The translations under genes were made by a program, and so were the position numbers. From Candidatus Heimdallarchaeota archaeon (lineage in GTDB: Archaea; Asgardarchaeota; Heimdallarchaeia; Heimdallarchaeales; Heimdallarchaeaceae), in the NCBI GenBank assembly GCA_016840095.1, contig JAEOSZ010000006.1, forward strand, positions 29,200 to 93,199: a DNA stretch of 64,000 bases, read 5' to 3'. The stretch's first letter is position 1; every line of letters begins with the position of its first letter. Below are positions 1-64,000 of this stretch, piece by piece. The notes under the pieces are model-generated. The model was not told the DNA's origin and did not search any database. It saw nothing but the letters and a program-made list of their open reading frames with translations.

Positions 1-228
1 AGATAATTTGTTACCGCGATATGTTTCGTAAAGAATGTAAAAATATACAACAAATCCAAATAAAATTGCAGAAACAGAATATCTAAAATATCTATTTTTC
101 AGATATGGGAGAGCAGGACCAAATAAATCATTTAACTTAGACTGAAACCAGTTAGGTTCTCTAGAAGGAATTGGTTCTGAATTGGTTGTTCTTAGTTCAG
201 TATTTTCTTGTAATGAATCATTCAACAT
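1..228 (-). CDS. Hypothetical membrane protein, N-terminal part (runs off the window start)
   Basis: ATG at 228 preceded by GAGGT; open frame MLNDSLQENTELRTTNSEPIPSREPNWFQSKLNDLFGPALPYLKNRYFRYSVSAILFGFVVYFYILYETY... with one hydrophobic segment; not in the ORF track because it is truncated. Confidence 0.7.
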   Translation of the reverse strand, partial: MLNDSLQENTELRTTNSEPIPSREPNWFQSKLNDLFGPALPYLKNRYFRYSVSAILFGFVVYFYILYETYRGNKLS

Positions 229-379
229 ATTTACCTCATTGATTTTAGTAATCTTCCCAAATCAGAATCAGTTTTACTTTACAATCTTATTGATTAACAA
301 AATATAAACTCTTACAATGTTAAATCTAACGCTTCTTCAAATGCACAGTAATTATTGAAATCGATGAAGTTTGGATTGT

Positions 380-589
380 TCAGTCATCCTCGTAGATTAT
401 ATTATTGTATTTATTATCCACGTTTGGGAATCTAAAATCGGTTGATTGTTTTGATGCATAGTGTTCCCTATAAAAATCTCTTAGTGCAAGTCTTATTGCT
501 TCTGATCTTGAAGCATATCTACCCTGAAGAACCATTTCATCCAGTATTTCAACGAACTCACTCGGTAATCGTATTGAAATCAAATTCAT
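380..589 (-). CDS. Ribbon-helix-helix (CopG/Arc/MetJ) transcriptional regulator, CdrS-like
   Basis: N-terminal beta strand (LISIRLP) then GRYASRSEAIRLALRDF, typical of the archaeal RHH family. Confidence 0.85.
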   Translation of the reverse strand: MNLISIRLPSEFVEILDEMVLQGRYASRSEAIRLALRDFYREHYASKQSTDFRFPNVDNKYNNIIYEDD

Positions 590-775
590 CTGTTAACCCC
601 TAAACAAATTTTAATCATCATGTTAATGTACGACTGTGCATTTATAGATTTGTAACACTCTTCGTCCTAGATGATTCAGTGGAATATCATCAATGAAACA
701 GGTTATTTAAGGTTTATGTCGGATGTATATCAGAATCAAAAAAACTAGAATATATTTTCCAGTTTCTTTTCAAGT

Positions 776-1348
776 TTATTTTATAGTAACCTGTTTATTG
801 CATTTCTCACAAGTAATGGTCATACCGCTGCTTAGAGGTTCTTTGCTTTTGCTCAAAATGTTTCCACAGTAACAAACATATCCCTGGAACCTAGCTGGAT
901 TGCCAAATACTAAACCATGATCTGGAACATCTTTTGAAACTAAACTTCCTGCACCTATCATTGAATGTTCTCCAACAGTAATTCCACAGATAATGGTTGC
1001 ATTAGCTCCAATTGAAGCACCTTTTTTCACTAGTGTTGGAACCAACTTCCATTCCGGATTTGTTGCTCGAGGTAGATAATCATTCGTAAAACAAACATGG
1101 GGACCAATAAATACATCATCCTCAAGTGTTACACCATGGTATACTGAAACAAAATTTTGAATTTTGACATTATTACCTATTGTAACTTCAAAATCTACAA
1201 AAGCAGATTTTCCAAAAATACAATCCTTCCCAATAGATGCACCTTTTCTAATTTGAACCTGATGCCATATTTTTGTTCCATCACCAATAGTTACATCATC
1301 CTCAATGAAAGCTGTAGGATGAACAAAATAACCTTTATCAGTATTCAT
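776..1348 (-). CDS. Hexapeptide-repeat N-acetyltransferase (WbpD/WlbB-like sugar acetyltransferase) with C-terminal Zn ribbon
   Basis: VHPTAFIE, GTKIWH, KIQNFVSVY, FIGPHVCFTND..PRA, GNPAR, CYCG...CEKC; probable start MNTDK at 1348 (ORF extends to 1393). Confidence 0.9.
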   Translation of the reverse strand: MNTDKGYFVHPTAFIEDDVTIGDGTKIWHQVQIRKGASIGKDCIFGKSAFVDFEVTIGNNVKIQNFVSVYHGVTLEDDVFIGPHVCFTNDYLPRATNPEWKLVPTLVKKGASIGANATIICGITVGEHSMIGAGSLVSKDVPDHGLVFGNPARFQGYVCYCGNILSKSKEPLSSGMTITCEKCNKQVTIK

Positions 1349-1408
1349 AATGTGAAATCCCAATAAACAGATAAAAAGCTTTACTCTCTTCATTAAGTCA
1401 AAGAAATC

Positions 1409-2164
1409 CTATTGCTTCATACTACAGATACAATTGATATCTCTCTCAACGTCAAAAGTATCAAAACTATTGTATTGCAAATCAGCGTGCAAAATCTTAT
1501 TGGCAAGCAATCTGTTAATGTCTTTAAAAACCAGATATTTTATTGCTTCATTAGCTTCGATTAATCCAAAAAAACCAGCAGTTATTCCCATAATCCCCTC
1601 TTCCCCAGTTGTTGGATATGTTCCTGGGCTAGGTATTTCTTTAAACACACATCGATAACAAGCAGTTTTCTGTGGTAAAACGGTTATCATCTGACCCTCA
1701 AATTGGAATACTCCTCCGATTACAAATGGTATTCCTAGTTTTATACAAGTATCATTAACAAGAAATTTTGTTTCAAAATTATCACTTGATTCAACTATAA
1801 AGTCATAATTTCTAATTATCCCTTCAATATTCTCTCTGTTTAAATGTAGCTCATGCAGTTCTATTTTGATGTCAGAATTTAATTTGGAGAGTTTGATAAG
1901 AGCGGATTCCGTTTTAGCCTTTCCAATATCAGATTCATAATGTAAAATTTGACGGTTCAGATTTGAAAGTTCAACTTTATCTTTATCTAATAAACCTAAA
2001 TTTCCAACACCTGCTGTAGCTAAGTAATATGCTACACTTGAACCCAAACCACCTAAACCAATAATTAAAACTTTACTTGACTTCAACACTTTTTGTCCTT
2101 CAACACCTATATCAGAGATTATAATTTGACGATTGTATTTTGATAATTCTTCTTTACTAAGCAT
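1409..2164 (-). CDS. ThiF/MoeB/UbaA E1-like adenylyltransferase
   Basis: YNRQII, GLGGLGS, DKVELSNLNRQ, SDNFETK, CYRC; ATG at 2164 preceded by AGGTGA. Confidence 0.92.
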   Translation of the reverse strand: MLSKEELSKYNRQIIISDIGVEGQKVLKSSKVLIIGLGGLGSSVAYYLATAGVGNLGLLDKDKVELSNLNRQILHYESDIGKAKTESALIKLSKLNSDIKIELHELHLNRENIEGIIRNYDFIVESSDNFETKFLVNDTCIKLGIPFVIGGVFQFEGQMITVLPQKTACYRCVFKEIPSPGTYPTTGEEGIMGITAGFFGLIEANEAIKYLVFKDINRLLANKILHADLQYNSFDTFDVERDINCICSMKQ

Positions 2165-2235
2165 TTTATAGTCACCTAACAATGAGAATCGAATTCAATA
2201 AATCTTTCTTATTAATGAGAAAAACTTGAACATTA

Positions 2236-2649
2236 CTAAATGCTTGCCACATATTCTTTCTCTATTAGTCTTCGAAACTTTTCTATTTTTCCATGAAGTG
2301 TTTTTGCTTCCTTTTCTATAATGTTTGGAAGCCTTCCGAAACCTAGTGCTTTTTCATAGCATTTTGAGAAATAATTAAGCTGAAATACAAGTTGTACAAT
2401 TCGGGCATATTGAAAGACTTGGTCTGGATCAGTCACTAGAGCTACCTTTAGAGAGATCTCATTTTGTTCTTCAGGACTCAAATCAATGTTTAGACCTTCA
2501 CGATTACACTGGTCAAACAACTTATTGAGCATGATGCGCCCTTTTTTCAATACTTGAGCAAGATCTTGAGCAACTTCAGAAAGTCCAGGGACTTCTTTTC
2601 CTATTGTTTCCGCGCTCTCGGTTATACTTTCAAGATGCATTGTTCCCAC
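2236..2649 (-). CDS. Hypothetical alpha-helical protein
   Basis: 137-aa ORF filling the gap, co-oriented with neighbours; no motif recognised. Confidence 0.7.
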   Translation of the reverse strand: MGTMHLESITESAETIGKEVPGLSEVAQDLAQVLKKGRIMLNKLFDQCNREGLNIDLSPEEQNEISLKVALVTDPDQVFQYARIVQLVFQLNYFSKCYEKALGFGRLPNIIEKEAKTLHGKIEKFRRLIEKEYVASI

Positions 2650-2736
2650 TTGAGTTTGATATTATAAAAATTGTTACGCTTCTTATAAGTTTTTTCAGAA
2701 TTTCAAGAATAAAAATAAAGAAAAAGAGTTAGAGAT

Positions 2737-4830
2737 TTAAGGCTCTAAAAGCATTCTTAAGCTAATTAGATGACTATCGATTTCATTCTTCATTTTTTCG
2801 ATTGTTTGTGTTCTTTCTCTAACTAGTTTCATATATGATTCTTTTGTCATGCTTTTTTTGACTCTATATTCTTGACGAAGCATACGAAGATTTCTTCTTT
2901 CTTCGTAAAGTTTTCTCTCAGCTATCTCAATCTTCTGGACATGTTCTTTATATCTTCCACCTAGAATTACTAGAGATTCCTTTGTCTTTTTCAGCACTTC
3001 TTCTTCAGCTCTTTGACGTGCTTCTAGTTTAGCAATCAAATCCTTTCCTTCTTTTGCTTTCAATTTCTTTGCAGCTACTTTGGATCTAGTTTCACGTAAT
3101 CGTTCACGTAAAGAGAGTACTTCTTCATATTGTTTAACAAACTCCTCAATCTCATCTATTGGAATGAATTCCCTATCGTCTTCATCAATAACTAAATCCT
3201 TTGCTTTCTTTGTTGACCATCGAATTCCAAGATATATTGCAAAAATTGCTCCTACAATAATTACTTGTAAGAAATAAGTAATCAATATGTTTAATCTTGA
3301 ATATCTAAAGTTAATTATTACTGGTGCATTGTCATTTCCTGAGAAGTTAGTGAATTTGAAACTCATAATTCGTTTGAAACCAAGTGAGGTGAATTTGAAT
3401 TTCTTATCGTAACTGATATACATGTCTTGATATGGATCAGGATTGTTGTACTGTATATCTCCATAAACTGCTCCCTTTGGAAGAACAACATCTACATTGA
3501 GCTCATCAACGGTCCAATTCACAATGGAACATGGCGCAAATTGGAATTTGTAATCAATTGTTCCTGGTTCCTTAGTAGTGAATGTGCCCAAAGAAGATTT
3601 GTAAACAATTGTAAAGTCAAATGTGTCTCCATGGAACAATGGAGTTCTTGGAAAGATAACCAGTGCGTCATGTCCCGGATAAATGCTAGGACGTTGATTA
3701 TAATATCCTGGTTTGAATATGTTATCCTCTCTTTGATAAATCTGATTCAATGAACCGATTTCATCGTATAAATCAATAACTGTTGAGTTAACTGGCATAA
3801 TTATTGGAATTGCATTTAATGCATATAACTTGATAGTTATCTCATTGTAATCATCTGGTTTTTCAGGACCAAGAAAAACGATTGATTGAGTTTCTGTTAT
3901 CCTAACCAAGCCAAAGGGATCAATCTCAATTTTTCTATAAACATTTGTTGATTTAAACAATACTGTGTTAGCAGGATTTTCAATATCTCCTCCAGTACTG
4001 ACTGATGATAAAAAGACATTTAGCATTAAATCATCATCATACGATTGACTATAATTAAATGGGTTTCTAGTCACATTATCCCACTTTAACAAACCAGTTT
4101 CAGCATCATTAATTAGGGTGATTCCTTCTGTAGCATTGTTAGGTGTTATTACATGATCCACATCATCCAGAAACATATCTCCTCCTTGTTTTTCTACCCA
4201 AACCAAACCATCGACAATTGGAATGTTGTTTATTAGTGGATAGAACAATTCCTGATATGTGAGTACCTGTTCATTATTTACTAATTCATAAGTATAAGGA
4301 TAAGCAAATTCAGTATAGACATTAATGAAATACTGATCTCCTGTACTAATACTAGTCAGATCTAAATTGAAGGGAACTCTGAAAGTAGTGTAATTTATGT
4401 GTGTTTGATAGGTATAGTCCCTCATAGCTGTGCCATTTCCTATGCCTTCATAAGAAGCATTTGAAACACGGAAGCTTGTGAATGTTATATTGTCCGTATT
4501 AATATTAGGGAGAGTATAGTTGAAATAAGTAAGACTAGTATTATCATAAATATTCACTTCGATAGAATCTATTAATCCCAAAGTACCATATGTTTGCATC
4601 TCAACAGTTCTATTAACAACTGCAGTTGCATTGAACCCATAGGTAAAATTATTAGCTGAGTTTAAGTAAACTCTTTCACTAATTGGAGTAATGGGATCGC
4701 TTAGAATGTTTGGTTCAGTTGCTGTATTTCCTTCTGAATACCCTTGAACTAAACCTGACATTGTTATTATTGACATCGAAATTACAATTAGTACGGTCAA
4801 AGTAAAAATCTTACTTTTTATTTTCTTCAT
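2737..4830 (-). CDS. Ribophorin I / OST1-like oligosaccharyltransferase accessory subunit
   Basis: Signal peptide; two beta-rich domains (VNRTVEM..., NVYRKIEIDPFGLVRITET), PRTPLFHG..F..VY, VVLPKGA; single TM helix; long C-terminal helical/coiled-coil domain; about 15 N-x-S/T sequons. Confidence 0.8.
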   Translation of the reverse strand: MKKIKSKIFTLTVLIVISMSIITMSGLVQGYSEGNTATEPNILSDPITPISERVYLNSANNFTYGFNATAVVNRTVEMQTYGTLGLIDSIEVNIYDNTSLTYFNYTLPNINTDNITFTSFRVSNASYEGIGNGTAMRDYTYQTHINYTTFRVPFNLDLTSISTGDQYFINVYTEFAYPYTYELVNNEQVLTYQELFYPLINNIPIVDGLVWVEKQGGDMFLDDVDHVITPNNATEGITLINDAETGLLKWDNVTRNPFNYSQSYDDDLMLNVFLSSVSTGGDIENPANTVLFKSTNVYRKIEIDPFGLVRITETQSIVFLGPEKPDDYNEITIKLYALNAIPIIMPVNSTVIDLYDEIGSLNQIYQREDNIFKPGYYNQRPSIYPGHDALVIFPRTPLFHGDTFDFTIVYKSSLGTFTTKEPGTIDYKFQFAPCSIVNWTVDELNVDVVLPKGAVYGDIQYNNPDPYQDMYISYDKKFKFTSLGFKRIMSFKFTNFSGNDNAPVIINFRYSRLNILITYFLQVIIVGAIFAIYLGIRWSTKKAKDLVIDEDDREFIPIDEIEEFVKQYEEVLSLRERLRETRSKVAAKKLKAKEGKDLIAKLEARQRAEEEVLKKTKESLVILGGRYKEHVQKIEIAERKLYEERRNLRMLRQEYRVKKSMTKESYMKLVRERTQTIEKMKNEIDSHLISLRMLLEP

Positions 4831-5046
4831 TATGGAAACCTCGTGTTTCTAATCTTTGTGCCAATGAGGAAGAACGATTTTAAATATTTTGGCCGTTTAT
4901 ACTTTTTAAATTTTTGAGAATAACTATTAAATCAACTATCTTACTTCAAATATTCGAAATTTGTCAATTTTAGCTTAGTAATAAAGAAATTTGATAAATT
5001 TCAAAACATTCGGAATATTTTTGTATTTTTAGTACATCAATATACT

Positions 5047-5862
5047 GTGTATTCCCTAAAAATATCTCCTGAAAAACTTGCAAGTATGATCGATCACACA
5101 AATCTTAAACCATTTGCAACTAAAAACGATATTCGAAAACTATGTGAAGAAGCATTAGAATTTAATTTTGCAGCTGTTTGTGTTAATTCAGAGCATATAT
5201 CATTTTGTACAGAGATTTTGAAAAAATCTGAAGTTGACATTGCAGCTGTAGTTGGATTTCCTTTGGGTGCTACTACGTCAAAAACAAAAGAGGTAGAGAC
5301 TAGAGAGGCAGTTGGCTTTGGAGCTAATGAAATAGACATGGTTATGGACATTGGGAGCTTTAGAGAAGGTAATTATTTTGAAGTAGGTAAAGACATTGGA
5401 AAGGTAGTTCAAGCTGCAGATGGTGCAATTGTCAAAGTGATTTTAGAAACTGGATTTCTAACAGATGAACAGATCACCAAAGCAAGTGAAATCTCAAAGA
5501 ATTCAGGTGCCCATTATGTAAAAACCTCAACAGGTTTTGGTCCAATGGGAGCCTTTATCGATCATATAATCCTGATGAGGCAAGCTGTTGGTAAAGATTT
5601 AGGCGTTAAGGCAGCTGGAGGAATTAAAACTGCTAGAACAGCTGTAAGATTGATTAATGCGAGCGCAGATAGATTAGGAGCTAGTGCAGGAGTATCGATT
5701 GTAAATCAATTAAGGAAGATAATTGATGAAGGAGGGTGGTTCTACTCAAGCGAAGACAAACCTGAAGACATATACTCTTGGGGAGCAGCAGATTCTAAAA
5801 AACAACCTAAGGATGTATATAACTTTTATATTAAAAAGAAACAAGAATTTATGAAGAGATAG
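5047..5862 (+). CDS. deoC: Deoxyribose-phosphate aldolase
   Basis: IDHTNLKP, VVGFPLGA, EIDMV, VKTSTGF, GVKAAGGI, RLGAS. Confidence 0.97.
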   Translation: MYSLKISPEKLASMIDHTNLKPFATKNDIRKLCEEALEFNFAAVCVNSEHISFCTEILKKSEVDIAAVVGFPLGATTSKTKEVETREAVGFGANEIDMVMDIGSFREGNYFEVGKDIGKVVQAADGAIVKVILETGFLTDEQITKASEISKNSGAHYVKTSTGFGPMGAFIDHIILMRQAVGKDLGVKAAGGIKTARTAVRLINASADRLGASAGVSIVNQLRKIIDEGGWFYSSEDKPEDIYSWGAADSKKQPKDVYNFYIKKKQEFMKR

Positions 5863-5879
5863 CTAAAGAGAGTAGAAAG

Positions 5880-8534
5880 ATGAAGCGTTTTGATGATAGA
5901 AAGCTTAAGCCTAAACTTACTCCAATGATGCAACAGTGGCAAGACATTAAGAAAGAGTATTCAGAGTACATAATATTCTTCAGGGCTGGAGATTTCTATG
6001 AAACTTTTAATGAAGATGCAAAAATTGCTTCAAAGGTTCTCAATATCACGCTTACTGCACGAACACTAGGTGAAAAGAAGTTCCCTCTAGCAGGAGTACC
6101 TTATCATGCAGTAGATGCTTACATTGCCAAAATGGTAGAAAATGGGTATAAGGTGGCAATGGTTGAACAATTGGAAGATCCACAGACAGCAAAGAAAGTT
6201 GTGAAAAGAGGAGTTGTTCAATTAATCTCTAGGGGGACAATTACATTACCTGAATCTTTAGCAAAGGGGCACAACAATTATCTAGTTGCAATTTACAAAG
6301 AAGGAGATTTAATAGGATTATCAGCTCTAGATTTATCTACTGGTGAATTTTTAGTATCAGATTTTGAAGGAGCAAAAGCAAAGAATTTACTGGAAGTTGA
6401 ATTGAACCGACTTAATCCTTCAGAAATTATTGTAACAAAAGATTTCTGGGAGAAATTAAATATCTATTATAATCAATATAAGTGTTCTATCACCTATAAG
6501 GATGATTATTTCTTCGATATTGAACAGAGTCTTCAAGAACTTAAAAGACTGTTTGATGTTCTAAGCTTAGACGGTTATGGTGTAAATGAATTCGTGCCCT
6601 CTATTGGAGCAGCAGGAGCTACTCTCAGATATATTAAAGAAACACAGATGAGGGAAAGTTTTCCTAATATCACAAAAATAAGTCAAATTATAAGTAAGGA
6701 ACACATGGTCCTCGATTTTAATTCAATTAGGAATCTTGAGTTAATAGAAAATCTGAGAGATAGAACTGAATATGGGACCTTGAAACAGGTTCTAGATAAT
6801 TGTAAATCTTCTGGTGGTTCAAGGCTTTTAACTTCATGGTTATTACGTCCAAGTCTTAATCATACAACCATTCAAAGTAGAATTGATGCAACTGAAGAAT
6901 TATTTACTGATTCATTATCAAGAGAAGAATTGAGAAATATTCTTGGTAAAATGAATGATATCGAACGTCTAATTGGTAGAATATGTCTTGGTAGAAATAA
7001 ACCACGAGATTTAATCGCTCTAAGAAATTCATTAGAACTTCTACCAGACATAAAATCGGTTCTGTCAAAATTCAAAACAGCTCTCATAAAAGACATCCAA
7101 AAGAAAATTGATCCATTACCGGAAGTTGTGAAAATAATAGCAACAGGAATCGAGGATGAAGTTCCTGTAAGTATCAAAGATGGAAATGTCATTAGAGAAG
7201 GGTATAATGAGGAATTAGATGAATTAAGAAAAATACAAAGAAGTGGAAAATCATTTCTTACATCATTAGAAGCAAGAGAAAAAGTACGAACTGGAATTAA
7301 GAATTTAAAAGTTCGATACAATAAAGTATTTGGATATTATATCGAAATCCCGAAAGCTTCTGCAAGCAGTGCCCCTCAGGAATATGAGAGAAAACAAACT
7401 CTTGTTAATGCTGAGAGATTTATTACTCCTGAACTTAAAGAATATGAAGAAAAGATTCTAAATGCTGAAGAAAAAATACTTGTTTTGGAAGAAAAATTAT
7501 TTGATCAAATTTCTGAAGAAGTTGCCCAATTTGCTGTAGCTATTCAATTAGATGCAAATTATTGTGCTATGATAGATGTTATCGGGACTTTTGCACAAAA
7601 CGCTGCATATTATGATTATTCAAAGCCAAATATTACCAAGGAGAGCATTATTGAAATTGAGAATGGAAGGCATCCTGTTGTTGAAAGATTATTAGAACAA
7701 TCATCTTTTATTCCAAATGATACTTTGTTAAAGGATGATTCAGAGAGAATTTTGATTATTACTGGTCCAAATATGGGTGGTAAAAGTACACTATTACGAC
7801 AAGTTGCTCTTATAGTTTTGATGGCTCAAATTGGAAGTTTTGTCCCAGCTAGTTCAGCAACAATAGGCTTAACTGATAGAATTTTCACAAGAATAGGAGC
7901 CCATGATGTTTTGGTAGAAAATCGTTCAACATTCATGGTTGAAATGTATGAATGTGCAAACATCCTAAATAATGCAACAGAAAAGAGTTTAGTCATTCTA
8001 GATGAGGTTGGCAGAGGAACATCAACTTATGATGGGGTAGCTATTGCATGGTCAATAACAGAGTATCTTCATGATCACATAGGTAAAAAAGGTCCTAGAA
8101 CCCTTTTTGCTACTCATTATCATGAACTAATAGAATTAGAAGAAAGAATGTCTAGAATCAAAAACTATCATGTTTCAATAAAGAATGTAAATGGAGACAT
8201 TCATTTCCTATACAAAGTGGAAGAAGGAGGTATCAGTGAGAGCTTTGGTATTCACGTAGCATCATTAGCTGGATTACCAAAGGATGTTATAACGAATGCA
8301 AATGATCGCTTATCTTTACTTCATGAACAAGAACTTGAAAAAAGTATAACAAAAGAAACTGATTCTGCAAAAGCAAAAGCCCCAACTAAACGAGTTTCCA
8401 CAAAGCATTCAGCATTCGAAGACATTATAGAAGAAGTTTCCAAATTAGAAATAGATGAAACTACCCCAGTAGAAGCTTTCAAAATCTTAAGTGACCTGGT
8501 TGAAAAAAGTAAAAAATCTTTGAAAACCAAATAA
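5880..8534 (+). CDS. mutS: DNA mismatch repair protein MutS (MutS1)
   Basis: LTPMMQQW, FFRAGDFYETF mismatch-binding motif, TGPNMGGKST, STFMVEM, DEVGRGTST, FATHYHEL. Confidence 0.98.
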   Translation: MKRFDDRKLKPKLTPMMQQWQDIKKEYSEYIIFFRAGDFYETFNEDAKIASKVLNITLTARTLGEKKFPLAGVPYHAVDAYIAKMVENGYKVAMVEQLEDPQTAKKVVKRGVVQLISRGTITLPESLAKGHNNYLVAIYKEGDLIGLSALDLSTGEFLVSDFEGAKAKNLLEVELNRLNPSEIIVTKDFWEKLNIYYNQYKCSITYKDDYFFDIEQSLQELKRLFDVLSLDGYGVNEFVPSIGAAGATLRYIKETQMRESFPNITKISQIISKEHMVLDFNSIRNLELIENLRDRTEYGTLKQVLDNCKSSGGSRLLTSWLLRPSLNHTTIQSRIDATEELFTDSLSREELRNILGKMNDIERLIGRICLGRNKPRDLIALRNSLELLPDIKSVLSKFKTALIKDIQKKIDPLPEVVKIIATGIEDEVPVSIKDGNVIREGYNEELDELRKIQRSGKSFLTSLEAREKVRTGIKNLKVRYNKVFGYYIEIPKASASSAPQEYERKQTLVNAERFITPELKEYEEKILNAEEKILVLEEKLFDQISEEVAQFAVAIQLDANYCAMIDVIGTFAQNAAYYDYSKPNITKESIIEIENGRHPVVERLLEQSSFIPNDTLLKDDSERILIITGPNMGGKSTLLRQVALIVLMAQIGSFVPASSATIGLTDRIFTRIGAHDVLVENRSTFMVEMYECANILNNATEKSLVILDEVGRGTSTYDGVAIAWSITEYLHDHIGKKGPRTLFATHYHELIELEERMSRIKNYHVSIKNVNGDIHFLYKVEEGGISESFGIHVASLAGLPKDVITNANDRLSLLHEQELEKSITKETDSAKAKAPTKRVSTKHSAFEDIIEEVSKLEIDETTPVEAFKILSDLVEKSKKSLKTK

Positions 8535-8581
8535 CAAAAATTTATTTGGGTTCAATTAAACCAATGAATATCTGTGATTTT

Positions 8582-10396
8582 ATGACTAATCAAATAATAA
8601 AACTAGACAAGCTCACAATAAACAAAATAGCTGCAGGAGAAGTTATTGAACGTCCTGCATCTGTTGTTAAAGAACTTGTAGAGAATTCAATTGACGCTCA
8701 AAGTAGTAAAATTACAATTAATATTCAAGAGGGAGGAAAAAAACTTGCTGAAGTCATCGATGATGGAAGGGGGATGGTGCCTGATGATGCCAAGTTATCA
8801 ATTAACAGGTATACTACGAGCAAAATAAATAATGCAGATGATCTATTTTCAATTAACAGTTTGGGTTTTCGTGGAGAAGCACTAGCAAGTATTGTTAGCG
8901 TTGCTCAAGTTGAGATAATCACTAGAACAGAAGAATCAGAATTAGGAACTCACCTTATAATTGAAGGTGGAGAAGTAATTTCAGATAAACAGACATCTGC
9001 TCCAAAAGGAACTCGAATTAGTGTAAAAAATCTCTTCTACAATGTTCCAGTTAGAAGGAAGTTTCTGAAAACAATCTCAACAGAAATCAACCATATCACA
9101 GAATATGTTACTAGATTGGCACTTGCCTACCCAAGTATCTCCTTTACACTTACTCATAACGGTAAAAATATTCTTACGGCTCCTAAGGGTGATTTAATAT
9201 CGCAGATTACAGCTATTTTTGGAGAAAAAATAGCAAAAGCTTGTTTACCAATAAACAAAAAAGAAAATGAATATGCTGTTACAGGTTTTATCACTAAACC
9301 AGAATTTTCTAGAAAATCTAAAGATTATATGTATATTTTTGTTAACAGGAGAGCAATAACTAACAAAATTATATCTGATGCTATCTTACGTGGATATGGA
9401 ACATCAATTCCTCAAACTAGATTTCCAATAATTTTCCTCTATTTTGACCTACCAGCAGATGAAGTCGATGTCAATGTACATCCAACAAAAAAGGAGATTA
9501 GGTTCAGCGATGAATCTAAAGTATATGCTTTGATAGAATCTGCATCCAAAGAAACCTTGGAAAAGAGTGGTTTAAAAATCTTCGAAACAGTTATTGAAAC
9601 AAGGCATAAACCAACAACTCTTGCTTCTGTAGAATCAAAGAGATCTGGGTTTTTAAAAAGAGAAACATCAACCTCCCTAAGTTCAATGGACAAACCTGGT
9701 TTTATAATTACTAGAAGTAAAGAACAAAGAATAGATAAATTTCTACCTTCAAAAGATACAGCAGTAGAAACCAAAATTGAAAGTGTCAGTGCAAAGAAGA
9801 GTATTAGAGTATTAGGAATTATCAAAGATACTTATATTATTGCGGAAACTCAAGAAGGGTTATTTCTGTGTGATCAACATGCTGCTCACGAAAAAATTAA
9901 TTACGAAAAATATGTAAGGCAAATTAAAAAGAATAAGGTTTCCGTTCAGCAATTACTTGCACCTGTTTCGATTGGTCTTAAACCTTCAGAATTTGAAATG
10001 ATAGAGAGCATAAAAGAGAACCTCAAATCTTTTGGTTTTGACATAGAAATCTTTGGTAAAAATGAGATATTAATTAGATCTATTCCATCTATTATGGGAG
10101 TGTCAATAGAATTTGATACTGCAAAGGATATCATTGATATTTTCAAGGATAATGTTTCAGAAATAAAAGAAAAAATGGAACTAGAAGATTTAGAAGTTAT
10201 AAGGGACATCATTTCACTTTTTGCATGCAGAAGATCAATAAAAGCTGGAGATAAAATCACTTTAGAAAGAGCCGAATTAATTCTGAAAGAATTATTGGGA
10301 TTGGAGGAACCATTTACTTGTCCTCACGGAAGACCCACCATTATTATTCTAAATGAAGAATACATAGAAGAGCTTTTTAAAAGAGATTATAGATAG
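8582..10396 (+). CDS. mutL: DNA mismatch repair endonuclease MutL
   Basis: IAAGEVIERPASVVKELVENSIDA, GFRGEAL, DVNVHPTK, DQHAAHEKINYE, CPHGRP; probable start 8582 (ORF from 8546). Confidence 0.98.
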   Translation: MTNQIIKLDKLTINKIAAGEVIERPASVVKELVENSIDAQSSKITINIQEGGKKLAEVIDDGRGMVPDDAKLSINRYTTSKINNADDLFSINSLGFRGEALASIVSVAQVEIITRTEESELGTHLIIEGGEVISDKQTSAPKGTRISVKNLFYNVPVRRKFLKTISTEINHITEYVTRLALAYPSISFTLTHNGKNILTAPKGDLISQITAIFGEKIAKACLPINKKENEYAVTGFITKPEFSRKSKDYMYIFVNRRAITNKIISDAILRGYGTSIPQTRFPIIFLYFDLPADEVDVNVHPTKKEIRFSDESKVYALIESASKETLEKSGLKIFETVIETRHKPTTLASVESKRSGFLKRETSTSLSSMDKPGFIITRSKEQRIDKFLPSKDTAVETKIESVSAKKSIRVLGIIKDTYIIAETQEGLFLCDQHAAHEKINYEKYVRQIKKNKVSVQQLLAPVSIGLKPSEFEMIESIKENLKSFGFDIEIFGKNEILIRSIPSIMGVSIEFDTAKDIIDIFKDNVSEIKEKMELEDLEVIRDIISLFACRRSIKAGDKITLERAELILKELLGLEEPFTCPHGRPTIIILNEEYIEELFKRDYR

Positions 10397-10411
10397 GAGA
10401 AGTGGCAGATA

Positions 10412-10696
10412 ATGTTTGACAAAGCTAAAACCAAGGTTAAAGAATTCGTTGATAAAATTGATAGAGCAGCAGGAATTCAGCTCACAATGATTTTACTGAT
10501 TGTAGTTGCATATGGAGTTTTCTTGTCTGTACAAAAATTTCTTTTTGGATTTGAAGGATTCGCCACAAAAATAATCAGTGTAAATGTTTTATTAGCTGTT
10601 GGTATTTCAATCGAAATTGGTTACTTTATCTGGCACACAAACAAACAAGGTAAAGAGAAAAAACCTGTTTCTGATGAAAAAATTTTCAATGAGTAA
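10412..10696 (+). CDS. Small two-TM membrane protein
   Basis: 94 aa, two hydrophobic segments, 15 nt after the mutL stop. Confidence 0.7.
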   Translation: MFDKAKTKVKEFVDKIDRAAGIQLTMILLIVVAYGVFLSVQKFLFGFEGFATKIISVNVLLAVGISIEIGYFIWHTNKQGKEKKPVSDEKIFNE

Positions 10697-10722
10697 GGAA
10701 ATTTGAAGTGTTTTACTATTAA

Positions 10723-11124
10723 TTATTTTCTTTTTCTTCCATAGATTTCTTTGAGTTGTTGTTCAGTAAGCATTATGGGGATACTTTCTTTGATATCATA
10801 TTGATGATTCTCATCTTCTGGACAATATAGTTTCCCACTGATAATCTCAATTTGAAAGCATTTTTTGCAATCTTCCATTGTGACATTCTTCTTAATATCA
10901 TCCCCTAATTTTACTGTCTCTTCTCCACTATCGTTTATTTCAACTAGTTGAAATTGTTTATAATTACAATAAAAATTGCAAATAACCTCTGTTTGCTCAT
11001 TTTTCATAGGAAGTTGTATTTCTTCTGATATCATTTCTTCCTCATTTATTTCTAATTTTAGAGGCCAAGATTTATCGATTGGACATGCTAGTAAATCCAT
11101 TAATCTATGTTTCATTAAAGTCAC
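10723..11124 (-). CDS. trm112: Trm112 family methyltransferase activator, long form with Cys-rich insertion
   Basis: MKHRLMDLLACPIDKSWPL ... EIISGKLYCP ... YDIKESIPIML. Confidence 0.88.
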   Translation of the reverse strand: MTLMKHRLMDLLACPIDKSWPLKLEINEEEMISEEIQLPMKNEQTEVICNFYCNYKQFQLVEINDSGEETVKLGDDIKKNVTMEDCKKCFQIEIISGKLYCPEDENHQYDIKESIPIMLTEQQLKEIYGRKRK

Positions 11125-11185
11125 TCTTTAACAATTTAATATGAATGTTTCTTTTAAGATTTTATTTCCAAATTACTATTTTTCT

Positions 11186-11917
11186 CTATTTTTGCATTAT
11201 TTCAGTAATAAAATCATTATCCAGTTTCTCATAACGTTCTATTGACCCAATATCTTCCCAGTAAACATCTTCAGGAACATAAGCAGACATTTGTTCTTTT
11301 TCTGCAAATTGAGGAAAGATATCCTTTGATAAATCAATGCTTGTATTTGAATCAAACTCATTCAAATAGTTAAAAACAATTGGTTCTAAAATGCTAATTC
11401 CAGTATTAACCAATAATGGTAACTCAGGTTTCTCTATAAATTTAGTAACATTATTCTCTTGATCAACTTCAGCTGTTCCTACTCGTATTTTCCAACCTTT
11501 AGATGCAAAAATAGTTGCCCATTTTCCATGGTTATTGTGTGAGGTCAACATTTCTGTGAAGTTAACATTTGTTATTATATCTGAATAGTAGATTATCATT
11601 CTTCTTTTGTTTATGACCTCTTGAGCATTAAGCAATGCTGTACCTGTTCCAACAGGTCCAGGTTTGTCAGGAATATAAGTTAAATTCACCCCCAATTTCT
11701 CTCCATCTCCAAAATAGCCTTGTATCTGTTCTTTTTTGTAGTTCACAAGAAGGATGATATCACTCACACCGTGTTTTTTGAAATGTCTTAATACATATTC
11801 TAGAATAGGTACCTGATCTAACCCAATCGGCATCATTACTTTCTGCATGTAATAAGTTAAAGGTCTCATTCGAGTACCTTCTCCCCCACAGAAAAGAATT
11901 CCAACTGTATCTGTCAT
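11186..11917 (-). CDS. Sugar-phosphate nucleotidyltransferase (NTP_transferase family, no LbH domain)
   Basis: GGEGTRMRPLT...K, GTGTAL, FIEKP, WEDIGS. Confidence 0.92.
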   Translation of the reverse strand: MTDTVGILFCGGEGTRMRPLTYYMQKVMMPIGLDQVPILEYVLRHFKKHGVSDIILLVNYKKEQIQGYFGDGEKLGVNLTYIPDKPGPVGTGTALLNAQEVINKRRMIIYYSDIITNVNFTEMLTSHNNHGKWATIFASKGWKIRVGTAEVDQENNVTKFIEKPELPLLVNTGISILEPIVFNYLNEFDSNTSIDLSKDIFPQFAEKEQMSAYVPEDVYWEDIGSIERYEKLDNDFITEIMQK

Positions 11918-12047
11918 CTTAATGAAAGAGAAATAAGTTATTGATATTTGTTGTGCACTTTTGTAAGCGAAAGAACTATGTTTGTTTTGAAAATCGCTTT
12001 TTCAGCTTAAGAAATTCTTATTAACATAGAAAACGTGTATACAAATC

Positions 12048-12701
12048 ATGGATACAGTCAAAACATCTACACTGGATGAAATTGCACTTAAGCTTAGAGA
12101 ACACATCGATATGTCTTACTGGGCAGGAAGAGGTAATAGACAATCATTTAGAGAAGATGTCAAGAAACTTGTTGCAGAGGAAAAACTAACAAAAGATGAA
12201 TATAATTATCTACTTAAGAACGAAAGAAGGGTTCTAGTCAAAACTCAACTTATTCATTTAATTCCAGAGTTACAATCACAGGAAGTTTTTGAAAATACAT
12301 TAAAACACCTCTCCAATGTTGTATTTGGAAAAAAATACAAGGAAGCTGAAACAAAGAAAGGAGCATTAGAAAACGATATTATTAGGCAAATAGCTCAGCA
12401 CCTAAACGCAACTTTACATCCTCAGATATCAACTGTAAATGACGGATTTGGTTTGATTAAGCATCTTATTAATGAGAGTCCAGACATCTCTCAAGAACTT
12501 CTTAAAATTTCTAATCAACTAATTGAGATTAGAGATGCCCTCTTAGAAAAAGGTCATAGTCCAATGTTGCTTCGTGAAATTGAACAACTTTCTACAAAAC
12601 TAGTCTTTGCTTCTAAAAGCACTAATCCCGATGATATTCCAAGCAAAGAAGAAATTTTGAGTATGTTAAATGAAATCCAAATAAGCTCTGGAGTTGAGTA
12701 A
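12048..12701 (+). CDS. Hypothetical alpha-helical protein
   Basis: 217-aa ORF with ATG start, divergent from the nucleotidyltransferase; no motif recognised. Confidence 0.75.
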   Translation: MDTVKTSTLDEIALKLREHIDMSYWAGRGNRQSFREDVKKLVAEEKLTKDEYNYLLKNERRVLVKTQLIHLIPELQSQEVFENTLKHLSNVVFGKKYKEAETKKGALENDIIRQIAQHLNATLHPQISTVNDGFGLIKHLINESPDISQELLKISNQLIEIRDALLEKGHSPMLLREIEQLSTKLVFASKSTNPDDIPSKEEILSMLNEIQISSGVE

Positions 12702-12796
12702 AAACCTTACTTAATTCTTCTAATTTTATTCAGAATACACTACTTTGTTATAGTAATAATTTTAAATCGAAGGTTAGTTTCATTCTATAAGCCATT

Positions 12797-13978
12797 TTGG
12801 AGAGAAAAAAATTGAATTCCTATAAGATTATTGCTTCAGAATCAGTAACAGAAGGCCATCCTGATAAAATATGTGATCAAATTTCAGATGCAATTTTAGA
12901 TGCTATTTTAAGTGAAGATCCTAATGCACATGTCGCCTGTGAATGTTTTGTAACTACAGGATTAGTGTTAATTGGAGGAGAAATCACAACAACTAAACCT
13001 ATCATTATGGACTACGAGAAGGTTGTTAGAGATGTAATCAAAGAAATAGGCTATAATGATTCAAGAATAGGTTTTGATTACAGAGGTTGTGCAATTATTA
13101 ACATTATTCACTCACAATCGCCTGATATTGCTCAGGGAGTTAGAAGGAATGAAATTGAGGAACAAGGTGCTGGAGACCAAGGAATTATGTATGGTTATGC
13201 TACTAATGAAACACCTGAATTCATGCCTTTACCAATTGTTTTAGCCCATAAGTTAACACAAAAACTAACTGAAGTTAGGAAAAAGAAGATCTTACCTTTC
13301 TTAAGACCTGATGGAAAATCCTTAGTAGCAGTAGAGTATGAAAATGACATTCCATTCAGGATCGAAGCTGTTGTGATTGCAGCTCAACATACAGAAAAAG
13401 CCACTAATGAAGAGATAAGTGAGGGAATAAAGAAAGAAGTAATTGATAAAATAATCCCTCAAGATTTTATTGATGATAGAACAAAAATTTTCATAAATAG
13501 AACTGGTCGTTTTGTAACTGGAGGTCCTCATGGTGATGCAGGATTAACTGGGAGAAAGATTATTGTAGATACCTATGGGGGAGTAGATTCTCATGGAGGA
13601 GGAGCTTTTTCAGGAAAAGATCCTTCTAAAGTAGATAGATCTGCTTCATATGCAGCTAGATATACTGCTAAGAATGTTGTAGCAGCAGAATTAGCAGATA
13701 AGTGTGAAATACAAGTAGCCTATGCAATAGGTGAACCAGAACCATTAGCTGTTAATATCGAGTGTTTTGGAACCGAGAAGGTAGACATTAAAATTCTTAG
13801 AAAAGCTGTTTTGAAGGTTTTTGATTTCAAACCTGGAATAATAATAGACCATCTCAAACTAAAAAGACCGATATACAAAAAAACATCTTGTTACGGTCAT
13901 TTTGGAAGAAATTTACCAGAATTCACTTGGGAAAAAACTGATAAGATTGAAGAATTGAAAAAAGAAGTAAGTCTTTAA
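12797..13978 (+). CDS. metK: S-adenosylmethionine synthetase, bacterial/eukaryotic type
   Basis: [46 protein letters not shown]. Confidence 0.98.
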
Positions 13979-14047
13979 AATTCATTCATTTCTTCTTTTT
14001 CGATTCAAAAACCTTTTTTTATTCTTTTACTTCTGTTGTTCGAAAGC

Positions 14048-14710
14048 ATGAAAAATAGTACAAGTTCCAGTGTTGAAAAAACAGTTCGAAAAATTCTTAC
14101 TGAAGAAAAACCTAAAACAGTAAGAAAACTTATTCAAAGGACACTAGAGCTTACAAAAGCAGAAGAAAAGCAAATCTATCAGATTATAAGAGATTTGGAA
14201 AGTAAAGAGGTAATCCAGCTTGGGGCACCAAAAATTACCAGAAAGTTACCTAAATCTATTTCTGAGTATTTATTTAAAATGAATTATTTTTCTATTGAAT
14301 TTTGGATCATTATAGGTTTCTGTGCCTCTTTCTTTCTTACAGTTCTATTAATTCCAGAAACCTCCCCAGTTCTTTTTATTAGAACTATATTTGGGGGTTT
14401 ATTCGGTATCTTGATACCAGGATGGGTAATAACTAGTTTCGTTTTTCCTAGATTAAATGAAGCAATTGATCAATATGAACGGATTTTGTATTCATTAGGA
14501 ATAAATGTTGGTATTCTGATTTTCTCAGGATTAATACTAAATCAAATTTGGGTAATAGAAACTCTTTCATTTGTCATAATTATAGGCTCGTTTACACTTT
14601 TTGCATTATTTTCAACTGTTTTTCTGAGGTTATTAATCAGCTCTGGAAAATTAACTTTTGATTTTTCGCAATCTAGAATAAACATATTCAGAAAGGGTGA
14701 TAAAAAATGA
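14048..14710 (+). CDS. DUF1616-like membrane protein with N-terminal winged-helix-like segment
   Basis: Basic N-terminal helical region, then 4 TMs with IPGW....FP...ID..ER..YS.G pattern. Confidence 0.7.
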   Translation: MKNSTSSSVEKTVRKILTEEKPKTVRKLIQRTLELTKAEEKQIYQIIRDLESKEVIQLGAPKITRKLPKSISEYLFKMNYFSIEFWIIIGFCASFFLTVLLIPETSPVLFIRTIFGGLFGILIPGWVITSFVFPRLNEAIDQYERILYSLGINVGILIFSGLILNQIWVIETLSFVIIIGSFTLFALFSTVFLRLLISSGKLTFDFSQSRINIFRKGDKK

Positions 14711-15231
14711 GGAAATATCGAAAAGCCATTCTGATTTTGTGGATTTTTGGTTTCACAATTATTATGTGTAATCAAGTTTGGATTGCTCAAAGTCAAACTG
14801 AACAGCAAGCGTCTGCAGCAATTCAAGAAGCTGAAAATAAACTTATTTATGCTTTAGAATTACTTGAAGATTTTCCAAACTATGATGTTGATTCACGCAA
14901 CATTATAATGCAAATTGATACTGCACGACAATTAATCAAAGAAGCTAAAGATAATTTTGATAGTAGTAATTTTACAGTTTCTTATCAGAAAGCTACTACA
15001 GCATCATTAGAGCTTGATACAATAATCGAAGAAATTCAGAATAAAACACAAACCCAAAGCCGAAATAAGACAATTATTTTTTCATTTGTGGGTGTGGTAT
15101 CTGGTTTTGCAGCAATTTTGTTTGGTTTCTTCTTCATAAACAAAATATATCCTTGGTTCGAAAAGAAGAAAATCGAGGAATATGGGAAGCTTGAGATTAA
15201 GTATGACAATTCAAGAGGTGATTCAAAATGA
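14707..15231 (+). CDS. Membrane-anchored helical-bundle protein
   Basis: Signal peptide, heptad-rich core, C-terminal TM; ATGA overlaps with both neighbours. Confidence 0.7.
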   Translation: MRKYRKAILILWIFGFTIIMCNQVWIAQSQTEQQASAAIQEAENKLIYALELLEDFPNYDVDSRNIIMQIDTARQLIKEAKDNFDSSNFTVSYQKATTASLELDTIIEEIQNKTQTQSRNKTIIFSFVGVVSGFAAILFGFFFINKIYPWFEKKKIEEYGKLEIKYDNSRGDSK

Positions 15232-15863
15232 CGAAGGAAAATAGAAAATTGATTAAGAAAATCAATTCAAAACTCTCTCAACGTCAAGTAAATAGACTAA
15301 TCACTCTATCAATAATCTTAGTGATTGTTGCATCTACACTTGGAATATCTTCCAGTATTTTCTTACACAAAACCACTGATGGATACTCTGAATTATCTCT
15401 TCTTATGTATGATAGTTTTTCAGAAACTTATGTGGCAGACAATTATCCTGAACAAATCTATTCTGATTCAAATGTTTCAGTTTATTTTATAGTCAAGAAT
15501 TATGAGAATGTTGTAATATATTACCAATTGCAAATAAAAATAGTAGAACTTACACAAAATGTTAGTTCACTGCAACCAATCCTTACATCTTCATCATTTA
15601 TTCTGTATGAAAACAATACTTTTGAAAAGATTATTTCTCCAGCTACAAACGCAGAAAAGAAAGAAACAGAATCCTTTGATGGAGATTTCTTATGGGGTCC
15701 AACCGAAATCATCTTGTTCATAAATTCTGAAGTTGTTAGTGGAATAGTGAGTCCCAATTTCCTCAAGATAGTTTTTGAACTCTGGGAATACAATACTAAA
15801 ACAAGTGAGTTCCAATATACTGGAATATTCACCTTTCTTGAATTGGATTACTGGGTGTTTTAA
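15228..15863 (+). CDS. DUF1616-like membrane-anchored extracellular beta-domain protein
   Basis: N-terminal TM, YSELSLL...ADNYP, V.NYE, KIVFELW.Y pattern. Confidence 0.7.
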   Translation: MTKENRKLIKKINSKLSQRQVNRLITLSIILVIVASTLGISSSIFLHKTTDGYSELSLLMYDSFSETYVADNYPEQIYSDSNVSVYFIVKNYENVVIYYQLQIKIVELTQNVSSLQPILTSSSFILYENNTFEKIISPATNAEKKETESFDGDFLWGPTEIILFINSEVVSGIVSPNFLKIVFELWEYNTKTSEFQYTGIFTFLELDYWVF

Positions 15864-16510
15864 TGGTAAGAATACTAATTTTATCTGATATCCATAGTCA
15901 AAACATTACATTAATCAACATCCTTCAATTTGTTGAAAAACTCAAAGATCCACCAGAATTTTGCTTAGTTGCTGGAGATATAACCAATTTTGGAACTACT
16001 GATGAGCTTAATAAAATTCTGAGAATAATTACTGATAGCTTAAGCAAAGTATTTTTCGTGCTTGGAAATTGTGATCCCTATATCATAAGAGAAGAACTTG
16101 AGACAAATGCAATCCATTTAGAATCTAATGTTCAGGAGATTGAGTTTTTCAAAGTTGTAGGTTTTGGAACTCATAAACCAAAATTAAATCAAAAAATACT
16201 AAATAAATTAAGAAAGTCAAATGAAAACGTTTGTTTACTTACACATGCTCCCCCATATAATACTCAAGCAGATATGGTATCGCTTAACAGACATGCTGGA
16301 TCTATTGATTTAAGAAAATTTATTGAGAAGAATTCTCACATATTTTTAGTAGTATCAGGTCACATTCACGATTCACCATCCATTACTAGCTTGAATAATT
16401 GTGCTATAGTTAATCCAGGCCCAGTAACTAGGGGTAACTTCGCAATCATAGAGATTAACCAAGATTTTCAAGTGGAAGGAGAGATATACAATTTACATGA
16501 GATGAAATAA
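15863..16510 (+). CDS. Calcineurin-like metallophosphoesterase (Icc-like)
   Basis: SDIH, AGDIT, GNCD, THAPP, GHIH, NPGP. Confidence 0.93.
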   Translation: MVRILILSDIHSQNITLINILQFVEKLKDPPEFCLVAGDITNFGTTDELNKILRIITDSLSKVFFVLGNCDPYIIREELETNAIHLESNVQEIEFFKVVGFGTHKPKLNQKILNKLRKSNENVCLLTHAPPYNTQADMVSLNRHAGSIDLRKFIEKNSHIFLVVSGHIHDSPSITSLNNCAIVNPGPVTRGNFAIIEINQDFQVEGEIYNLHEMK

Positions 16511-16512
16511 AG

Positions 16513-17175
16513 ATGATTGAAGAAAATTATAAGCTCAAGCATTTAACTGATTTAACTGAATTGAAGGAGGTATTTCAAAAAGCTCACGATTATGTAAGGG
16601 GGCAATTTAAACTTCATGAAGACAAGAAATCGCATTCATTTGATCACATAATTCGAGTAACAAATACCTGTTTGAAATTATCTCAAAAACTTGAAGCACA
16701 CGTGGATATACTCCTTCTTGCAGCAATTTTTCATGATGTAGGGAGACCTGTTGAAGAACTTAATGGAAGATGTCATGCTGAAGTAAGTGCAGAACTAGCT
16801 CGTGGATTTCTGGAAAAATTACATCTTTCTAAGTTGATAAATGAAGTAAATGAAGCAATACTTTCTCACAGATTCAGTAAAAAGATAGCTCCAAAAACTG
16901 TAGAAGCAAAAATATTACAAGACGCAGACGCACTAGATGCTCTTGGTGCAATAGGCCTCTATAGAACAATTAGTTTTAGTTGTGAGAGAGGACTTGATAT
17001 GCAAGAAGCATTGGTTCATTTTGATGAAAAACTCTTCAAACTACCCTCAAGGATGCATTTTTCAATAACAAAGCAGATTGCTGAGGACAAATGTACAATT
17101 CTTAGAGATTTTGTAAGAAAAACTGAACAAGAATTAAACAATTCTCATTTCAACGCATTTATTACTTCATTATAG
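16513..17175 (+). CDS. HD-domain phosphohydrolase (YedJ-like)
   Basis: HSFDHIIRV, FHDVGR, SHRFS, LQDADALDALGAIG. Confidence 0.93.
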   Translation: MIEENYKLKHLTDLTELKEVFQKAHDYVRGQFKLHEDKKSHSFDHIIRVTNTCLKLSQKLEAHVDILLLAAIFHDVGRPVEELNGRCHAEVSAELARGFLEKLHLSKLINEVNEAILSHRFSKKIAPKTVEAKILQDADALDALGAIGLYRTISFSCERGLDMQEALVHFDEKLFKLPSRMHFSITKQIAEDKCTILRDFVRKTEQELNNSHFNAFITSL

Positions 17176-17271
17176 TAAAAAATATTGAAGAAAGAATAAG
17201 GGTTCAAAGAAGAATTTTAAATATAGCTAACTTCATAGATTCTACTTGGATAAGACTCTAACGGTGAACTT

Positions 17272-17970
17272 ATGGCAACTATCGAAAACGGAAATATGGT
17301 AAACATCAACTATACTGGAAGAACAAAAGAAGATAACAAAGTATTTGATACCACATTCGAAAATATCGCGAAAAAAGAAGATGTTTTTGATGAAAAGGTA
17401 ATCTATAGACCTTTTACACTGATAATTGGAAAAAATTGGTTACCAGCTGGTCTAGAAGAAGAACTGGTAGGGATGAAGGAAGGACAGAAAAAAACAATAG
17501 AAGTTGAAGCTAAGAAGGGATTTGGTCTAAGGGACAGATCACAAATCAGGTTAATTCAAAGAAGAGAGTTTCAAAGACACCAAATTAAGCCAAAGGAAGA
17601 TATGAAGGTTGAGATTGGTGGTCAAACCGGTCGTATCCTAAAGGTTTCAAGTAGTAGAGTGAAAGTTGATTTTAATCACGATCTTGCAGGAATGGACTTA
17701 ATTTATGAAGTTGAGATAGTTAAAAAGATCACAGATGTAAAAGAACAGTTCATTTGCCTACTTGAGAAGAGGTTGCCAGGAGTTGATTTTTCAACAACTA
17801 AAATCGAAATTAAGGGGAAAATCATCGAAGTAGAATTACCAAAAGCTACTAGGTTCATGGAATATATACAGTTTACCAGAAATGGTGTTACTAGAGATTT
17901 GGGTGAAATAAGTACTAAATATGATAAAATCTCATTTATAGAACACTATGATATCGAGAAGAAGAAATAA
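17272..17970 (+). CDS. FKBP-type peptidyl-prolyl isomerase, archaeal long type (SlyD-like)
   Basis: YTGR...VFDTT, GLEEEL, VDFNHDLAG, C-terminal extension. Confidence 0.92.
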   Translation: MATIENGNMVNINYTGRTKEDNKVFDTTFENIAKKEDVFDEKVIYRPFTLIIGKNWLPAGLEEELVGMKEGQKKTIEVEAKKGFGLRDRSQIRLIQRREFQRHQIKPKEDMKVEIGGQTGRILKVSSSRVKVDFNHDLAGMDLIYEVEIVKKITDVKEQFICLLEKRLPGVDFSTTKIEIKGKIIEVELPKATRFMEYIQFTRNGVTRDLGEISTKYDKISFIEHYDIEKKK

Positions 17971-17976
17971 TAGTCT

Positions 17977-18432
17977 TCATTGTTCAATTTTATTCGCTTC
18001 AACTAGAACTAAATTATATCCAAGAGGACATTTGATATCTCTTTTTTTCTCAATAATTTTGATTTTAGAAGTCTGCATATACTTTAATGAAACGCAATAG
18101 TCGTAATTTTCACAAAGGACTTCATTACACTCAATTGGGTTTCTAGTGAGGATTAAATTTTCAAGGTATTTTTGATTTTCAACTGCCACTGTATCGTTTA
18201 TTTTCTTTACTTCACAAACAACCATAACGCCGTTATCAATTAAACAAGGATGCTCTTTACCTCTAACTTCAACAATTTCATATGAAGAACCTAATTCAAG
18301 CTGTTGAATACAAACTTGAATATATTGACATTTTTTGCATGTTTGGGTTCCTCCTTGATGAGAAAACTTGTAACCTACTTTAGCTACATCCTTAGGTATA
18401 AATGAAAGTGTCATTTCGGAGTAGATTAACAA
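17977..18432 (-). CDS. UPF0179 family Cys-rich protein
   Basis: AKVGYKF...CKKC....C, HPC, C....CENYDYC, CPLG; adjacent to egsA as in many archaea. Confidence 0.85.
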   Translation of the reverse strand: MLIYSEMTLSFIPKDVAKVGYKFSHQGGTQTCKKCQYIQVCIQQLELGSSYEIVEVRGKEHPCLIDNGVMVVCEVKKINDTVAVENQKYLENLILTRNPIECNEVLCENYDYCVSLKYMQTSKIKIIEKKRDIKCPLGYNLVLVEANKIEQ

Positions 18433-18462
18433 AATATATTCTTTAAGATTCGCAAAGGTGCG

Positions 18463-19533
18463 TTAGTTGATTATTCCTGTAACACTTGCCGTATTAACAG
18501 CTGCTTCATGGGTTAATCCTTCCTTTCCAAGAATGGTGAATCTTTGAGGACGTATTGTGTGGGCAATTTGGAGTGCTTTAATTACTTCTTCATCTTTTAA
18601 TCCTAGTTCTTTTGCCTTAACAGGTATGCCCAGATTATGTACAACATCACGAATATATTCCCAATCTAAGTCATGAAGATAAGCCATCATAATTGTTCCT
18701 AAAGCGCATTGTTCTCCGTGTAAAGCTGGTTTTTCTGCAAATGAGTCTAATGCATGACTAAACATATGTTCAGACCCACTACCTGGTCTTGATGAACCTG
18801 CTACACACATTGCCAACGAACTACTAATTAGAGCTTTTACAACTATTCTACTATATCCTTCTGCCTGACTTTTAATAAGATCTGCATTTTTAGTAATTAA
18901 CTGAACAGTCATGTCTGAAAGAGCAATAGAGTATTCACTAATCATTTCATTTTTTAGTCTGTGAGATAGCATCCAATCTTTGATTGCTGTTTTTTTTGCT
19001 ATAATATCTCCACAACCAGCTGCGGTAAATCTATATGGTGACTTATCCAGGATTGTTGTATCAGCTAGAACAGCAATTGGAGGTAATGCTTGGATTGAAT
19101 GTCTCTTATCTGAGCCAATAATTGAGGCTCTTGAACTCGCGACTCCGTCATGACTGGCAATTGTAGGTATTGAAATGAATCTTTGATTAGATTTGAAAGC
19201 TACAGACTTAGCAATATCAATAGGTCTTCCTCCTCCAAGTCCAATTACATAATCAGGTTTTATTTCCCTATGAACTTCTAATTGTTTGTCTACTTCATCC
19301 ATTGAACTGTCTTGAATAGTGGTTGTATACACACTGTGTTTACTGCTATTTGTTAAAATATCTTCAACTTCCTTTCCAACTTTATTTTTTAAGAACTCAT
19401 CAGTAATAAGTAGAGCTTTGCTTCCTAGTAACAATCGGTCTATGATATCAGGTAAGCTATTTAACATATCAGCTCCTAAACACAACAGTGTAGGTAATTC
19501 TATGAATTTAAATTCATTAATTATATTTGCCAT
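18463..19533 (-). CDS. egsA: sn-glycerol-1-phosphate dehydrogenase
   Basis: GGGRPID.AK, PTIASHDG.AS, SSRPGSGSEHMFSHALD, LHGEQC, RFTILG. Confidence 0.96.
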   Translation of the reverse strand: MANIINEFKFIELPTLLCLGADMLNSLPDIIDRLLLGSKALLITDEFLKNKVGKEVEDILTNSSKHSVYTTTIQDSSMDEVDKQLEVHREIKPDYVIGLGGGRPIDIAKSVAFKSNQRFISIPTIASHDGVASSRASIIGSDKRHSIQALPPIAVLADTTILDKSPYRFTAAGCGDIIAKKTAIKDWMLSHRLKNEMISEYSIALSDMTVQLITKNADLIKSQAEGYSRIVVKALISSSLAMCVAGSSRPGSGSEHMFSHALDSFAEKPALHGEQCALGTIMMAYLHDLDWEYIRDVVHNLGIPVKAKELGLKDEEVIKALQIAHTIRPQRFTILGKEGLTHEAAVNTASVTGIIN

Positions 19534-19596
19534 TCTAAAAAATAATCTAATAGGTTACTTTTATATTTTAACTTGAAAATGTAATCAAAATTATAG

Positions 19597-20571
19597 TTGA
19601 TGGAATTGTCTCTTCAAGAAGAAAATGATGTCTTTGAATTAGGTAAGAAACTAGGTTATCTACCATATATGATAAAGAGATATACGAAAATACTTGGAGA
19701 AAAGGGAACTGAAGAGATGATTAAATTCAATGAAACTAAACTTCCTCAAACAATTCGATTGAATTCTATAAGAAATCCTTACGAAAATACTGAAAATATC
19801 TTACTCAACAAAGGAATTAAGTTAGTAAAAGATTCTGAATTGCCAGAATCAAGGACTATTATCAAATCACCACATCCTATTGGAGCAACACCTGAATATC
19901 TTAATGGTTACTATATGCTACAAGGAAAAAATTCTATTTTTCCATCCCGGATTTTGAATCCTCAAGAAGACGAACTGGTTGGAGACTTTGCTGCTGCTCC
20001 TGGAGCTAAAACTACACACCTTGCACAATTAATGAATAACAAAGGAGCAATAATAGCCATTGATATCAGTGCCAATCGTTGCAGAAGTCTGAAATCTAAC
20101 CTATCGAGAATGGGTGTCAACAACACTATAGTTCTCCAAATAGATGCACGTAAAGCTAAGGATTTACATTTTCAGTTTGATAAAATTCTTCTTGATGCAC
20201 CTTGTTCAGGTTCAGGAGTTATAATTTCTGATCAAACTAGAAAGAATAGTAAAACAATGGAGGATATACTAAAGTATCATGATTATCAAGTTTCTTTACT
20301 TTCTGCAGCACTGAATGTTCTAAAACCTGATGGGGAACTTGTATATTGCACGTGTTCTTTAGAACCTGAAGAGAACGAGCTTGTAATCTCTGAGATATTG
20401 AAGAAAACAGATACAGAATTAACACAAATTGAGTTGCGTGCAAAGCCTGGATTAACACAATTCCTTGATATGGATTTGAACAAAGAATTAACCAAAACAA
20501 GAAGATTGTATCCTCATGAAACGAATGGAGAAGGATTCTTTATTGCAAAGTTGGTGAAAAATGATGAGTAA
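19597..20571 (+). CDS. NOL1/NOP2/Sun RNA m5C methyltransferase
   Basis: GATPEYLNGYYMLQ, AAPGAKT, LLDAPCSGSG, YCTCSLEPEENE, GFFIAKL. Confidence 0.95.
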   Translation: MMELSLQEENDVFELGKKLGYLPYMIKRYTKILGEKGTEEMIKFNETKLPQTIRLNSIRNPYENTENILLNKGIKLVKDSELPESRTIIKSPHPIGATPEYLNGYYMLQGKNSIFPSRILNPQEDELVGDFAAAPGAKTTHLAQLMNNKGAIIAIDISANRCRSLKSNLSRMGVNNTIVLQIDARKAKDLHFQFDKILLDAPCSGSGVIISDQTRKNSKTMEDILKYHDYQVSLLSAALNVLKPDGELVYCTCSLEPEENELVISEILKKTDTELTQIELRAKPGLTQFLDMDLNKELTKTRRLYPHETNGEGFFIAKLVKNDE

Positions 20572-21109
20572 ACCTGTATTTCGAATCAGAACCAAAGAAG
20601 AAGACAATCTCATCAGAAGAACTGTTGAGATTTACTTTGGTACAAGAAGTCTTTCTGCTTTTGAAAGGCATATTTTCTGGATAAAAGAAGGAAAAATAAA
20701 AGAGGTTTTTGCTGTCCCCCAAAAGAGTTCAGATTTGATCTCAAAAACCACTAACATTGAAGTTTATTCTGCTGGAATTCCTATTGGCAGCATTTGGTCA
20801 GATACATTCCAACTTGAAATAGAAGGTGCAAAAATGGTTTCAGATTTTACTTCCAAAAAGGTCATAGTTAAAACTGACCAATTTTTGTATGGAAAACCTA
20901 TTTTTAAAGAAAATCTAATACATTTTGAAGAATCCTTTGATAAAAACAACTTAATAATAATTATGAGTAAAACTAATATTTTCTATGGAATTGGTAAAGC
21001 TAAAGTTAATTCAGCTGACATCAATTCTCTAAACCAGAATGCTGTCATTATAGAAGGTTCAAAGACAAAACCGTTTGATGTAGGATGGTATCTGAGAGGA
21101 GGAAACTGA
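20561..21109 (+). CDS. Nip7-like PUA-domain ribosome biogenesis protein
   Basis: SAGIPIG, FLYGK, C-terminal DVGWYLRGG; overlaps the NOP2 stop. Confidence 0.82.
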   Translation: MMSKPVFRIRTKEEDNLIRRTVEIYFGTRSLSAFERHIFWIKEGKIKEVFAVPQKSSDLISKTTNIEVYSAGIPIGSIWSDTFQLEIEGAKMVSDFTSKKVIVKTDQFLYGKPIFKENLIHFEESFDKNNLIIIMSKTNIFYGIGKAKVNSADINSLNQNAVIIEGSKTKPFDVGWYLRGGN

Positions 21110-21253
21110 ATAATATTTTTAATTAGTTACTTCAATTGCTGAAATTCAAATTTTCTCAAGCAAAATCAAAAAGTATTTAAATATAATTTAGAGAGTTAAT
21201 TTAGTTTTAAACCTTATTTAAGCAAATACGAGAGCTTTTGTTCATCGAAATAT

Positions 21254-23197
21254 TTGTTTTTAAGAAATCTATTAGGGTTGAACAGTTTGAGTTACAGAGA
21301 AGTATTAGAGAAAATATCTGAAGATATACATGCTGAGCTACCTGCTAATTCTGATATTACTACGATAGAATTTGAAGGACCAGAAGTTGCTGTTTATTCC
21401 AAGAATCCTCGTGTATTAGTAGACGATGAAACTATTGTAAAAGAACTAGCAAAAAAGCTTAGAAAAAGAATCGTTATTCGTTCAGATCCAAGTGTAAGAT
21501 CGGATAAAGATGAAACAATTTTTACAATTAATGAATTAGTTGGAAAAGAGGGAGAAATTACAAATATTGATTTTGATGAACTTGTGGGTGAAGTGATTAT
21601 AGAAGCTCTTAAACCAGGAGTGATTATTGGCAAATCAGGTGAGATGCTAAGAAACATAATAGCTAAGACTTTGTGGAGACCAAGAGTAATGAGGACTCCT
21701 CCTATTGAATCAAGAGTGATTAAGACAATAAGACACCTACATCAAGAAAATTCAAAGAAACGCCAAGAGGTTCTTAGAACTGTTGGGAAGAGGATACATA
21801 GACCTGTAATCTATAGAGATGATACTATCAGAGTAACAGCTTTGGGAGGTTTTGCAGAAGTTGGAAGAAGTTCAGCTTTAATCCAAACAGGTGAAAGTAG
21901 AGCTCTTGTTGATTGCGGAATCAATGTAGGAAGCAACTCGCCAAATAACACTTTTCCAAGATTCGATTTGCCAGAATTTGACATTGAACAGCTTGATGCA
22001 GTTGTGATATCACATGCTCATCTTGATCATTCAGGTTTTGTTCCTTATTTATTCAAATATGGATACAAGGGTGCAGTTTATGCAACACGACCAACAAGAG
22101 ATTTGATGACAATGTTGCAAATAGACTATTTAGATGTAGCTCAAAAAGAGGGAAAAACACTACCTTATGAGAAAAAAGATATTAGTGAAGCAGTTTTACA
22201 CACAATTGTTTTAGATTATGGAGAAGTTACAGATATTACTCCAGATATAAGATTAACTTTCCACAATGCTGGTCACATTGTCGGAAGTGCAATTCCCCAT
22301 CTTCATATTGGGGAGGGGATTTACAATGTGGCTTTTGCTCAAGATATTAAATTTGCTAAGTCCAATTTATTAGACCCCGCAAATGCTAGATTTCCAAGAT
22401 TAGAAACACTATTTATTGAATCAACTTATGGTAAACCTCAGGATATACTTCCTTCGAGAGTTGAATGTGAAAAGATGTTAAAGAACATAATCCGCGATAC
22501 AATTCAAAAGGGTGGTAAAATACTAATTCCAGTACTTGCTGTAGGCAGAGCTCAAGAAATTCTAGTTGTTTTAGAGAATCTTATGAGATCGGGAGAACTC
22601 CCACAAATTCCTGTTTATACTGATGGTATGATCCGAGAGGCTTCAGCTATCACAACTGCCCACCCTGAGTTTTTATCCAAAGCTTTGAGAGAACGAATAT
22701 TCCATGAGGGAGAGAATCCTTTCCTTGCAGAGCAGATGAAACATGTTTCGGGTAGTGAAGAAAGAGATTTGATAATTGAAGGAGATCCTGCAATAATTTT
22801 AGCAACAAGTGGTATGATGAATGGTGGTCCTAGTGTTCAATACTTCAAGGCTCTTTGCACCGATCCTAATAATTCACTAATTTTCGTGAGTTACCAAGGA
22901 AAGGGAACTCTGGGAAGTAAAATACAAAAGGGAATTACAGAGATTCAAATGGTTGAAAATGGAAGAACTGTCATGCATCATATAGAAATGGCAGTTCATA
23001 GTATCTCTGGTTTTACTGGTCATAGTGACAGAAGAGAATTAGAGAATTATATCCACAAAGTTACTCCAAAACCTGAAAGAGTTGTTGTTATTCACGGGGA
23101 AGAATCGAAAGTAACAAAATTTGCATCTTGGGTTTACAAGAACACAAAAAGAGAGAGTCTTGCACCTCCCAATGGAACAACTATCAGATTAAAATAA
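21254..23197 (+). CDS. fttA: Beta-CASP ribonuclease aCPSF1 / transcription termination factor FttA
   Basis: N-terminal KH domains (IEFEGPE), HAHLDHSG, NAGHIVGS, AVGRAQE, GFTGHSD, VIHGE. Confidence 0.96.
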   Translation: MFLRNLLGLNSLSYREVLEKISEDIHAELPANSDITTIEFEGPEVAVYSKNPRVLVDDETIVKELAKKLRKRIVIRSDPSVRSDKDETIFTINELVGKEGEITNIDFDELVGEVIIEALKPGVIIGKSGEMLRNIIAKTLWRPRVMRTPPIESRVIKTIRHLHQENSKKRQEVLRTVGKRIHRPVIYRDDTIRVTALGGFAEVGRSSALIQTGESRALVDCGINVGSNSPNNTFPRFDLPEFDIEQLDAVVISHAHLDHSGFVPYLFKYGYKGAVYATRPTRDLMTMLQIDYLDVAQKEGKTLPYEKKDISEAVLHTIVLDYGEVTDITPDIRLTFHNAGHIVGSAIPHLHIGEGIYNVAFAQDIKFAKSNLLDPANARFPRLETLFIESTYGKPQDILPSRVECEKMLKNIIRDTIQKGGKILIPVLAVGRAQEILVVLENLMRSGELPQIPVYTDGMIREASAITTAHPEFLSKALRERIFHEGENPFLAEQMKHVSGSEERDLIIEGDPAIILATSGMMNGGPSVQYFKALCTDPNNSLIFVSYQGKGTLGSKIQKGITEIQMVENGRTVMHHIEMAVHSISGFTGHSDRRELENYIHKVTPKPERVVVIHGEESKVTKFASWVYKNTKRESLAPPNGTTIRLK

Positions 23198-23204
23198 TAT
23201 TCAA

Positions 23205-23696
23205 TTAAAATTGAAATCCCCAAATAGAATCTCTTAGATGATGGAGATTCTTGATTACTTTTCCCTTTTTTGTTTTTGAGAATTCCTTTGCAGATACCAG
23301 TGATTTACCTACTCCAAGGATAGAATTAGCTTTTTCCTCATGAATTATAACTATGGATCCTTTCACTATAGATTCATCAAAGTAAACAATTCCAGGAGCC
23401 ATAACATCAGCACCATTAGTAATAAACTTGATTGCACCAATATCAACTACAATTTTTGGAAGAGAATAAGCATGATTACGTAAATAGTGTATAGTTGGTA
23501 TTTTTTTATTTTCAAATTCAAACACCCAAATTCTACTATTACTAACTATATATGTTCCTTCGTCTGTTCTGACTTCTTCAATAATTAAATCCCGTTGAAC
23601 TGAATCTTCTACTTCCTCACCAAATAAATCAGCTAATTGAGAAAATAGCACTTTTTTATCTTTTTTAGAAAGATGATTTCTTGCTTTAATCTGCAT
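23205..23696 (-). CDS. PUA-domain RNA-binding protein (DUF1947, MCT-1/Tma20-like)
   Basis: VVDIGAIKFITNGADVMAPGI, KGKVIKNLHHLRD.IW; start at MQIK (23696) removes the overlap with the upstream gene. Confidence 0.9.
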   Translation of the reverse strand: MQIKARNHLSKKDKKVLFSQLADLFGEEVEDSVQRDLIIEEVRTDEGTYIVSNSRIWVFEFENKKIPTIHYLRNHAYSLPKIVVDIGAIKFITNGADVMAPGIVYFDESIVKGSIVIIHEEKANSILGVGKSLVSAKEFSKTKKGKVIKNLHHLRDSIWGFQF

Positions 23697-23715
23697 ATCA
23701 ATACATTCCAAAAAA

Positions 23716-24159
23716 CTATTTTTGTAATCTGTCAAGAATAGAGGTGTATGATTCTTTGATTGCTTCATATCTTTCTTTTGAAGACATTCCTAAAACATAC
23801 ATTTGCTCCTCATTTTCAAGTCTTCTTGTATACTCTTCACTTAAAGCAGAAATAAATGTATCAATAGAATCTCGTACATTGGAAAGCAATTCAAGACCAG
23901 GTGAGGGTATAGTATAGATATATTTCAAAGTAGGATATGTATCAGCTTTTCTCTCTATCAAACCAATTTCAAGCATTTGTTTGAGATGTTTTTCAACAGC
24001 AGGTCTCGATATAGCTAACTCTTTGGTTAGTTCATCTGCTGTTAGTTTCATATTTCCCAAGAGAGTGAGAATTTTTCTCCTGGTACTATCACGAAAAATG
24101 GAATAGATGGTGTCTACAATTGGAATTTCTTCCTGAGAATCATCTATAATATCTGACAT
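23716..24159 (-). CDS. ArsR-type winged-helix regulator with C-terminal SHOCT-like helix pair
   Basis: TRRKILTLL...LTADELTKELAISRPAVEKHLKQM..IGLIER. Confidence 0.85.
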   Translation of the reverse strand: MSDIIDDSQEEIPIVDTIYSIFRDSTRRKILTLLGNMKLTADELTKELAISRPAVEKHLKQMLEIGLIERKADTYPTLKYIYTIPSPGLELLSNVRDSIDTFISALSEEYTRRLENEEQMYVLGMSSKERYEAIKESYTSILDRLQK

Positions 24160-24193
24160 ATGTCTAACAGTTTTCTTTCTACTTAAATTGTTG

Positions 24194-24240
24194 TCGGTTT
24201 AAACTTCTCGGTTTAAGCTTGAAACTTAGGGCTTAAGTTC
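24194..24240. promoter_or_regulatory. Tandem direct repeat, putative operator between divergent genes
   Basis: TCGGTTTAAACTT (24194-24206) and TCGGTTTAAGCTT (24208-24220), 14-bp period, plus degenerate AGGGCTTAAGTTC (24228-24240). Confidence 0.55.
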
Positions 24241-24304
24241 ATTTCCCAAGTGATTAAAATAAACATTATATAAAGTGCTGATAATATTGTATTAAGGTGA
24301 AAGA

Positions 24305-25207
24305 ATGAGTCAAAATGACATAAGAATGTACAAAGAACTCTTAGATCTCCTCGAAAAAAGAATGGATGAAGGAGATATCGATAAAGCTAGTTATGCTGAG
24401 TTAAAGGAAAGGTATACTCAAAAATTAGAAACAACTAGACAAGAGTTTGAATTTAGAAAAGATGCACCTAACATAAAAGTATCGGGGTCAAAAACATTCA
24501 CTCAAGATGCTATTATAGTTTCAGGTGCTGCTACGATTTCAGGAGGAAAAATTGAGAGAGACATAAGAGTTTCTGGATCAGGTAAAATATCTGGAGATGT
24601 TGAATGCAATGCTTTACGTTGTTCAGGGGCAATGAAAGCATATGGAAATATACTAGCACATGGAGAAGTAAAATGCTCTGGATCATTTAGATGTGATAAA
24701 AATCTGACAACTGATGAAAATGCTTCATTTAGTGGTTCAGCAAAAATCTATGGTGAAACTATAGTTAATGGTCACCTTACAGTGACTGGTTCATATAGAG
24801 GTACTAAGGACACTGTAGCTGTTAAAGGTGCCACTCTTACAGGTTCCACAATAATAGAGGGTAATCTTTTTTCAGAAAATTCTATTAAAATTGGTGGAAA
24901 AGCTCGAATTTTGAAAAATATAATCTGTGATAGTGTATTAATTGAAGGAAGAAGAACTGTATTTGAGTCTTTTTTCTTTAGAAGAGCAAAAAAACTAGTA
25001 ACTGTTGAAAAAAGTATTATCGCCCATAATGAAGTTGATATTCAAGATGTTAGGGTACTAAAGAATATCAAAGCTAGAACAGTAAGATTAGGTCCCAACA
25101 CAGTGGTAGAAGGAACAGTATACTATGTGGAAGATCTATTTATGGCTGATAGTGTAAGGTTAGAGAAAGAGCCAAAGAAAATATCTCAAGAGGAAATTAA
25201 ACTCTAG
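24305..25207 (+). CDS. Bactofilin-like / polymer-forming cytoskeletal beta-helix protein with N-terminal SHOCT-like domain
   Basis: Repeated (V/C)SGS-x-K/R-I-x-G turns of about 17-18 aa, C-terminal IKARTVRLGPNTVVEGTVYY. Confidence 0.78.
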   Translation: MSQNDIRMYKELLDLLEKRMDEGDIDKASYAELKERYTQKLETTRQEFEFRKDAPNIKVSGSKTFTQDAIIVSGAATISGGKIERDIRVSGSGKISGDVECNALRCSGAMKAYGNILAHGEVKCSGSFRCDKNLTTDENASFSGSAKIYGETIVNGHLTVTGSYRGTKDTVAVKGATLTGSTIIEGNLFSENSIKIGGKARILKNIICDSVLIEGRRTVFESFFFRRAKKLVTVEKSIIAHNEVDIQDVRVLKNIKARTVRLGPNTVVEGTVYYVEDLFMADSVRLEKEPKKISQEEIKL

Positions 25208-25250
25208 ATATTTTCTTCTTTTTATATTTCTCTAAGGTTTGGTATGCTTC

Positions 25251-26768
25251 CTATATCTGATACAATGAGGAGAATTTTTCTTTAAGATATTTTATATGGT
25301 AGTTTGGTGTGAGGTTTTCACCAGTTATGCTCTTAACCATATCTAAACAATCCAAGGTTCCACCTTTTTGGTGTATAGATGTTTCAAGCCATTCTCGGAT
25401 TGGAGTAAATTTACCATTTTGTAATGAATCTTGCCAATTGGGCAAATCTCTAGATAGTTTAGCAGTCAATTGGGAGGATATTAAATCCCCAATTCCATAA
25501 CCAAAGAAATAACCATAATATTGGCTATACCAGTGTAAATCTTGCATCAATCCTAATGTATCGTTTGGAACATCTACACCTAAGTATTGCCTATATTTAT
25601 CATTCCAAACTTGAGGTAAATCTCTTGTATCTATTTTCCCAGCAAACCAATCTCGTTCTATTTCAAATCGGATTATTATATGTAAAATATAAGTTACTTC
25701 ATCAGCTTGTATTCTTATAAAACCAGGATTCACTGCATTTAGAGCAAAGTAAAAATCATCAAGAGAAATATCTTTGAATATACCATCCGTATCTTTTTGA
25801 AATTGAGGATAATAATGATTCCAGAAATCTTTCGAGCTAGCGATTATATTCTCAAGAAATCTAGATTGTGATTCTCCAAAACTTGGAGATCCCATACGAT
25901 AAATAGGCTGGTTAAACCATTCTTCTTTTCCTTGCAATGAATGAATTGCATGACCACATTCGTGTGCTCCGGCTAAAAAAGCAGATAAAACATGGTCCTC
26001 ATGATACTTTACCGTAACTCTAACATCTTTGAAACCCCCTCCAATAGTCAATGGATGTTCAACTTCAGCAATGTTGCCCACAGCATTTTCAGAATAGAAA
26101 TCATATTCTAAGAAGCGTGAAAGGTTTTCAACCATTTTTACTTGAGATGATCGTGGAACCTTCCTACTGATAAATGATCTATCTGGTTTTATATCTGACT
26201 CAGTGCATTTTTTGATGAAAGGTATAAGAAAGGATTTAACTTCATCAAACAGTTTAGTGAGTATTTCTACTCCAAATCCTTTGTCTCGACTATCAATAAG
26301 TGCATCAAAAGGATCATCCATATTTTTGGATTTAGCCAATAGTCTATTAGCCTCATCATTAAGAGAAAATAAATCTTCTAAATCAGGAAGAACCATTTGA
26401 AAGTCAGATTTTGCTTTAGCTTTTTTCCAAATTTCAAGAGTTTTGTTTGATTGGGCAGCAAGTTTTCCAACTAATTCAGAAGGAAGAGTTGTTCTATCAT
26501 CATAAGCTCTCCTTATCAATTCTACGTTTCGCTTTTGGAGATTATCAAGAGAAGTATCTCTTTCACATGAATCTAATAACTTACCTACTTCAGGTTTGGT
26601 GATTAAACCATGTGTTTTTTGGCTTATATATTGAAATTGTTTTGCTCTTTGACCCACAGCAGCAGGTGGCATATGGGTATTCATATCCCAGTAAAGTACT
26701 CCACTAATTGAATTCAAAAGCTGAATTTCTTGATAAGTTTCCAATAATGCTTCGTATTCCCTACTCAT
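25251..26768 (-). CDS. Carboxypeptidase M32 (Taq/Pfu type)
   Basis: WDMNTHMPP, HPLT, DVRVT, HECGH, ESQSR, IRIQADE, MQDLHW. Confidence 0.96.
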   Translation of the reverse strand: MSREYEALLETYQEIQLLNSISGVLYWDMNTHMPPAAVGQRAKQFQYISQKTHGLITKPEVGKLLDSCERDTSLDNLQKRNVELIRRAYDDRTTLPSELVGKLAAQSNKTLEIWKKAKAKSDFQMVLPDLEDLFSLNDEANRLLAKSKNMDDPFDALIDSRDKGFGVEILTKLFDEVKSFLIPFIKKCTESDIKPDRSFISRKVPRSSQVKMVENLSRFLEYDFYSENAVGNIAEVEHPLTIGGGFKDVRVTVKYHEDHVLSAFLAGAHECGHAIHSLQGKEEWFNQPIYRMGSPSFGESQSRFLENIIASSKDFWNHYYPQFQKDTDGIFKDISLDDFYFALNAVNPGFIRIQADEVTYILHIIIRFEIERDWFAGKIDTRDLPQVWNDKYRQYLGVDVPNDTLGLMQDLHWYSQYYGYFFGYGIGDLISSQLTAKLSRDLPNWQDSLQNGKFTPIREWLETSIHQKGGTLDCLDMVKSITGENLTPNYHIKYLKEKFSSLYQI

Positions 26769-26843
26769 TATTATCATTAACAGAAAAACGAATAATGTTC
26801 AAAAATGTTATCCATTGGATAGAAAAAGAAAAAAGGAAACAGG

Positions 26844-28094
26844 TTATTTGTTTCCAAGATAATTTGCTTTATCCCCTAACTGTTCTTCAATACGTAACAA
26901 CTGATTATATTTAGCAGTTCGTTCTCCTCTTGCAGGAGCACCTGTTTTTATTCTTTCAGCACCCAGTGCAACTGCTAAATCAGCAATGAAAGCATCTTCA
27001 GTCTCTCCTGATCTGTGTGAAATATTAATACCCCAACCATTATCACGAGCAAGATTAGCTGCTTGGATAGATTCAGTTAGTGTTCCTATTTGGTTTACTT
27101 TCAACAAGAGATAATTAGCCGCTTTCTTGTCTATAGCCATCTGTATTCTTTTTGGGTTAGTTACTGTTAAATCATCAGCTACTACAGATATATCTGGTAA
27201 CTTAGCATGTAGCTCTGCAAAAGAATCAAAATCATTTTCATCAAATGGATCTTCCATTGAAATTATTGGGTATTTCTCGGCAAGATCAATATAATAATCG
27301 ACAAGTTCACTTCCAGTTAAATTCTTTCCATCAACTTCGTATAAAGAATTTTCAAAGAATTCAGATGCAGCTGAATCCAGACCGATGGAGATTTGTTTTC
27401 CAGGTCTATATCCAGCATCTTCAATTGCTTCTACAAGCATATCCAAAGCTTCAGGAGCTGTATCAACTGGACTACCAAAACCACCTTCGTCGCCCAAGTT
27501 AATTGCAGACGGACCAAATTTCTTTAGATTGTTTCTAAGAACCTGATAGACTTCACAAGTTGCTCTCAATGCTTCATCATACTTTTTGAAACCATGAGGA
27601 ATTAGCATAAATTCTTGGATTTTTAGATTTCCACCTGCATGTTTTCCTCCATTAATCACATTCAGCATAGGAACAGGCAAACTTGTTGCTTCCTTATTCA
27701 AGTACTCATAAATTGGAAGGTTCAATCCATCCGCTGCAGCTTTACATACAGCTAATGAAACCCCAAGCATTGCGTTTGCTCCAAGTTTAGACTTGTTTTC
27801 TGTCCCATCAATTTCCAACATTAAATTATCTATTGCTTCCTGTTCAGTAACCTCCATCCCAATTACTTTGGGAGCAATTAGCTTGTTAATGTTATTTAGA
27901 GCTTTTAAGACACCCTTTCCAAGGAACCGTTTGTCTTTATCTCTTAATTCGAGTGCTTCATGTTCTCCGGTAGAAGCTCCAGAAGGCACTAAGGCACGAC
28001 CAAAGCCTTCTGATGTGTAAACATCAACCTCAACAGTAGGATTTCCTCTTGAATCTATTATCTCACGAGGAATTATTTTTGTTATTTTAGGCAT
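26844..28094 (-). CDS. eno: Enolase
   Basis: [46 protein letters not shown]. Confidence 0.98.
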
Positions 28095-28148
28095 AGTAAT
28101 CAATGAAGAAAATAAAGCAAGGTTATTAAGGATTTTTCCATGTATATC

Positions 28149-29147
28149 TCATTTCTTAAAATGCTCAAATCCTTCTTCTGAGAGAGTATAATTTGAGTAC
28201 TCTTTATCCAAAATAATGATGTTGTTATGAGTAGAATTAAAACAACCAATTTTCTGAATAAACAAATTATTGTCTTCTGCGTGTTTTAACAGCTCTTCTT
28301 CCAATTCTGGAATAATTGAAAAGATAAGTTCAAACTCTTCTCCTCCATTAAAAACTAAATCTAATAGATTAATATCTTCATCATTTACATAAGATTCCAC
28401 ATCAGGGTGAATAGGTACTTCTTTTACATCTATTCCCATTTTGTTTATTTCTGACAACTCCTTTAGAGTTATTAACAATCCATCTGAACTATCCATACAT
28501 GTATTGATTGATATTTCTTTGAATAAGTCTAGATAATTCATTTTTGCTTTCGGTTCAAGAGTAGCGGACAATACTAAATCGATCAGTTCAACAGGTATTT
28601 GTTCATTATGCAATAGTTTCTTGTATCCTAGAGAAGTTAATCCAAAAAGACCTGATGAAAAAATCAAATCTCCATCTTTTGCACCTTGTCTTGGAATAAG
28701 TTTTTCTTTTTCACAGACTCCAAATGAAATCAAATCTATTATGATATCATCTGCTTCATTTAAATCTCCTCCAAGATATAATGTTCCATAATCACTGCAT
28801 TGATTTCTTATTCCAAAAATTATATCTTTAGCTTTTGAAACTTCCAAATCTGAAGGAAATCCAATACTAGCAAGGCAACCTAAAGGTACTGTGTTCTTAG
28901 CAACTAAATCACTCACTGACATAGTAACAGCTTTTCTCCCTATTTGTTCTAAACTCATTCCTGGTAAAACATCTGTTTTATTAACTAACATATCAGCATT
29001 AATTACCAAAATATCTCTAGAAGGCAGTGGAAAAGTTGATGCATCTTCATTGAAAGGCAGTACAGGAGTGTCGACTAATTCAGTTAGCTGAGATAGAAAA
29101 GTTTTCTCTCCAATATCTTCCATTGTTGAATCTGATTTTTTACTCAT
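28149..29147 (-). CDS. thiL: Thiamine-monophosphate kinase
   Basis: IGE..F, EDA, SVSDL.A, GGDL, DSSDGL, GGEEFEL, GFEHF. Confidence 0.93.
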   Translation of the reverse strand: MSKKSDSTMEDIGEKTFLSQLTELVDTPVLPFNEDASTFPLPSRDILVINADMLVNKTDVLPGMSLEQIGRKAVTMSVSDLVAKNTVPLGCLASIGFPSDLEVSKAKDIIFGIRNQCSDYGTLYLGGDLNEADDIIIDLISFGVCEKEKLIPRQGAKDGDLIFSSGLFGLTSLGYKKLLHNEQIPVELIDLVLSATLEPKAKMNYLDLFKEISINTCMDSSDGLLITLKELSEINKMGIDVKEVPIHPDVESYVNDEDINLLDLVFNGGEEFELIFSIIPELEEELLKHAEDNNLFIQKIGCFNSTHNNIIILDKEYSNYTLSEEGFEHFKK

Positions 29148-29259
29148 TTTCTTCCCTTAACATGATTATAAAAAAGCAATATCAAAAGAATTTCTGCTAA
29201 TATCATGATTTCACTTTACAAAAAGAGAAAATAGAAGAAGGAAAATAGAATAACCCCTG

Positions 29260-30105
29260 TTATCCCATTACACTGGCAAAATAGAAGAAGAATACAAATA
29301 GTGCTATTGGAACTGCAATGGTTACAAATGCATTTACCCATGCCATTTTACCAATAACTCTCAACGATATAGATGCATATACTATCATTATAATCCATAG
29401 AATAATCATCAAGCCTTTAAAAATCCATAAAGGTATGCTTCCTCCTCCAAAATTAATAAAGTAAATGTAGTCCGCAAATTCTGAAAAACTAACAGAACCA
29501 CCTAGACCACCTGATGGTGCCATAAGCGTGAAGAAGATACCAAGAAATTCTCCAGCAGCGATTGGAGCAAGAGAATAACCGATAATAGCTCTGAACTGCT
29601 TTGTGGTTGCTTCTGAACCCAACATAGCACCAAACTTGGACATCAACCAAGTAGATATGAAAATAAACATCTTCAACATTATCCATATAACAAAAGGCAT
29701 GATGAAGAAAACAACCAAGAACAGGATAAAATTAAGTCCTATAGTAATAGTCCACTTTTCGGGATCTGAAAGTCCAGGTCCAAAAATGAATTCTGTTGAA
29801 TAATCTACACCTGATTTTAACATAACCATATAATATCTTAGTGCGAGAAACAATGAGTATAACAACAGTATAATGTTTCCTCCTTTCTTTTCTGTAGCAA
29901 TAGCTATTTCTTCACTAGTTCTGAAAGGATGTCTGAAGAAATTATACATTCTTATAAAAACTTCTTTCATTGATGGTTTGAAAGAGAACTTTTTCAGCTC
30001 ATATTCTAAAAGTCCAAAACCGCAAAACGGACAAACAGAGTATTCAAGTGGAACTGTCTCGGAACAACTAGGACATTTTTGTGTACTTTCACTCATGTTG
30101 CTCAA
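29260..30105 (-). CDS. Zinc-ribbon plus Yip1-like multi-pass membrane protein
   Basis: CPSC...CPFCG N-terminus; FFRHP, 5 TMs, IGYSLAP motif. Confidence 0.72.
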   Translation of the reverse strand: MSNMSESTQKCPSCSETVPLEYSVCPFCGFGLLEYELKKFSFKPSMKEVFIRMYNFFRHPFRTSEEIAIATEKKGGNIILLLYSLFLALRYYMVMLKSGVDYSTEFIFGPGLSDPEKWTITIGLNFILFLVVFFIMPFVIWIMLKMFIFISTWLMSKFGAMLGSEATTKQFRAIIGYSLAPIAAGEFLGIFFTLMAPSGGLGGSVSFSEFADYIYFINFGGGSIPLWIFKGLMIILWIIMIVYASISLRVIGKMAWVNAFVTIAVPIALFVFFFYFASVMG

Positions 30106-30195
30106 ATCTCTATATTGATTTATGTTTAATATCTGTTGTGGCTAGTTAATGAAAACCTTTGTGATAAATGTAAGGGGTAAAAGAAATATAAAAAA

Positions 30196-30957
30196 TCATC
30201 TTTTTGTTTTGACGAAACGCTTCTTCATAAGTCTAAGAATAGGGACAAAAGCAGTTATCAAAATCAGATAAGAAAAATCCATTGATACTCTTTTTGTAAA
30301 TCCTTCAATTTCTAAATTTGTACCCCTAAGTTCTATTGATAAATTATAGAACCCAAATGAAGTTATTCCTTTTAATAAGACTCCAGAAGTAGAATGATAA
30401 TATAGGGTAGTATATTGACCATAGTAATCAACAGTATCGAATTTCATAACGTCATAGAATTTGGGAGCATCACTAATTGAATGCTCAAAATTTCTAACTT
30501 CTTCTGTGGTAGTATTAGTAGATTGAACCATTGATTGAATATTTTGCCAATCTGAAGCATTAGCAAAGAATCCACCATTCCAGGTTCCAATACTAATAGT
30601 TAATCCAAATGCCGTATCAACATTTCTAACATTGATAAAAGTAGTATTAGTTGTAGAATTACCCAAAAACAGATAACCGCTTATGTTAGCTTCAGTTACT
30701 GACATTATTAAGAACTGTATAAAATCTCCAGCAGTAACAGACCAATTTCCAAAATAGTTAAAGGTTGGAGATGCACCATAAAAAACATTCTCAGTATCAC
30801 TTGCTTCTAAAACTTCATACGATAACAAATTTCCTAATTCCAATTCAATGGATGCTGTAACAGATTGAAAGTTTAAACATGTAATCAAGAAGAGAACAGC
30901 TGTTAATGCAAAGATGGTTGTTGATTTCTGGTTTTTTAGTAAATTCATATTGATCAT
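30196..30957 (-). CDS. Secreted cell-surface glycoprotein with C-terminal TM anchor
   Basis: Signal peptide, several N-x-S/T sequons, hydrophobic C-terminus followed by a basic tail. Confidence 0.75.
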   Translation of the reverse strand: MINMNLLKNQKSTTIFALTAVLFLITCLNFQSVTASIELELGNLLSYEVLEASDTENVFYGASPTFNYFGNWSVTAGDFIQFLIMSVTEANISGYLFLGNSTTNTTFINVRNVDTAFGLTISIGTWNGGFFANASDWQNIQSMVQSTNTTTEEVRNFEHSISDAPKFYDVMKFDTVDYYGQYTTLYYHSTSGVLLKGITSFGFYNLSIELRGTNLEIEGFTKRVSMDFSYLILITAFVPILRLMKKRFVKTKR

Positions 30958-30984
30958 TCAGAATAATTCTTCTTAAGGGAATTT

Positions 30985-31077
30985 TGGCGGACCAGGCAGG
31001 ATTCGAACCTGCGACCCCCAGCTGTCTTCAGTTTAAACTTCCGAAGGCTGGTGCCTTATCCGCTAGACTACTGGCCC
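30985..31077 (-). tRNA. tRNA-Arg(TCG), 17-nt intron at 37/38 (31024-31040), CCA encoded
   Basis: GGGCCAG/CTGGTCC acceptor stem, D arm GTCT/AGGC, anticodon stem CCAGC/GCTGG with CT-TCG-G, T arm GCAGG-TTCGAAT-CCTGC, G73-CCA; 93 minus 17 = 76 nt. Confidence 0.97.
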
Positions 31078-31179
31078 ATGCTGATTTTCTTTTTCATTAT
31101 ACTTTTTATTTCTTCTGTTGAAAGCTTATACAGAATTGTTGTTAGAATAAGGAATATAATTTTGGAAAAAGAGATAGTT

Positions 31180-32415
31180 CTATCTTGGAATTCCATTCTC
31201 AATCCATGATTTCAGGAGTCTCTCAAATTCCTTTTTCTTCTTAATTGATTGTGTTTGATATGCATAAATTTGCGACATTGCTAATCCTCCTAGTTCAACG
31301 TATGCCTCATCCATATCACAAATGGCTGATATTCTGGCTTTCCAATTTTCATCAGTGTCAGCTTGTTCTGCATAAGACATAAACAGTTTCAAAATCTTTT
31401 CGATTTTTGAAGAAACAGCTGATTCTTCTGTAACAGGTTTTGTGCTTACATCTACTTTAGCAGGTTTAGATTCTTCTCTTGGTTTAGGCTTTGGTTTAGG
31501 CTCAGGTTTAGGCTCAGCTTTTGGAGGAGGTGTTGATTCTGCTTTAGGTGCGGGTGTAGACGATGGTTTATCTTCAAGTTCTGCAAATATGTTCTCCTTA
31601 ATCATAGGTTTTGAGGAGGCACTAGATGAGGTGGGCATTGATTCTTTCTTAGGAGAATAACTAATTTTAGCAGGTTCTGTCCTTACGGGAGTTGATTCCT
31701 TCTTTTCAGAAATTGGAGTAGCGAACTTTATTTGATCTGGTGAGATTGTTTCTGCTGTCTTAGGTGCTGGCATAGAACCAGTAGAAGTTGAAACAGACAT
31801 TGGTTTTGAAGGAGATGTATAAGCATCATTGGGAACTGATAAGGTTATGTGAGGCATCTGCCTTGCATTAATGATTGCTTCTAATCCAATATCGATTGAT
31901 TCAACTACTGTTTTCAATGCAGGTGTTTCAGCTCCAAATTTCAGTACTTTTTCCTTTAAGGTTTGACTTCCAGCAGTCATTAAACTGAGTTTCTTCTTGA
32001 GATCCACATTTTCTTCTTGCAGTTTTTCTTCTCCTTTTTCTGCTTCAGTTTCAATTGATTCAATTGACCCCATAAGTGCATGCATCTGCAATTTTAGTTC
32101 TTCCCTTTCAGCATTGAATAAATCTTGCTGCAATCTTGTATCTTCAATTTCTTTATCCAAATCAACTTTTTCCTTTTGTAAATCTTCAACTAATTTAGAT
32201 AACTGATCTAGTTCTGTTGTAAGTTCACGAACTTTTTCATCTGATTGTGTTTGAGACATTTTTTCTTGGAGTTTCTCAAATAACTTAATTCTACGCATTG
32301 CTAGTTGAGGAGAAATATTTTCCTTTTGCATGAAATTAAGAATATACTCTAAATCATGAGGTTGGATGCTGTACTTCTTAAGAAGCTCTTCTATGGAAAC
32401 TGGATTTTCAGTCAT
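31180..32415 (-). CDS. Coiled-coil protein with long Pro/Ser/Thr/Lys-rich disordered linker and C-terminal helical domain
   Basis: Heptad-rich aa about 45-190, PKAEPKPEPKPKPKP linker, about 80-aa helical C-terminus. Confidence 0.8.
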   Translation of the reverse strand: MTENPVSIEELLKKYSIQPHDLEYILNFMQKENISPQLAMRRIKLFEKLQEKMSQTQSDEKVRELTTELDQLSKLVEDLQKEKVDLDKEIEDTRLQQDLFNAEREELKLQMHALMGSIESIETEAEKGEEKLQEENVDLKKKLSLMTAGSQTLKEKVLKFGAETPALKTVVESIDIGLEAIINARQMPHITLSVPNDAYTSPSKPMSVSTSTGSMPAPKTAETISPDQIKFATPISEKKESTPVRTEPAKISYSPKKESMPTSSSASSKPMIKENIFAELEDKPSSTPAPKAESTPPPKAEPKPEPKPKPKPREESKPAKVDVSTKPVTEESAVSSKIEKILKLFMSYAEQADTDENWKARISAICDMDEAYVELGGLAMSQIYAYQTQSIKKKKEFERLLKSWIENGIPR

Positions 32416-32459
32416 AACCTTCAATAGATTATACTTAGAATTAACTTAATAAAGTTTAG

Positions 32460-33581
32460 TTGTTGACGGGAAAAGGAAACGTTTTTTTATCTGGAAAGTC
32501 AATTCTCTCCAAGGTGCTTTATGTGGTTGACACTAGAGGATTAATGATTAACAGGTTAATTGTTTTATTACAGATTTTCATCTTTCCAACATATTTCTTC
32601 ATTTGGATGAATGTTGAACCAATGAAAAGTGCATCTCTGAGTGGTTTCTTCTTCTGGACAAGTAATAATCCACTGGAGGGAACAGGTGAACTAATTATTC
32701 TACGGATATTGGCTCCTATAATATTTGCACTTCCATTCACATTAGCTTCCATAATAAGAGCAACTAGAATTGCAAATTCATATGAACTCATGTGGAGAGC
32801 TATGGGAAAGGTTAGAATCGACACCAAAGTTTTCTATATGGTTAATGCTATGTTCTGTTTATTCTTCTTAATTTTCCCTTTTACCGCTCCAATTATTGCA
32901 GTTTTTGGATCCTTCTTTGCGGTTAAGTTAATTTTACATGCTTTTGGTATCAAGAAAAATGTTCCTACTATTCTTGTTGTTATTCCTGGATTGTTTCTTG
33001 CAGCAATTCCATTAATGATTACAATATCATTTTTTGCTCAGTATTCTACAATATTTGTACCTATATGGCAAATTTGGACAGGGTATTCTCCAATCTTCTA
33101 CGGGATTGTTTTATGTTTAGCATGTGCTATGGCAATTGGAAATTTCATCATGTTTCTACGAGAAGGAGCATCTGAAGTATCTTATACAAAAACAATATCA
33201 GATCGCATAGGTTTGTTTATTAAAATTTTATTATTTGTTGGGATTCTTATGCTGTTTATCTTTGTAGATAATAATGGAGCATCTTTAGCTGATTGGAATT
33301 CTTCAGGACTTGCTATGTTCATAATTAACATCGTTGCCATAGTCTTAGGTGGTTTTGAAACAATTGTAAGATGGCGTAAGGGACATGCTAAAGAAGGTGG
33401 AGGTGGTGGAGGGGCTGGAACTCTTATGGTACCTATCTTCATTGGTGTAAATTTCTTTATCAGATATTTTGCACGACCAGACATAGTTGTTACAATTATA
33501 GTATCAATCTCAGCTCTTATCTTCTTTGGGCTTTTCATAGCTGCATACAGATATGCTAATGATGAAACACTATTTGAGTAA
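32460..33581 (+). CDS. Polytopic membrane protein of unknown function
   Basis: About 10 hydrophobic segments, Gly-rich loop EGGGGGGAG; true start probably downstream of 32460. Confidence 0.8.
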   Translation: MLTGKGNVFLSGKSILSKVLYVVDTRGLMINRLIVLLQIFIFPTYFFIWMNVEPMKSASLSGFFFWTSNNPLEGTGELIILRILAPIIFALPFTLASIIRATRIANSYELMWRAMGKVRIDTKVFYMVNAMFCLFFLIFPFTAPIIAVFGSFFAVKLILHAFGIKKNVPTILVVIPGLFLAAIPLMITISFFAQYSTIFVPIWQIWTGYSPIFYGIVLCLACAMAIGNFIMFLREGASEVSYTKTISDRIGLFIKILLFVGILMLFIFVDNNGASLADWNSSGLAMFIINIVAIVLGGFETIVRWRKGHAKEGGGGGGAGTLMVPIFIGVNFFIRYFARPDIVVTIIVSISALIFFGLFIAAYRYANDETLFE

Positions 33582-33602
33582 TTGAATCACTAAGGTTTAT
33601 CA

Positions 33603-33623
33603 AGGAATTGACAAACAATTCCT
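33603..33623. promoter_or_regulatory. Perfect 8-bp inverted repeat upstream of the atpE TATA-like box
   Basis: AGGAATTG-ACAAA-CAATTCCT followed by AAAATTTTTATAT. Confidence 0.45.
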
Positions 33624-33691
33624 AACCAAAATTTTTATATGCCGACTTATGAAGACCTTATCAAATTCTCCCTAAGTCTGAGAGGGTTCCA

Positions 33692-34315
33692 ATGAGTGAC
33701 AATCCAGAAATTACTAAAAAGATTGAAGAAAACACAGAGAAGCTAATAAAAGAAATTTTAGCTGATCAGAAAAAAGCAATCACTGAAATTAATAAAGGAA
33801 CAGAAGATAAAATCAAGGGAATTCAAGGCAAGATTGTAGAAGATGCAAAAACCAAAGCAGATTCTGAATTTATGAAAGAGAAAGCTAAGAAAGAACTTGA
33901 ACTTAAACTTCAAATTACAAAATATCGAGACGAACTGGTTTCTGATTTGATTAACAAAGCTAAAGAAAAGATATCTAATCTCATAGGGACAAAAGAATAT
34001 AGTAAAAATCTTGAAAAATTAGTTTTAGAAGCGGCTTTAACTCTTAAGCAACCTGAGATTTCCATCTTATGTAGAAAAGAGGACAAGGACATATTCTCTA
34101 AACAGTTCTTTGATAATGTTTCCAAACAATTTACAGATAAACAACTAAAGGTGAAATTTAACGTTTCAAGTAATTTCATCAAATCAATGGGTGGAGTAAA
34201 GGTGGAAACAGCTGATGGAAGAATCAGCATTGACAATACTTATGAGAAGAGGATTGAAAGGTCATTAGATGATTTGAAAAGAGAGTTATCATTATTACTT
34301 ACACAAGAAGGTTGA
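33692..34315 (+). CDS. atpE: A/V-type ATP synthase subunit E
   Basis: Long N-terminal helix, CRKEDKD, MGGVKVETADGRISIDNTYEKR. Confidence 0.9.
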   Translation: MSDNPEITKKIEENTEKLIKEILADQKKAITEINKGTEDKIKGIQGKIVEDAKTKADSEFMKEKAKKELELKLQITKYRDELVSDLINKAKEKISNLIGTKEYSKNLEKLVLEAALTLKQPEISILCRKEDKDIFSKQFFDNVSKQFTDKQLKVKFNVSSNFIKSMGGVKVETADGRISIDNTYEKRIERSLDDLKRELSLLLTQEG

Positions 34316-34320
34316 TTTCT

Positions 34321-34917
34321 ATGAATAAAAAAATCTGGATAAAAGCAAGTGTGTTTCTTTTATTAGCTGTCTTCATGTTAAACCCTCATGCAAACGTTTC
34401 AAGAGCACAATCGGATCAATATATAGGTGCTTTTAATGGCCGTATGTCAACTACTAGCATCATTAGAAACAGTAGAGTTACCATACAAGCAACACTTGTT
34501 AACTTCGGAGATTTAGATATTGAGGTTGTATCCTTTAATGCTGAGTTTGTTCACACAGGTGGTAATGACAGATTCAACACAACCTACACCATATCCTATG
34601 ATGCTTATCATAGAACAATCGAACCTGGAGATAGTATAACAGGTACTCTTAGAGAAGAAATTACCAGTCCAGAAGCAGAATATAATGTAACTATTTACTT
34701 CGAAGCTACAGATTCTTATCACCCGCATGACCAATTTGGTGCCATACCTATAGCTTACATAGCTGCAGAAAACATCACTGTATCTGTTGTTGACTTTGGA
34801 GGACCTTCAAACATAATTATAGGTGTTGGTTTAGCATTTGCAGGAATTGTAGGTATTGTAGTAATTGTAATCATCTATGGTTGGTTAAAGGAAAAACTTG
34901 CCAAAAGAAAGTATTAG
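34321..34917 (+). CDS. Secreted Ig-like protein with C-terminal TM anchor
   Basis: Signal peptide, beta-strand-rich core (TLVNFG, IEPGDS), TM plus KKLAKRKY-type basic tail. Confidence 0.75.
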   Translation: MNKKIWIKASVFLLLAVFMLNPHANVSRAQSDQYIGAFNGRMSTTSIIRNSRVTIQATLVNFGDLDIEVVSFNAEFVHTGGNDRFNTTYTISYDAYHRTIEPGDSITGTLREEITSPEAEYNVTIYFEATDSYHPHDQFGAIPIAYIAAENITVSVVDFGGPSNIIIGVGLAFAGIVGIVVIVIIYGWLKEKLAKRKY

Positions 34918-34929
34918 TTGATTTAGTAT

Positions 34930-35400
34930 CTAAGTTAAACTCAATAACCAGTTTTGAGGAAGGTAAACCAAGCCTTCTTTAATCATTTGCAATATAATTT
35001 TTTCAAGTTTTTTTAAATTAATATCAAATAAATCACAGCTCTTAATCAAATCATCTAAGGTTCCGGAAATATTGTTTCTTATTAGATGCAAGACTGTTTC
35101 GGTTAATGAAGCAGAAGGAACATCTGGAAGCTCAATTCGTTTTTGTGAATGTTCTTCTATTAAATTGGAAATCAAGTCAATTTGAGTATCAGCAATGGTA
35201 AAGAATTTTTCTGCTAAACTTGAATTTAGAGTTTTAACTTCTAAAAAACCATCACAGTTAAATGAAGATTTTTCACAAATTATTGCTTCACCTGGAAAAT
35301 AAGTCTCTATTTTTCCACAACTTCTGCAGAATCTGTGCTGATATCTATCTGGTATTTCATTTATTGTTTCACAATTAGAGCATCGAAAAAGAATTCTCAT
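34930..35400 (-). CDS. Zinc-ribbon plus C-terminal winged-helix protein (DUF1922-like)
   Basis: FRCSNC...FCRSCG; LEKIILQMIKEGLVYLP; ATGA overlap with trmI. Confidence 0.7.
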   Translation of the reverse strand: MRILFRCSNCETINEIPDRYQHRFCRSCGKIETYFPGEAIICEKSSFNCDGFLEVKTLNSSLAEKFFTIADTQIDLISNLIEEHSQKRIELPDVPSASLTETVLHLIRNNISGTLDDLIKSCDLFDINLKKLEKIILQMIKEGLVYLPQNWLLSLT

Positions 35401-36206
35401 TGATCTACTTCCTTGAACACTTTTCGAGCGAAAATCAGATAGCCAGTATGACCGATCATTCGAGTATTTGGCCTAATAGCATGTGGTTTAAGTTGAAAAT
35501 CTCTTTTAATTAGTTCGTGAGCTTTAATATCATCAAAATCGAATTCTGAAAATGTTGTAATAACTCGCTCAATTTGATTAAATGTTGGTAAGAAAACTGT
35601 TAGTATCCCACCATATTTTAGAGATTCATAAGCATGTGGAATCACAATGCAGGGATCCCCCAGATCAAGAACTATAGCATCAACATTTTTCTCTTCAAAT
35701 CCAGTTGAAACATCTTTTAGTTTCATTGATACGTTTGTTTCAACTCCGATACGAGAAAGATTTTCCTTTGCAGTTTCAAATGCTGTTTCTCTATTTTCAT
35801 ATGTGTAAACTTGTCCTGTTTGACCGACATATGTTGCAAGTATTGATGTTAAAGCTCCACTTCCAGTTCCTGCTTCAATAACACGACTACCTGGTTTTAT
35901 TCCTCCGTTCATCAAAATTGAACCTGCATCCTTTGTATAAATTATCTGAGAACTGTGCGGTATCTGTTTAAGAAAATCACTAGGAATAGGATCGTAAATA
36001 GTTAAGTAGACTGATTTGTTTGTAATTACTTTGGTTCCATATGGTTTTCCAATTATATGGTCAAAATCAAAAAATCCTTTGTGGCAATGAAATTGTTTTC
36101 CACTAATCGCTCTAGTTAACCATCTTTTTCTTTCATCTAAGACAATAAGTATGTCTGAACCATCCTTGATTATTCCTTTATCATTAGAAACTTTCATGAA
36201 ATCCAT
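35397..36206 (-). CDS. trmI: tRNA (adenine-N1)-methyltransferase TrmI/Trm61
   Basis: QIIYTKD, EAGTGSGALT, LDLGDP, PTFNQ, RP...MIGHTGYL. Confidence 0.95.
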   Translation of the reverse strand: MDFMKVSNDKGIIKDGSDILIVLDERKRWLTRAISGKQFHCHKGFFDFDHIIGKPYGTKVITNKSVYLTIYDPIPSDFLKQIPHSSQIIYTKDAGSILMNGGIKPGSRVIEAGTGSGALTSILATYVGQTGQVYTYENRETAFETAKENLSRIGVETNVSMKLKDVSTGFEEKNVDAIVLDLGDPCIVIPHAYESLKYGGILTVFLPTFNQIERVITTFSEFDFDDIKAHELIKRDFQLKPHAIRPNTRMIGHTGYLIFARKVFKEVDQ

Positions 36207-36257
36207 TCTAATGAAGAAAAGAAAGAATAAAAATGTATTTTTCTAGTAGAAAAAGCG

Positions 36258-37070
36258 CTAAATTTTCCTTCCGTACATTTTGTAGGTACTTCTTCCAATT
36301 AATTGTATAGCCTGCTTTCTTGTTAAGAGACGCCTTACAAGAAAAGTTACCATTTTATTAATAATACCAGGAGCAAAAATAGGTTTTTTCCCTAATTTTG
36401 CAATTGACTCTTTTGCTACTTTCATTGGATCCATTGGTTCAGGAACTAAAATACCAGGATTGTCTGGTTCTGTAGCAATATAATTTGGAGTTTTTGTATT
36501 TCCTGCTGCACAAGCTAAAACATCTATATTGTGGGCTTTTAGCTCATACCATAATCCCTCTGCCAAGATAGCATTATATGCTTTAGTTGCAGAATAATGA
36601 ACTGTTAAAGGGGTCCCTTGATAGCCAGCCATGGAACTAAGTAAGATGATTCCACCTCTTTTTCTACTCTTCATTAACTTGCCAAAATGATCAACTAGAA
36701 TTGTTGGTCCCCTGCAATTAATGTTAATAGTCCTAAGATGTTCCTCAATGTCAGAATTTAGAAACAATCCTATGGGAATAATAGCTGCATTATAAACTAG
36801 AATATTAATTTCAATATCCTTGGTATGTTCTTCTAGAATACTAATCACAGATAATTCAGCTAAATCCGCACTAATTGTTCGTACTTCCACACCATAAGTT
36901 GAAGTTATTTCAGTTGAAATCCTATTAAGTAAAGATTTTCTCCTTGCGACTAAAACCAAATTTAATCCTTTTGTTGCTAATATTCTAGCAAAGGCCTCAC
37001 CGATTCCTTGAGAACCACCAGCAATTAATGCCCAAGGTCCGTATTTTTGTTTAAATTTTTCTTTTTTCAT
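36258..37070 (-). CDS. Short-chain dehydrogenase/reductase (17beta-HSD/DltE-like)
   Basis: KYGPWALIAGGSQGIG, NLVLVARR, YNAA, YSATK. Confidence 0.92.
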   Translation of the reverse strand: MKKEKFKQKYGPWALIAGGSQGIGEAFARILATKGLNLVLVARRKSLLNRISTEITSTYGVEVRTISADLAELSVISILEEHTKDIEINILVYNAAIIPIGLFLNSDIEEHLRTININCRGPTILVDHFGKLMKSRKRGGIILLSSMAGYQGTPLTVHYSATKAYNAILAEGLWYELKAHNIDVLACAAGNTKTPNYIATEPDNPGILVPEPMDPMKVAKESIAKLGKKPIFAPGIINKMVTFLVRRLLTRKQAIQLIGRSTYKMYGRKI

Positions 37071-37190
37071 GTTAGGAATTGCATTCTATAGAAGTTGAAT
37101 ATAAAACTTAAGCAAATAAAAACTACAAAGGAATATTGGTGTATTTCTATTATATTGTAAAAGCATAGAAATAAAAGAGAAAAGAAGGAG

Positions 37191-38516
37191 TTAGAGGAAG
37201 TTTTTCTCTTTTAAAACATCTTTTAGTTTAGGAAATCCAATTTCTTCAAGCTCGTATTTCACTCTAACTATCGGTTTATTGACTTTAATCAATCGAGTAA
37301 TATCTATCGGAGTTGCAGAAACAACCACTTCACAATCTGTGTTATTAATAGTATCTTCTAAATCCTTAAGCTGTTGATCGAAGTAACCCATAGCAGGTAG
37401 AAGTGTTCCAATTTCAGGGTAATGTTCGAATGTTTCTTTCATACTACCTACTAGATATGGTCGAGGATCAACTAGTTCTTTTGCCCCAAATCTTCTAGCA
37501 GCTACAACACCGGCTCCATATTTCATTTCGCCGTGAGTTAAGGTAGGTCCATCTTCAATTACAAGAACTCTTTTCCCTTTAACTAACTTAGGATTATCTA
37601 CAAAAATTGGTGATGCTGCTTCAATTATTATTGCATTAGGATTAACTCTTCGAATATTCTCTTCTAGCTCCATCACATTCTTGTAATCTGTTGTGGTTAT
37701 CTTGTTCACAACAACAACATCAGCTAGGTTAAGAGTTGTTTCTCCGGGATGATATGTTGTTTCATGACCCACCCTATGAGGATCAGCTACTACAATTTGC
37801 AAATCTGGTTGGTAAAATGAAAAATCATTATTACCACCATCCCAAAGAATCACATCTGCTTCTTTTTCTGCTTCTCTTAAAATAGCTTCATAATCTACTC
37901 CAGAGTAAATGACTAAACCTCTATCAATATATGGTTCATATTCTTCTCTTTCTTCAATTGTTGTTTCATGTTTATCTAAATCAGAATATTCAGCAAATCT
38001 TTGAACTGCTTGTTTGGCTAAGTCTCCATATGGCATAGGATGGCGTATTGCCACTATCTTTTTACCAGCATCAGTTAGTAACTGAACAATTTTTCGTGAT
38101 GTTTGTGATTTACCACTTCCAGTTCTTACTGCACAGACACTAATCAAAGGTTTTGTGCTTTTTATCATGGTACCTTTAGTACCCAACAAGGTAAAAGCTG
38201 CTCCACATGCATTTACAAGTGATGCTTTATGCATGACGTATTCGTGTGTGACATCAGAATATGAAAAAACCACTTCATCTACATCATATTTTTTGATAAC
38301 TTCTACTAGTTCAGTTTCATCATAAATTGGTATACCCTCAGGATATAACTCGCCAGAGAGTTCAGCAGGATATTTACGATCTACAATATCAGGAATTTGA
38401 GTAGCTGTAAAAGCCACAACCTCATATGATTCGTTAGTTCGATAATATGTATTAAAATTGTGAAAGTCCCTTCCTGCTGCTCCCATAATCAATATTTTTC
38501 TTCGTTTTGTGCTCAT
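37191..38516 (-). CDS. COG2403 P-loop ligase (cyclic 2,3-diphosphoglycerate synthetase-like; possible arginine synthetase)
   Basis: GAAGRDFHNFN, AVRTGSGKSQTSR, RHPMPYG, TIEEREEYEP, WDGGNND, EDGPTLTHGEM, LPAMGY. Confidence 0.88.
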   Translation of the reverse strand: MSTKRRKILIMGAAGRDFHNFNTYYRTNESYEVVAFTATQIPDIVDRKYPAELSGELYPEGIPIYDETELVEVIKKYDVDEVVFSYSDVTHEYVMHKASLVNACGAAFTLLGTKGTMIKSTKPLISVCAVRTGSGKSQTSRKIVQLLTDAGKKIVAIRHPMPYGDLAKQAVQRFAEYSDLDKHETTIEEREEYEPYIDRGLVIYSGVDYEAILREAEKEADVILWDGGNNDFSFYQPDLQIVVADPHRVGHETTYHPGETTLNLADVVVVNKITTTDYKNVMELEENIRRVNPNAIIIEAASPIFVDNPKLVKGKRVLVIEDGPTLTHGEMKYGAGVVAARRFGAKELVDPRPYLVGSMKETFEHYPEIGTLLPAMGYFDQQLKDLEDTINNTDCEVVVSATPIDITRLIKVNKPIVRVKYELEEIGFPKLKDVLKEKNFL

Positions 38517-38610
38517 TGTTAGCCCTCAACGCCTTATATTCCGAACTATTAGACAAGTATTAAAAAATTTGTGATTTACTAGCAATAAATAGAATATTCT
38601 CTGAAAAGAT

Positions 38611-38871
38611 TTATTTTTTTGCAATTTTCCAGTTAATTCGCCATTGCATGAGAAAGATCACCCCAATAGCAACGAAGAGACCTACAAAAGTTGCTACAAT
38701 GAGCGAGATATTACGTGTTGTTGAAGAAGCATTTTTAGTTGCATAAAAAGCAATTAACATACCACCAATACTAAAGATAAATGGGGCAGTAAACCCTAAA
38801 GCAAGCATCTTCTTAGTAACTACAGGAGATTCCTTTTCACTCATTCTATCATCAAATTGAGTGAATAACAT
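38611..38871 (-). CDS. Small two-TM membrane protein
   Basis: Two hydrophobic helices; likely start at MSEKE. Confidence 0.65.
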   Translation of the reverse strand: MLFTQFDDRMSEKESPVVTKKMLALGFTAPFIFSIGGMLIAFYATKNASSTTRNISLIVATFVGLFVAIGVIFLMQWRINWKIAKK

Positions 38872-38899
38872 TAAAATCTTATTGAAAGAATACTGTTAA

Positions 38900-39484
38900 C
38901 TAACCTTCATTCAAATTATAAAGATGGTTACATACTATTGTTATTACATGAGACGCTAGATAGTTTTTTTCACCTATACTAGTAGGAGTATATTCAAGAT
39001 TAAACAAAGCTTCTTCCTGTTCATCTGATAAATCATGTTGGCTTCCTAAGATAAAACATAAGGTAGAATCTTCCTTAGAAATTTCTTTTTGTTTGTTAAT
39101 TAACAAACCGTTTGGAGTTAGATAGAAAATTGATGATTTCTTATTAAGATTATCTAATAAATTTTTGAAACTAATATCTATATAATCAGCATTGTATTCC
39201 TGGGGATTTGCTAGAATTTCAATTGACATGTGAGTAGAATCAATTTCGCTTTGAAGAGTATTCATTTTCTTTGAAATTGGAATTTCCAATACTTTCTGTT
39301 CAAGATTATGAGACAAGTATACAAATAATCTAATTTCCTTTCCCAGTCTATTATTCCACCTGGCTAAATTCAGTAAACAGCGTGAAATAACATCTAATCT
39401 TTCTTGTCCTCCTATCACTGATTTAATGTTCTTTCGAGTGGAACTTCTAATGGTTGATGAAGGAATTAGAAAAGTTAAAGACAA
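38900..39484 (-). CDS. trmY: SPOUT tRNA (pseudouridine-54-N1)-methyltransferase TrmY-like
   Basis: RLDVISRC, FILGSQHDL, SIGEKNYLASHVITIV. Confidence 0.82.
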   Translation of the reverse strand: MSLTFLIPSSTIRSSTRKNIKSVIGGQERLDVISRCLLNLARWNNRLGKEIRLFVYLSHNLEQKVLEIPISKKMNTLQSEIDSTHMSIEILANPQEYNADYIDISFKNLLDNLNKKSSIFYLTPNGLLINKQKEISKEDSTLCFILGSQHDLSDEQEEALFNLEYTPTSIGEKNYLASHVITIVCNHLYNLNEG

Positions 39485-39531
39485 ATTTTGGTTCCTCCAG
39501 AAAAGGAAAAGATTTGTAGAAGATAATAGAA

Positions 39532-39807
39532 TTATCTACCTCTTCTATCATCCTTTGCCCTAATATTTGTTCTACCCCTGTGTATCGAGCAGGAGATGCA
39601 GTAGTAAGCAATCTTCTTTTGGCGAGGAATAATTGTACCTTCATCTCTGAGTTCTTTAGCTAAACGATAATCAACAGCACTAGTGTAGATGCTATATTTT
39701 TTAGCTTTATCAGATGGAACTAACTTTCCACAAGAATGACATTGAACTCCTGTGGCTCTTCCTCGTTTTCCGCCAGACCTTCCTCCCGATTTTCTCTTTT
39801 TAGGCAT
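39532..39807 (-). CDS. rps26e: 30S ribosomal protein eS26
   Basis: MPKKRKSGGR, VQCHSCGKLVPSDKAKK, YYCISCSIH. Confidence 0.95.
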   Translation of the reverse strand: MPKKRKSGGRSGGKRGRATGVQCHSCGKLVPSDKAKKYSIYTSAVDYRLAKELRDEGTIIPRQKKIAYYCISCSIHRGRTNIRAKDDRRGR

Positions 39808-39893
39808 GTTAAGTTTTCACCTTCATTATAATGTACCTAATGCAGAAATTCTGTGTGAATTTTTAAATTTGTTGAAAAAAGAGCGAGATATAT

Positions 39894-40268
39894 TTATGAA
39901 TCAATTTCCTTTGAAAATAATTTCTCATAGGTTTGCTTAAGATATAGTTCTGCATCACCCATTACCTCCTCTCCGAATTTAGTAATTATATAGTATTTTC
40001 TGTCTATTCTTTCATCACTATTTCTCATTTCAGTTTTTTCAACCAATCCTTCTCTTTCAAGAAGGTAGAGTATTGTATAATTTGTAACAGTTGCTGGACT
40101 AAAACCAAACCTTTCCTGAATCTCTCGTTTCAACTGATAGGCATATTTTGGTCCTTCTCTTAGGAGTTTCAATACCCATATCCATAGTAAATCAATAGTT
40201 AGATTCTTTACTAGACGTTGATAAGCTTTGGATTCTTTTGAATCTTCAATTGAATTTTCAGCACTCAT
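39894..40268 (-). CDS. PadR family transcriptional regulator
   Basis: LWIWVLKLL..GPKYAYQL, YTILY.LEREGLV, RKYYIITKFG. Confidence 0.92.
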   Translation of the reverse strand: MSAENSIEDSKESKAYQRLVKNLTIDLLWIWVLKLLREGPKYAYQLKREIQERFGFSPATVTNYTILYLLEREGLVEKTEMRNSDERIDRKYYIITKFGEEVMGDAELYLKQTYEKLFSKEIDS

Positions 40269-40322
40269 CCTTTGTTGACATTTATAACTTGTTTAAAAAA
40301 CTTCAGTAGAAATGAAAAAAAA

Positions 40323-40745
40323 TCATTTCAGTGGAACATATAATGAAGATCTTGTTGCACCTATACCAGGAGCTCCGTGACGAACAACTTTTGTACTGGG
40401 AGAAAATTCACCTAGAAGATGTCCTATCATTTGTGGTTGAATTTCAATTTCTAAAAATTCACGTCCATTATAGACAGCCACAATTGCACCTACCATTTCA
40501 GGAAGTATCGGCATATCTCTCACATGAGTTCTAACAACCATTCTCTCTCCTCTATCACTAGATTCCATTGCTTGTCTAATGTCCTCTAATAGTTTCTTTC
40601 TTCTTGGTGTCCAGAATTCTTGTCGTGATAAACTCCTTCTTCTCCTTGAAGGGAGCAAATCCAATATCTCATCCATGGACATTTGTTTTAATTCTTCTAA
40701 TGTATATCCTCTATACCTAAATTTACGAGAAGACACCTTGTTCAA
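40323..40745 (-). CDS. rps19p: 30S ribosomal protein uS19 (archaeal S19P / eukaryotic S15)
   Basis: FRYRGYTLEEL, RTHVRDMPILPEMVG, MIGHLLGEFS, HGAPGIGATRSS.YVPLK. Confidence 0.97.
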   Translation of the reverse strand: MNKVSSRKFRYRGYTLEELKQMSMDEILDLLPSRRRRSLSRQEFWTPRRKKLLEDIRQAMESSDRGERMVVRTHVRDMPILPEMVGAIVAVYNGREFLEIEIQPQMIGHLLGEFSPSTKVVRHGAPGIGATRSSLYVPLK

Positions 40746-40824
40746 CCGAGCTAATTGCCTTGAGAGTTATTTTAAACCTTTTGATTTTTGTTCATATTCT
40801 ACACACGTTTTCATTGTGTAATAA

Positions 40825-41697
40825 TTAGAGAAAATAAGTTGTTGCCAGCCAGCCTATCAAGACAAGAAGAAGAGAAAGGAAAATTGGTATTGGTAATCCA
40901 GGAAATTTACCATATCTAAAGAGCATAGTTTCTGTAATTTTTATTCCAACTAATATTCCAATCATTGATACGAATCCAAGAATTGGATCTAACTCTTTTG
41001 TAATAAAAGTTACAAGAGAAGAATAGAAAATGAAATCTCCAATACCAATTGCAACTGATTGTTTTATCTCAAGTGGGGTAGAAATAGAGAAATTAGTTCT
41101 TCTGAAAATCTGGTTGATAGGCCCCCTAAACACAGAATATATGTCAAAAAGAGAGATTAAAACTATAAGTGTAATAAATGTAACAAAGGAAAAAACCATT
41201 CCAAATATTGTCCCCATAGCAATCCCAAGTATGAAGATGGTGGTATTTTTTGCTACTATTCCACCTTTTCCCATAATGAAAGACAATATAGCAAAACATC
41301 CAATGATCCCCCCAATTACTGCAGCAATAATCTCAATCCAAAAAACGTTTTCCAAGAATGTAATTTCAAAAAGATACCCATGAACCCAAAACATGCACAC
41401 TGAAGAAACAAAGAATGATAAAGCAAAAAATGTTTTTAAAACCAATATTAGATGTTTTTTCAGTGCAAAAACAATTAGAAATCCACTTCCAGCAGCTATG
41501 GAAACTATAATTACCCCTTCTAAAAGTTGAAACGAATAGTCTCCTTCTCCTCCAGGAAATAGAACGAGAAGTGTATCTAAATTTGAGTAGAGAATTCCAA
41601 CAATGTAACTTATAACAATAACTGGAAGAACAGCAAATGTAATTGTTTTATCAGTTTGATAAGCAATTAGTAGAAAACGATTTTTGTTCTCACTCAT
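40825..41697 (-). CDS. Presenilin-type GxGD intramembrane aspartyl protease (A22)
   Basis: About 9 TMs; LFDIYSVFRGP (first Asp), IGIGDFIFYS (second Asp), PGLPIPI (PAL-like). Confidence 0.9.
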   Translation of the reverse strand: MSENKNRFLLIAYQTDKTITFAVLPVIVISYIVGILYSNLDTLLVLFPGGEGDYSFQLLEGVIIVSIAAGSGFLIVFALKKHLILVLKTFFALSFFVSSVCMFWVHGYLFEITFLENVFWIEIIAAVIGGIIGCFAILSFIMGKGGIVAKNTTIFILGIAMGTIFGMVFSFVTFITLIVLISLFDIYSVFRGPINQIFRRTNFSISTPLEIKQSVAIGIGDFIFYSSLVTFITKELDPILGFVSMIGILVGIKITETMLFRYGKFPGLPIPIFLSLLLVLIGWLATTYFL

Positions 41698-41726
41698 GTC
41701 TCTTTCACTCTGTCTACACTTTCAGT

Positions 41727-42149
41727 TTATCCTGTATACTGTAATTTGACTTTGCTGTTCTCATCTAAATAATAATTGCTGATCCCATATGAAGAATGCT
41801 GCCATTCATCTGTTTGAATATTATAATGATAAAATGCCCAGTAATTAGGAAGTTCTTCACTATATCCATTAACACTTTTTACATAAGACCCAAAAGAATA
41901 GTTTGTTAATTCCAAATCTGCTACTAAGGAGAATGCAGTAAGTGCAGAAGAACCCATGGATACAGTAACATTATATTCTTCAGTATTGTTTATAGGTTTT
42001 AATGACCCATAGTAAATTATTGTTAACACAACAATTTCTTCATCATTTTCAATAGGTTTTACATTTTTAAGGTGAAAAGTAAGAGCTACTGATATAATCG
42101 TGATAATAATCAAGGCAATTGATAAAAAAATAATTTTTGATTTCTTCAA
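41727..42149 (-). CDS. DUF4430 (transcobalamin C-terminal-like) membrane-anchored protein
   Basis: N-terminal TM, FGSYVKSVNG, YWAFY, SSYGISNYYL. Confidence 0.82.
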   Translation of the reverse strand: MKKSKIIFLSIALIIITIISVALTFHLKNVKPIENDEEIVVLTIIYYGSLKPINNTEEYNVTVSMGSSALTAFSLVADLELTNYSFGSYVKSVNGYSEELPNYWAFYHYNIQTDEWQHSSYGISNYYLDENSKVKLQYTG

Positions 42150-42793
42150 GTTGAGCCACCTTCCAAGTTTGAAAAAGCTTCTTCATTAGAGAATGAAGGA
42201 ATCATTAGTTGTTTGATTCCTCTTGCTTTGAAAGCAGAATGAATCCAGTTTATCATTGTTTTAGTAAAACTAAACAAGATAAAATTGCTTACAACATGAG
42301 CTATAGTAAAAATAATACCGCTTCCTAGAAGTACCAAAAAATAAGAAAAAACAAAATCACTTCTTATTACAATAATTTGATATCCTATTGTTGTTAAAAT
42401 GTCGTAAACGATGGCAAAAAAACCTCCCAAAACCCCTAATTCCCAAAATGAAATTTTTAATAGTATTTTTCTCAATGAACTTGTTATCAAAGCCAAAAGA
42501 ACATAACTTATCAATTTAAAAAATATCAAATACCCTGCAGATCCAATTATTGCAATAATTATAAATTCATAAACTATAGGTACGGAAATCGCAACCATTA
42601 ATCCGTAATATACTCCAAACAGTAGGGAAACAAGAAATATAGTTACAGAAATGAACTCCATGTTTGGAACAAAAACAACAATGGTTGATAGAACGATACC
42701 TAAGCTAGCAAGTGAAGCAGAAATAGACATCTTAAGAATGATTTTTGTTCTATTTTGAGGATTTCTTAGATGTTCTACTAGTCGATTTATCAT
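42146..42793 (-). CDS. ECF transporter S component (CbrT-like, probably corrinoid)
   Basis: VPNMEF, FGVYYG, YDILT, AHVVSN; 6 TMs; ATGA overlap with the DUF4430 gene. Confidence 0.8.
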   Translation of the reverse strand: MINRLVEHLRNPQNRTKIILKMSISASLASLGIVLSTIVVFVPNMEFISVTIFLVSLLFGVYYGLMVAISVPIVYEFIIIAIIGSAGYLIFFKLISYVLLALITSSLRKILLKISFWELGVLGGFFAIVYDILTTIGYQIIVIRSDFVFSYFLVLLGSGIIFTIAHVVSNFILFSFTKTMINWIHSAFKARGIKQLMIPSFSNEEAFSNLEGGST

Positions 42794-42960
42794 TCTTTAT
42801 ACCCTGTTCATAGTGATTAATTATTTTATTATATTCAAAGCCATCATTATTAAAAATTCAGAGTATTAGTGCTTTTCCTTCCAAAATATATTGGTCAATT
42901 TACAATAATACCAATGGAGACTAACTCAACATTTTTCAATATATTTTATGCAGTAATCTC

Positions 42961-43446
42961 ATGGAAACTAGTTCCTCTTCTGAAGATACTAAGCTGTTTA
43001 AAGTGATTAGTGTAGATGTTCTTTCAGCTAGTCCGGATATTTTTACAGCAGAAGAGGATAGAAATATGATGGAATATACAGATATTCCTCTATTGAACTT
43101 TGAACTCGAGAATGGTGAAAACTTCTTGATGGCCAATATTCCAGTTTCTATAGCTTTAAACATTTCAAGGATTATTGGGGGAATCGAAGGAAATGATTCT
43201 CGTCTAACATTGGCTGAGCTTATTCCAGAGATCTGTGTAGTTGAAAAGATAATAATTGATTCTATAATTCCCTATTCAAATGCTTACCAAGCAACTGTAG
43301 AACTCAGATTGGAAGGATTTTCAGATGTTCAACATTATCAAATGATTCCAAGTCATGCTACATTGCTAGCCCTTTTAGCTAACGCTGATATCTTTGTATC
43401 AGAGAATATTATTAGAACAACTGATAATTTTGAAGACATGGATTAG
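42961..43446 (+). CDS. Bifunctional nuclease / DUF151-like protein
   Basis: VEKIIIDS, YQATVEL, IPSHATLLALLANADIFVSE. Confidence 0.72.
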   Translation: METSSSSEDTKLFKVISVDVLSASPDIFTAEEDRNMMEYTDIPLLNFELENGENFLMANIPVSIALNISRIIGGIEGNDSRLTLAELIPEICVVEKIIIDSIIPYSNAYQATVELRLEGFSDVQHYQMIPSHATLLALLANADIFVSENIIRTTDNFEDMD

Positions 43447-43487
43447 ATGCAAATCTAAGAAATTTTTAAAATTGATAAACTATTTAA

Positions 43488-43712
43488 GTGGATAAGAAAT
43501 CTACTTTCATCAGTAAAGAACCTAAAGAAAGTGATGCAATGACAGAAGATGAGAAGAATAATCAGATAGAGGAAGAAATAGTTGAAGATGGTACTGAAAT
43601 TGATGATGAAGAATATGAAGGAAGAGATTGGAAAAAGGTTCTTACTGGCGTTTTGTTTGTTTTAATAGTTGTTGTTTTCTGGTATATAATTGAATTTGTA
43701 GCTAGAAATTAG
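43488..43712 (+). CDS. Small acidic protein with C-terminal TM (tail-anchored-like)
   Basis: E/D-rich N-terminus, single C-terminal hydrophobic helix. Confidence 0.65.
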   Translation: MDKKSTFISKEPKESDAMTEDEKNNQIEEEIVEDGTEIDDEEYEGRDWKKVLTGVLFVLIVVVFWYIIEFVARN

Positions 43713-43767
43713 AATATCGAGAAACGAAAAATCATTTAAGTGTTCAGTGTATCACTACTTTAGTCCT

Positions 43768-44523
43768 ATGGCAAAAAGTCAGATACAAGTTAGTAATTTA
43801 ATCAAAACATATTCTTCTCGAGCTGAAGAATTAGCTGTGCTACGTGATATAAGTTTTGAAATTGCTAAAGGGGAAGTAGTATGCTTTCTTGGAACTTCTG
43901 GATCAGGAAAAACAACAACCTTAAACCTTCTAGCAGGTATTGATAAACCAACAGCCGGGAAAGTATATTATGACGGCAAAGATATACATGAATGGACTAC
44001 TGACCGATTATTTGAATATAGATTGAAGGAGATTGGTTTCATTTTTCAGGAATTCTATCTTCTTGAACATTTAAACGCTATAGAGAATGTAATGGTTCCC
44101 ATAATTCTAAATGGGGAATCTGAAGAAATAGCTCAGGATCTTGCCCTTGAGTTATTAAATCAAGTGGGATTAGGGAGAAAAGCTCTAAATTTACCCCAAG
44201 AACTAAGTTCTGGAGAAAAACAAAGAGTTTGTGTTGCAAGAGCGATAGTGAATAATCCTTCAGTCCTAATTGCAGATGAGCCAACTGGGACATTAGATAG
44301 CAAAACAGGGGGAGAAATAATGTCACTTTTGTTGCGTCTTGCAAAGAAAAACAAAATGGCAATGATCTATACGACACATGATCCGTATTTTACAAAAATG
44401 GCTTCAAGAATTATTGTTCTTCAAAAAGGAAAAATAATTGAACATAGTCCTGACGATTTTGCAGATATTGGATATGACAAAACTAAGTTTGAGTTCTTGT
44501 TCAAGGGTGAAAAAGATGAATGA
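43768..44523 (+). CDS. ABC transporter ATP-binding protein (LolD/MacB family)
   Basis: GTSGSGKTT, IGFIFQ, LSSGEKQRV, ADEPTG, THD. Confidence 0.95.
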   Translation: MAKSQIQVSNLIKTYSSRAEELAVLRDISFEIAKGEVVCFLGTSGSGKTTTLNLLAGIDKPTAGKVYYDGKDIHEWTTDRLFEYRLKEIGFIFQEFYLLEHLNAIENVMVPIILNGESEEIAQDLALELLNQVGLGRKALNLPQELSSGEKQRVCVARAIVNNPSVLIADEPTGTLDSKTGGEIMSLLLRLAKKNKMAMIYTTHDPYFTKMASRIIVLQKGKIIEHSPDDFADIGYDKTKFEFLFKGEKDE

Positions 44524-47422
44524 ATTAGACAATTACGTAAGTAAAGAGAAACAACAATCCTTTCTAGAACGGGTATTTTCTGGATTTCTATATAATGTTC
44601 AATTGATATTTAAGAATATTAGAAACAGAAAAAAAAGCATGTTAATTATAACAATTGGTTTAGTCTTTTCCTTATCTATTTTATTTACTTCATCCATTTG
44701 GACAGAAACTTCTCAGTTGATAATAGCTGATGATTACATTGAAACACTTGATTATGAGATGTATGTGTCAACTTATCTCACAAACGCCATGGATGCAGTT
44801 TATGCATATACTGTTGATGATTATATTGTTAGACAAGTCGACTGGTATTTCCCAACTGTTGCTTTATTCAACTTTGAAGATAAAGGACCATATTATCGGT
44901 GGTATCCTGAGGAAAATCAAGAGAACATGAGTAACCCTGTATCATTAACATCAGCTCATCTTGTTTCCTCTAGAGCTATTGATAGAATCAAGCTGAATCT
45001 GGAAATAGAAGGTAATGCTAGCTTAAATTCAGGAGAAATAATGATGAGTTATGTCCAGGCTAAGCAATTGGAAGTTATCTACAACAAAACAATTTCTCCA
45101 GGTGATCAAGTAACAGTAGCAGTATCAAGAAGAATTCCCAATACAGATATTGGGGAACACCAAATGAGATTTTACGATATTAATGAAACCATTTTTGCGA
45201 ACTATACGATATCAGGTATTTACAAGTATGTAGGTTATAATACAGTTATTGCTAAGCTCCTTGGGGGACTTGGTAACACAGGTGGGATGCTGTTGGACTC
45301 TATTTTCTTTCCCTTAGAAGACCTAACAGGTATTGATCGATTTATTATTGATTCAAATGGTTTATTACCGAGATTACTAGTTAAAGTTGATGCACAACAA
45401 TTAAGATCGGGAGGTATTGGTCAAATGCCTGACAATCTCCATGCTCTTAGCGAAAGAATACAGATAAGATTCTTCCACGCGTATTGCTATATTCTTTCTC
45501 AAGAAATTCAAACGATGGCTAATGAATATGCAAGAACATTTAGCTCAACTACACTATTTGTGCCTGCGATTGTATCAACACTTTTCCTTACGATCCTAGC
45601 ATCACAGATGACGGTAAAGAAAAGAAAAGAAGAGATAGCTTTTCTGAGATTAAGGGGGGCTGTTAGTGGACAAATAATTGGAATATTCTTTGGTGAATTC
45701 TTGCTAGTAAGTACGTTTTCTCTTATTATAAGTATTGGGACGGGTATTTTAATGGCAGCACTTATTCCGTCATTTGGACATGATGGATTCTTTAGTAAAA
45801 CACTGTTTGTAAGATACTTTGAGTATCTCCAAATATCTCCTTATGATATTGAAATTTACACGGTATTGGTTTTAGGGATATATCTTGGAATGACACTTCT
45901 CAATGTCATCTCATTTGTTCGAAAAGATATTCATGAATCTTTGATTATGACTGTAAGAGGACAACGTCTTCTAGGAATAGGAATAAAAGTTGGCGCTTTT
46001 GTTCTAACTTTAGCAGGTTTCATCTTTTTAGTAGTAGACTATACAAATATAGCTAAAAACAGCTATAGCTTTGGTTTCAACACAATAGGAGCGAGCACAA
46101 ATGCTCTCTTAGCTTTCATTGCGGTAATTTTCTTCATCAGTTACTTTGTTTCAGTTGGAGTTAATTATTTACTTAAAACGCTTAAGAAACTCCATAGTTT
46201 TATTTTTAAACAAAACTCTTTCTTGATTCATAAAAATATCAAACGACATACTAAAAGCTTGAAAGATTTGACTTTCTTCCTGATTCTAATAATCTGTTTG
46301 TTAACTACATTTGTTACTATTCGATCAACAACTATGGAGAACATTGTTCTCGAAGATGCTTATAGAAGAGGTTCTGATATTAGAATAGATTCTTTCATTC
46401 CTGTAAATATCACAGAATATGAAGAGTATCTCGGATCAATTGAAGGCATAGATAAGATAGTTGGTTTCCAATCAATCAACGCAATTGTTGGTTCTCAGCA
46501 TGTAGATGTTTATGGTGTTGACCCTCTAAAATTCCTAGAAGTCGGTAGATGGACGGACAATAGCTTTGCAGATACGAGTCCAGAAACAGCTTTAACTACT
46601 CTAGCAGAAGGTGAGTCAAACATAATCTTAAGTGACTACATTGTTGAAAGATTGGAATTTGCAGTTGGAGAAAATATGTCTGTGACAGACTTTAGAGGCG
46701 GTCCATTCACGATGCAATTCAATGTTTCATCTATGATAAAGTCTGCTCCAGGTTTGGGAATAGCACATGGGTATGACCCTAAAATGAACAGAGAAAATTT
46801 TGAATGGGTGCTACTCAAAGAAGAAGTTTTTGTCAATGAATTAGACATACACAATGGAACACTATTTCTAGCAACAGCCGAAGAAGGTGCAGATTTAAAT
46901 CAAATTAAGGAAGAAATAGAGGAGCTTTATCCATTAATGACAGTAAATCCTGAATTGATAAATCCTGATTATATCGGATATTTCATAATAAAATACCTAC
47001 CACATATTTCAATTACATTGTTAATTGGGTCAGTAATACTAAATGCAATCGGAGTAATATATGTTCTAATATCGACTGACTTCATATTGGGACAAAGACG
47101 ACAAGAATATGCAGTCATTTTAGCTTTAGGAGGAAACCAAGGAAAGATTCGGAGAATGCTAGTTGGTGAAATTGCAATTTTCCTAGTATCCACATTGTTA
47201 GTTGGTATTCCTTTAGGTATATTGAGTTCACTATTAGCTTTGACTTTCTTGAAACCACTCTTAATTCCGCATGAAGTTATATCTATGACAATACATATTG
47301 ATTTCGGACTTCTTGCCATCATGATAGTAACATTATGTGTTGCAGCTTTACTCGGTGTTATACCTATAATAAGAAAGCAGATGAAGTATGAGATTGTTCA
47401 AGAATTGCGAGCAATAGTTTAA
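44516..47422 (+). CDS. FtsX/MacB-like ABC permease (two FtsX domains)
   Basis: RKEEIAFLRLRGA and RRQEYAVILALGG motifs, two large extracytoplasmic loops; start 44516 overlaps the ATPase stop. Confidence 0.92.
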   Translation: MNELDNYVSKEKQQSFLERVFSGFLYNVQLIFKNIRNRKKSMLIITIGLVFSLSILFTSSIWTETSQLIIADDYIETLDYEMYVSTYLTNAMDAVYAYTVDDYIVRQVDWYFPTVALFNFEDKGPYYRWYPEENQENMSNPVSLTSAHLVSSRAIDRIKLNLEIEGNASLNSGEIMMSYVQAKQLEVIYNKTISPGDQVTVAVSRRIPNTDIGEHQMRFYDINETIFANYTISGIYKYVGYNTVIAKLLGGLGNTGGMLLDSIFFPLEDLTGIDRFIIDSNGLLPRLLVKVDAQQLRSGGIGQMPDNLHALSERIQIRFFHAYCYILSQEIQTMANEYARTFSSTTLFVPAIVSTLFLTILASQMTVKKRKEEIAFLRLRGAVSGQIIGIFFGEFLLVSTFSLIISIGTGILMAALIPSFGHDGFFSKTLFVRYFEYLQISPYDIEIYTVLVLGIYLGMTLLNVISFVRKDIHESLIMTVRGQRLLGIGIKVGAFVLTLAGFIFLVVDYTNIAKNSYSFGFNTIGASTNALLAFIAVIFFISYFVSVGVNYLLKTLKKLHSFIFKQNSFLIHKNIKRHTKSLKDLTFFLILIICLLTTFVTIRSTTMENIVLEDAYRRGSDIRIDSFIPVNITEYEEYLGSIEGIDKIVGFQSINAIVGSQHVDVYGVDPLKFLEVGRWTDNSFADTSPETALTTLAEGESNIILSDYIVERLEFAVGENMSVTDFRGGPFTMQFNVSSMIKSAPGLGIAHGYDPKMNRENFEWVLLKEEVFVNELDIHNGTLFLATAEEGADLNQIKEEIEELYPLMTVNPELINPDYIGYFIIKYLPHISITLLIGSVILNAIGVIYVLISTDFILGQRRQEYAVILALGGNQGKIRRMLVGEIAIFLVSTLLVGIPLGILSSLLALTFLKPLLIPHEVISMTIHIDFGLLAIMIVTLCVAALLGVIPIIRKQMKYEIVQELRAIV

Positions 47423-47439
47423 GATTTGGTTAGAACAGT

Positions 47440-48564
47440 CTAAGCGAGGAGTAATTCTCCTCTAGCTTTCTCTAGAACTTGTGATACCATAAACTCTTCA
47501 GAATCTTTCCAAGATTGTTCAATAAAGGAATAATTATCTGGATTGAATTCCTTTGTAACAGTTGTGTGAGGATCTAACATCATGATTTGAAGATCAGGGA
47601 ACAATGACCACAAAATATTGAAAAGTTCTAATTTATCTTTAGGTGGTAACAAGATTTTCCACAAGAAACCCCGTTCAGTTTCACGAAAATCTGATTCAAA
47701 CGGCAGAGCTAATTCTCTGAGTAGATATATTATTTTGGACATTGCTCTTTGACTGCAAATTGCTTTGAAAACTAGTTCATCTTCAAGTCCAAAAAATGAT
47801 CTGTCAAATTCCACCAGATAATTTCGAATAACACTCTTGCTAAGGAATTTCTTTCTTCTAGACAAAGTATATTGAGGAACATTAAGTTGTTTAGATAGAA
47901 GTGCGTATTTTTGGGTAGGATCATTTACGAGTTCTTTTAGAATTTGAAAGTCAAGATATTTGAGTTTATTGAGAACATTCTTTGGTTTTTCTCTTGATAT
48001 TTTTTGATAATAATCAAATTTTGGAACATAATCTACAACGTCAATATTTTTTTTCCATAAATCCCATTCAAAAAACCATTTACTGTTAGATCTATTCCAG
48101 TATTTAAGATCAATTCTTGTTTTTATTCCCTGCCCAATTGTTGAAGAGTGGACTATTTCTTCAACTAAATCACTATCAACTAGATAATTCAGAAAGGTAT
48201 TGAAATTATTAAATGAACCAATTGGAATATGAACTTTCAGAAAAATACCTGTGATTCCACCATAGCATCTCTGTCGAACTACTAAATAAGGGTGATAATC
48301 AAGAATTCTCTCTACAATCTGATACTTATCTATGGAATTAATTTTTAAGAGATAGATATGACTTTCTAAGCCTAGAGACTCAGGATGATATTCAGCATGG
48401 AAACTACTAATGATATTCTTCCCTAGAAGTGTATCCATACGCTTTTTTACTGTTGGAGAAGATATCTTGATTTTCTCTGCTAGTTTACTGTATGGTATTA
48501 TAGGATCCTTTAGTATATGCTGAAGTAAAAGGTATTCCTCTTCTCTAAGACTCAATGTGTTCAA
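47440..48564 (-). CDS. Tandem Lrp/AsnC-type HTH transcriptional regulator
   Basis: Two AsnC HTHs (DPIIPYSKLAEKIKISSPTVKKR; LDFQILKEL..DP...Y..LSKQL....TLSRR). Confidence 0.85.
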   Translation of the reverse strand: MNTLSLREEEYLLLQHILKDPIIPYSKLAEKIKISSPTVKKRMDTLLGKNIISSFHAEYHPESLGLESHIYLLKINSIDKYQIVERILDYHPYLVVRQRCYGGITGIFLKVHIPIGSFNNFNTFLNYLVDSDLVEEIVHSSTIGQGIKTRIDLKYWNRSNSKWFFEWDLWKKNIDVVDYVPKFDYYQKISREKPKNVLNKLKYLDFQILKELVNDPTQKYALLSKQLNVPQYTLSRRKKFLSKSVIRNYLVEFDRSFFGLEDELVFKAICSQRAMSKIIYLLRELALPFESDFRETERGFLWKILLPPKDKLELFNILWSLFPDLQIMMLDPHTTVTKEFNPDNYSFIEQSWKDSEEFMVSQVLEKARGELLLA

Positions 48565-48623
48565 TAGAATCTATGACATAGAGTTAAAAAATATTTGTTT
48601 TAAAAAAAAGAAAGAATGAGCGG

Positions 48624-49499
48624 TTATTTTCTCCTTCTTCTAAGAATTAAACCGCTAGATATAATTGAAAGCACCGCAATTGGAACCAACCACGGAAAGT
48701 CTGTTTCTGTAGGGGTTGGTGTTGTAGGTGGTGGAGGTGGAGGTGGTACATAAAGACCATATCTGACATCAACATCAAAAGCATCTACATAACCATATTG
48801 TTCTCCTGTTGAACGAATTGTAATTTTAAAGTAATCAAACAATCCAGAAGTTGCATTGTAGGCTACGGTAGCATTAAGCTTGAAGTCAGTTATATTTGTT
48901 GGAATGGTAATAGGTAGTTCTCCAGTATCGAAACTTGCCATCAAAGTGGTAAGAGTTGTTTCATTCAACTCAGGAGCAAAAAGATCTAATTTACCATACA
49001 GATAGTCTGCATTATAGACTGAATATAGATCCATATAAGTGATATTACCAATATCTGTCAAATTAAGCATTGATTCCCCAAGCATCAGATTTAGATCAGT
49101 CTGATTAATAAATTGACCAAAAGCACCCAAATAATCTGGTATTTCAGTATAAGTTAATGGTAAAGCTATTGGTAATCCTTGTGGCATAGGGAAATATACA
49201 CCTTCCGAAACCTCAACTGGCAAAAATAAAGTAGTATTTGGAGTTACTATATTTTGAAAGTCAGTTACGGTGTAATTATATCCTGTAGCATTAGTATCTG
49301 TAAATACAATTTTCATAGTTGTATTTGCTTTTAACATCAGGGTATAATCAGTACCATATATACTAAGTTGCTTTAACTCAAATATATAGGTCTTATCAGT
49401 CTCAAACCCCCAGGTTGCATTGGCATTCACAGGTGATATGATTGCCATTGAGAAGATAAGTAAAAGAACCCCGCTTGAGAATATTAAACTTTTTTTCAT
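48624..49499 (-). CDS. Surface glycoprotein with Pro/Thr linker and CTERM-type sorting signal
   Basis: Signal peptide, 12 N-x-T sequons, PPPPPPPTTPTPTET-DFPW, TM, RRRRK. Confidence 0.85.
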   Translation of the reverse strand: MKKSLIFSSGVLLLIFSMAIISPVNANATWGFETDKTYIFELKQLSIYGTDYTLMLKANTTMKIVFTDTNATGYNYTVTDFQNIVTPNTTLFLPVEVSEGVYFPMPQGLPIALPLTYTEIPDYLGAFGQFINQTDLNLMLGESMLNLTDIGNITYMDLYSVYNADYLYGKLDLFAPELNETTLTTLMASFDTGELPITIPTNITDFKLNATVAYNATSGLFDYFKITIRSTGEQYGYVDAFDVDVRYGLYVPPPPPPPTTPTPTETDFPWLVPIAVLSIISSGLILRRRRK

Positions 49500-49649
49500 T
49501 TTATCACCGGTTAAGTATCAACTTAACTACTTAAATTAGCATATTTTCATTTATATACTATTCCTTAATACTAATTGTCTTATCACTTCGAGAAAACCCG
49601 AACTAGGCTGTTTTGCTTGATTTCAAATTTGCTAACATAAGAGCAGTAT

Positions 49650-51461
49650 TTAATCATCATAAGGTGATTTTTTTATACGAATTTGAGCTAGGGAGATAAT
49701 TTGATTCGCTATTTCTTCATTAATTGAAAGTAGTTTCTTTACATCCCCAACATCTGCATTTGCTATTTTCTCAAGAGTTTTATATTCTCGAAGAAGCTTT
49801 TGAACTTTAACTTTGCCAACACCTCTTATCATTTCGAAAATTGAAGTTTGAGTTTTTTTTGCTCTTAGGTGCTTATGATAGTTAATAGCAAATCTATGTG
49901 ATTCATCTCTAACATTTTGCACTAATTTGAGAACAGATGAGCTTTGGTCGAGTTCAATTGGATCATCAGACCATTCTACAAAAATCTCTTCATTCTTCTT
50001 TGCAATACTGATGATTGGAATAGATAATTCAAGTTTTTGTAAAACTTTGATTGCGACATTAAGTTGTCCTTTCCCACCATCAATAATTAGTAAATCGGGC
50101 TGAGGATCGCTTCCTAATGTTTCAGAAGTATATCTCCTCCCTATCACTTCCTCCATCATAGCATAATCATTTGGGTCGGTATAAGTTTTCCTAATCTTGA
50201 ATCTTCTATATAGTTTCTTCTGTGGGAATCCATTCTCAAAAACCACACAAGAACCAACAGAATCTTCTCCCATAAGCGTTGAGATATCAAAACCATGAAT
50301 TATTTGGGGTATCTTATCTAGTTTAAGAACAGATTTCATATCTTCCAGAACTGTATCAAAAGCCTCTAAATGCTTCAAATCCCTCTTATACTTTTGAAAT
50401 TCATTGTGTGCATTTTTCTCTGCAATATCAATGAGTGATTTCGCGATTTTTGTTTTGAAGGTTCTAATGTTAATCTCTTCAGTTTCTTTGAATCTTTCAA
50501 CAAAATTTGGACCAACTAAAATACTAAATTTCGGTTTCCTTTCACCATAGACCAGTGTTACAATCTCACCAGTTGTTTGAAGTTGAATTTCTTCTTCTTT
50601 TGAAAATATCAAATTTGAGATGTTATTAACACGGTGATTTCTTATTTCTAATTTGCTTAATGCTAAATCACCTTCGAATTCATAATGTCCTAAAACATCT
50701 ATATTTCTTTGATTGGAATGTACATCATCCTTAATGTTCAAGATTGACCTAACTGCTTGAACTAAGTCTCTGAGAGTAGCAGCTTTTTCAAAATTCGATT
50801 CTTGAGATGCTGTCCACATCTCTTCCTCAATGTTATCCAATAAATCAGCCACATCTCCCTTTAGAAAAGAAATAACATTCTTCACTGTTTTTCCATATTC
50901 TTCTTTTGATATTTCATTTTTGTAAGGTGACAAACATCTACCTAACCTGTCTCGCATACACCGAGTGGTCGACCCTTTTTTTGTTAACTGTTTCATCTTT
51001 CTACCACAGTTGCATATTGGAAAGAGTCTTTCTACTAATTTTGCTGTTTGTTTTAGCATAGTATTGTTAGGGAAAGGCCCGAAGTAAACACTCTTTGGTA
51101 CTCTTTCATCAGTTTCACGTGCAAATGAGATTTGGGGATACTCTTCTTCCATAGTAATCCTGATGAGTAAATTGGACTTGTCATCCCTTGATCTACTATT
51201 TAACATCGGAGATAATTGCTTTATTAACTTCATTTCAAGAAGCAGTGCTTCAGGATCACTTCGAGTAATGACCCAATCTACACGGTTTGCTAATTCTTGA
51301 AGTTTATCCTCTTTTCTATCAACTGTTGTTTGAAAATGTTGTTTAACTCTGTTTCGAAGATTCTTAGCTTTTCCTACATAGATTACCTTCTCGTCTTTAT
51401 CTTTGATTAGATAAACCCCAGATTCGGTGGGGATTTCCTCAAGATCAGAAAAAAGACTCAT
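49650..51461 (-). CDS. uvrC: Excinuclease ABC subunit C
   Basis: GVY...IYVGKAKNLRNRV, FEKAA.LRD, GFDIS, IDGGKGQL, RDESHRFAI, HhH. Confidence 0.97.
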   Translation of the reverse strand: MSLFSDLEEIPTESGVYLIKDKDEKVIYVGKAKNLRNRVKQHFQTTVDRKEDKLQELANRVDWVITRSDPEALLLEMKLIKQLSPMLNSRSRDDKSNLLIRITMEEEYPQISFARETDERVPKSVYFGPFPNNTMLKQTAKLVERLFPICNCGRKMKQLTKKGSTTRCMRDRLGRCLSPYKNEISKEEYGKTVKNVISFLKGDVADLLDNIEEEMWTASQESNFEKAATLRDLVQAVRSILNIKDDVHSNQRNIDVLGHYEFEGDLALSKLEIRNHRVNNISNLIFSKEEEIQLQTTGEIVTLVYGERKPKFSILVGPNFVERFKETEEINIRTFKTKIAKSLIDIAEKNAHNEFQKYKRDLKHLEAFDTVLEDMKSVLKLDKIPQIIHGFDISTLMGEDSVGSCVVFENGFPQKKLYRRFKIRKTYTDPNDYAMMEEVIGRRYTSETLGSDPQPDLLIIDGGKGQLNVAIKVLQKLELSIPIISIAKKNEEIFVEWSDDPIELDQSSSVLKLVQNVRDESHRFAINYHKHLRAKKTQTSIFEMIRGVGKVKVQKLLREYKTLEKIANADVGDVKKLLSINEEIANQIISLAQIRIKKSPYDD

Positions 51462-53434
51462 CTAGTTTCCACCAGTTTCTCCAGTTCTTTGATTTTATCG
51501 CGATAAAGTGCAGCTTTTTCAAAATCTAAAGTACCTGCTGCTTCAGCCATTTTTTCTTTCAAGTCATCAATTACGTATAGAATATCTTGACTGGTTAGGT
51601 CATCAGGAACCTCTATCTTCTCATCTTCTTTGGGTTCAACTTGCATTAGTGTCTCAACTATTGACCTTACTTCTTTACGAATTGTTGTAGGCTCGATACC
51701 ATGTTTTTTATTGTATTCTTGCTGAATCCTTCTCCTTCTATTGTTCTCTGCTATTGCTTCTTTCATTGAATCTGTGAGATTATCAGCAAACAAAATTACA
51801 CTCCCATGAACATTTCTACTTGCACGACCCATTAGTTGGATTAAAGAGCCTTTTGATCTAAGAAAGCCTTCTTTGTCAGCATCTAGTATAGCAACTAAAG
51901 CTACTTCAGGAAGATCCAATCCTTCTCTTAAAAGATTGATACCTACAACTACGTCATATTTACCAAGTCTAAGGTCTCTTAATATTTCAATCCTATCTAA
52001 AGTATCCACTTCATGATGCAAATATACTGATTTAATTTTCATCTCCAGTAGATAGTCTGATAACATTTCCGCACTTTGTTTTGTAATGGTTGTAACCAAT
52101 ACTCTCTCTCCCTTACAAACTCTCTGATTTATCTCACTGACCAAATCAGTTATTTGTCCTTCTGTTCCCCTAACTTCTATTTTTGGATCAACAAGACCTG
52201 TTGGTCTAATAATCTGTTCTACCACCTGTTCAGAAACTTCGTATTCATAATTCCTAGGAGTAGCACTTGTAAAAACAACATTATGCATGTACTTCTCTGT
52301 TTCCTCAAATCGGAAAGGCCTGTTATCAAATGCAGAAGGTAACCTGAATCCATGTTCAATTAGATTCTTCTTTCTAGAATAGTCTCCAGCATACATCCCT
52401 CGAAGTTGAGGAATAGTTAGATGTGATTCATCGATAATCATCAAAAAATTTTCTGGAAAGTGATCTAACAAACTAAATGGCTTTTCACCAGGTTTTCTTC
52501 TATCGAAGTGACGGGAATAATTTTCTATCCCTGAGCAACCACCAGTTTCTCTCAAAAGCTCCAAATCATAGAGAGTTTTTTGCCTTAATCTGTGTCTCTC
52601 AACTACTTTGCCATCTTTTTCAAATTCAGCTAAACGCATATCTAACTCCAATTTTATATCTTCAAGAGCTGATTCAAAGAAAGCATCGTTTGCAAGATAT
52701 TGAGTTCCAGGATATATTGAAAGGTATTCATATTCTTTCATCATTTCTCCTGTTACAGAATGTCGAGAGGTTAAACGTTCTATCTCATCACCAAAGAATT
52801 CAATTCTATAAACATAATCACCATACAATGGAAAAATATCAATAGAATCACCTCTTACCCTGAAAGTTTTTCTTTCCAATGAAACATCATTTCTTTCGTA
52901 TTGGTTCTTAACTAACTCTAACATCAAATCCTGTCTATCTAAGGTGTCACCCACCTTCAGTGCTATTCTTCTAGAGCGATAAACATCGGGAGGACCTGTT
53001 CCATAGATACACGAAACAGTCGCACAGACAATAACATCTTCACGAGTAGCCAATGCTTCAAGTGCTGTATGACGTAGTCGTTCAATTTCCTTGTTGATAT
53101 CAACATCTTTCTCAATATAGAGATCCTTTGAAGGTAAATATGCTTCAGGTTGATAGTAGTCGTAGAACGAAACATAGTAACAAACAGCAGCTGAAGGAAA
53201 CAATGTTTTGAACTCACCAAATAGCTGTGCTACAAGTGTTTTATTAGGACCAATTACTAAAGATGGTTTCTTAATCTTGTCAATAACTGATGCCATTGTA
53301 AATGTTTTACCTGACCCAGTAACTCCCAGAAGTGTTTGATGTTGATAGTTCTTATTTATTCCTTCCACTAATTGAGATATTGCTTTTGGTTGGTCTCCTT
53401 TTGGAGTGAAAAGTGTTTCTATATCCAGTGGCAT
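51458..53434 (-). CDS. uvrB: Excinuclease ABC subunit B
   Basis: GVTGSGKTFT, YYDYYQPEAY-like, DESH, EQIIRPTGL, GINLLREGLD, FEKAA. Confidence 0.98.
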   Translation of the reverse strand: MPLDIETLFTPKGDQPKAISQLVEGINKNYQHQTLLGVTGSGKTFTMASVIDKIKKPSLVIGPNKTLVAQLFGEFKTLFPSAAVCYYVSFYDYYQPEAYLPSKDLYIEKDVDINKEIERLRHTALEALATREDVIVCATVSCIYGTGPPDVYRSRRIALKVGDTLDRQDLMLELVKNQYERNDVSLERKTFRVRGDSIDIFPLYGDYVYRIEFFGDEIERLTSRHSVTGEMMKEYEYLSIYPGTQYLANDAFFESALEDIKLELDMRLAEFEKDGKVVERHRLRQKTLYDLELLRETGGCSGIENYSRHFDRRKPGEKPFSLLDHFPENFLMIIDESHLTIPQLRGMYAGDYSRKKNLIEHGFRLPSAFDNRPFRFEETEKYMHNVVFTSATPRNYEYEVSEQVVEQIIRPTGLVDPKIEVRGTEGQITDLVSEINQRVCKGERVLVTTITKQSAEMLSDYLLEMKIKSVYLHHEVDTLDRIEILRDLRLGKYDVVVGINLLREGLDLPEVALVAILDADKEGFLRSKGSLIQLMGRASRNVHGSVILFADNLTDSMKEAIAENNRRRRIQQEYNKKHGIEPTTIRKEVRSIVETLMQVEPKEDEKIEVPDDLTSQDILYVIDDLKEKMAEAAGTLDFEKAALYRDKIKELEKLVETR

Positions 53435-53638
53435 GCTTATTTCTCCTATCTTTTAGATGTTAAAAAGTATGTTTATCAGTAAGAAAGATTTCATTTTAAA
53501 AACAAGGAATTTGTATTACTTACTCACTTATTCAGTTTTTATTATAAAATAGGATGTAAGTTTATCCTGAGCACGCAGTACAAATGTATTAGCGATGTAT
53601 TACAATAACTAAAGAAACAATTTCTTGATTCTAAATCT

Positions 53639-53848
53639 ATGGAATTCATTAACTATTTTGATATTCCACGTGAAGAACTCGATGAAATGGGTATGATGAA
53701 TTACCTTGAGAGACTTTACAGAAGAATTGGAGCCCCAAAAGGCAAGATTAGAGCATGGTATTCTCTACCTCACGAAGATAAGTGGATCAAAAGAATCTGT
53801 GTTTTTTACACTACTGATGAAATACAAGAAAAACAAGCTGTGAGATAG
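53639..53848 (+). CDS. Small hypothetical protein
   Basis: 69-aa ATG ORF in an otherwise empty region, protein-like composition. Confidence 0.6.
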   Translation: MEFINYFDIPREELDEMGMMNYLERLYRRIGAPKGKIRAWYSLPHEDKWIKRICVFYTTDEIQEKQAVR

Positions 53849-53943
53849 TTATTCTTTGTATTTCTTTGGATAAGTTCTTTTGTTTCAATAGATCAAGTAT
53901 TTTTGTCGGTCTTAAATACTGAAAAAATTATTTTAGAACAAGT

Positions 53944-54204
53944 ATGGTATCAACTATAAAAGCAAAACAACTCATTTTAGATGATTTAGATGTAAAACTA
54001 CCTCATCAAAAAAGAGCTCTTCTTTTATTGGAATCAGATATTTTGAGAGAAAGAATGAAAGGGTATGCTTTATTGACAACTTGTTATCATATGTGTTCTT
54101 CAGATATTCGTGAACATATTAGAAGGAAATGGAAAGGGGAAAAAGACCTAAAAGGAATAAAAAAAGCGTTCATCGATTACTGCAAAAAGATTTTTCATGG
54201 ATGA
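53944..54204 (+). CDS. Small hypothetical helical protein
   Basis: 86-aa ATG ORF preceded by CTTAAATA TATA-like element; convergent with the HEAT gene. Confidence 0.6.
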   Translation: MVSTIKAKQLILDDLDVKLPHQKRALLLLESDILRERMKGYALLTTCYHMCSSDIREHIRRKWKGEKDLKGIKKAFIDYCKKIFHG

Positions 54205-54206
54205 AC

Positions 54207-54983
54207 TTATTCTTTGATTTCTTCTTGTAATGGAAAATAAACAGGGAATATTAGGCGTGCGAAACTTTGATACATTTGAACACTATAATCCTTCTGTTCA
54301 ATTAATCCTTCAAGTTTAACTATCTCAGATTCTGTATAACCTTTCATATCCGGGAATTCATCACGGTCGCCATAGTCCATAACCTTGCAGATTATATCGC
54401 CTACTTGTTCCAATTCGAGGTATGATTCAATCAGAATGTGAACATGTGGAGTTAGTTTTTCTGATTGTTCTTCCTCTGCAATTGAATTAGCTATTCTTAC
54501 TACAGAAAGTATTGCTGCTCTTCTAGTAATATAATCTCTTGCATAAACTACATTCTTCAAAGGGTAAAGAACATCAACATCATCCAAATAACCAATTGCC
54601 CTTATTGCTGCATATTGTAGATCATAATCACTTTCTTCAAGTATTTTTACAAGATAAGGTTTAGATGCATAATCTTTCAAATGTCCTAAAACTTCCAATG
54701 TTGAAAGTTTAATTGCTAATGAACTCTTTTCTATAAGATCATGAAGATAATCTAAGATTTTTGTCTTAAGCTCTGGAAACTTTGAAGCAAATTCAACTAG
54801 TGTTGACGCTGCAGCATTTCTTACATTCCAATCAGAATCAACAATAAGTGGGAATATTTTATTGATACTTTTTGCTTTACCATTCTTCTGAATGAATAGA
54901 GCAAAATAAGCTCTATCTAAAGGATCCTCACTTTTTTGTTTTCCACCAATACGTAATTTTCTGAAGAAATTCACCAAACTCAT
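54207..54983 (-). CDS. HEAT-repeat (PBS-lyase-like) protein with amphipathic N-terminal helix
   Basis: DSDWNVRNAAASTL, SLAIKLSTLEVLG, DYDLQYAAIRAIG, DYITRRAAILSV. Confidence 0.88.
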   Translation of the reverse strand: MSLVNFFRKLRIGGKQKSEDPLDRAYFALFIQKNGKAKSINKIFPLIVDSDWNVRNAAASTLVEFASKFPELKTKILDYLHDLIEKSSLAIKLSTLEVLGHLKDYASKPYLVKILEESDYDLQYAAIRAIGYLDDVDVLYPLKNVVYARDYITRRAAILSVVRIANSIAEEEQSEKLTPHVHILIESYLELEQVGDIICKVMDYGDRDEFPDMKGYTESEIVKLEGLIEQKDYSVQMYQSFARLIFPVYFPLQEEIKE

Positions 54984-56554
54984 AATTCAAACAACCCCTC
55001 TTTTATGAGATAGCTTATGGCACCTCTTTGCGGCTGAGTTAGTTTTCTTAAGAAAGTATAATCTATCTTTCTAACTTCAAACCTTTCTTCTTTTTCTTCA
55101 TCTAAATCGAATTTGTAAGCATCTTTCCTCTTTGTAACTTGAACAGCTCTTGTAACGACGGGTAGGTTGTACGGTGATAATGATTTGTACTTTGCTTTAT
55201 GAACTGCAAACAGTGTTGCTACATGGATTCCGCCTATTTTCTTAAAGACTATAATGTCTGCAAAAGCTGGAAGGATTGTTTTGAAGTCATCTCTGTAGAG
55301 TGACATATGATTATGTAGAATAACTAGTTGATCAATTCCTACTCCGTAATCATTAGCCTCGAACACATAGACTTTCTTATCATCCACTTTTACGTAACCT
55401 TTAGAAGAAATTCTAGGTTTATCATCAAGTAATTGACCAAAAGTGGAATATTTCCTTCTGAAAACTTTACTTACATACTCTTCTATTTGTCTCCAACCAT
55501 ATGCATAGACAGACCAAATATCTGTCCATCTGCTTCTAGAAGAGTGCCAGTGTTCAACTACAAACTCTGAATGAGCATTTTTATTGACTGCTTGTAAATC
55601 TTTGATTTCATCCCAAGTAAATTCTTCAAGAAACTCCAAGTCAGACTTAAATGAGATAAGTTTTTGAAAAACAGTTTCCTCATCCTCATATTTAGTTACA
55701 AGCTTGTTCATAGCAGCAAGACTAAATTCTCCAATTGGAGGTGCAAGAAAAGCTTTCAATTCATTAGGATAAATAATAGATCTATCTTCATGTCTGGTTG
55801 GGAGTTTGTACTCTTCTTTCTCTAGCAAATAATCAATAGCTTTCTTCTGGATATAATGAGCAAAACCTTCATCTATAAGTTCGTGAAGATTTTTCTTTCT
55901 TGCTACTTTGGCCCTTTCATTTATCAGATTAATTGCTTCAATTGAGAAATTATTGAAAAGAGTGTATTTTCGAGCATCTTCTGGTGGAGTGTAAAAATCT
56001 TCAACTCCTGCTTCAGTGAATAATCTAATTACACCGATTAAATCTTGGAAATACTGCCAAGCCCAAACGTGTCTGTTCTGTGAAACTTGGTTTAATTGAA
56101 ACACATTATTTGTCATTAATTCTTTGAGAACCAGATCTAATTGGTATAATTGTGCCAATATTCTCGGTGAGTTCGATTCGGTTTTCTCGTTCATGTATGC
56201 ATGAGCAAAGGCATGAATGAGCATTACTCGCAATGTTAATTCTTGTTCCTTAGTAATTTCTCTTGGAGGGACGGAAAGATAAACCAGGGTTGGTAGGGAA
56301 TTATATACTGTCTCTTTCCCTGTAGGAAGGAAATCGCTAATTCTAGCAGATCGAAGGTTAGTAATTTGTTCAGAAGTTAGTATAGCTTGAGGTGTTCCAG
56401 TATCTTCTATTACTCTATTAATTGAGATATGCATTTCTGGATTAACAAAAATCAGAATCCTGTAATTTTCTGGAGTTTCTCCGACTAGAGTTTTAAAGTC
56501 CTCTCTAGCTTTGTTATAAACCTCTATTACATCACTTAGTTCTTCTTTAAGCAT
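54980..56554 (-). CDS. SpoVR/YcgB-like zincin-fold protein (divergent)
   Basis: ETVYNSLP...LRVMLIHAFAH and LIDEGFAHY, matching recalled SpoVR motifs ELVINSDP...AHVLAH and MNEGWASY. Confidence 0.62.
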   Translation of the reverse strand: MLKEELSDVIEVYNKAREDFKTLVGETPENYRILIFVNPEMHISINRVIEDTGTPQAILTSEQITNLRSARISDFLPTGKETVYNSLPTLVYLSVPPREITKEQELTLRVMLIHAFAHAYMNEKTESNSPRILAQLYQLDLVLKELMTNNVFQLNQVSQNRHVWAWQYFQDLIGVIRLFTEAGVEDFYTPPEDARKYTLFNNFSIEAINLINERAKVARKKNLHELIDEGFAHYIQKKAIDYLLEKEEYKLPTRHEDRSIIYPNELKAFLAPPIGEFSLAAMNKLVTKYEDEETVFQKLISFKSDLEFLEEFTWDEIKDLQAVNKNAHSEFVVEHWHSSRSRWTDIWSVYAYGWRQIEEYVSKVFRRKYSTFGQLLDDKPRISSKGYVKVDDKKVYVFEANDYGVGIDQLVILHNHMSLYRDDFKTILPAFADIIVFKKIGGIHVATLFAVHKAKYKSLSPYNLPVVTRAVQVTKRKDAYKFDLDEEKEERFEVRKIDYTFLRKLTQPQRGAISYLIKEGLFEL

Positions 56555-57932
56555 GAATTATACTCTCCCTTAATATTTGCTCACCCAAATTCTTGATTTG
56601 TGCGGGATCTATTAGAATTGGTTTTGTAATACCTTTCAACATTTGTTTTGTATGTATGTAGATTTCTTTATTTCGTAATGCCTCAGTACCCATCAAGAAG
56701 TATGAGATATTCCAATTTCTGGAACGATCACCTTTCAATGAACTAAAAATTGCGTTCAACTGCTGTAAACATTCCCTAGTATCGGCGTTTGTTTTTGTTT
56801 CAACTTCATCAAAGTATCGTTTAAGTTCCCTGCTTTTCTTATATTCGAAAGGATAGACAGGAACATTGGGCATTCCATCTGTTACAATGGTAAATTGTAC
56901 ATCTATGTCTTTGTCTGTGTGTTGCTTTTTAGCATGTTCTATAGCTGTGATTATACTCTGAACCATGTGTGTTTTTCCTCTTGCTTCAGCAGTAAGAAGA
57001 AGTTGTTCCATTTTTTTATCATCATCAACCACAAAAGGATTCTTAATAATCGGAACAACTGCAAGTTTAAACATATCAAAACGTTTTCTCTTTCTTCTAT
57101 TAATCATTTTAAAATAGTAATAGAGACTAAGACTTGTTAACAGAGCGCCATCCAATCTAGACATTTTTCCTTCAAAAACAGTTTTTTTCATGGATTGACT
57201 CATATCAACTATGAGATAAACCAAAGATCTACGATCCTTTTTTATTCTTACAATGTCTTCTTGTTTAACTTTCGAAGGAGGGACAGTCTGGGAACTTAGA
57301 ATTGCACTCTTATAGGTTTCTTTTAGGCGAATTGAACCTCGAGGTCTTTTTTGAACTTCATCAATGGGTGCAACAGAAATCTGTTTCATCAGATATCTGC
57401 CTAAAATCTTCCCTAGAAGATCCATTACACTTTCTCTAGATATTCTTTTCTTCCTACCAAATGCATCAGTTATTTCAATGTCAACAATTTCAGTTAATTG
57501 ATTTAGTTTCTCTGCTAATTGTTGGAGGTCTACAGTTGCTTCATGCTTAAGCTCTTTTAGAAGTTCCTGGATATACTTGAGAATTTCCTCAACAGTCTGT
57601 AATTCATTTCTGTTGACTCTCTCTAGTACATCAGGCAGAACTCTTTCTCCAATAAATCGGAGAAGCTTCATTTCATTTATTAGTCGATCCTCTTCTTCGG
57701 CTGTAAGAAAAGTATTCATAATTTTTTGAACGATATTGTCAATTGCAACAGCATTTTTAGCAGCGATAGATAAGACAGCACCTTCTCGAGAACTTCTACC
57801 AAGATGTGGATTCCTCCATAAACGTAGTACTTGTGCAGCATCTTCAAATTCTAAAACAAACTCTTGATTAGAATAATGCTGCAGAGGATCTGCAAATTCT
57901 GTTTCTGTTACGAAATATATTCGGTGGGGCAT
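56547..57932 (-). CDS. vWA-domain protein (YeaH/CoxE-like AAA+ partner)
   Basis: IRLKETYKSAI pre-vWA motif; MIDAS DMSQS...T...TDG intact; N-terminal helical/coiled-coil region. Confidence 0.85.
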   Translation of the reverse strand: MPHRIYFVTETEFADPLQHYSNQEFVLEFEDAAQVLRLWRNPHLGRSSREGAVLSIAAKNAVAIDNIVQKIMNTFLTAEEEDRLINEMKLLRFIGERVLPDVLERVNRNELQTVEEILKYIQELLKELKHEATVDLQQLAEKLNQLTEIVDIEITDAFGRKKRISRESVMDLLGKILGRYLMKQISVAPIDEVQKRPRGSIRLKETYKSAILSSQTVPPSKVKQEDIVRIKKDRRSLVYLIVDMSQSMKKTVFEGKMSRLDGALLTSLSLYYYFKMINRRKRKRFDMFKLAVVPIIKNPFVVDDDKKMEQLLLTAEARGKTHMVQSIITAIEHAKKQHTDKDIDVQFTIVTDGMPNVPVYPFEYKKSRELKRYFDEVETKTNADTRECLQQLNAIFSSLKGDRSRNWNISYFLMGTEALRNKEIYIHTKQMLKGITKPILIDPAQIKNLGEQILRESIIHA

Positions 57933-57970
57933 TTTATCATCTCTAAAAGTTACTTGATAGAGTTTGAAGA

Positions 57971-59521
57971 TTAAATATAATCTACTCTGAGTAACTGTTC
58001 ATATGATGGTTTTAGTTTTTCCACTACTTGGTTTCGAATGTTTTCTTTATATTTATCCAAGCCTTCAAATTTCACTACTAGTTCTGCTAATTCAGCATCA
58101 CTTAATGCTTTCATTTTAGATATGTCTTCAGATATATCTTGAACATTAATAGAAACGTCTGATTCTTTGATAGATGTTCGTAAAACAATCTTAATTTGTT
58201 GTAGCGCATCGTTAATCATAGAAACTGGAACATCATATGCATCCATTGTACTTCTTATTCTTTCCAATGTAATCACGTTGATATCCTTTGTTTCGTCTTC
58301 TCTTGCTTGAAGCAAAACTGTTTCTCCTATGATATTGTTCATAGTACGAAGATCAATATGGGGATTTCTCTGAGGATCATGAATTTCATCAAGACCAGAA
58401 TAAAAGTCACTTCTAGCCATTCTGCTTTCAGAACGAATACCTTTTCTTTTTAGATTCTCTGGAAGTGAATTATTTCCTAAGAATGCTAGAAAATCAACTG
58501 CTAATCTACTAACAAAATCAGTAGTTTCTTTTTCCAATTCATGAAGTTGAATAATTGAGGGATTAGCTGTAATTTTTCTTCTGGATAGAATGATTTGTTC
58601 CTCAAACATATCTTTGATGATTTGCTCTCTGCTTTCAACAGAACGAGCAGGCCATAGAACTTCAGGAATACGATTAATGATTGGCTGACTTTCTTCACCA
58701 AAAACTGTCAAAGGAGCATTTGAGGTGAAAAGAACAGCACCATCAATGTATACTGGTTCACCTTGAATATTATACTTAATACCCATAGGTTCTTCAAGAA
58801 AACCCATCAGGGATTCTAATAGGCTTAGTGGTAGTCTCTGTATTTCATTAACAACAATAAAACCATGAGATAGAACTCCTACTTTATGTGAAGTTGCAGC
58901 ATATGTGGTTGATGTATCTTTTCCGAATAGTTCTTCTAGATTTTCTACACCAGCAAGAAGCATGTATAAACTTTCAGGATCAGTTCTTGGATCTAGTTGA
59001 GCTCTTCTTACTATGGTTTTAGTGGCTCCAAGTTTGCCTAATCGATTGACTACTTCTTTTGGAGGAATTTCAAGAACACTATTGGTATTATCTAAATCAA
59101 CTTCATTTCCATCAGCAGCAAGAATTGTTTCAATGTTATTTCTACAATATGGACAGAGAGATTGCATTACACGAATTCCAGCAAAAGGATTCGCAGGGAA
59201 ATTGTTCATTACATCTATTATATATCCAGCATCCTCTAAGAATGGACATCCTTCAATATGATATTTAAAGTTGTTAATCTCCCTAACAACGTGATCTAAC
59301 AATATTCTAGCAAACAAAGATTTGGCTTCACCAGTTGGACCAGTAAGAAGAACTTTACCTCCTACTGCTAACTTATCCATTACTACGTTCTTACCAATTT
59401 CATTTCCTCTAACGCTGACATCTTTTGAGACTCTATCACGGAATTCAGGATTCATAAGGATAGACCGAACAGAAAATCCTACATAATTATCCTTCATTAA
59501 TTTCTGTATTGTGAGTGTCAT
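57971..59521 (-). CDS. AAA+ ATPase, PrkA/YeaG / Mg-chelatase-like clade
   Basis: Walker A GPTGEAKS, YHIEGCPFLED...SLCPYCR insert, Walker B FIVVNE, sensor-1 FTSN, NR arginine finger. Confidence 0.85.
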   Translation of the reverse strand: MTLTIQKLMKDNYVGFSVRSILMNPEFRDRVSKDVSVRGNEIGKNVVMDKLAVGGKVLLTGPTGEAKSLFARILLDHVVREINNFKYHIEGCPFLEDAGYIIDVMNNFPANPFAGIRVMQSLCPYCRNNIETILAADGNEVDLDNTNSVLEIPPKEVVNRLGKLGATKTIVRRAQLDPRTDPESLYMLLAGVENLEELFGKDTSTTYAATSHKVGVLSHGFIVVNEIQRLPLSLLESLMGFLEEPMGIKYNIQGEPVYIDGAVLFTSNAPLTVFGEESQPIINRIPEVLWPARSVESREQIIKDMFEEQIILSRRKITANPSIIQLHELEKETTDFVSRLAVDFLAFLGNNSLPENLKRKGIRSESRMARSDFYSGLDEIHDPQRNPHIDLRTMNNIIGETVLLQAREDETKDINVITLERIRSTMDAYDVPVSMINDALQQIKIVLRTSIKESDVSINVQDISEDISKMKALSDAELAELVVKFEGLDKYKENIRNQVVEKLKPSYEQLLRVDYI

Positions 59522-59538
59522 GAGCTTTACCTTTTTTA

Positions 59539-60141
59539 TTATATATTTTGATCATTTTCTTCTTCTGTAGCAAATTGAACTTGCACAGGTTTGATTTTTT
59601 CTAATAATTTTTCTTTTTCTTCCCAAGACTTTACATGTCCAATATGTATTACTCTCTTTAACCATTTGAGAGCTTCAAGTAAATTAGGTACTTCTGGTAC
59701 TTCAAAGAGGTTCCATAACCTATCAGTTAAGCGAATTAGAGATAGATTTTCAATTAATTCTCCACGAGATAAAGCTCCTTGGAGGTTTGAATTGTAAGCA
59801 CAGATAGCAATTGGAAGACTTTTTGTTTCTGAATCCCAAATTACCTTTTCCCAGAAATAGTTTCTTTCGTGCTTAATCATTTCCTCTTTGGTTGCGTCAA
59901 TTAGATATAACAGTCCTTCAAATGGAACAAATTGCTTATGCTTGAATTTGAACCCTAAAGAATATGGTAATTCAGTGAGTGAACTATCCAATATAAATTC
60001 TGAGAGAGATGTACTTGATCTCATCAACAAGATTCTATTTCTAGTAGCAGGGATATTATCACCTAAAACTAAAATAGATACCTCTGGGTAACCTAGTCTT
60101 CTTTTAAGGGATTTTTTCCAATTCTGAACAAAGCTAGTCAT
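59539..60141 (-). CDS. Degenerate Arf/Arl-family small GTPase (pseudo-GTPase)
   Basis: Amphipathic N-helix, ILVLG, GLLYLIDAT, LPIAIC, LQGALS..EL...LSL..L.DR.W, LLEALKWL match the Arf scaffold; G1, G3 and G4 motifs lost. Confidence 0.75.
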   Translation of the reverse strand: MTSFVQNWKKSLKRRLGYPEVSILVLGDNIPATRNRILLMRSSTSLSEFILDSSLTELPYSLGFKFKHKQFVPFEGLLYLIDATKEEMIKHERNYFWEKVIWDSETKSLPIAICAYNSNLQGALSRGELIENLSLIRLTDRLWNLFEVPEVPNLLEALKWLKRVIHIGHVKSWEEKEKLLEKIKPVQVQFATEEENDQNI

Positions 60142-60249
60142 TGGGTTTCGCTAAAGAGCATCATATGTGCATCTTTATCAATTTTGCGAATAAGAAGTTA
60201 TTACTAGTATAGAGGAAAAGTTTAGAATATCAGCAAAAATGAGAAACTA

Positions 60250-60744
60250 ATGAGTCAAAACATCCTTAACATAGTTGTTGCTGGTATTGAATACAAAAAT
60301 AAATGGTTGTTCATCAACCGTAAAAGAGGGGACTATCAGGAAAAATGGGCCCTTGTTGGAGGAAAGATGCAGTTTGATGAAACAATTAAAGAATCAATTT
60401 TGAGAGAGATAAAAGAAGAAACCGGTCTTGAAGTAGAATGGGTTGGTGTTAAGTCTATATTGAATGAGAAGCTCTTAGAAAAGGATACTAAAGAAACTAA
60501 GCAACAATTCATTATTATATTGTGTTCTGTTAAAGCAAGTAGTGATGTAGTTCAAGAGACAGACGAAGGAGAACTTTGTTGGTTCACTGATCAAGATATA
60601 CTGGAAAATAAAGAAAATATTATTCCATCAGACTTTTACATGATTACAGAACTAATTCCAAATGAATCTTTGCAACAAATTGTTGAGGTTGAATTGTTGG
60701 AGAAGAAAGATGAATTATATCTAGGTTTATTGAAGGAGTATTAA
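60250..60744 (+). CDS. NUDIX hydrolase
   Basis: GGKMQFDETIKESILREIKEETGL Nudix box. Confidence 0.93.
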   Translation: MSQNILNIVVAGIEYKNKWLFINRKRGDYQEKWALVGGKMQFDETIKESILREIKEETGLEVEWVGVKSILNEKLLEKDTKETKQQFIIILCSVKASSDVVQETDEGELCWFTDQDILENKENIIPSDFYMITELIPNESLQQIVEVELLEKKDELYLGLLKEY

Positions 60745-61694
60745 CTTATTATCTTCTCAAATTCTTTTGGATTTATTTTTGACCCACTTATAATAAGCAC
60801 AACTATGAATCCTTTAAATTTCTTAATTTGTTTAATAAATGAAGCTATTGTCAAAGCTCCTGCGCCTTCAACAATCATCTTATGTTCTTCATAAAGTAAT
60901 TTTAAGGCGTTCTTTATTTCTTCTTCAGAAACCAAGATATAGTCATCAACATAATTCTGACATAAATTAAAAGTAATTGAGTCTGGTTCAATTCCCCCAG
61001 CTGTACCATCAGATAAAGTTGGTTTTGATTCATAATCAATAATCTTACCAGCTTTGATAGATTCATACATTACTGGAGAATTTTCTGGTTGGCATCCAAT
61101 TATCTTAATCTCAGGGAACTTGCTTTTTAGATATCCTGAAATTCCTGAAATAAGCCCCCCTCCTCCAATTGGTATTAGAACACAATCTACTTTTTCAACC
61201 TGTTCTTCAATTTCCATGCCAATAGTTCCTTGACCAGCAATGATTTTTAGATCGTTATAAGGAGAAATGAAATCCAATTCATTGTTTTTAGCATATGTTC
61301 TTGCAAAGGTTTCTGCTTGAACACAATCAGTTCCATACAATTCAATGTTTATTTTTTGTTCTTTTAAAGCTTTAATTTTAACTGGTGAGGCATTTTCTGG
61401 CAGAAAAATCTTACCTATTAAACCCAATTTAGCTATTCCATATGCAAAAGCTGCACCATGATTTCCAGACGAAGCAGTTACAAAATCACGTTTATTCTGA
61501 TTGTTGCTAAGATAAATCAAGCTGTTCATAGCTCCTCTAATTTTAAAGGAACTAGTTTCTTGTTGATTTTCTAGTTTTAGATATACTTTACACTCACCCA
61601 AACCACTTAATATTGAGGAATATTCTACGGGAGTTCTTTTTATGTAGGGTCTAATTCTCTCCTCTGCTTCCATTATTTCCTTAAGTATATCCAT
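60741..61694 (-). CDS. PLP-dependent threonine/serine dehydratase (no ACT domain)
   Basis: LKLENQQETSSFKIRGA, SSGNHG, AGQGT, PIGGGGL, VEGAGAL. Confidence 0.93.
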   Translation of the reverse strand: MDILKEIMEAEERIRPYIKRTPVEYSSILSGLGECKVYLKLENQQETSSFKIRGAMNSLIYLSNNQNKRDFVTASSGNHGAAFAYGIAKLGLIGKIFLPENASPVKIKALKEQKINIELYGTDCVQAETFARTYAKNNELDFISPYNDLKIIAGQGTIGMEIEEQVEKVDCVLIPIGGGGLISGISGYLKSKFPEIKIIGCQPENSPVMYESIKAGKIIDYESKPTLSDGTAGGIEPDSITFNLCQNYVDDYILVSEEEIKNALKLLYEEHKMIVEGAGALTIASFIKQIKKFKGFIVVLIISGSKINPKEFEKIIS

Positions 61695-61754
61695 TTGTTT
61701 CCTGAGTCAATAACTTCCGATTTCTATTTAAATCTTAAAGTTTAATGATATTCA

Positions 61755-62594
61755 ATGGTTACAAATAATGATAATAATAATGATATAACTAAAGTGATAC
61801 TCCTGGGAACTGGAACACCCAAAGCTTTACCAGACAGATATGGTCCATCAACAGTTATATTGGTAAATAATACTCCATATGTATTTGATTTTGGTTCAGG
61901 AGTAGTTCGCAGGATGAGGGAAGCAAATATAGATTTAGAGTCTCTCACAACAGTATTCTTAACACATCTACACACAGATCACACTATAGGATATGCGGAT
62001 CTCATTTTTACAACTTGGGTTCTTAGGAGAAAAACTCAACTGAATGTTTATGGACCTCTAGGATTAGCTGACATGACAGAAAACATTCTTAGTGCTTACA
62101 AAGAGGATATCAGAGCAAGAATTGAGGGACTGGAACCAGCTAATAACACAGGATATAATGTTAAAGCCTTCGAAGTTGAACCTGGCTTAGTATATCAAGA
62201 TTCAAATATACAGGTTGAAGCATTTCCTGTCAAGCATGGTTTATTGAAAGCCTATGGATATAGAATCCAAACACCAGACAAAATCATAGTAATCTCAGGA
62301 GATACAGCACCATCTGAAGAACTAATTAATCATTATTCAGGTTGTGATATATTAATTCATGAAGTTTATTCAGCTGAAAGCTTTCTTGGTTTACCTCAAG
62401 TTTGGCAAAAATATCACAAAGAAATGCACACATCAACTTATGAGTTGGGAGAAATTGCTAGCAAGGTAAAACCTAAGCTTCTAGTTTTACATCATCAACT
62501 GTTTTGGGGAAGATCAGAAGAGGAATTAGTAGAAGAAATTAAAACAAAATATGATGGAGATATAGTTTCTGGTAAAGATTTAGACACTTTTTAG
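61755..62594 (+). CDS. Metallo-beta-lactamase fold hydrolase (RNase Z/AtsA-like)
   Basis: LGTGTP, THLHTDH, ISGDT, LIHEV, HTS, LVLHH. Confidence 0.92.
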   Translation: MVTNNDNNNDITKVILLGTGTPKALPDRYGPSTVILVNNTPYVFDFGSGVVRRMREANIDLESLTTVFLTHLHTDHTIGYADLIFTTWVLRRKTQLNVYGPLGLADMTENILSAYKEDIRARIEGLEPANNTGYNVKAFEVEPGLVYQDSNIQVEAFPVKHGLLKAYGYRIQTPDKIIVISGDTAPSEELINHYSGCDILIHEVYSAESFLGLPQVWQKYHKEMHTSTYELGEIASKVKPKLLVLHHQLFWGRSEEELVEEIKTKYDGDIVSGKDLDTF

Positions 62595-62636
62595 ATTTCG
62601 AGAAAAGGTTTTTACTGTAAATATATATGATATCCT

Positions 62637-63734
62637 ATGGTAGTAAATTCATCAAATGATGTAAACCAAGATAGTAATTTAGTGAAAGAAGATACCAAGA
62701 AAACACAGCTCGAAAAGGGAACTAGATATCTTTCTATAGATGTTTTCAGGGGACTAGCTATAGTTGCAATGATTTTTGTAAATGTAATAGCACCCTTCGA
62801 CAAAGTCCCAGCTTGGTCCAAACATGCACTAGACTATGGTTTAACTTATGTTGATTTAGTTACTCCCTTTTTCATCTTTGCAATTGGATTGACATATACC
62901 TTGTCATTCAACCGGTATTATGAGAAAAATGGTTGGTTTCAAGCATTTTTGAGATTTATTCGAAGATATGCAGCTTTCTTCGGAATGGGTATGATTGGAA
63001 CAATGTTTCTATTTACAGATCAAGGAATCTTTGCTGGATGGGGTGTTTTGCAAGCAATAGGCTTAGCTGGTATTTTTACTTTGTTTTTCATAAAATTTCC
63101 AAGGACAATTCGATTTGTAATTGGTATTGGATTGCTTGTATTGTATCAGTATATTCTTACGATCAATGTTGGAATGCGAATTATTTCAACACCTCTAGGA
63201 GGAACAATTACCATGCCTTTAGGAGATTTGAATTTTTATGATGAACATGGAGGTCTCATTGGGGGGATTGGATTTTGCATTTTACTTCTCCTCTGTACAG
63301 CAATAATTGATGATTTCCGTAAAACAAACAAATGGTGGATATTAGGAATGGGGGGAATCTTTACAAGTGCAGGAATCATTTGGCATGTTATTTGGAAGTT
63401 TACTGATTGGCCACCTTTCGGAGGTATTTCTAAAGAGAGAGTAACTCCTTCATACATACTGCTTACAGTAGGTTTGGGGGCAATATTTTTCTGGTTGCTA
63501 TGGTTTATCTATGACAAACATCAACTAACGAAAAATAAGAGTATTCTACAACCAATTGGAAGAAATTCACTTTTTATTTACATTATTCATCCAATAATGA
63601 TAGGATTAACACAATTGATTCTACATTTAGATACTCATGCAGCACTTGTTATGTTCCTAGGATTTGTTAGTGTTGTTATTTTATGGACAGTATCGTTCCT
63701 TCTTGATAGGAAGAAGTTTTACATTGTAATTTGA
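62637..63734 (+). CDS. Heparan-alpha-glucosaminide N-acetyltransferase-like (TmAT) membrane protein
   Basis: RYLSIDVFRGLAIVAMIFVN, H..GLTYVDLV.PFFIFAIG, GVLQAIG, ISK...TPSY, GRNSL.IY. Confidence 0.88.
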   Translation: MVVNSSNDVNQDSNLVKEDTKKTQLEKGTRYLSIDVFRGLAIVAMIFVNVIAPFDKVPAWSKHALDYGLTYVDLVTPFFIFAIGLTYTLSFNRYYEKNGWFQAFLRFIRRYAAFFGMGMIGTMFLFTDQGIFAGWGVLQAIGLAGIFTLFFIKFPRTIRFVIGIGLLVLYQYILTINVGMRIISTPLGGTITMPLGDLNFYDEHGGLIGGIGFCILLLLCTAIIDDFRKTNKWWILGMGGIFTSAGIIWHVIWKFTDWPPFGGISKERVTPSYILLTVGLGAIFFWLLWFIYDKHQLTKNKSILQPIGRNSLFIYIIHPIMIGLTQLILHLDTHAALVMFLGFVSVVILWTVSFLLDRKKFYIVI

Positions 63735-63743
63735 GGTTTGAAA

Positions 63744-64000
63744 ATGAAGGTAGTAAAAGATATAACACAGCTTATTGGAAATACACCTCTTTTGAGATTA
63801 GGAAGATTATTTCCAAACTCAGAGATTTATGGAAAATGTGAGTTCATGAATCCTCTAAGCGTTAAAGATAGACCTGTACTCCAAATTTTTGATGATGCTG
63901 AAGAACAAGGAAGAATTAAACCAGGAGATACAGTAATTGAATGTACTAGTGGAAATACAGGAATGGCAGTTTCTCTGATTGCAGCAATTAAAGGATATAG
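63744..64000 (+). CDS. Cysteine synthase family PLP enzyme, N-terminal part (runs off the window end)
   Basis: MKVVKDITQLIGNTPLLRL...KCEFMNPLSVKDR...IECTSGNTG; GAGGT before the ATG. Confidence 0.92.
   Translation, partial: MKVVKDITQLIGNTPLLRLGRLFPNSEIYGKCEFMNPLSVKDRPVLQIFDDAEEQGRIKPGDTVIECTSGNTGMAVSLIAAIKGY

Follow-up and report, generated by a model that had tools for sequence, protein, structure and literature searches.

Five co-oriented genes in a Heimdallarchaeia genome

Our goal was to understand whether five adjacent genes, in a genome assembled from a Candidatus Heimdallarchaeota archaeon, encode a distant version of a well-known prokaryotic module. In bacteria and haloarchaea, this module consists of AAA+, vWA and SpoVR proteins, normally encoded by one operon and in that order. 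The PrkA-YeaH-SpoVR genes are among the most widespread bacterial gene triads for which the biochemistry is still unknown. The three bacterial genes act as a single functional unit: their cofitness is conserved across six bacteria (10.1101/072470). We analysed a stretch of 64,000 nucleotides, referred to throughout as the window. A sequence-only reading of the window had suggested that three of the five genes are a diverged triad, placed between genes for an Arf-like pseudo-GTPase and a HEAT-repeat protein. The open reading frame listing agrees with the layout then described: five co-oriented genes occupy positions 54207-60141 of the minus strand. Successive genes are separated by a 17-bp gap and a 38-bp gap, and then overlap by 8 bp and 4 bp. 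The features are as follows.

60142..60249, minus strand: putative promoter region, intergenic, upstream of the first gene (from position and A+T-richness)
59539..60141, minus strand: P0001, Arf-derived pseudo-GTPase, 200 aa, first gene of the set (Pfam Arf, solved relatives)
57971..59521, minus strand: P0002, AAA+ ATPase with PrkA-type core, 516 aa (hhalign against PrkA)
56547..57932, minus strand: P0003, vWA protein with complete MIDAS, 461 aa (invariant MIDAS residues)
54980..56554, minus strand: P0004, SpoVR-fold protein without conserved metal ligands, 524 aa (predicted model)
54207..54983, minus strand: P0005, HEAT-repeat protein, 258 aa, basic N-terminal segment (Pfam HEAT_2)
54150..54206, minus strand: T-rich stretch 3' of the HEAT stop codon, candidate archaeal terminator (T runs)

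The 8-bp overlap is between the start of the 524-aa gene and the vWA gene; the start of the HEAT gene overlaps the 524-aa gene by 4 bp. Upstream, 108 A+T-rich bases separate the pseudo-Arf gene from a divergent NUDIX gene. Judged from its composition and position, this interval (60142..60249) is likely to be the promoter region of the putative five-gene unit. Archaeal transcription termination takes place at oligo-T. Runs of 5-7 T are found within ~55 bases of the HEAT stop codon, and the T-rich stretch at 54150..54206 is a likely terminator. Note that the flanking genes (uvrB/uvrC downstream; the NUDIX gene and a PLP-dependent enzyme gene upstream) are unrelated housekeeping genes in other transcription units.

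The arrangement recurs across Heimdallarchaeia families

We examined 22 related loci from six Heimdallarchaeia families. The order AAA+, vWA, 524-aa and HEAT was kept in every one, with identity between the 524-aa proteins ranging from 31 to 95%. Given this recurrence, the arrangement is not due to chance. The HEAT gene is directly downstream of the 524-aa gene in 22/22 loci, and the pseudo-Arf gene is directly upstream of the AAA+ gene in 16. Synteny of both outer genes with the central three, as seen in the window, is thus found in related genomes. In two distant genomes the set is rearranged, yet the vWA, SpoVR-like and HEAT-like genes remain together. Here, a HEAT-matching protein is encoded at the same position; the match is significant in one case (L061) and below cut-off in the other (L059).

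The phyletic pattern of the pseudo-Arf protein nearly equals that of the 524-aa protein, even where the genes are unlinked. Both are present in families f1, f2, f3 and f6. Neither was found in family f5 (0/22 and 0/21) or family f7. The module is distributed over part of the Heimdallarchaeia.

The AAA+ protein resembles PrkA

All of the motifs previously quoted from the central proteins were found in the translations: YHIEGCPFLED and SLCPYCR in the AAA+ protein, DMSQS and TDG in the vWA protein, and ETVYNSLP, HAFAH and EGFAHY in the 524-aa protein. In P0002, Walker A is GPTGEAKS, Walker B reads N225-E226, and sensor-1 is N268. Walker A and Walker B are separated by a stretch containing a Cys insert. 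We define the PrkA-type insert as G-C-P..E.. followed by C-P-x-C, between these two motifs; in Thermomicrobium PrkA it reads GCPM..LCPWCR. P0002 has both the PrkA-type insert and a Walker B without Asp, as does the AAA+ core of PrkA (YeaG). Consistent with this, hhalign aligned the AAA+ family with the PrkA profile over 176 columns (probability 93.7%, E 1.8e-7). The alignment takes in the Cys insert and the non-canonical Walker B, and an E-x-x-[KR]-x-P segment aligns too. As a control, we used canonical MoxR proteins (AAA_3, PF07726) from the same genomes. These aligned with the AAA+ family over 45 columns, around the Walker A region, and the match between the PrkA and MoxR profiles was not significant. 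Hence, at the level of sequence profiles, the AAA+ family is a better match to PrkA than to canonical MoxR, and the description of P0002 as a diverged PrkA with a Cys insert is borne out.

The divergence is considerable. In Pfam searches, P0002 had no match to AAA_PrkA (PF08298) or PrkA (PF06798) at E up to 10, and both are absent from the 25 families most often matched by 31 AAA+ members. The C-terminal (kinase-like) domain of PrkA is not detectable: residues 286-516 gave E 0.3-0.4 against the PrkA profile, and P0002 has 516 aa compared with 599-649 aa for five PrkA proteins. Among solved structures, the AAA+ model is closest in fold to RavA and BchI and not to PrkA. Note that the one solved PrkA-type entry, 9xip, found by sequence, is absent among the structure matches listed and may not be in the structure libraries.

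The vWA and 524-aa proteins resemble YeaH and SpoVR in layout and predicted fold

The N-terminal half of P0003 is helical and begins with an invariant MP.R. This long region is followed by a C-terminal vWA domain with DxSxS, GT and DG. Residues D243, S245, S247, T321, D352 and G353, which make up a complete MIDAS, are invariant in 18 vWA orthologues. They align with D256, S258, S260, T315, D346 and G347 of YeaH in an alignment that is colinear and non-significant (E 0.19). P0003 is also similar in size to YeaH/YhbH (DUF444), and has its MIDAS at the same position. Against YeaH, hhalign gave E 0.06-0.19 for the vWA family; in Pfam, P0003 reached no better than E 0.07 with VWA_2, and DUF444 (PF04285) was not matched in that search. 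Of the proposed kinship with YeaH, the complete MIDAS and the YeaH-like layout hold good, but no significant YeaH match was obtained and the link is architectural only.

For P0004, the nearest ESM-Atlas models to its AlphaFold model were SpoVR proteins (TM 0.53/0.54, 368 residues aligned, query residues 6-522). The 30 nearest models listed reduce to two SpoVR clusters. A TM of 0.53 between two predicted models is modest. The SpoVR fold is nevertheless seen over most of the protein, with predictions on both sides, and three SpoVR motifs align in order with P0004. The N-terminal 340 residues are predicted to adopt a zincin-like fold. The fold proposed for the 524-aa protein is consequently upheld by its model, which is closest to SpoVR models and zincin-like at its N-terminus. 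P0004 had no Pfam SpoVR match (PF04293; the family also includes SpoVR_C, PF24755), PF04293 was not found in the genome of the window, and the match between the P0004 family and the SpoVR profile was not significant (hhalign E about 0.03). A search with the P0004 family profile recovered only 20 clusters from 1.84 billion representatives, and no sequence relatives were found outside these ~20 clusters.

The set of SpoVR proteins compared has invariant residues H122, H127, N282-E283-G284 and H290 (YcgB numbering). These are not kept in the P0004 family: H117, E122 and D228-E229-G230 of P0004 vary, and only F231 is nearly invariant. HAFAH and EGFAHY vary among family members, so that a general zinc site is improbable. 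Compared with zincin (gluzincin) metallopeptidase domains (M1, M32, M3 and thermolysin), P0004 lacks HExxH. Furthermore, other families have different residues in place of the HxxxH seen in the window's protein, and the P0004 family has no conserved catalytic Glu.

Gene order also links the two systems. AAA+, vWA and SpoVR-type genes are arranged in the same way in the window, in 22/22 related loci, and in four canonical bacterial loci. In the Thermomicrobium and Pontibacillus triads the vWA and SpoVR genes share an 8-bp overlap, just like their counterparts in the window. Taken with the PrkA-specific profile match and the SpoVR-like model, this agrees with the earlier view of the middle three genes as a diverged PrkA/YeaH/SpoVR-type triad in canonical order. 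The differences are the missing PrkA C-terminal domain, the unconserved SpoVR residues H122, H127, E283 and H290, the two extra conserved genes (HEAT and pseudo-Arf), and a range restricted to part of the Heimdallarchaeia. None of the five proteins is matched by the Pfam models of the triad (AAA_PrkA, PrkA, DUF444 and SpoVR). The literature searched contained no paper linking Asgard archaea with PrkA or SpoVR, and the five-gene combination is described in no paper found. In this literature, the locus therefore matches no described operon, as had been supposed.

The additional genes encode a pseudo-GTPase and a HEAT-repeat protein

Only the C-terminal half of P0001 matches Pfam Arf (PF00025; 26.2 bits, cut-off 22.3), with residues 71-163 corresponding to model positions 79-172. 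Its best solved relatives are the Asgard Arf-family GTPases (ArfR; 8ouk and 8oul, E 4.5e-6), with which this half aligns from beta4 to the C-terminal helix. The NKQD of 8ouk aligns with YNSN in P0001. In 13/13 pseudo-Arf orthologues examined there is no GxxxxGK[ST], no DxxG, and no NKxD at the G4 position; three regex matches to [NT]KxD were all off this position. The protein was correctly called a pseudo-GTPase, with G1, G3 and G4 missing throughout these orthologues. Compared with the Asgard Arf GTPases, the family also has a deletion in the switch region and, unlike a stand-alone switch, has its gene linked with an AAA+/vWA module. P0005 matches Pfam HEAT_2 (PF13646; E 1.7e-15, 57.5 bits, cut-off 27.7) and HEAT (PF02985; 29.6 bits, cut-off 23.5).

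Interpretation of the locus

Our preferred explanation, to which we assign a probability of roughly 0.65, is that the locus descends from the PrkA-YeaH-SpoVR module in a very diverged form, specific to the Heimdallarchaeia and carrying two lineage-specific subunits. Another account is an independent MoxR/ChlI-type AAA+ and vWA system for chaperoning or cofactor insertion, like RavA-ViaA, CbbQO, NorQD or the ChlI/ChlD/ChlH chelatase. Clients would then be held by the 524-aa and HEAT proteins as subunits, and any likeness to the PrkA triad would be generic or convergent. Such systems (RavA-ViaA, BchI/BchD and CbbQO) likewise pair an AAA+ ATPase with a MIDAS-containing vWA protein, and it is to RavA and BchI that the P0002 model is closest. 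We find this account doubtful, however, because canonical MoxR aligns over 45 columns, limited to the Walker A region, compared with 176 for PrkA. In addition, the Cys insert and loss of the Walker B Asp (Asn in P0002) are common to the P0002 family and PrkA, the third gene product is SpoVR-like in fold, the gene order is that of the PrkA triad, and the extra partners differ. Still less plausible, and scarcely credible to us, is an anti-virus or conflict system of the NTPase, vWA and effector type. AAA+/vWA ternary systems do exist among conflict systems, and the HEAT protein has weak PADLOC matches to HEAT-ARM (E 2e-5) and WGR (E 1e-3) models. Against this, no PADLOC system model matches, and the proteins were found to contain no effector domain, nuclease, protease or other, whose catalytic residues are conserved. 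The module is also single-copy, vertically conserved and syntenic across six families, with housekeeping flanks.

It had also been proposed that the pseudo-Arf and HEAT proteins recruit an AAA+/vWA machine to membranes, so linking a prokaryotic stress module to eukaryote-type trafficking parts. The Arf family, from which P0001 derives, has Asgard members that associate with membranes (PMC11914678). Moreover, a basic N-terminal segment is present in 16/16 HEAT orthologues (residues 1-25, net charge +1 to +7). The N-terminal amphipathic helix claimed for the pseudo-Arf protein is a local feature: it is strong and basic in 4/5 orthologues of the window's own family (muH 0.55-0.86) but weak or absent in eight orthologues from other families, f3 and f6 included. 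Among the flanking genes examined, none is a transmembrane or trafficking gene, and a protein that has lost its nucleotide switch has no known means of regulating membrane binding. We consider membrane recruitment very unlikely. The wider notion, that pseudo-Arf and HEAT are an adaptor pair docking an AAA+/vWA/SpoVR-type remodelling machine onto membranes or other eukaryote-like Asgard proteins, is in our estimate quite unlikely. If true, a prokaryotic ATPase machine would have gained a nucleotide-independent subunit from a re-used Arf scaffold, and this in the archaeal lineage nearest to eukaryotes.

How might a descendant of the PrkA-YeaH-SpoVR module work? The canonical triad being functionally obscure itself, any mechanism is drawn by analogy. 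In the AAA+ protein, the lysine of Walker A, the glutamate of Walker B, sensor-1 and arginine residues are all still present, with Asn replacing the Walker B Asp. The protein probably forms oligomers and acts on a client through slow or regulated ATP turnover. As in MoxR/vWA and ChlI/ChlD machines, the vWA protein may use its MIDAS site to hold the client. Together with the HEAT protein, to which it is tightly coupled, the SpoVR-fold protein could form a substrate-binding or regulatory scaffold, its zincin-like cleft presumably inactivated. For the Arf-derived pseudo-GTPase, we envisage a role as a nucleotide-independent adaptor or as a regulatory subunit. By analogy with the bacterial triad, the system would most likely respond to stress or aid nutrient adaptation, and not act in trafficking.

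These observations suggest that a version of the triad invisible to the standard Pfam models is a conserved, single-copy feature of several Heimdallarchaeia families. This variant is a natural experiment, with an AAA+ core lacking the kinase-like domain and a SpoVR-fold protein lacking conserved metal ligands, from which one could learn which components the triad cannot do without. The locus also provides a documented example, in Asgard archaea, of an Arf-family protein that has become a pseudo-GTPase and is coupled to an ATPase machine, which bears on the re-use of small-GTPase scaffolds before eukaryotes arose.

Organisation of the five-gene module

The module comprises five genes, all on the minus strand. 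The sequence-only reading described gaps of 17 and 38 bp, followed by overlaps of 8 and 4 bp. Our ORF list reproduces each spacing exactly. Similarly, every motif quoted in that reading occurs in translations of the five ORFs.

Genes of the module (ORF calls) and the pair downstream
59539-60141, minus strand: pseudo-Arf protein, P0001, 200 aa
57971-59521, minus strand: AAA+ protein, P0002, 516 aa
56547-57932, minus strand: vWA protein, P0003, 461 aa
54980-56554, minus strand: SpoVR-like protein, P0004, 524 aa
54207-54983, minus strand: HEAT protein, P0005, 258 aa
49650-53434, minus strand: uvrB (658 aa) and uvrC (603 aa), bacterial-type nucleotide excision repair, overlapping by 4 bp

The uvrB and uvrC genes share the strand of the module, and a 770-bp spacer separates them from the HEAT gene. 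Runs of T follow the final stop codon, that of the HEAT gene. Upstream of the module are a divergent NUDIX gene and a gene for a PLP-dependent enzyme. The flanking genes are housekeeping genes, unrelated to the module. Note that the 770-bp spacer contains an 86-aa ORF (53944-54204, plus strand) with no family match; on the opposite strand to the HEAT gene, it stops 2 bp short of the HEAT stop codon. A scan of the locus for promoters and terminators was set aside, since it used bacterial consensus sequences and the host is an archaeon.

Comparison with the canonical PrkA/YeaH/SpoVR triad

In bacteria, genes of the canonical triad act as one unit and have conserved cofitness (10.1101/072470). 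A recent paper describes Bacillus anthracis PrkA as an AAA+ ATPase required for sporulation and the stress response (PMC13001217). The three middle genes of our locus had been read as a diverged version of this triad. Four lines of evidence jointly support this: a PrkA-specific AAA+ core, a SpoVR-like fold, a YeaH-like vWA layout and the same gene order.

For the AAA+ protein, Pfam gave weak matches to Sigma54_activat and AAA_5, and none to PrkA. The 108 clusters of its family all come from Asgard sources, and nearly all bear the name 'hypothetical'. Sequence searches of solved structures, with either the protein or the AAA+ profile, returned nothing useful, and Foldseek of the model against the PDB gave generic AAA+ rows only (e.g. 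HslU and MCM). Across 31 homologues, the Walker A Lys, within G-P-T-G-E-A-K-[ST], is invariant. So too are the Walker B residues N225-E226, in place of D-E, sensor-1 N268 and several Arg residues.

When hhalign was given single E. coli sequences, or a narrow proteobacterial profile, none of the three protein pairs matched significantly. We then added four diverse triads (Thermomicrobium, Pontibacillus, Sphingobium and Mesorhizobium); the PrkA match became significant but the SpoVR and YeaH matches still did not. Note that the alignments are shallow, with 13-31 rows. Against the PrkA profile, which also holds E. coli YeaG and proteobacterial homologues, the AAA+ family matched with a probability of 93.7% (E 1.8e-7, 176 columns). 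Residues 58-270 of P0002 align with YeaG 107-306. An insert between Walker A and Walker B, G-C-P-F-L-E-D...S-L-C-P-Y-C-R, lies opposite G-C-P-M-H-E-E...L-C-P-W-C-R of Thermomicrobium PrkA. In the Walker B region, the canonical Asp is missing from both families, which share an E-x-x-[KR]-x-P continuation. The last 230 residues of P0002 do not resemble the C-terminal domain of PrkA. In the alignment, three loci of one genus (L011, L012 and L042) have the three insert Cys replaced (T/G-S-P...L-S-P-Y/F-S/A-R). If the insert binds zinc, the site has been lost in this lineage.

In 18 orthologues of the vWA protein, the MIDAS residues D243, S245, S247, T321 and D352 are invariant, as is an N-terminal M-P-x-R. 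Pfam detected VWA_2 weakly and did not match DUF444, and searching sequences of solved structures gave nothing useful. The comparison with the YeaH profile was not significant (E 0.06-0.19). The alignment is colinear, with MIDAS motifs at equivalent positions and protein lengths of 461 and 427 aa; the N-terminal halves also share an aligned L-P motif. This layout is compatible with YeaH ancestry.

The 524-aa protein, P0004, has no match in Pfam, NCBIfam or PDB sequences. A profile of 17 orthologues, searched against 1.84 billion representative proteins, reached only 20 clusters. Hence, the family is an orphan at the sequence level. Language-model neighbours were all unnamed bacterial clusters, and recognition was weaker than usual. 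AlphaFold gave a good model (pLDDT 80.4, pTM 0.83), for which Foldseek found no PDB match at E <= 0.001; the SpoVR fold match has predicted models on both sides. To widen the SpoVR profile we searched for YcgB homologues, and only proteins at least 75% identical were among the matches listed. Permissive hhalign against SpoVR was colinear over 389 columns, with a non-significant E of about 0.03. In this alignment, E-T-V-Y-N-S-L-P pairs with E-I-V-I-N-S-N-P, the H-A-F-A-H-A helix with A-H-A-C-Y-G-H and D-E-G-F-A-H-Y with N-E-G-W-A-T-F-W-H. The two motif His and the Glu vary inside the P0004 family, and the helix of family f3 reads Q-L-L-A-M-A or H-T-L-A-K-A. Hence, residues invariant in canonical SpoVR have been lost. 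We read P0004 as a SpoVR-fold protein, not a metalloenzyme. A zincin protease reading was rejected; HExxH is absent and the His residues vary.

The gene order is identical to that of the canonical triad and, in Thermomicrobium and Pontibacillus, the vWA and SpoVR genes also overlap by 8 bp. Compared with that triad, the Heimdallarchaeia module lacks the PrkA C-terminal domain and the conserved SpoVR His and Glu. Conversely, it has gained a HEAT subunit and, in most lineages, a pseudo-Arf subunit. In the literature searched, we found no paper joining Asgard archaea to PrkA, SpoVR or DUF444.

The pseudo-Arf and HEAT proteins

Pfam Arf is above cut-off in P0001 over residues 71-163 only. Among solved structures, the Asgard Arf GTPases 8ouk and 8oul come closest, with their N-K-Q-D opposite Y-N-S-N of P0001. 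The P-loop, DxxG and G4-position NKxD are missing in 13 of 13 orthologues, drawn from three families. Judged by these motifs, nucleotide binding was lost long ago, and the loss has been stable. Hence, the protein is a pseudo-GTPase, as originally proposed. The Asgard Arf preprint searched says nothing about gene neighbourhoods, operons or degenerate Arf proteins.

HEAT_2 is clear in P0005 (E 1.7e-15). When the AAA+ and HEAT proteins were predicted in complex with the pseudo-Arf as partner, the score was 0.70, compared with 0.63 for a control in which the AAA+ chain was replaced, a result that weighs on neither side of the binding question.

Distribution and synteny

In 38 of 41 relatives, the 524-aa protein is encoded by a single gene copy. 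A phylum-wide sample of 301 species genomes contained it in 50, all of them from the order of the window's own genome (families f1-f4) or from one more family of the class (f6). Among these 301, the protein was not found in f5 (0/21), f7 or any other class; single-protein and family-profile queries gave the same distribution. The Arf-like gene has a nearly matching phyletic pattern, being present in 29/30 genomes of f1, 1/1 of f2, 12/12 of f3, 11/12 of f6, 0/22 of f5 and 0/2 of f7. The exception is f4, where it was unmatched at 1e-15. Since relatives are not independent samples, we treat this co-occurrence as a pattern and not as a statistic.

We retrieved 21 further loci and called their ORFs. 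Together with the window, all 22 loci have the AAA+/vWA/524-aa/HEAT order, at 31-95% identity of the 524-aa protein. The HEAT gene always comes immediately after the SpoVR-like gene, and in most cases its start codon overlaps the stop codon of that gene. The Arf-like gene is directly upstream of the AAA+ gene in 16 loci, and most genomes with no adjacent copy carry one elsewhere.

In two far more distant genomes (loci L059 and L061) the module is rearranged. The vWA and SpoVR-like genes remain together with one for a longer protein, the HEAT matches of which are significant in L061 but below cut-off in L059. In one of the two genomes the AAA+ gene is their divergent neighbour; in the other it shares the contig with them, at a distance of about 40 kb. 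That linkage outlasts rearrangement argues for a functional unit. Small proteins beside distant AAA+ genes (192 aa in L064, 178 aa in L061) have no similarity to the pseudo-Arf profile. In L061, an IS605 OrfB/TnpB-like gene (56-1348) flanks the module and a canonical Arf/Ras/Roc GTPase gene (12167-12748) follows the HEAT-like gene downstream, at a distance of about 4 kb.

Possible mechanism and alternative explanations

If the module works like MoxR/vWA and ChlI/ChlD machines, the AAA+ protein would form an ATP-driven oligomer and act on a client that the vWA protein holds through its MIDAS. A scaffold might be provided by the SpoVR-fold protein together with the HEAT protein, and an adaptor by the pseudo-Arf. 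The main alternative, which we consider doubtful, is that the locus encodes an unrelated MoxR/ChlI-type system. As a control, the AAA+ family was compared with canonical MoxR, represented by 14 proteins of the same genomes. Only 45 columns aligned (E 4.5e-5), and PrkA did not match the MoxR profile significantly. Hence, the PrkA link is specific, rather than a generic AAA+ resemblance.

Recruitment of the module to membranes, as proposed in the sequence-only reading, is more improbable still. All 16 HEAT orthologues have a basic N-terminal segment. The amphipathic helix claimed for the pseudo-Arf is strong and basic in four of five own-family orthologues, but short or weakly amphipathic in the eight examined from other families, including f3 and f6. 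A defence system is also unlikely, given that the module is conserved vertically as a single copy, flanked by housekeeping genes and unmatched by PADLOC models.

Other SpoVR and MoxR genes in Asgard genomes

The canonical SpoVR Pfam model is above cut-off in only one of 301 Asgard genomes, a Heimdallarchaeia-class MAG with 6% contamination and matches on short contigs. One such gene (L065, G293:C578, 823-3111, minus strand) encodes 762 aa. Its Pfam match is in two parts, covering model positions 1-44 and 43-404, with about 750 bp between, which suggests an intein-like insertion. Given the short contig and the contamination of the genome, this gene may be non-archaeal. In the ESM Atlas, LAGLIDADG_3 likewise accompanies SpoVR in one cluster of proteins. 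In other Asgard classes, ORFs of about 1300 aa (L066, L067, L068 and L070; genomes G049, G079 and G070) have partial, weak SpoVR matches (E 1e-5 to 7e-4) at model positions of about 251-330, around N-E-G-W-A. These could be another zincin-like family. Canonical MoxR (AAA_3) genes are numerous in Heimdallarchaeia, with 3-14 matches per genome and seven in that of the window.

Follow-up and report, generated by a model that had tools for sequence, protein, structure and literature searches.

A predicted Arf-derived pseudoGTPase encoded at the head of a conserved AAA+/VWA gene cluster in Heimdallarchaeia

The window analysed here, a stretch of 64,000 nucleotides from a Candidatus Heimdallarchaeota archaeon, carries on its reverse strand five co-oriented genes, the first of which (59539..60141, stop codon included) has an ATG start and encodes a 200-residue protein that is derived from the Arf GTPases and lacks G1, G3, G4 and G5. 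We call this protein psArf because the name 'ArfL' was already taken; in the ArfR paper, it denotes a different prokaryotic GTPase group. A sequence-only reading of the same DNA had placed the gene at the head of an operon, and the gene map agrees: the AAA+ gene starts 17 bp downstream of psArf, and the junctions that follow are a gap of 38 bp and overlaps of 8 bp and 4 bp. The partners, all on the reverse strand, are a MoxR/ChlI-like AAA+ ATPase of 516 residues (57971..59521), a VWA-like protein of 461 residues (56547..57932), a protein of 524 residues that served as the marker of the module (54980..56554), and, as the last gene of the cluster, a HEAT-repeat protein of 258 residues (54207..54983). 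A 108-bp intergenic region (60142..60249), presumably containing the promoter, is shared by psArf and a divergent NUDIX hydrolase gene (60250-60744, forward strand). This neighbor is kept in most of the close loci (L001, L004, L012, and L013), and an ABC transporter takes its place in L006. At the other end of the cluster, an 86-residue ORF on the forward strand (53944-54204), with no Pfam match on record, is convergent with the terminal part of the HEAT gene. In L004/L005, L012, L013, and the P0002 contig, this place is likewise taken by a small gene for 86 to 89 residues on the opposite strand. The genes for UvrB and UvrC (49650-53434, reverse strand) lie directly downstream of the cluster here and likewise in L004, L006, L012, and L013, an adjacency that looks like conserved synteny without an evident functional link.

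The AAA+ and VWA partners look functional, judging from their sequences, because Walker A and the MIDAS are kept. In the AAA+ protein, whose language-model neighbors are archaeal AAA_5, Mg_chelatase, and Sigma54 clusters (score 0.97), the Walker A motif GPTGEAK[ST] is invariant, as is the Walker B motif VVNEIQRL, in which Asn-Glu replaces Asp-Glu. Between the two motifs lies a cysteine-rich insert, possibly a zinc site, in which C92, C123, and C126 are invariant and H88 almost so. In the VWA-like protein, the motifs D-x-S-Q-S-M and [TS]DG of the MIDAS were present in all 12 loci inspected, which represent three subfamilies. The Pfam scores for VWA_2 (E 0.071) and AAA_5 in the cluster fall under their cut-offs; the HEAT protein matches HEAT_2 at E 1.7e-15. 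No family was found for the 524-residue protein in Pfam, NCBIfam, the PDB, or the Atlas. Its HAFAH...DEGFA pair resembles a zincin site that lacks the catalytic Glu; in the f4 subfamily, the second His of HAFAH is changed to Lys or Arg and DEG to NG or QG, so that the metal site is not universally kept. The three large partners gave nothing significant in PDB sequence and profile searches, and NCBIfam was also empty. The families PF08298 (AAA_PrkA), PF04285 (DUF444), and PF04293 (SpoVR) had no match on the operon contig (C14) at E values up to 10, under which controls matched, and were absent likewise from the Pfam and NCBIfam scans of the partners, with very remote homology still possible.

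The reading frame of psArf is intact, and the Arf-like character of its C-terminal half, which the sequence-only reading had recognized by eye, was recovered by profile comparisons. Residues 71 to 163 match Pfam Arf (PF00025) with 26.2 bits against a curated cut-off of 22.3, and no GTPase family other than Arf appeared in the Pfam scan of psArf even at E values up to 1. A profile of 21 psArf orthologues matched solved chains of Arl3, HodArfR1, Arf6, Arl1, and Arl8 at E 4e-9 to 1e-6, always via the C-terminal half of psArf. When a profile built from 26 module-linked relatives was compared with canonical Arf by hhalign, the two aligned over 172 columns, from alphaN to alpha5, with a probability of 98.3% and an E value of 2.6e-14. 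In its own genome, the psArf HMM matches, among some 42 small-GTPase matches, exactly eight paralogues of the ArfR type. psArf thus traces back to an ArfR-type Arf GTPase of Asgard archaea. Of the eight paralogues, all canonical, four (G000 contigs C90, C62, C23, and C165) are 302 to 336 residues long and have extensions of about 130 to 150 residues beyond the G domain.

The same alignments locate the changes at the nucleotide-binding sites. The canonical P-loop GLDAAGKT aligns with residues G27-D-N-I-P-A-T-R34 of psArf (GDNIPATR, 60040..60063). Its Lys and its Mg-binding Thr have both been lost: the positions that bind phosphate and Mg have neither Lys nor Ser/Thr. All members of the window's own subfamily share G27, R34, N35, and R36. 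The canonical segment WDVGGQDKIRPLWRHY, which bears G3, switch II, and alpha2, falls on a 14-column gap. In the place of beta3, switch II, and alpha2, psArf has a non-regular segment (residues 57-75, 59917..59973) that is about 14 residues shorter than in Arf and contains L58, P59, F66, F71, F74, and E75 as invariant residues of its own subfamily. The G4 motif ANKQD aligns with A115-Y-N-S-N119 (AYNSN, 59785..59799), which reads YN[ST][ND] in the orthologues, and TCAT of G5 aligns with EVPE, so G5 is lost. A regular-expression search found no G1, G3, or G4 motif in psArf. Hence the altered P-loop, the switch II deletion, and the replacement of NKxD by YNSN are all real, as is the loss of all nucleotide-binding motifs that had been claimed from them. 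In the eight ArfR-type paralogues of the same genome, G1 (for example GLDAAGKT), G3 (for example DVAGQ), and G4 (for example NKQD) are all intact, so the degeneration is specific to psArf and is no assembly problem. Because the P-loop Lys and Thr, switch II, NKxD, and G5 are all gone, psArf is predicted to have lost nucleotide binding and to be a class I pseudoGTPase.

Two motifs distinguish the family from its canonical relatives. FWEKVIW on alpha3 (residues 96-102, 59836..59856) is specific to the family: across the three module-linked subfamilies described below, W97 never varies and E98 and W102 hardly do, and canonical Arfs are without FWExxIW. The most conserved motif of the family, SLIRLTDRLW in the alpha4-beta6 region (residues 134-143, 59713..59742), is an altered form of the Arf signature LxLxxLxxRxW, and its TDR ahead of beta6 is not found in canonical Arfs.

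Structure prediction followed by Foldseek, the check that the sequence-only reading had suggested, returned a predicted Arf-type G-domain fold. Given an 82-row alignment in which orthologues were joined by distant degenerate relatives and by canonical Arfs, AlphaFold2 gave a model with pLDDT 86.8 and pTM 0.81. With the 21 close orthologues alone, the pLDDT was 45, and the confident model therefore depends on the canonical Arfs in the alignment; the evidence from sequence comparison is independent of both models. Helices and strands in the pLDDT-45 model lie at nearly the same positions as in the confident one. The elements of the latter are alphaN (2-16), beta1 (21-28), alpha1 (31-42), one strand (49-56), the non-regular segment (57-75), beta4 (76-82), alpha3 (86-101), beta5 (111-116), alpha4 (126-132), beta6 (143-147), alpha5 (151-168), and an extra helix (173-182). 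Compared with Arf, the model is missing alpha2 and one interswitch strand, which leaves a single strand between alpha1 and beta4; segment 57-75 is non-regular yet confidently modelled. Foldseek against the PDB retrieved Arf-family chains only, with HodArfR1-GDP (8oul_A) as the best match (E 4e-9, TM 0.62/0.67). In a Foldseek-independent VIA search, Arf, Arl, Sar, and Arl15 scored Z 15.5 to 17.4 and all other GTPases at most 13.9, and the ESM Atlas neighbors of psArf were all Arf clusters. The model thus predicts a small-GTPase G-domain that is closest to Arf/Arl/Sar.

The claim that a membrane helix had been kept held, in the sense of an amphipathic segment, for the window's subfamily and did not extend to the others. 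Model secondary structure and hydrophobic moment place a basic amphipathic helix at residues 2 to 16 (60094..60138), which are helical in the model with a pLDDT of 64 to 70. Over 11 residues, the window's helix has a hydrophobic moment (muH) of 0.74, reached by 3% of shuffled sequences, and a net charge of +4. The helices of congeners have moments of up to 0.98 and net charges of +2 to +5, and most same-genus sequences exceed at least 95% of their shuffles. The amphipathic segment is confined to the window's subfamily: the f7 type has none, and that of the f4 type is weak and uncharged. In Heimdallarchaeaceae, the basic helix may anchor a complex at the membrane.

We found 43 close psArf homologues of 52 to 94% identity, all 43 of which have degenerate motifs; the two distant module-linked subfamilies likewise are without intact G1-G4. 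The named homologues are labelled Candidatus Heimdallarchaeaceae or Heimdallarchaeota, with one exception labelled Thorarchaeota. Among species-representative genomes, psArf is single-copy in 29 of the 30 genomes of the window's family. Between six orthologues (Nei-Gojobori), pS was 0.61 to 0.81 and thus saturated, pN was 0.14 to 0.34, and pN/pS was 0.20 to 0.46; dN/dS was at most 0.21 wherever dS was computable. psArf evolves at about the rate of the HEAT gene, roughly double that of the AAA+ and VWA genes. It is clearly held by strong purifying selection. The earlier proposal of a selected pseudo-GTPase, and no decaying pseudogene, is upheld by these values, with the absence of nucleotide binding predicted from the sequence.

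Searches of 1.84 billion representative proteins and of genomes yielded further degenerate Arf-like proteins at 20 to 31% identity; a profile search seeded with an alignment containing canonical Arfs was swamped by eukaryotic Arfs. The module-linked psArfs fall into three types, all of which are without G1, G3, and G4. The window's type has the RRKLGYPE helix and GDNxPATRNR. The f7 type starts with MFKRxKPPKHILFIGEKxETRD, has no N-terminal helix, and reads ASYNAxK at the G4 site, and the f4 type has FHYLRVG[KN][TA] and reads IIPxxS at the G4 site. The P-loop remnant of the f4 type varies among GKT, GNT, GKA, and GKP, a drift that fits a P-loop fossil free of the phosphate-binding constraint. 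As the motifs are degenerate in each of three diverged subfamilies, their loss is old. L24, W97, L124, E131, L135, R137, D140, and W160 are invariant in all three types, and G27, G76, E98, W102, P110, E128, S134, T139, R141, and K176 nearly so. Almost all of these residues lie in the C-terminal half, and the N-terminal half, which in real Arfs bears the effector-binding switch surface, is variable. G-domain topology would place a conserved interaction surface of psArf on the alpha3/alpha4/beta6 side. No longer forms in which psArf is fused to a partner were found, which is weak evidence. One of the distant degenerate Arf-like proteins (P0046, L008:4348-8612; 30% identity, with a basic N-terminal helix) is encoded directly downstream of a 1187-residue WD40-repeat protein, possibly a different partnership, between a dead Arf and a beta-propeller.

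The association of psArf with the other four genes is conserved. The five-gene order is identical in seven metagenomic or genomic loci, every close locus fetched, and recurs in f7 and f4/g8-g11 genomes, where psArf is 20 to 28% identical to that of the window. The psArf, AAA+, VWA, and 524-residue genes were present in 31 of 31 loci examined from the three subfamilies, with a HEAT match in all except three. Of 400 Asgard genomes, 54 carry the marker, every one of them in the class Heimdallarchaeia; none of the 317 Asgard genomes outside this class does. By family, psArf and the marker were found in 29/30 and 29/30 genomes of f1, 1/1 and 1/1 of f2, 11/12 and 10/12 of f4, and 11/12 and 10/12 of f7; in f3, the marker was present in 3/3 genomes and psArf in 0/3 at E 1e-10, with one match at E 2.8e-13 when a broader profile was used. 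Families f5 (psArf 1/22, weak; marker 0/22) and f6 (psArf 1/2, weak; marker 0/2) each gave a lone weak match to the psArf profile that may be a canonical Arf. psArf and the marker are thus co-present in five families. The linkage is looser in some genomes: in G034 (f3), a psArf-like gene lies about 5 kb from the module on the opposite strand; in genus g13, psArf is divergent from the module or on a separate contig; and in G001, it is on a separate contig. More distant degenerate Arf-like proteins occur in unrelated gene contexts.

A mirror-tree comparison of distance matrices from 27 loci showed no clear partner of psArf among the module proteins, with partial correlations of 0.51/0.38 for HEAT, 0.00/0.60 for AAA+, and 0.35/0.21 for the 524-residue protein. 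When a three-chain complex of AAA+, HEAT, and psArf was predicted, a control in which the AAA+ chain was replaced scored as high as the real complex, so that the comparison weighs neither for nor against binding of psArf to any chain.

The nearest described relatives of psArf are the Asgard ArfR/AArf GTPases, represented by the structures of HodArfR1 (8ouk/8oul) and GerdArfR1 (8oum/8oun) (bioRxiv 10.1101/2024.02.28.582541; PMC11914678). psArf shares with them, and with Arf, Arl, and Sar1, the fold, a collinear sequence, and, in the window's subfamily, the N-terminal helix. In contrast to ArfR/AArf, it is without G1, G3, G4, and G5 and has no switch II, no alpha2, and one interswitch strand fewer, while it has its own FWExxIW motif, an extra C-terminal helix, and an operon tie to AAA+ and VWA proteins. 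The published AArfs have well-conserved G boxes and bind membranes in a GTP-dependent manner (PMC11914678). A term search of the Asgard Arf papers (10.1101/2024.02.28.582541; PMC11914678) found no mention of degenerate members, operons, or gene neighborhoods; one of the two papers sets long-branch sequences aside as 'divergent'. Nor was any paper on psArf or its module found in full-text searches on pseudoGTPases and on MoxR, VWA, or HEAT proteins of Asgard archaea and Heimdallarchaeia.

Among pseudoGTPases, class I is a category of the Stiegler and Boggon scheme, which is quoted in PMC12722892, where RHOBTB1/2 are cited as members. psArf would belong there by a G-domain fold with its motifs lost, as seen from model and sequence, together with conservation under selection. 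RHOBTB1/2 and AAGAB likewise retain a G-domain fold, which serves protein interaction and binds no nucleotide; for psArf, both properties are predictions. The N-terminal pseudoGTPase domain of AAGAB binds its partner away from the switch and conventional GTPase interaction regions (PMC12490416), and the conservation pattern of psArf suggests, by analogy, a non-switch binding surface as well. Unlike AAGAB and RHOBTB, psArf is archaeal and Arf-derived and has no sequence relation to them beyond the superfamily. The module in turn probably resembles NorQ-NorD (PMC9976466 and PMC13036017) in setting a putative AAA_5/Mg-chelatase-type AAA+ protein beside a VWA-like protein with an intact MIDAS; it differs in the Asn-Glu of its Walker B motif and in its three extra conserved genes. 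No Arf-like protein is included in NorQ-NorD or the other MoxR-VWA pairs, in the descriptions available. We class psArf as a pseudoGTPase of class I type that derives from Arf and is attached to a system resembling MoxR-VWA.

We hypothesize, and consider it probable, that psArf, a pseudoGTPase descended from ArfR, works without nucleotide as a constitutive adaptor or regulator subunit of a machine made of the AAA+, VWA, 524-residue, and HEAT proteins. An ArfR-type Arf has lost the P-loop Lys and Thr, switch II, NKxD, and G5 while retaining the G-domain scaffold, and selection has kept it, single-copy in each genome, within a module restricted to Heimdallarchaeia. There it would act with no switch, as a fixed protein-binding subunit of an ATP-driven remodelling machine, and it would bind through a patch of the C-terminal lobe formed by alpha3, alpha4, and beta6 (FWExxIW, SLIRLTDRxW), away from the lost switch surface. 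In Heimdallarchaeaceae, the added basic amphipathic helix may hold the complex at the membrane. There is a slim chance that the arrangement is more specific, namely a frozen Arf-effector pair in which the psArf G-domain is permanently engaged with the HEAT solenoid encoded in the same operon and the AAA+/VWA motor assembles or recycles the complex.

The same gene linkage could be read in other ways. Rather than a stable subunit, psArf could be a client, a removable inhibitor, or an assembly factor on which the AAA+/VWA machine acts; MoxR-VWA pairs do remodel specific targets, as described for NorQ-NorD (PMC9976466, PMC13036017), and psArf evolves faster than the motor and is more loosely linked to the module than the other four genes are. 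That it is single-copy and comes first in the operon, however, fits this reading and the adaptor reading equally, and we regard the client role as unlikely. Looser linkage, together with the distant degenerate relatives in other gene contexts and the genomes in which psArf is unlinked from the module, would also suit a protein that works apart from its neighbors, for example as a membrane-binding protein, with the linkage no more than inherited gene order. This we think quite improbable, as the gene order is kept across subfamilies in which psArf is only 20 to 28% identical, and psArf and the marker occur together in five families, with the marker absent elsewhere.

Two further explanations concern the degenerate sites themselves. 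The invariance of G27, R34, N35, and R36 in the window's subfamily would be explained if psArf still bound a nucleotide (GTP, ATP, or another) in a non-canonical way, for example via R34-N35-R36, and served the AAA+ machine as an unusual switch or a sensor; ARLs with odd nucleotide behavior are known (PMC12722892). However, the other two module-linked subfamilies keep neither the RNR motif nor the loop length, there is no conserved P-loop Lys, switch II is deleted, and both G4 and G5 are lost, which makes such binding doubtful. The loss of all catalytic motifs could also point to a decaying pseudogene or an assembly artefact. We rejected the pseudogene in view of the strong purifying selection and the intact frames: the frame is intact in 55 of 55 genomes with a match, stops appear in four of the 55 matches, and the two inspected are natural terminators read through by tblastn. 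The same degenerate sequence in independent assemblies speaks against an artefact, and the chance of either is close to nil. The adaptor or regulator role therefore remains our preferred reading.

In eukaryotes, membrane budding is started by Arf GTPases; Heimdallarchaeia are the archaeal class nearest to eukaryotes. The Asgard relatives of Arf were characterized only in 2024-2025, as working switches; Heimdallarchaeia also hold an Arf derivative that is old, selected, and switch-less. To our knowledge, pseudo-GTPases are poorly understood, those of eukaryotes included, and the psArf cluster offers a defined set of five proteins that bears on what an Arf scaffold does without GTP and on the role of the class-specific AAA+/VWA/HEAT system. 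If true, the frozen Arf-HEAT pair would mean that the way in which eukaryotic coats and adaptors recognize Arf through a solenoid has an archaeal precedent.
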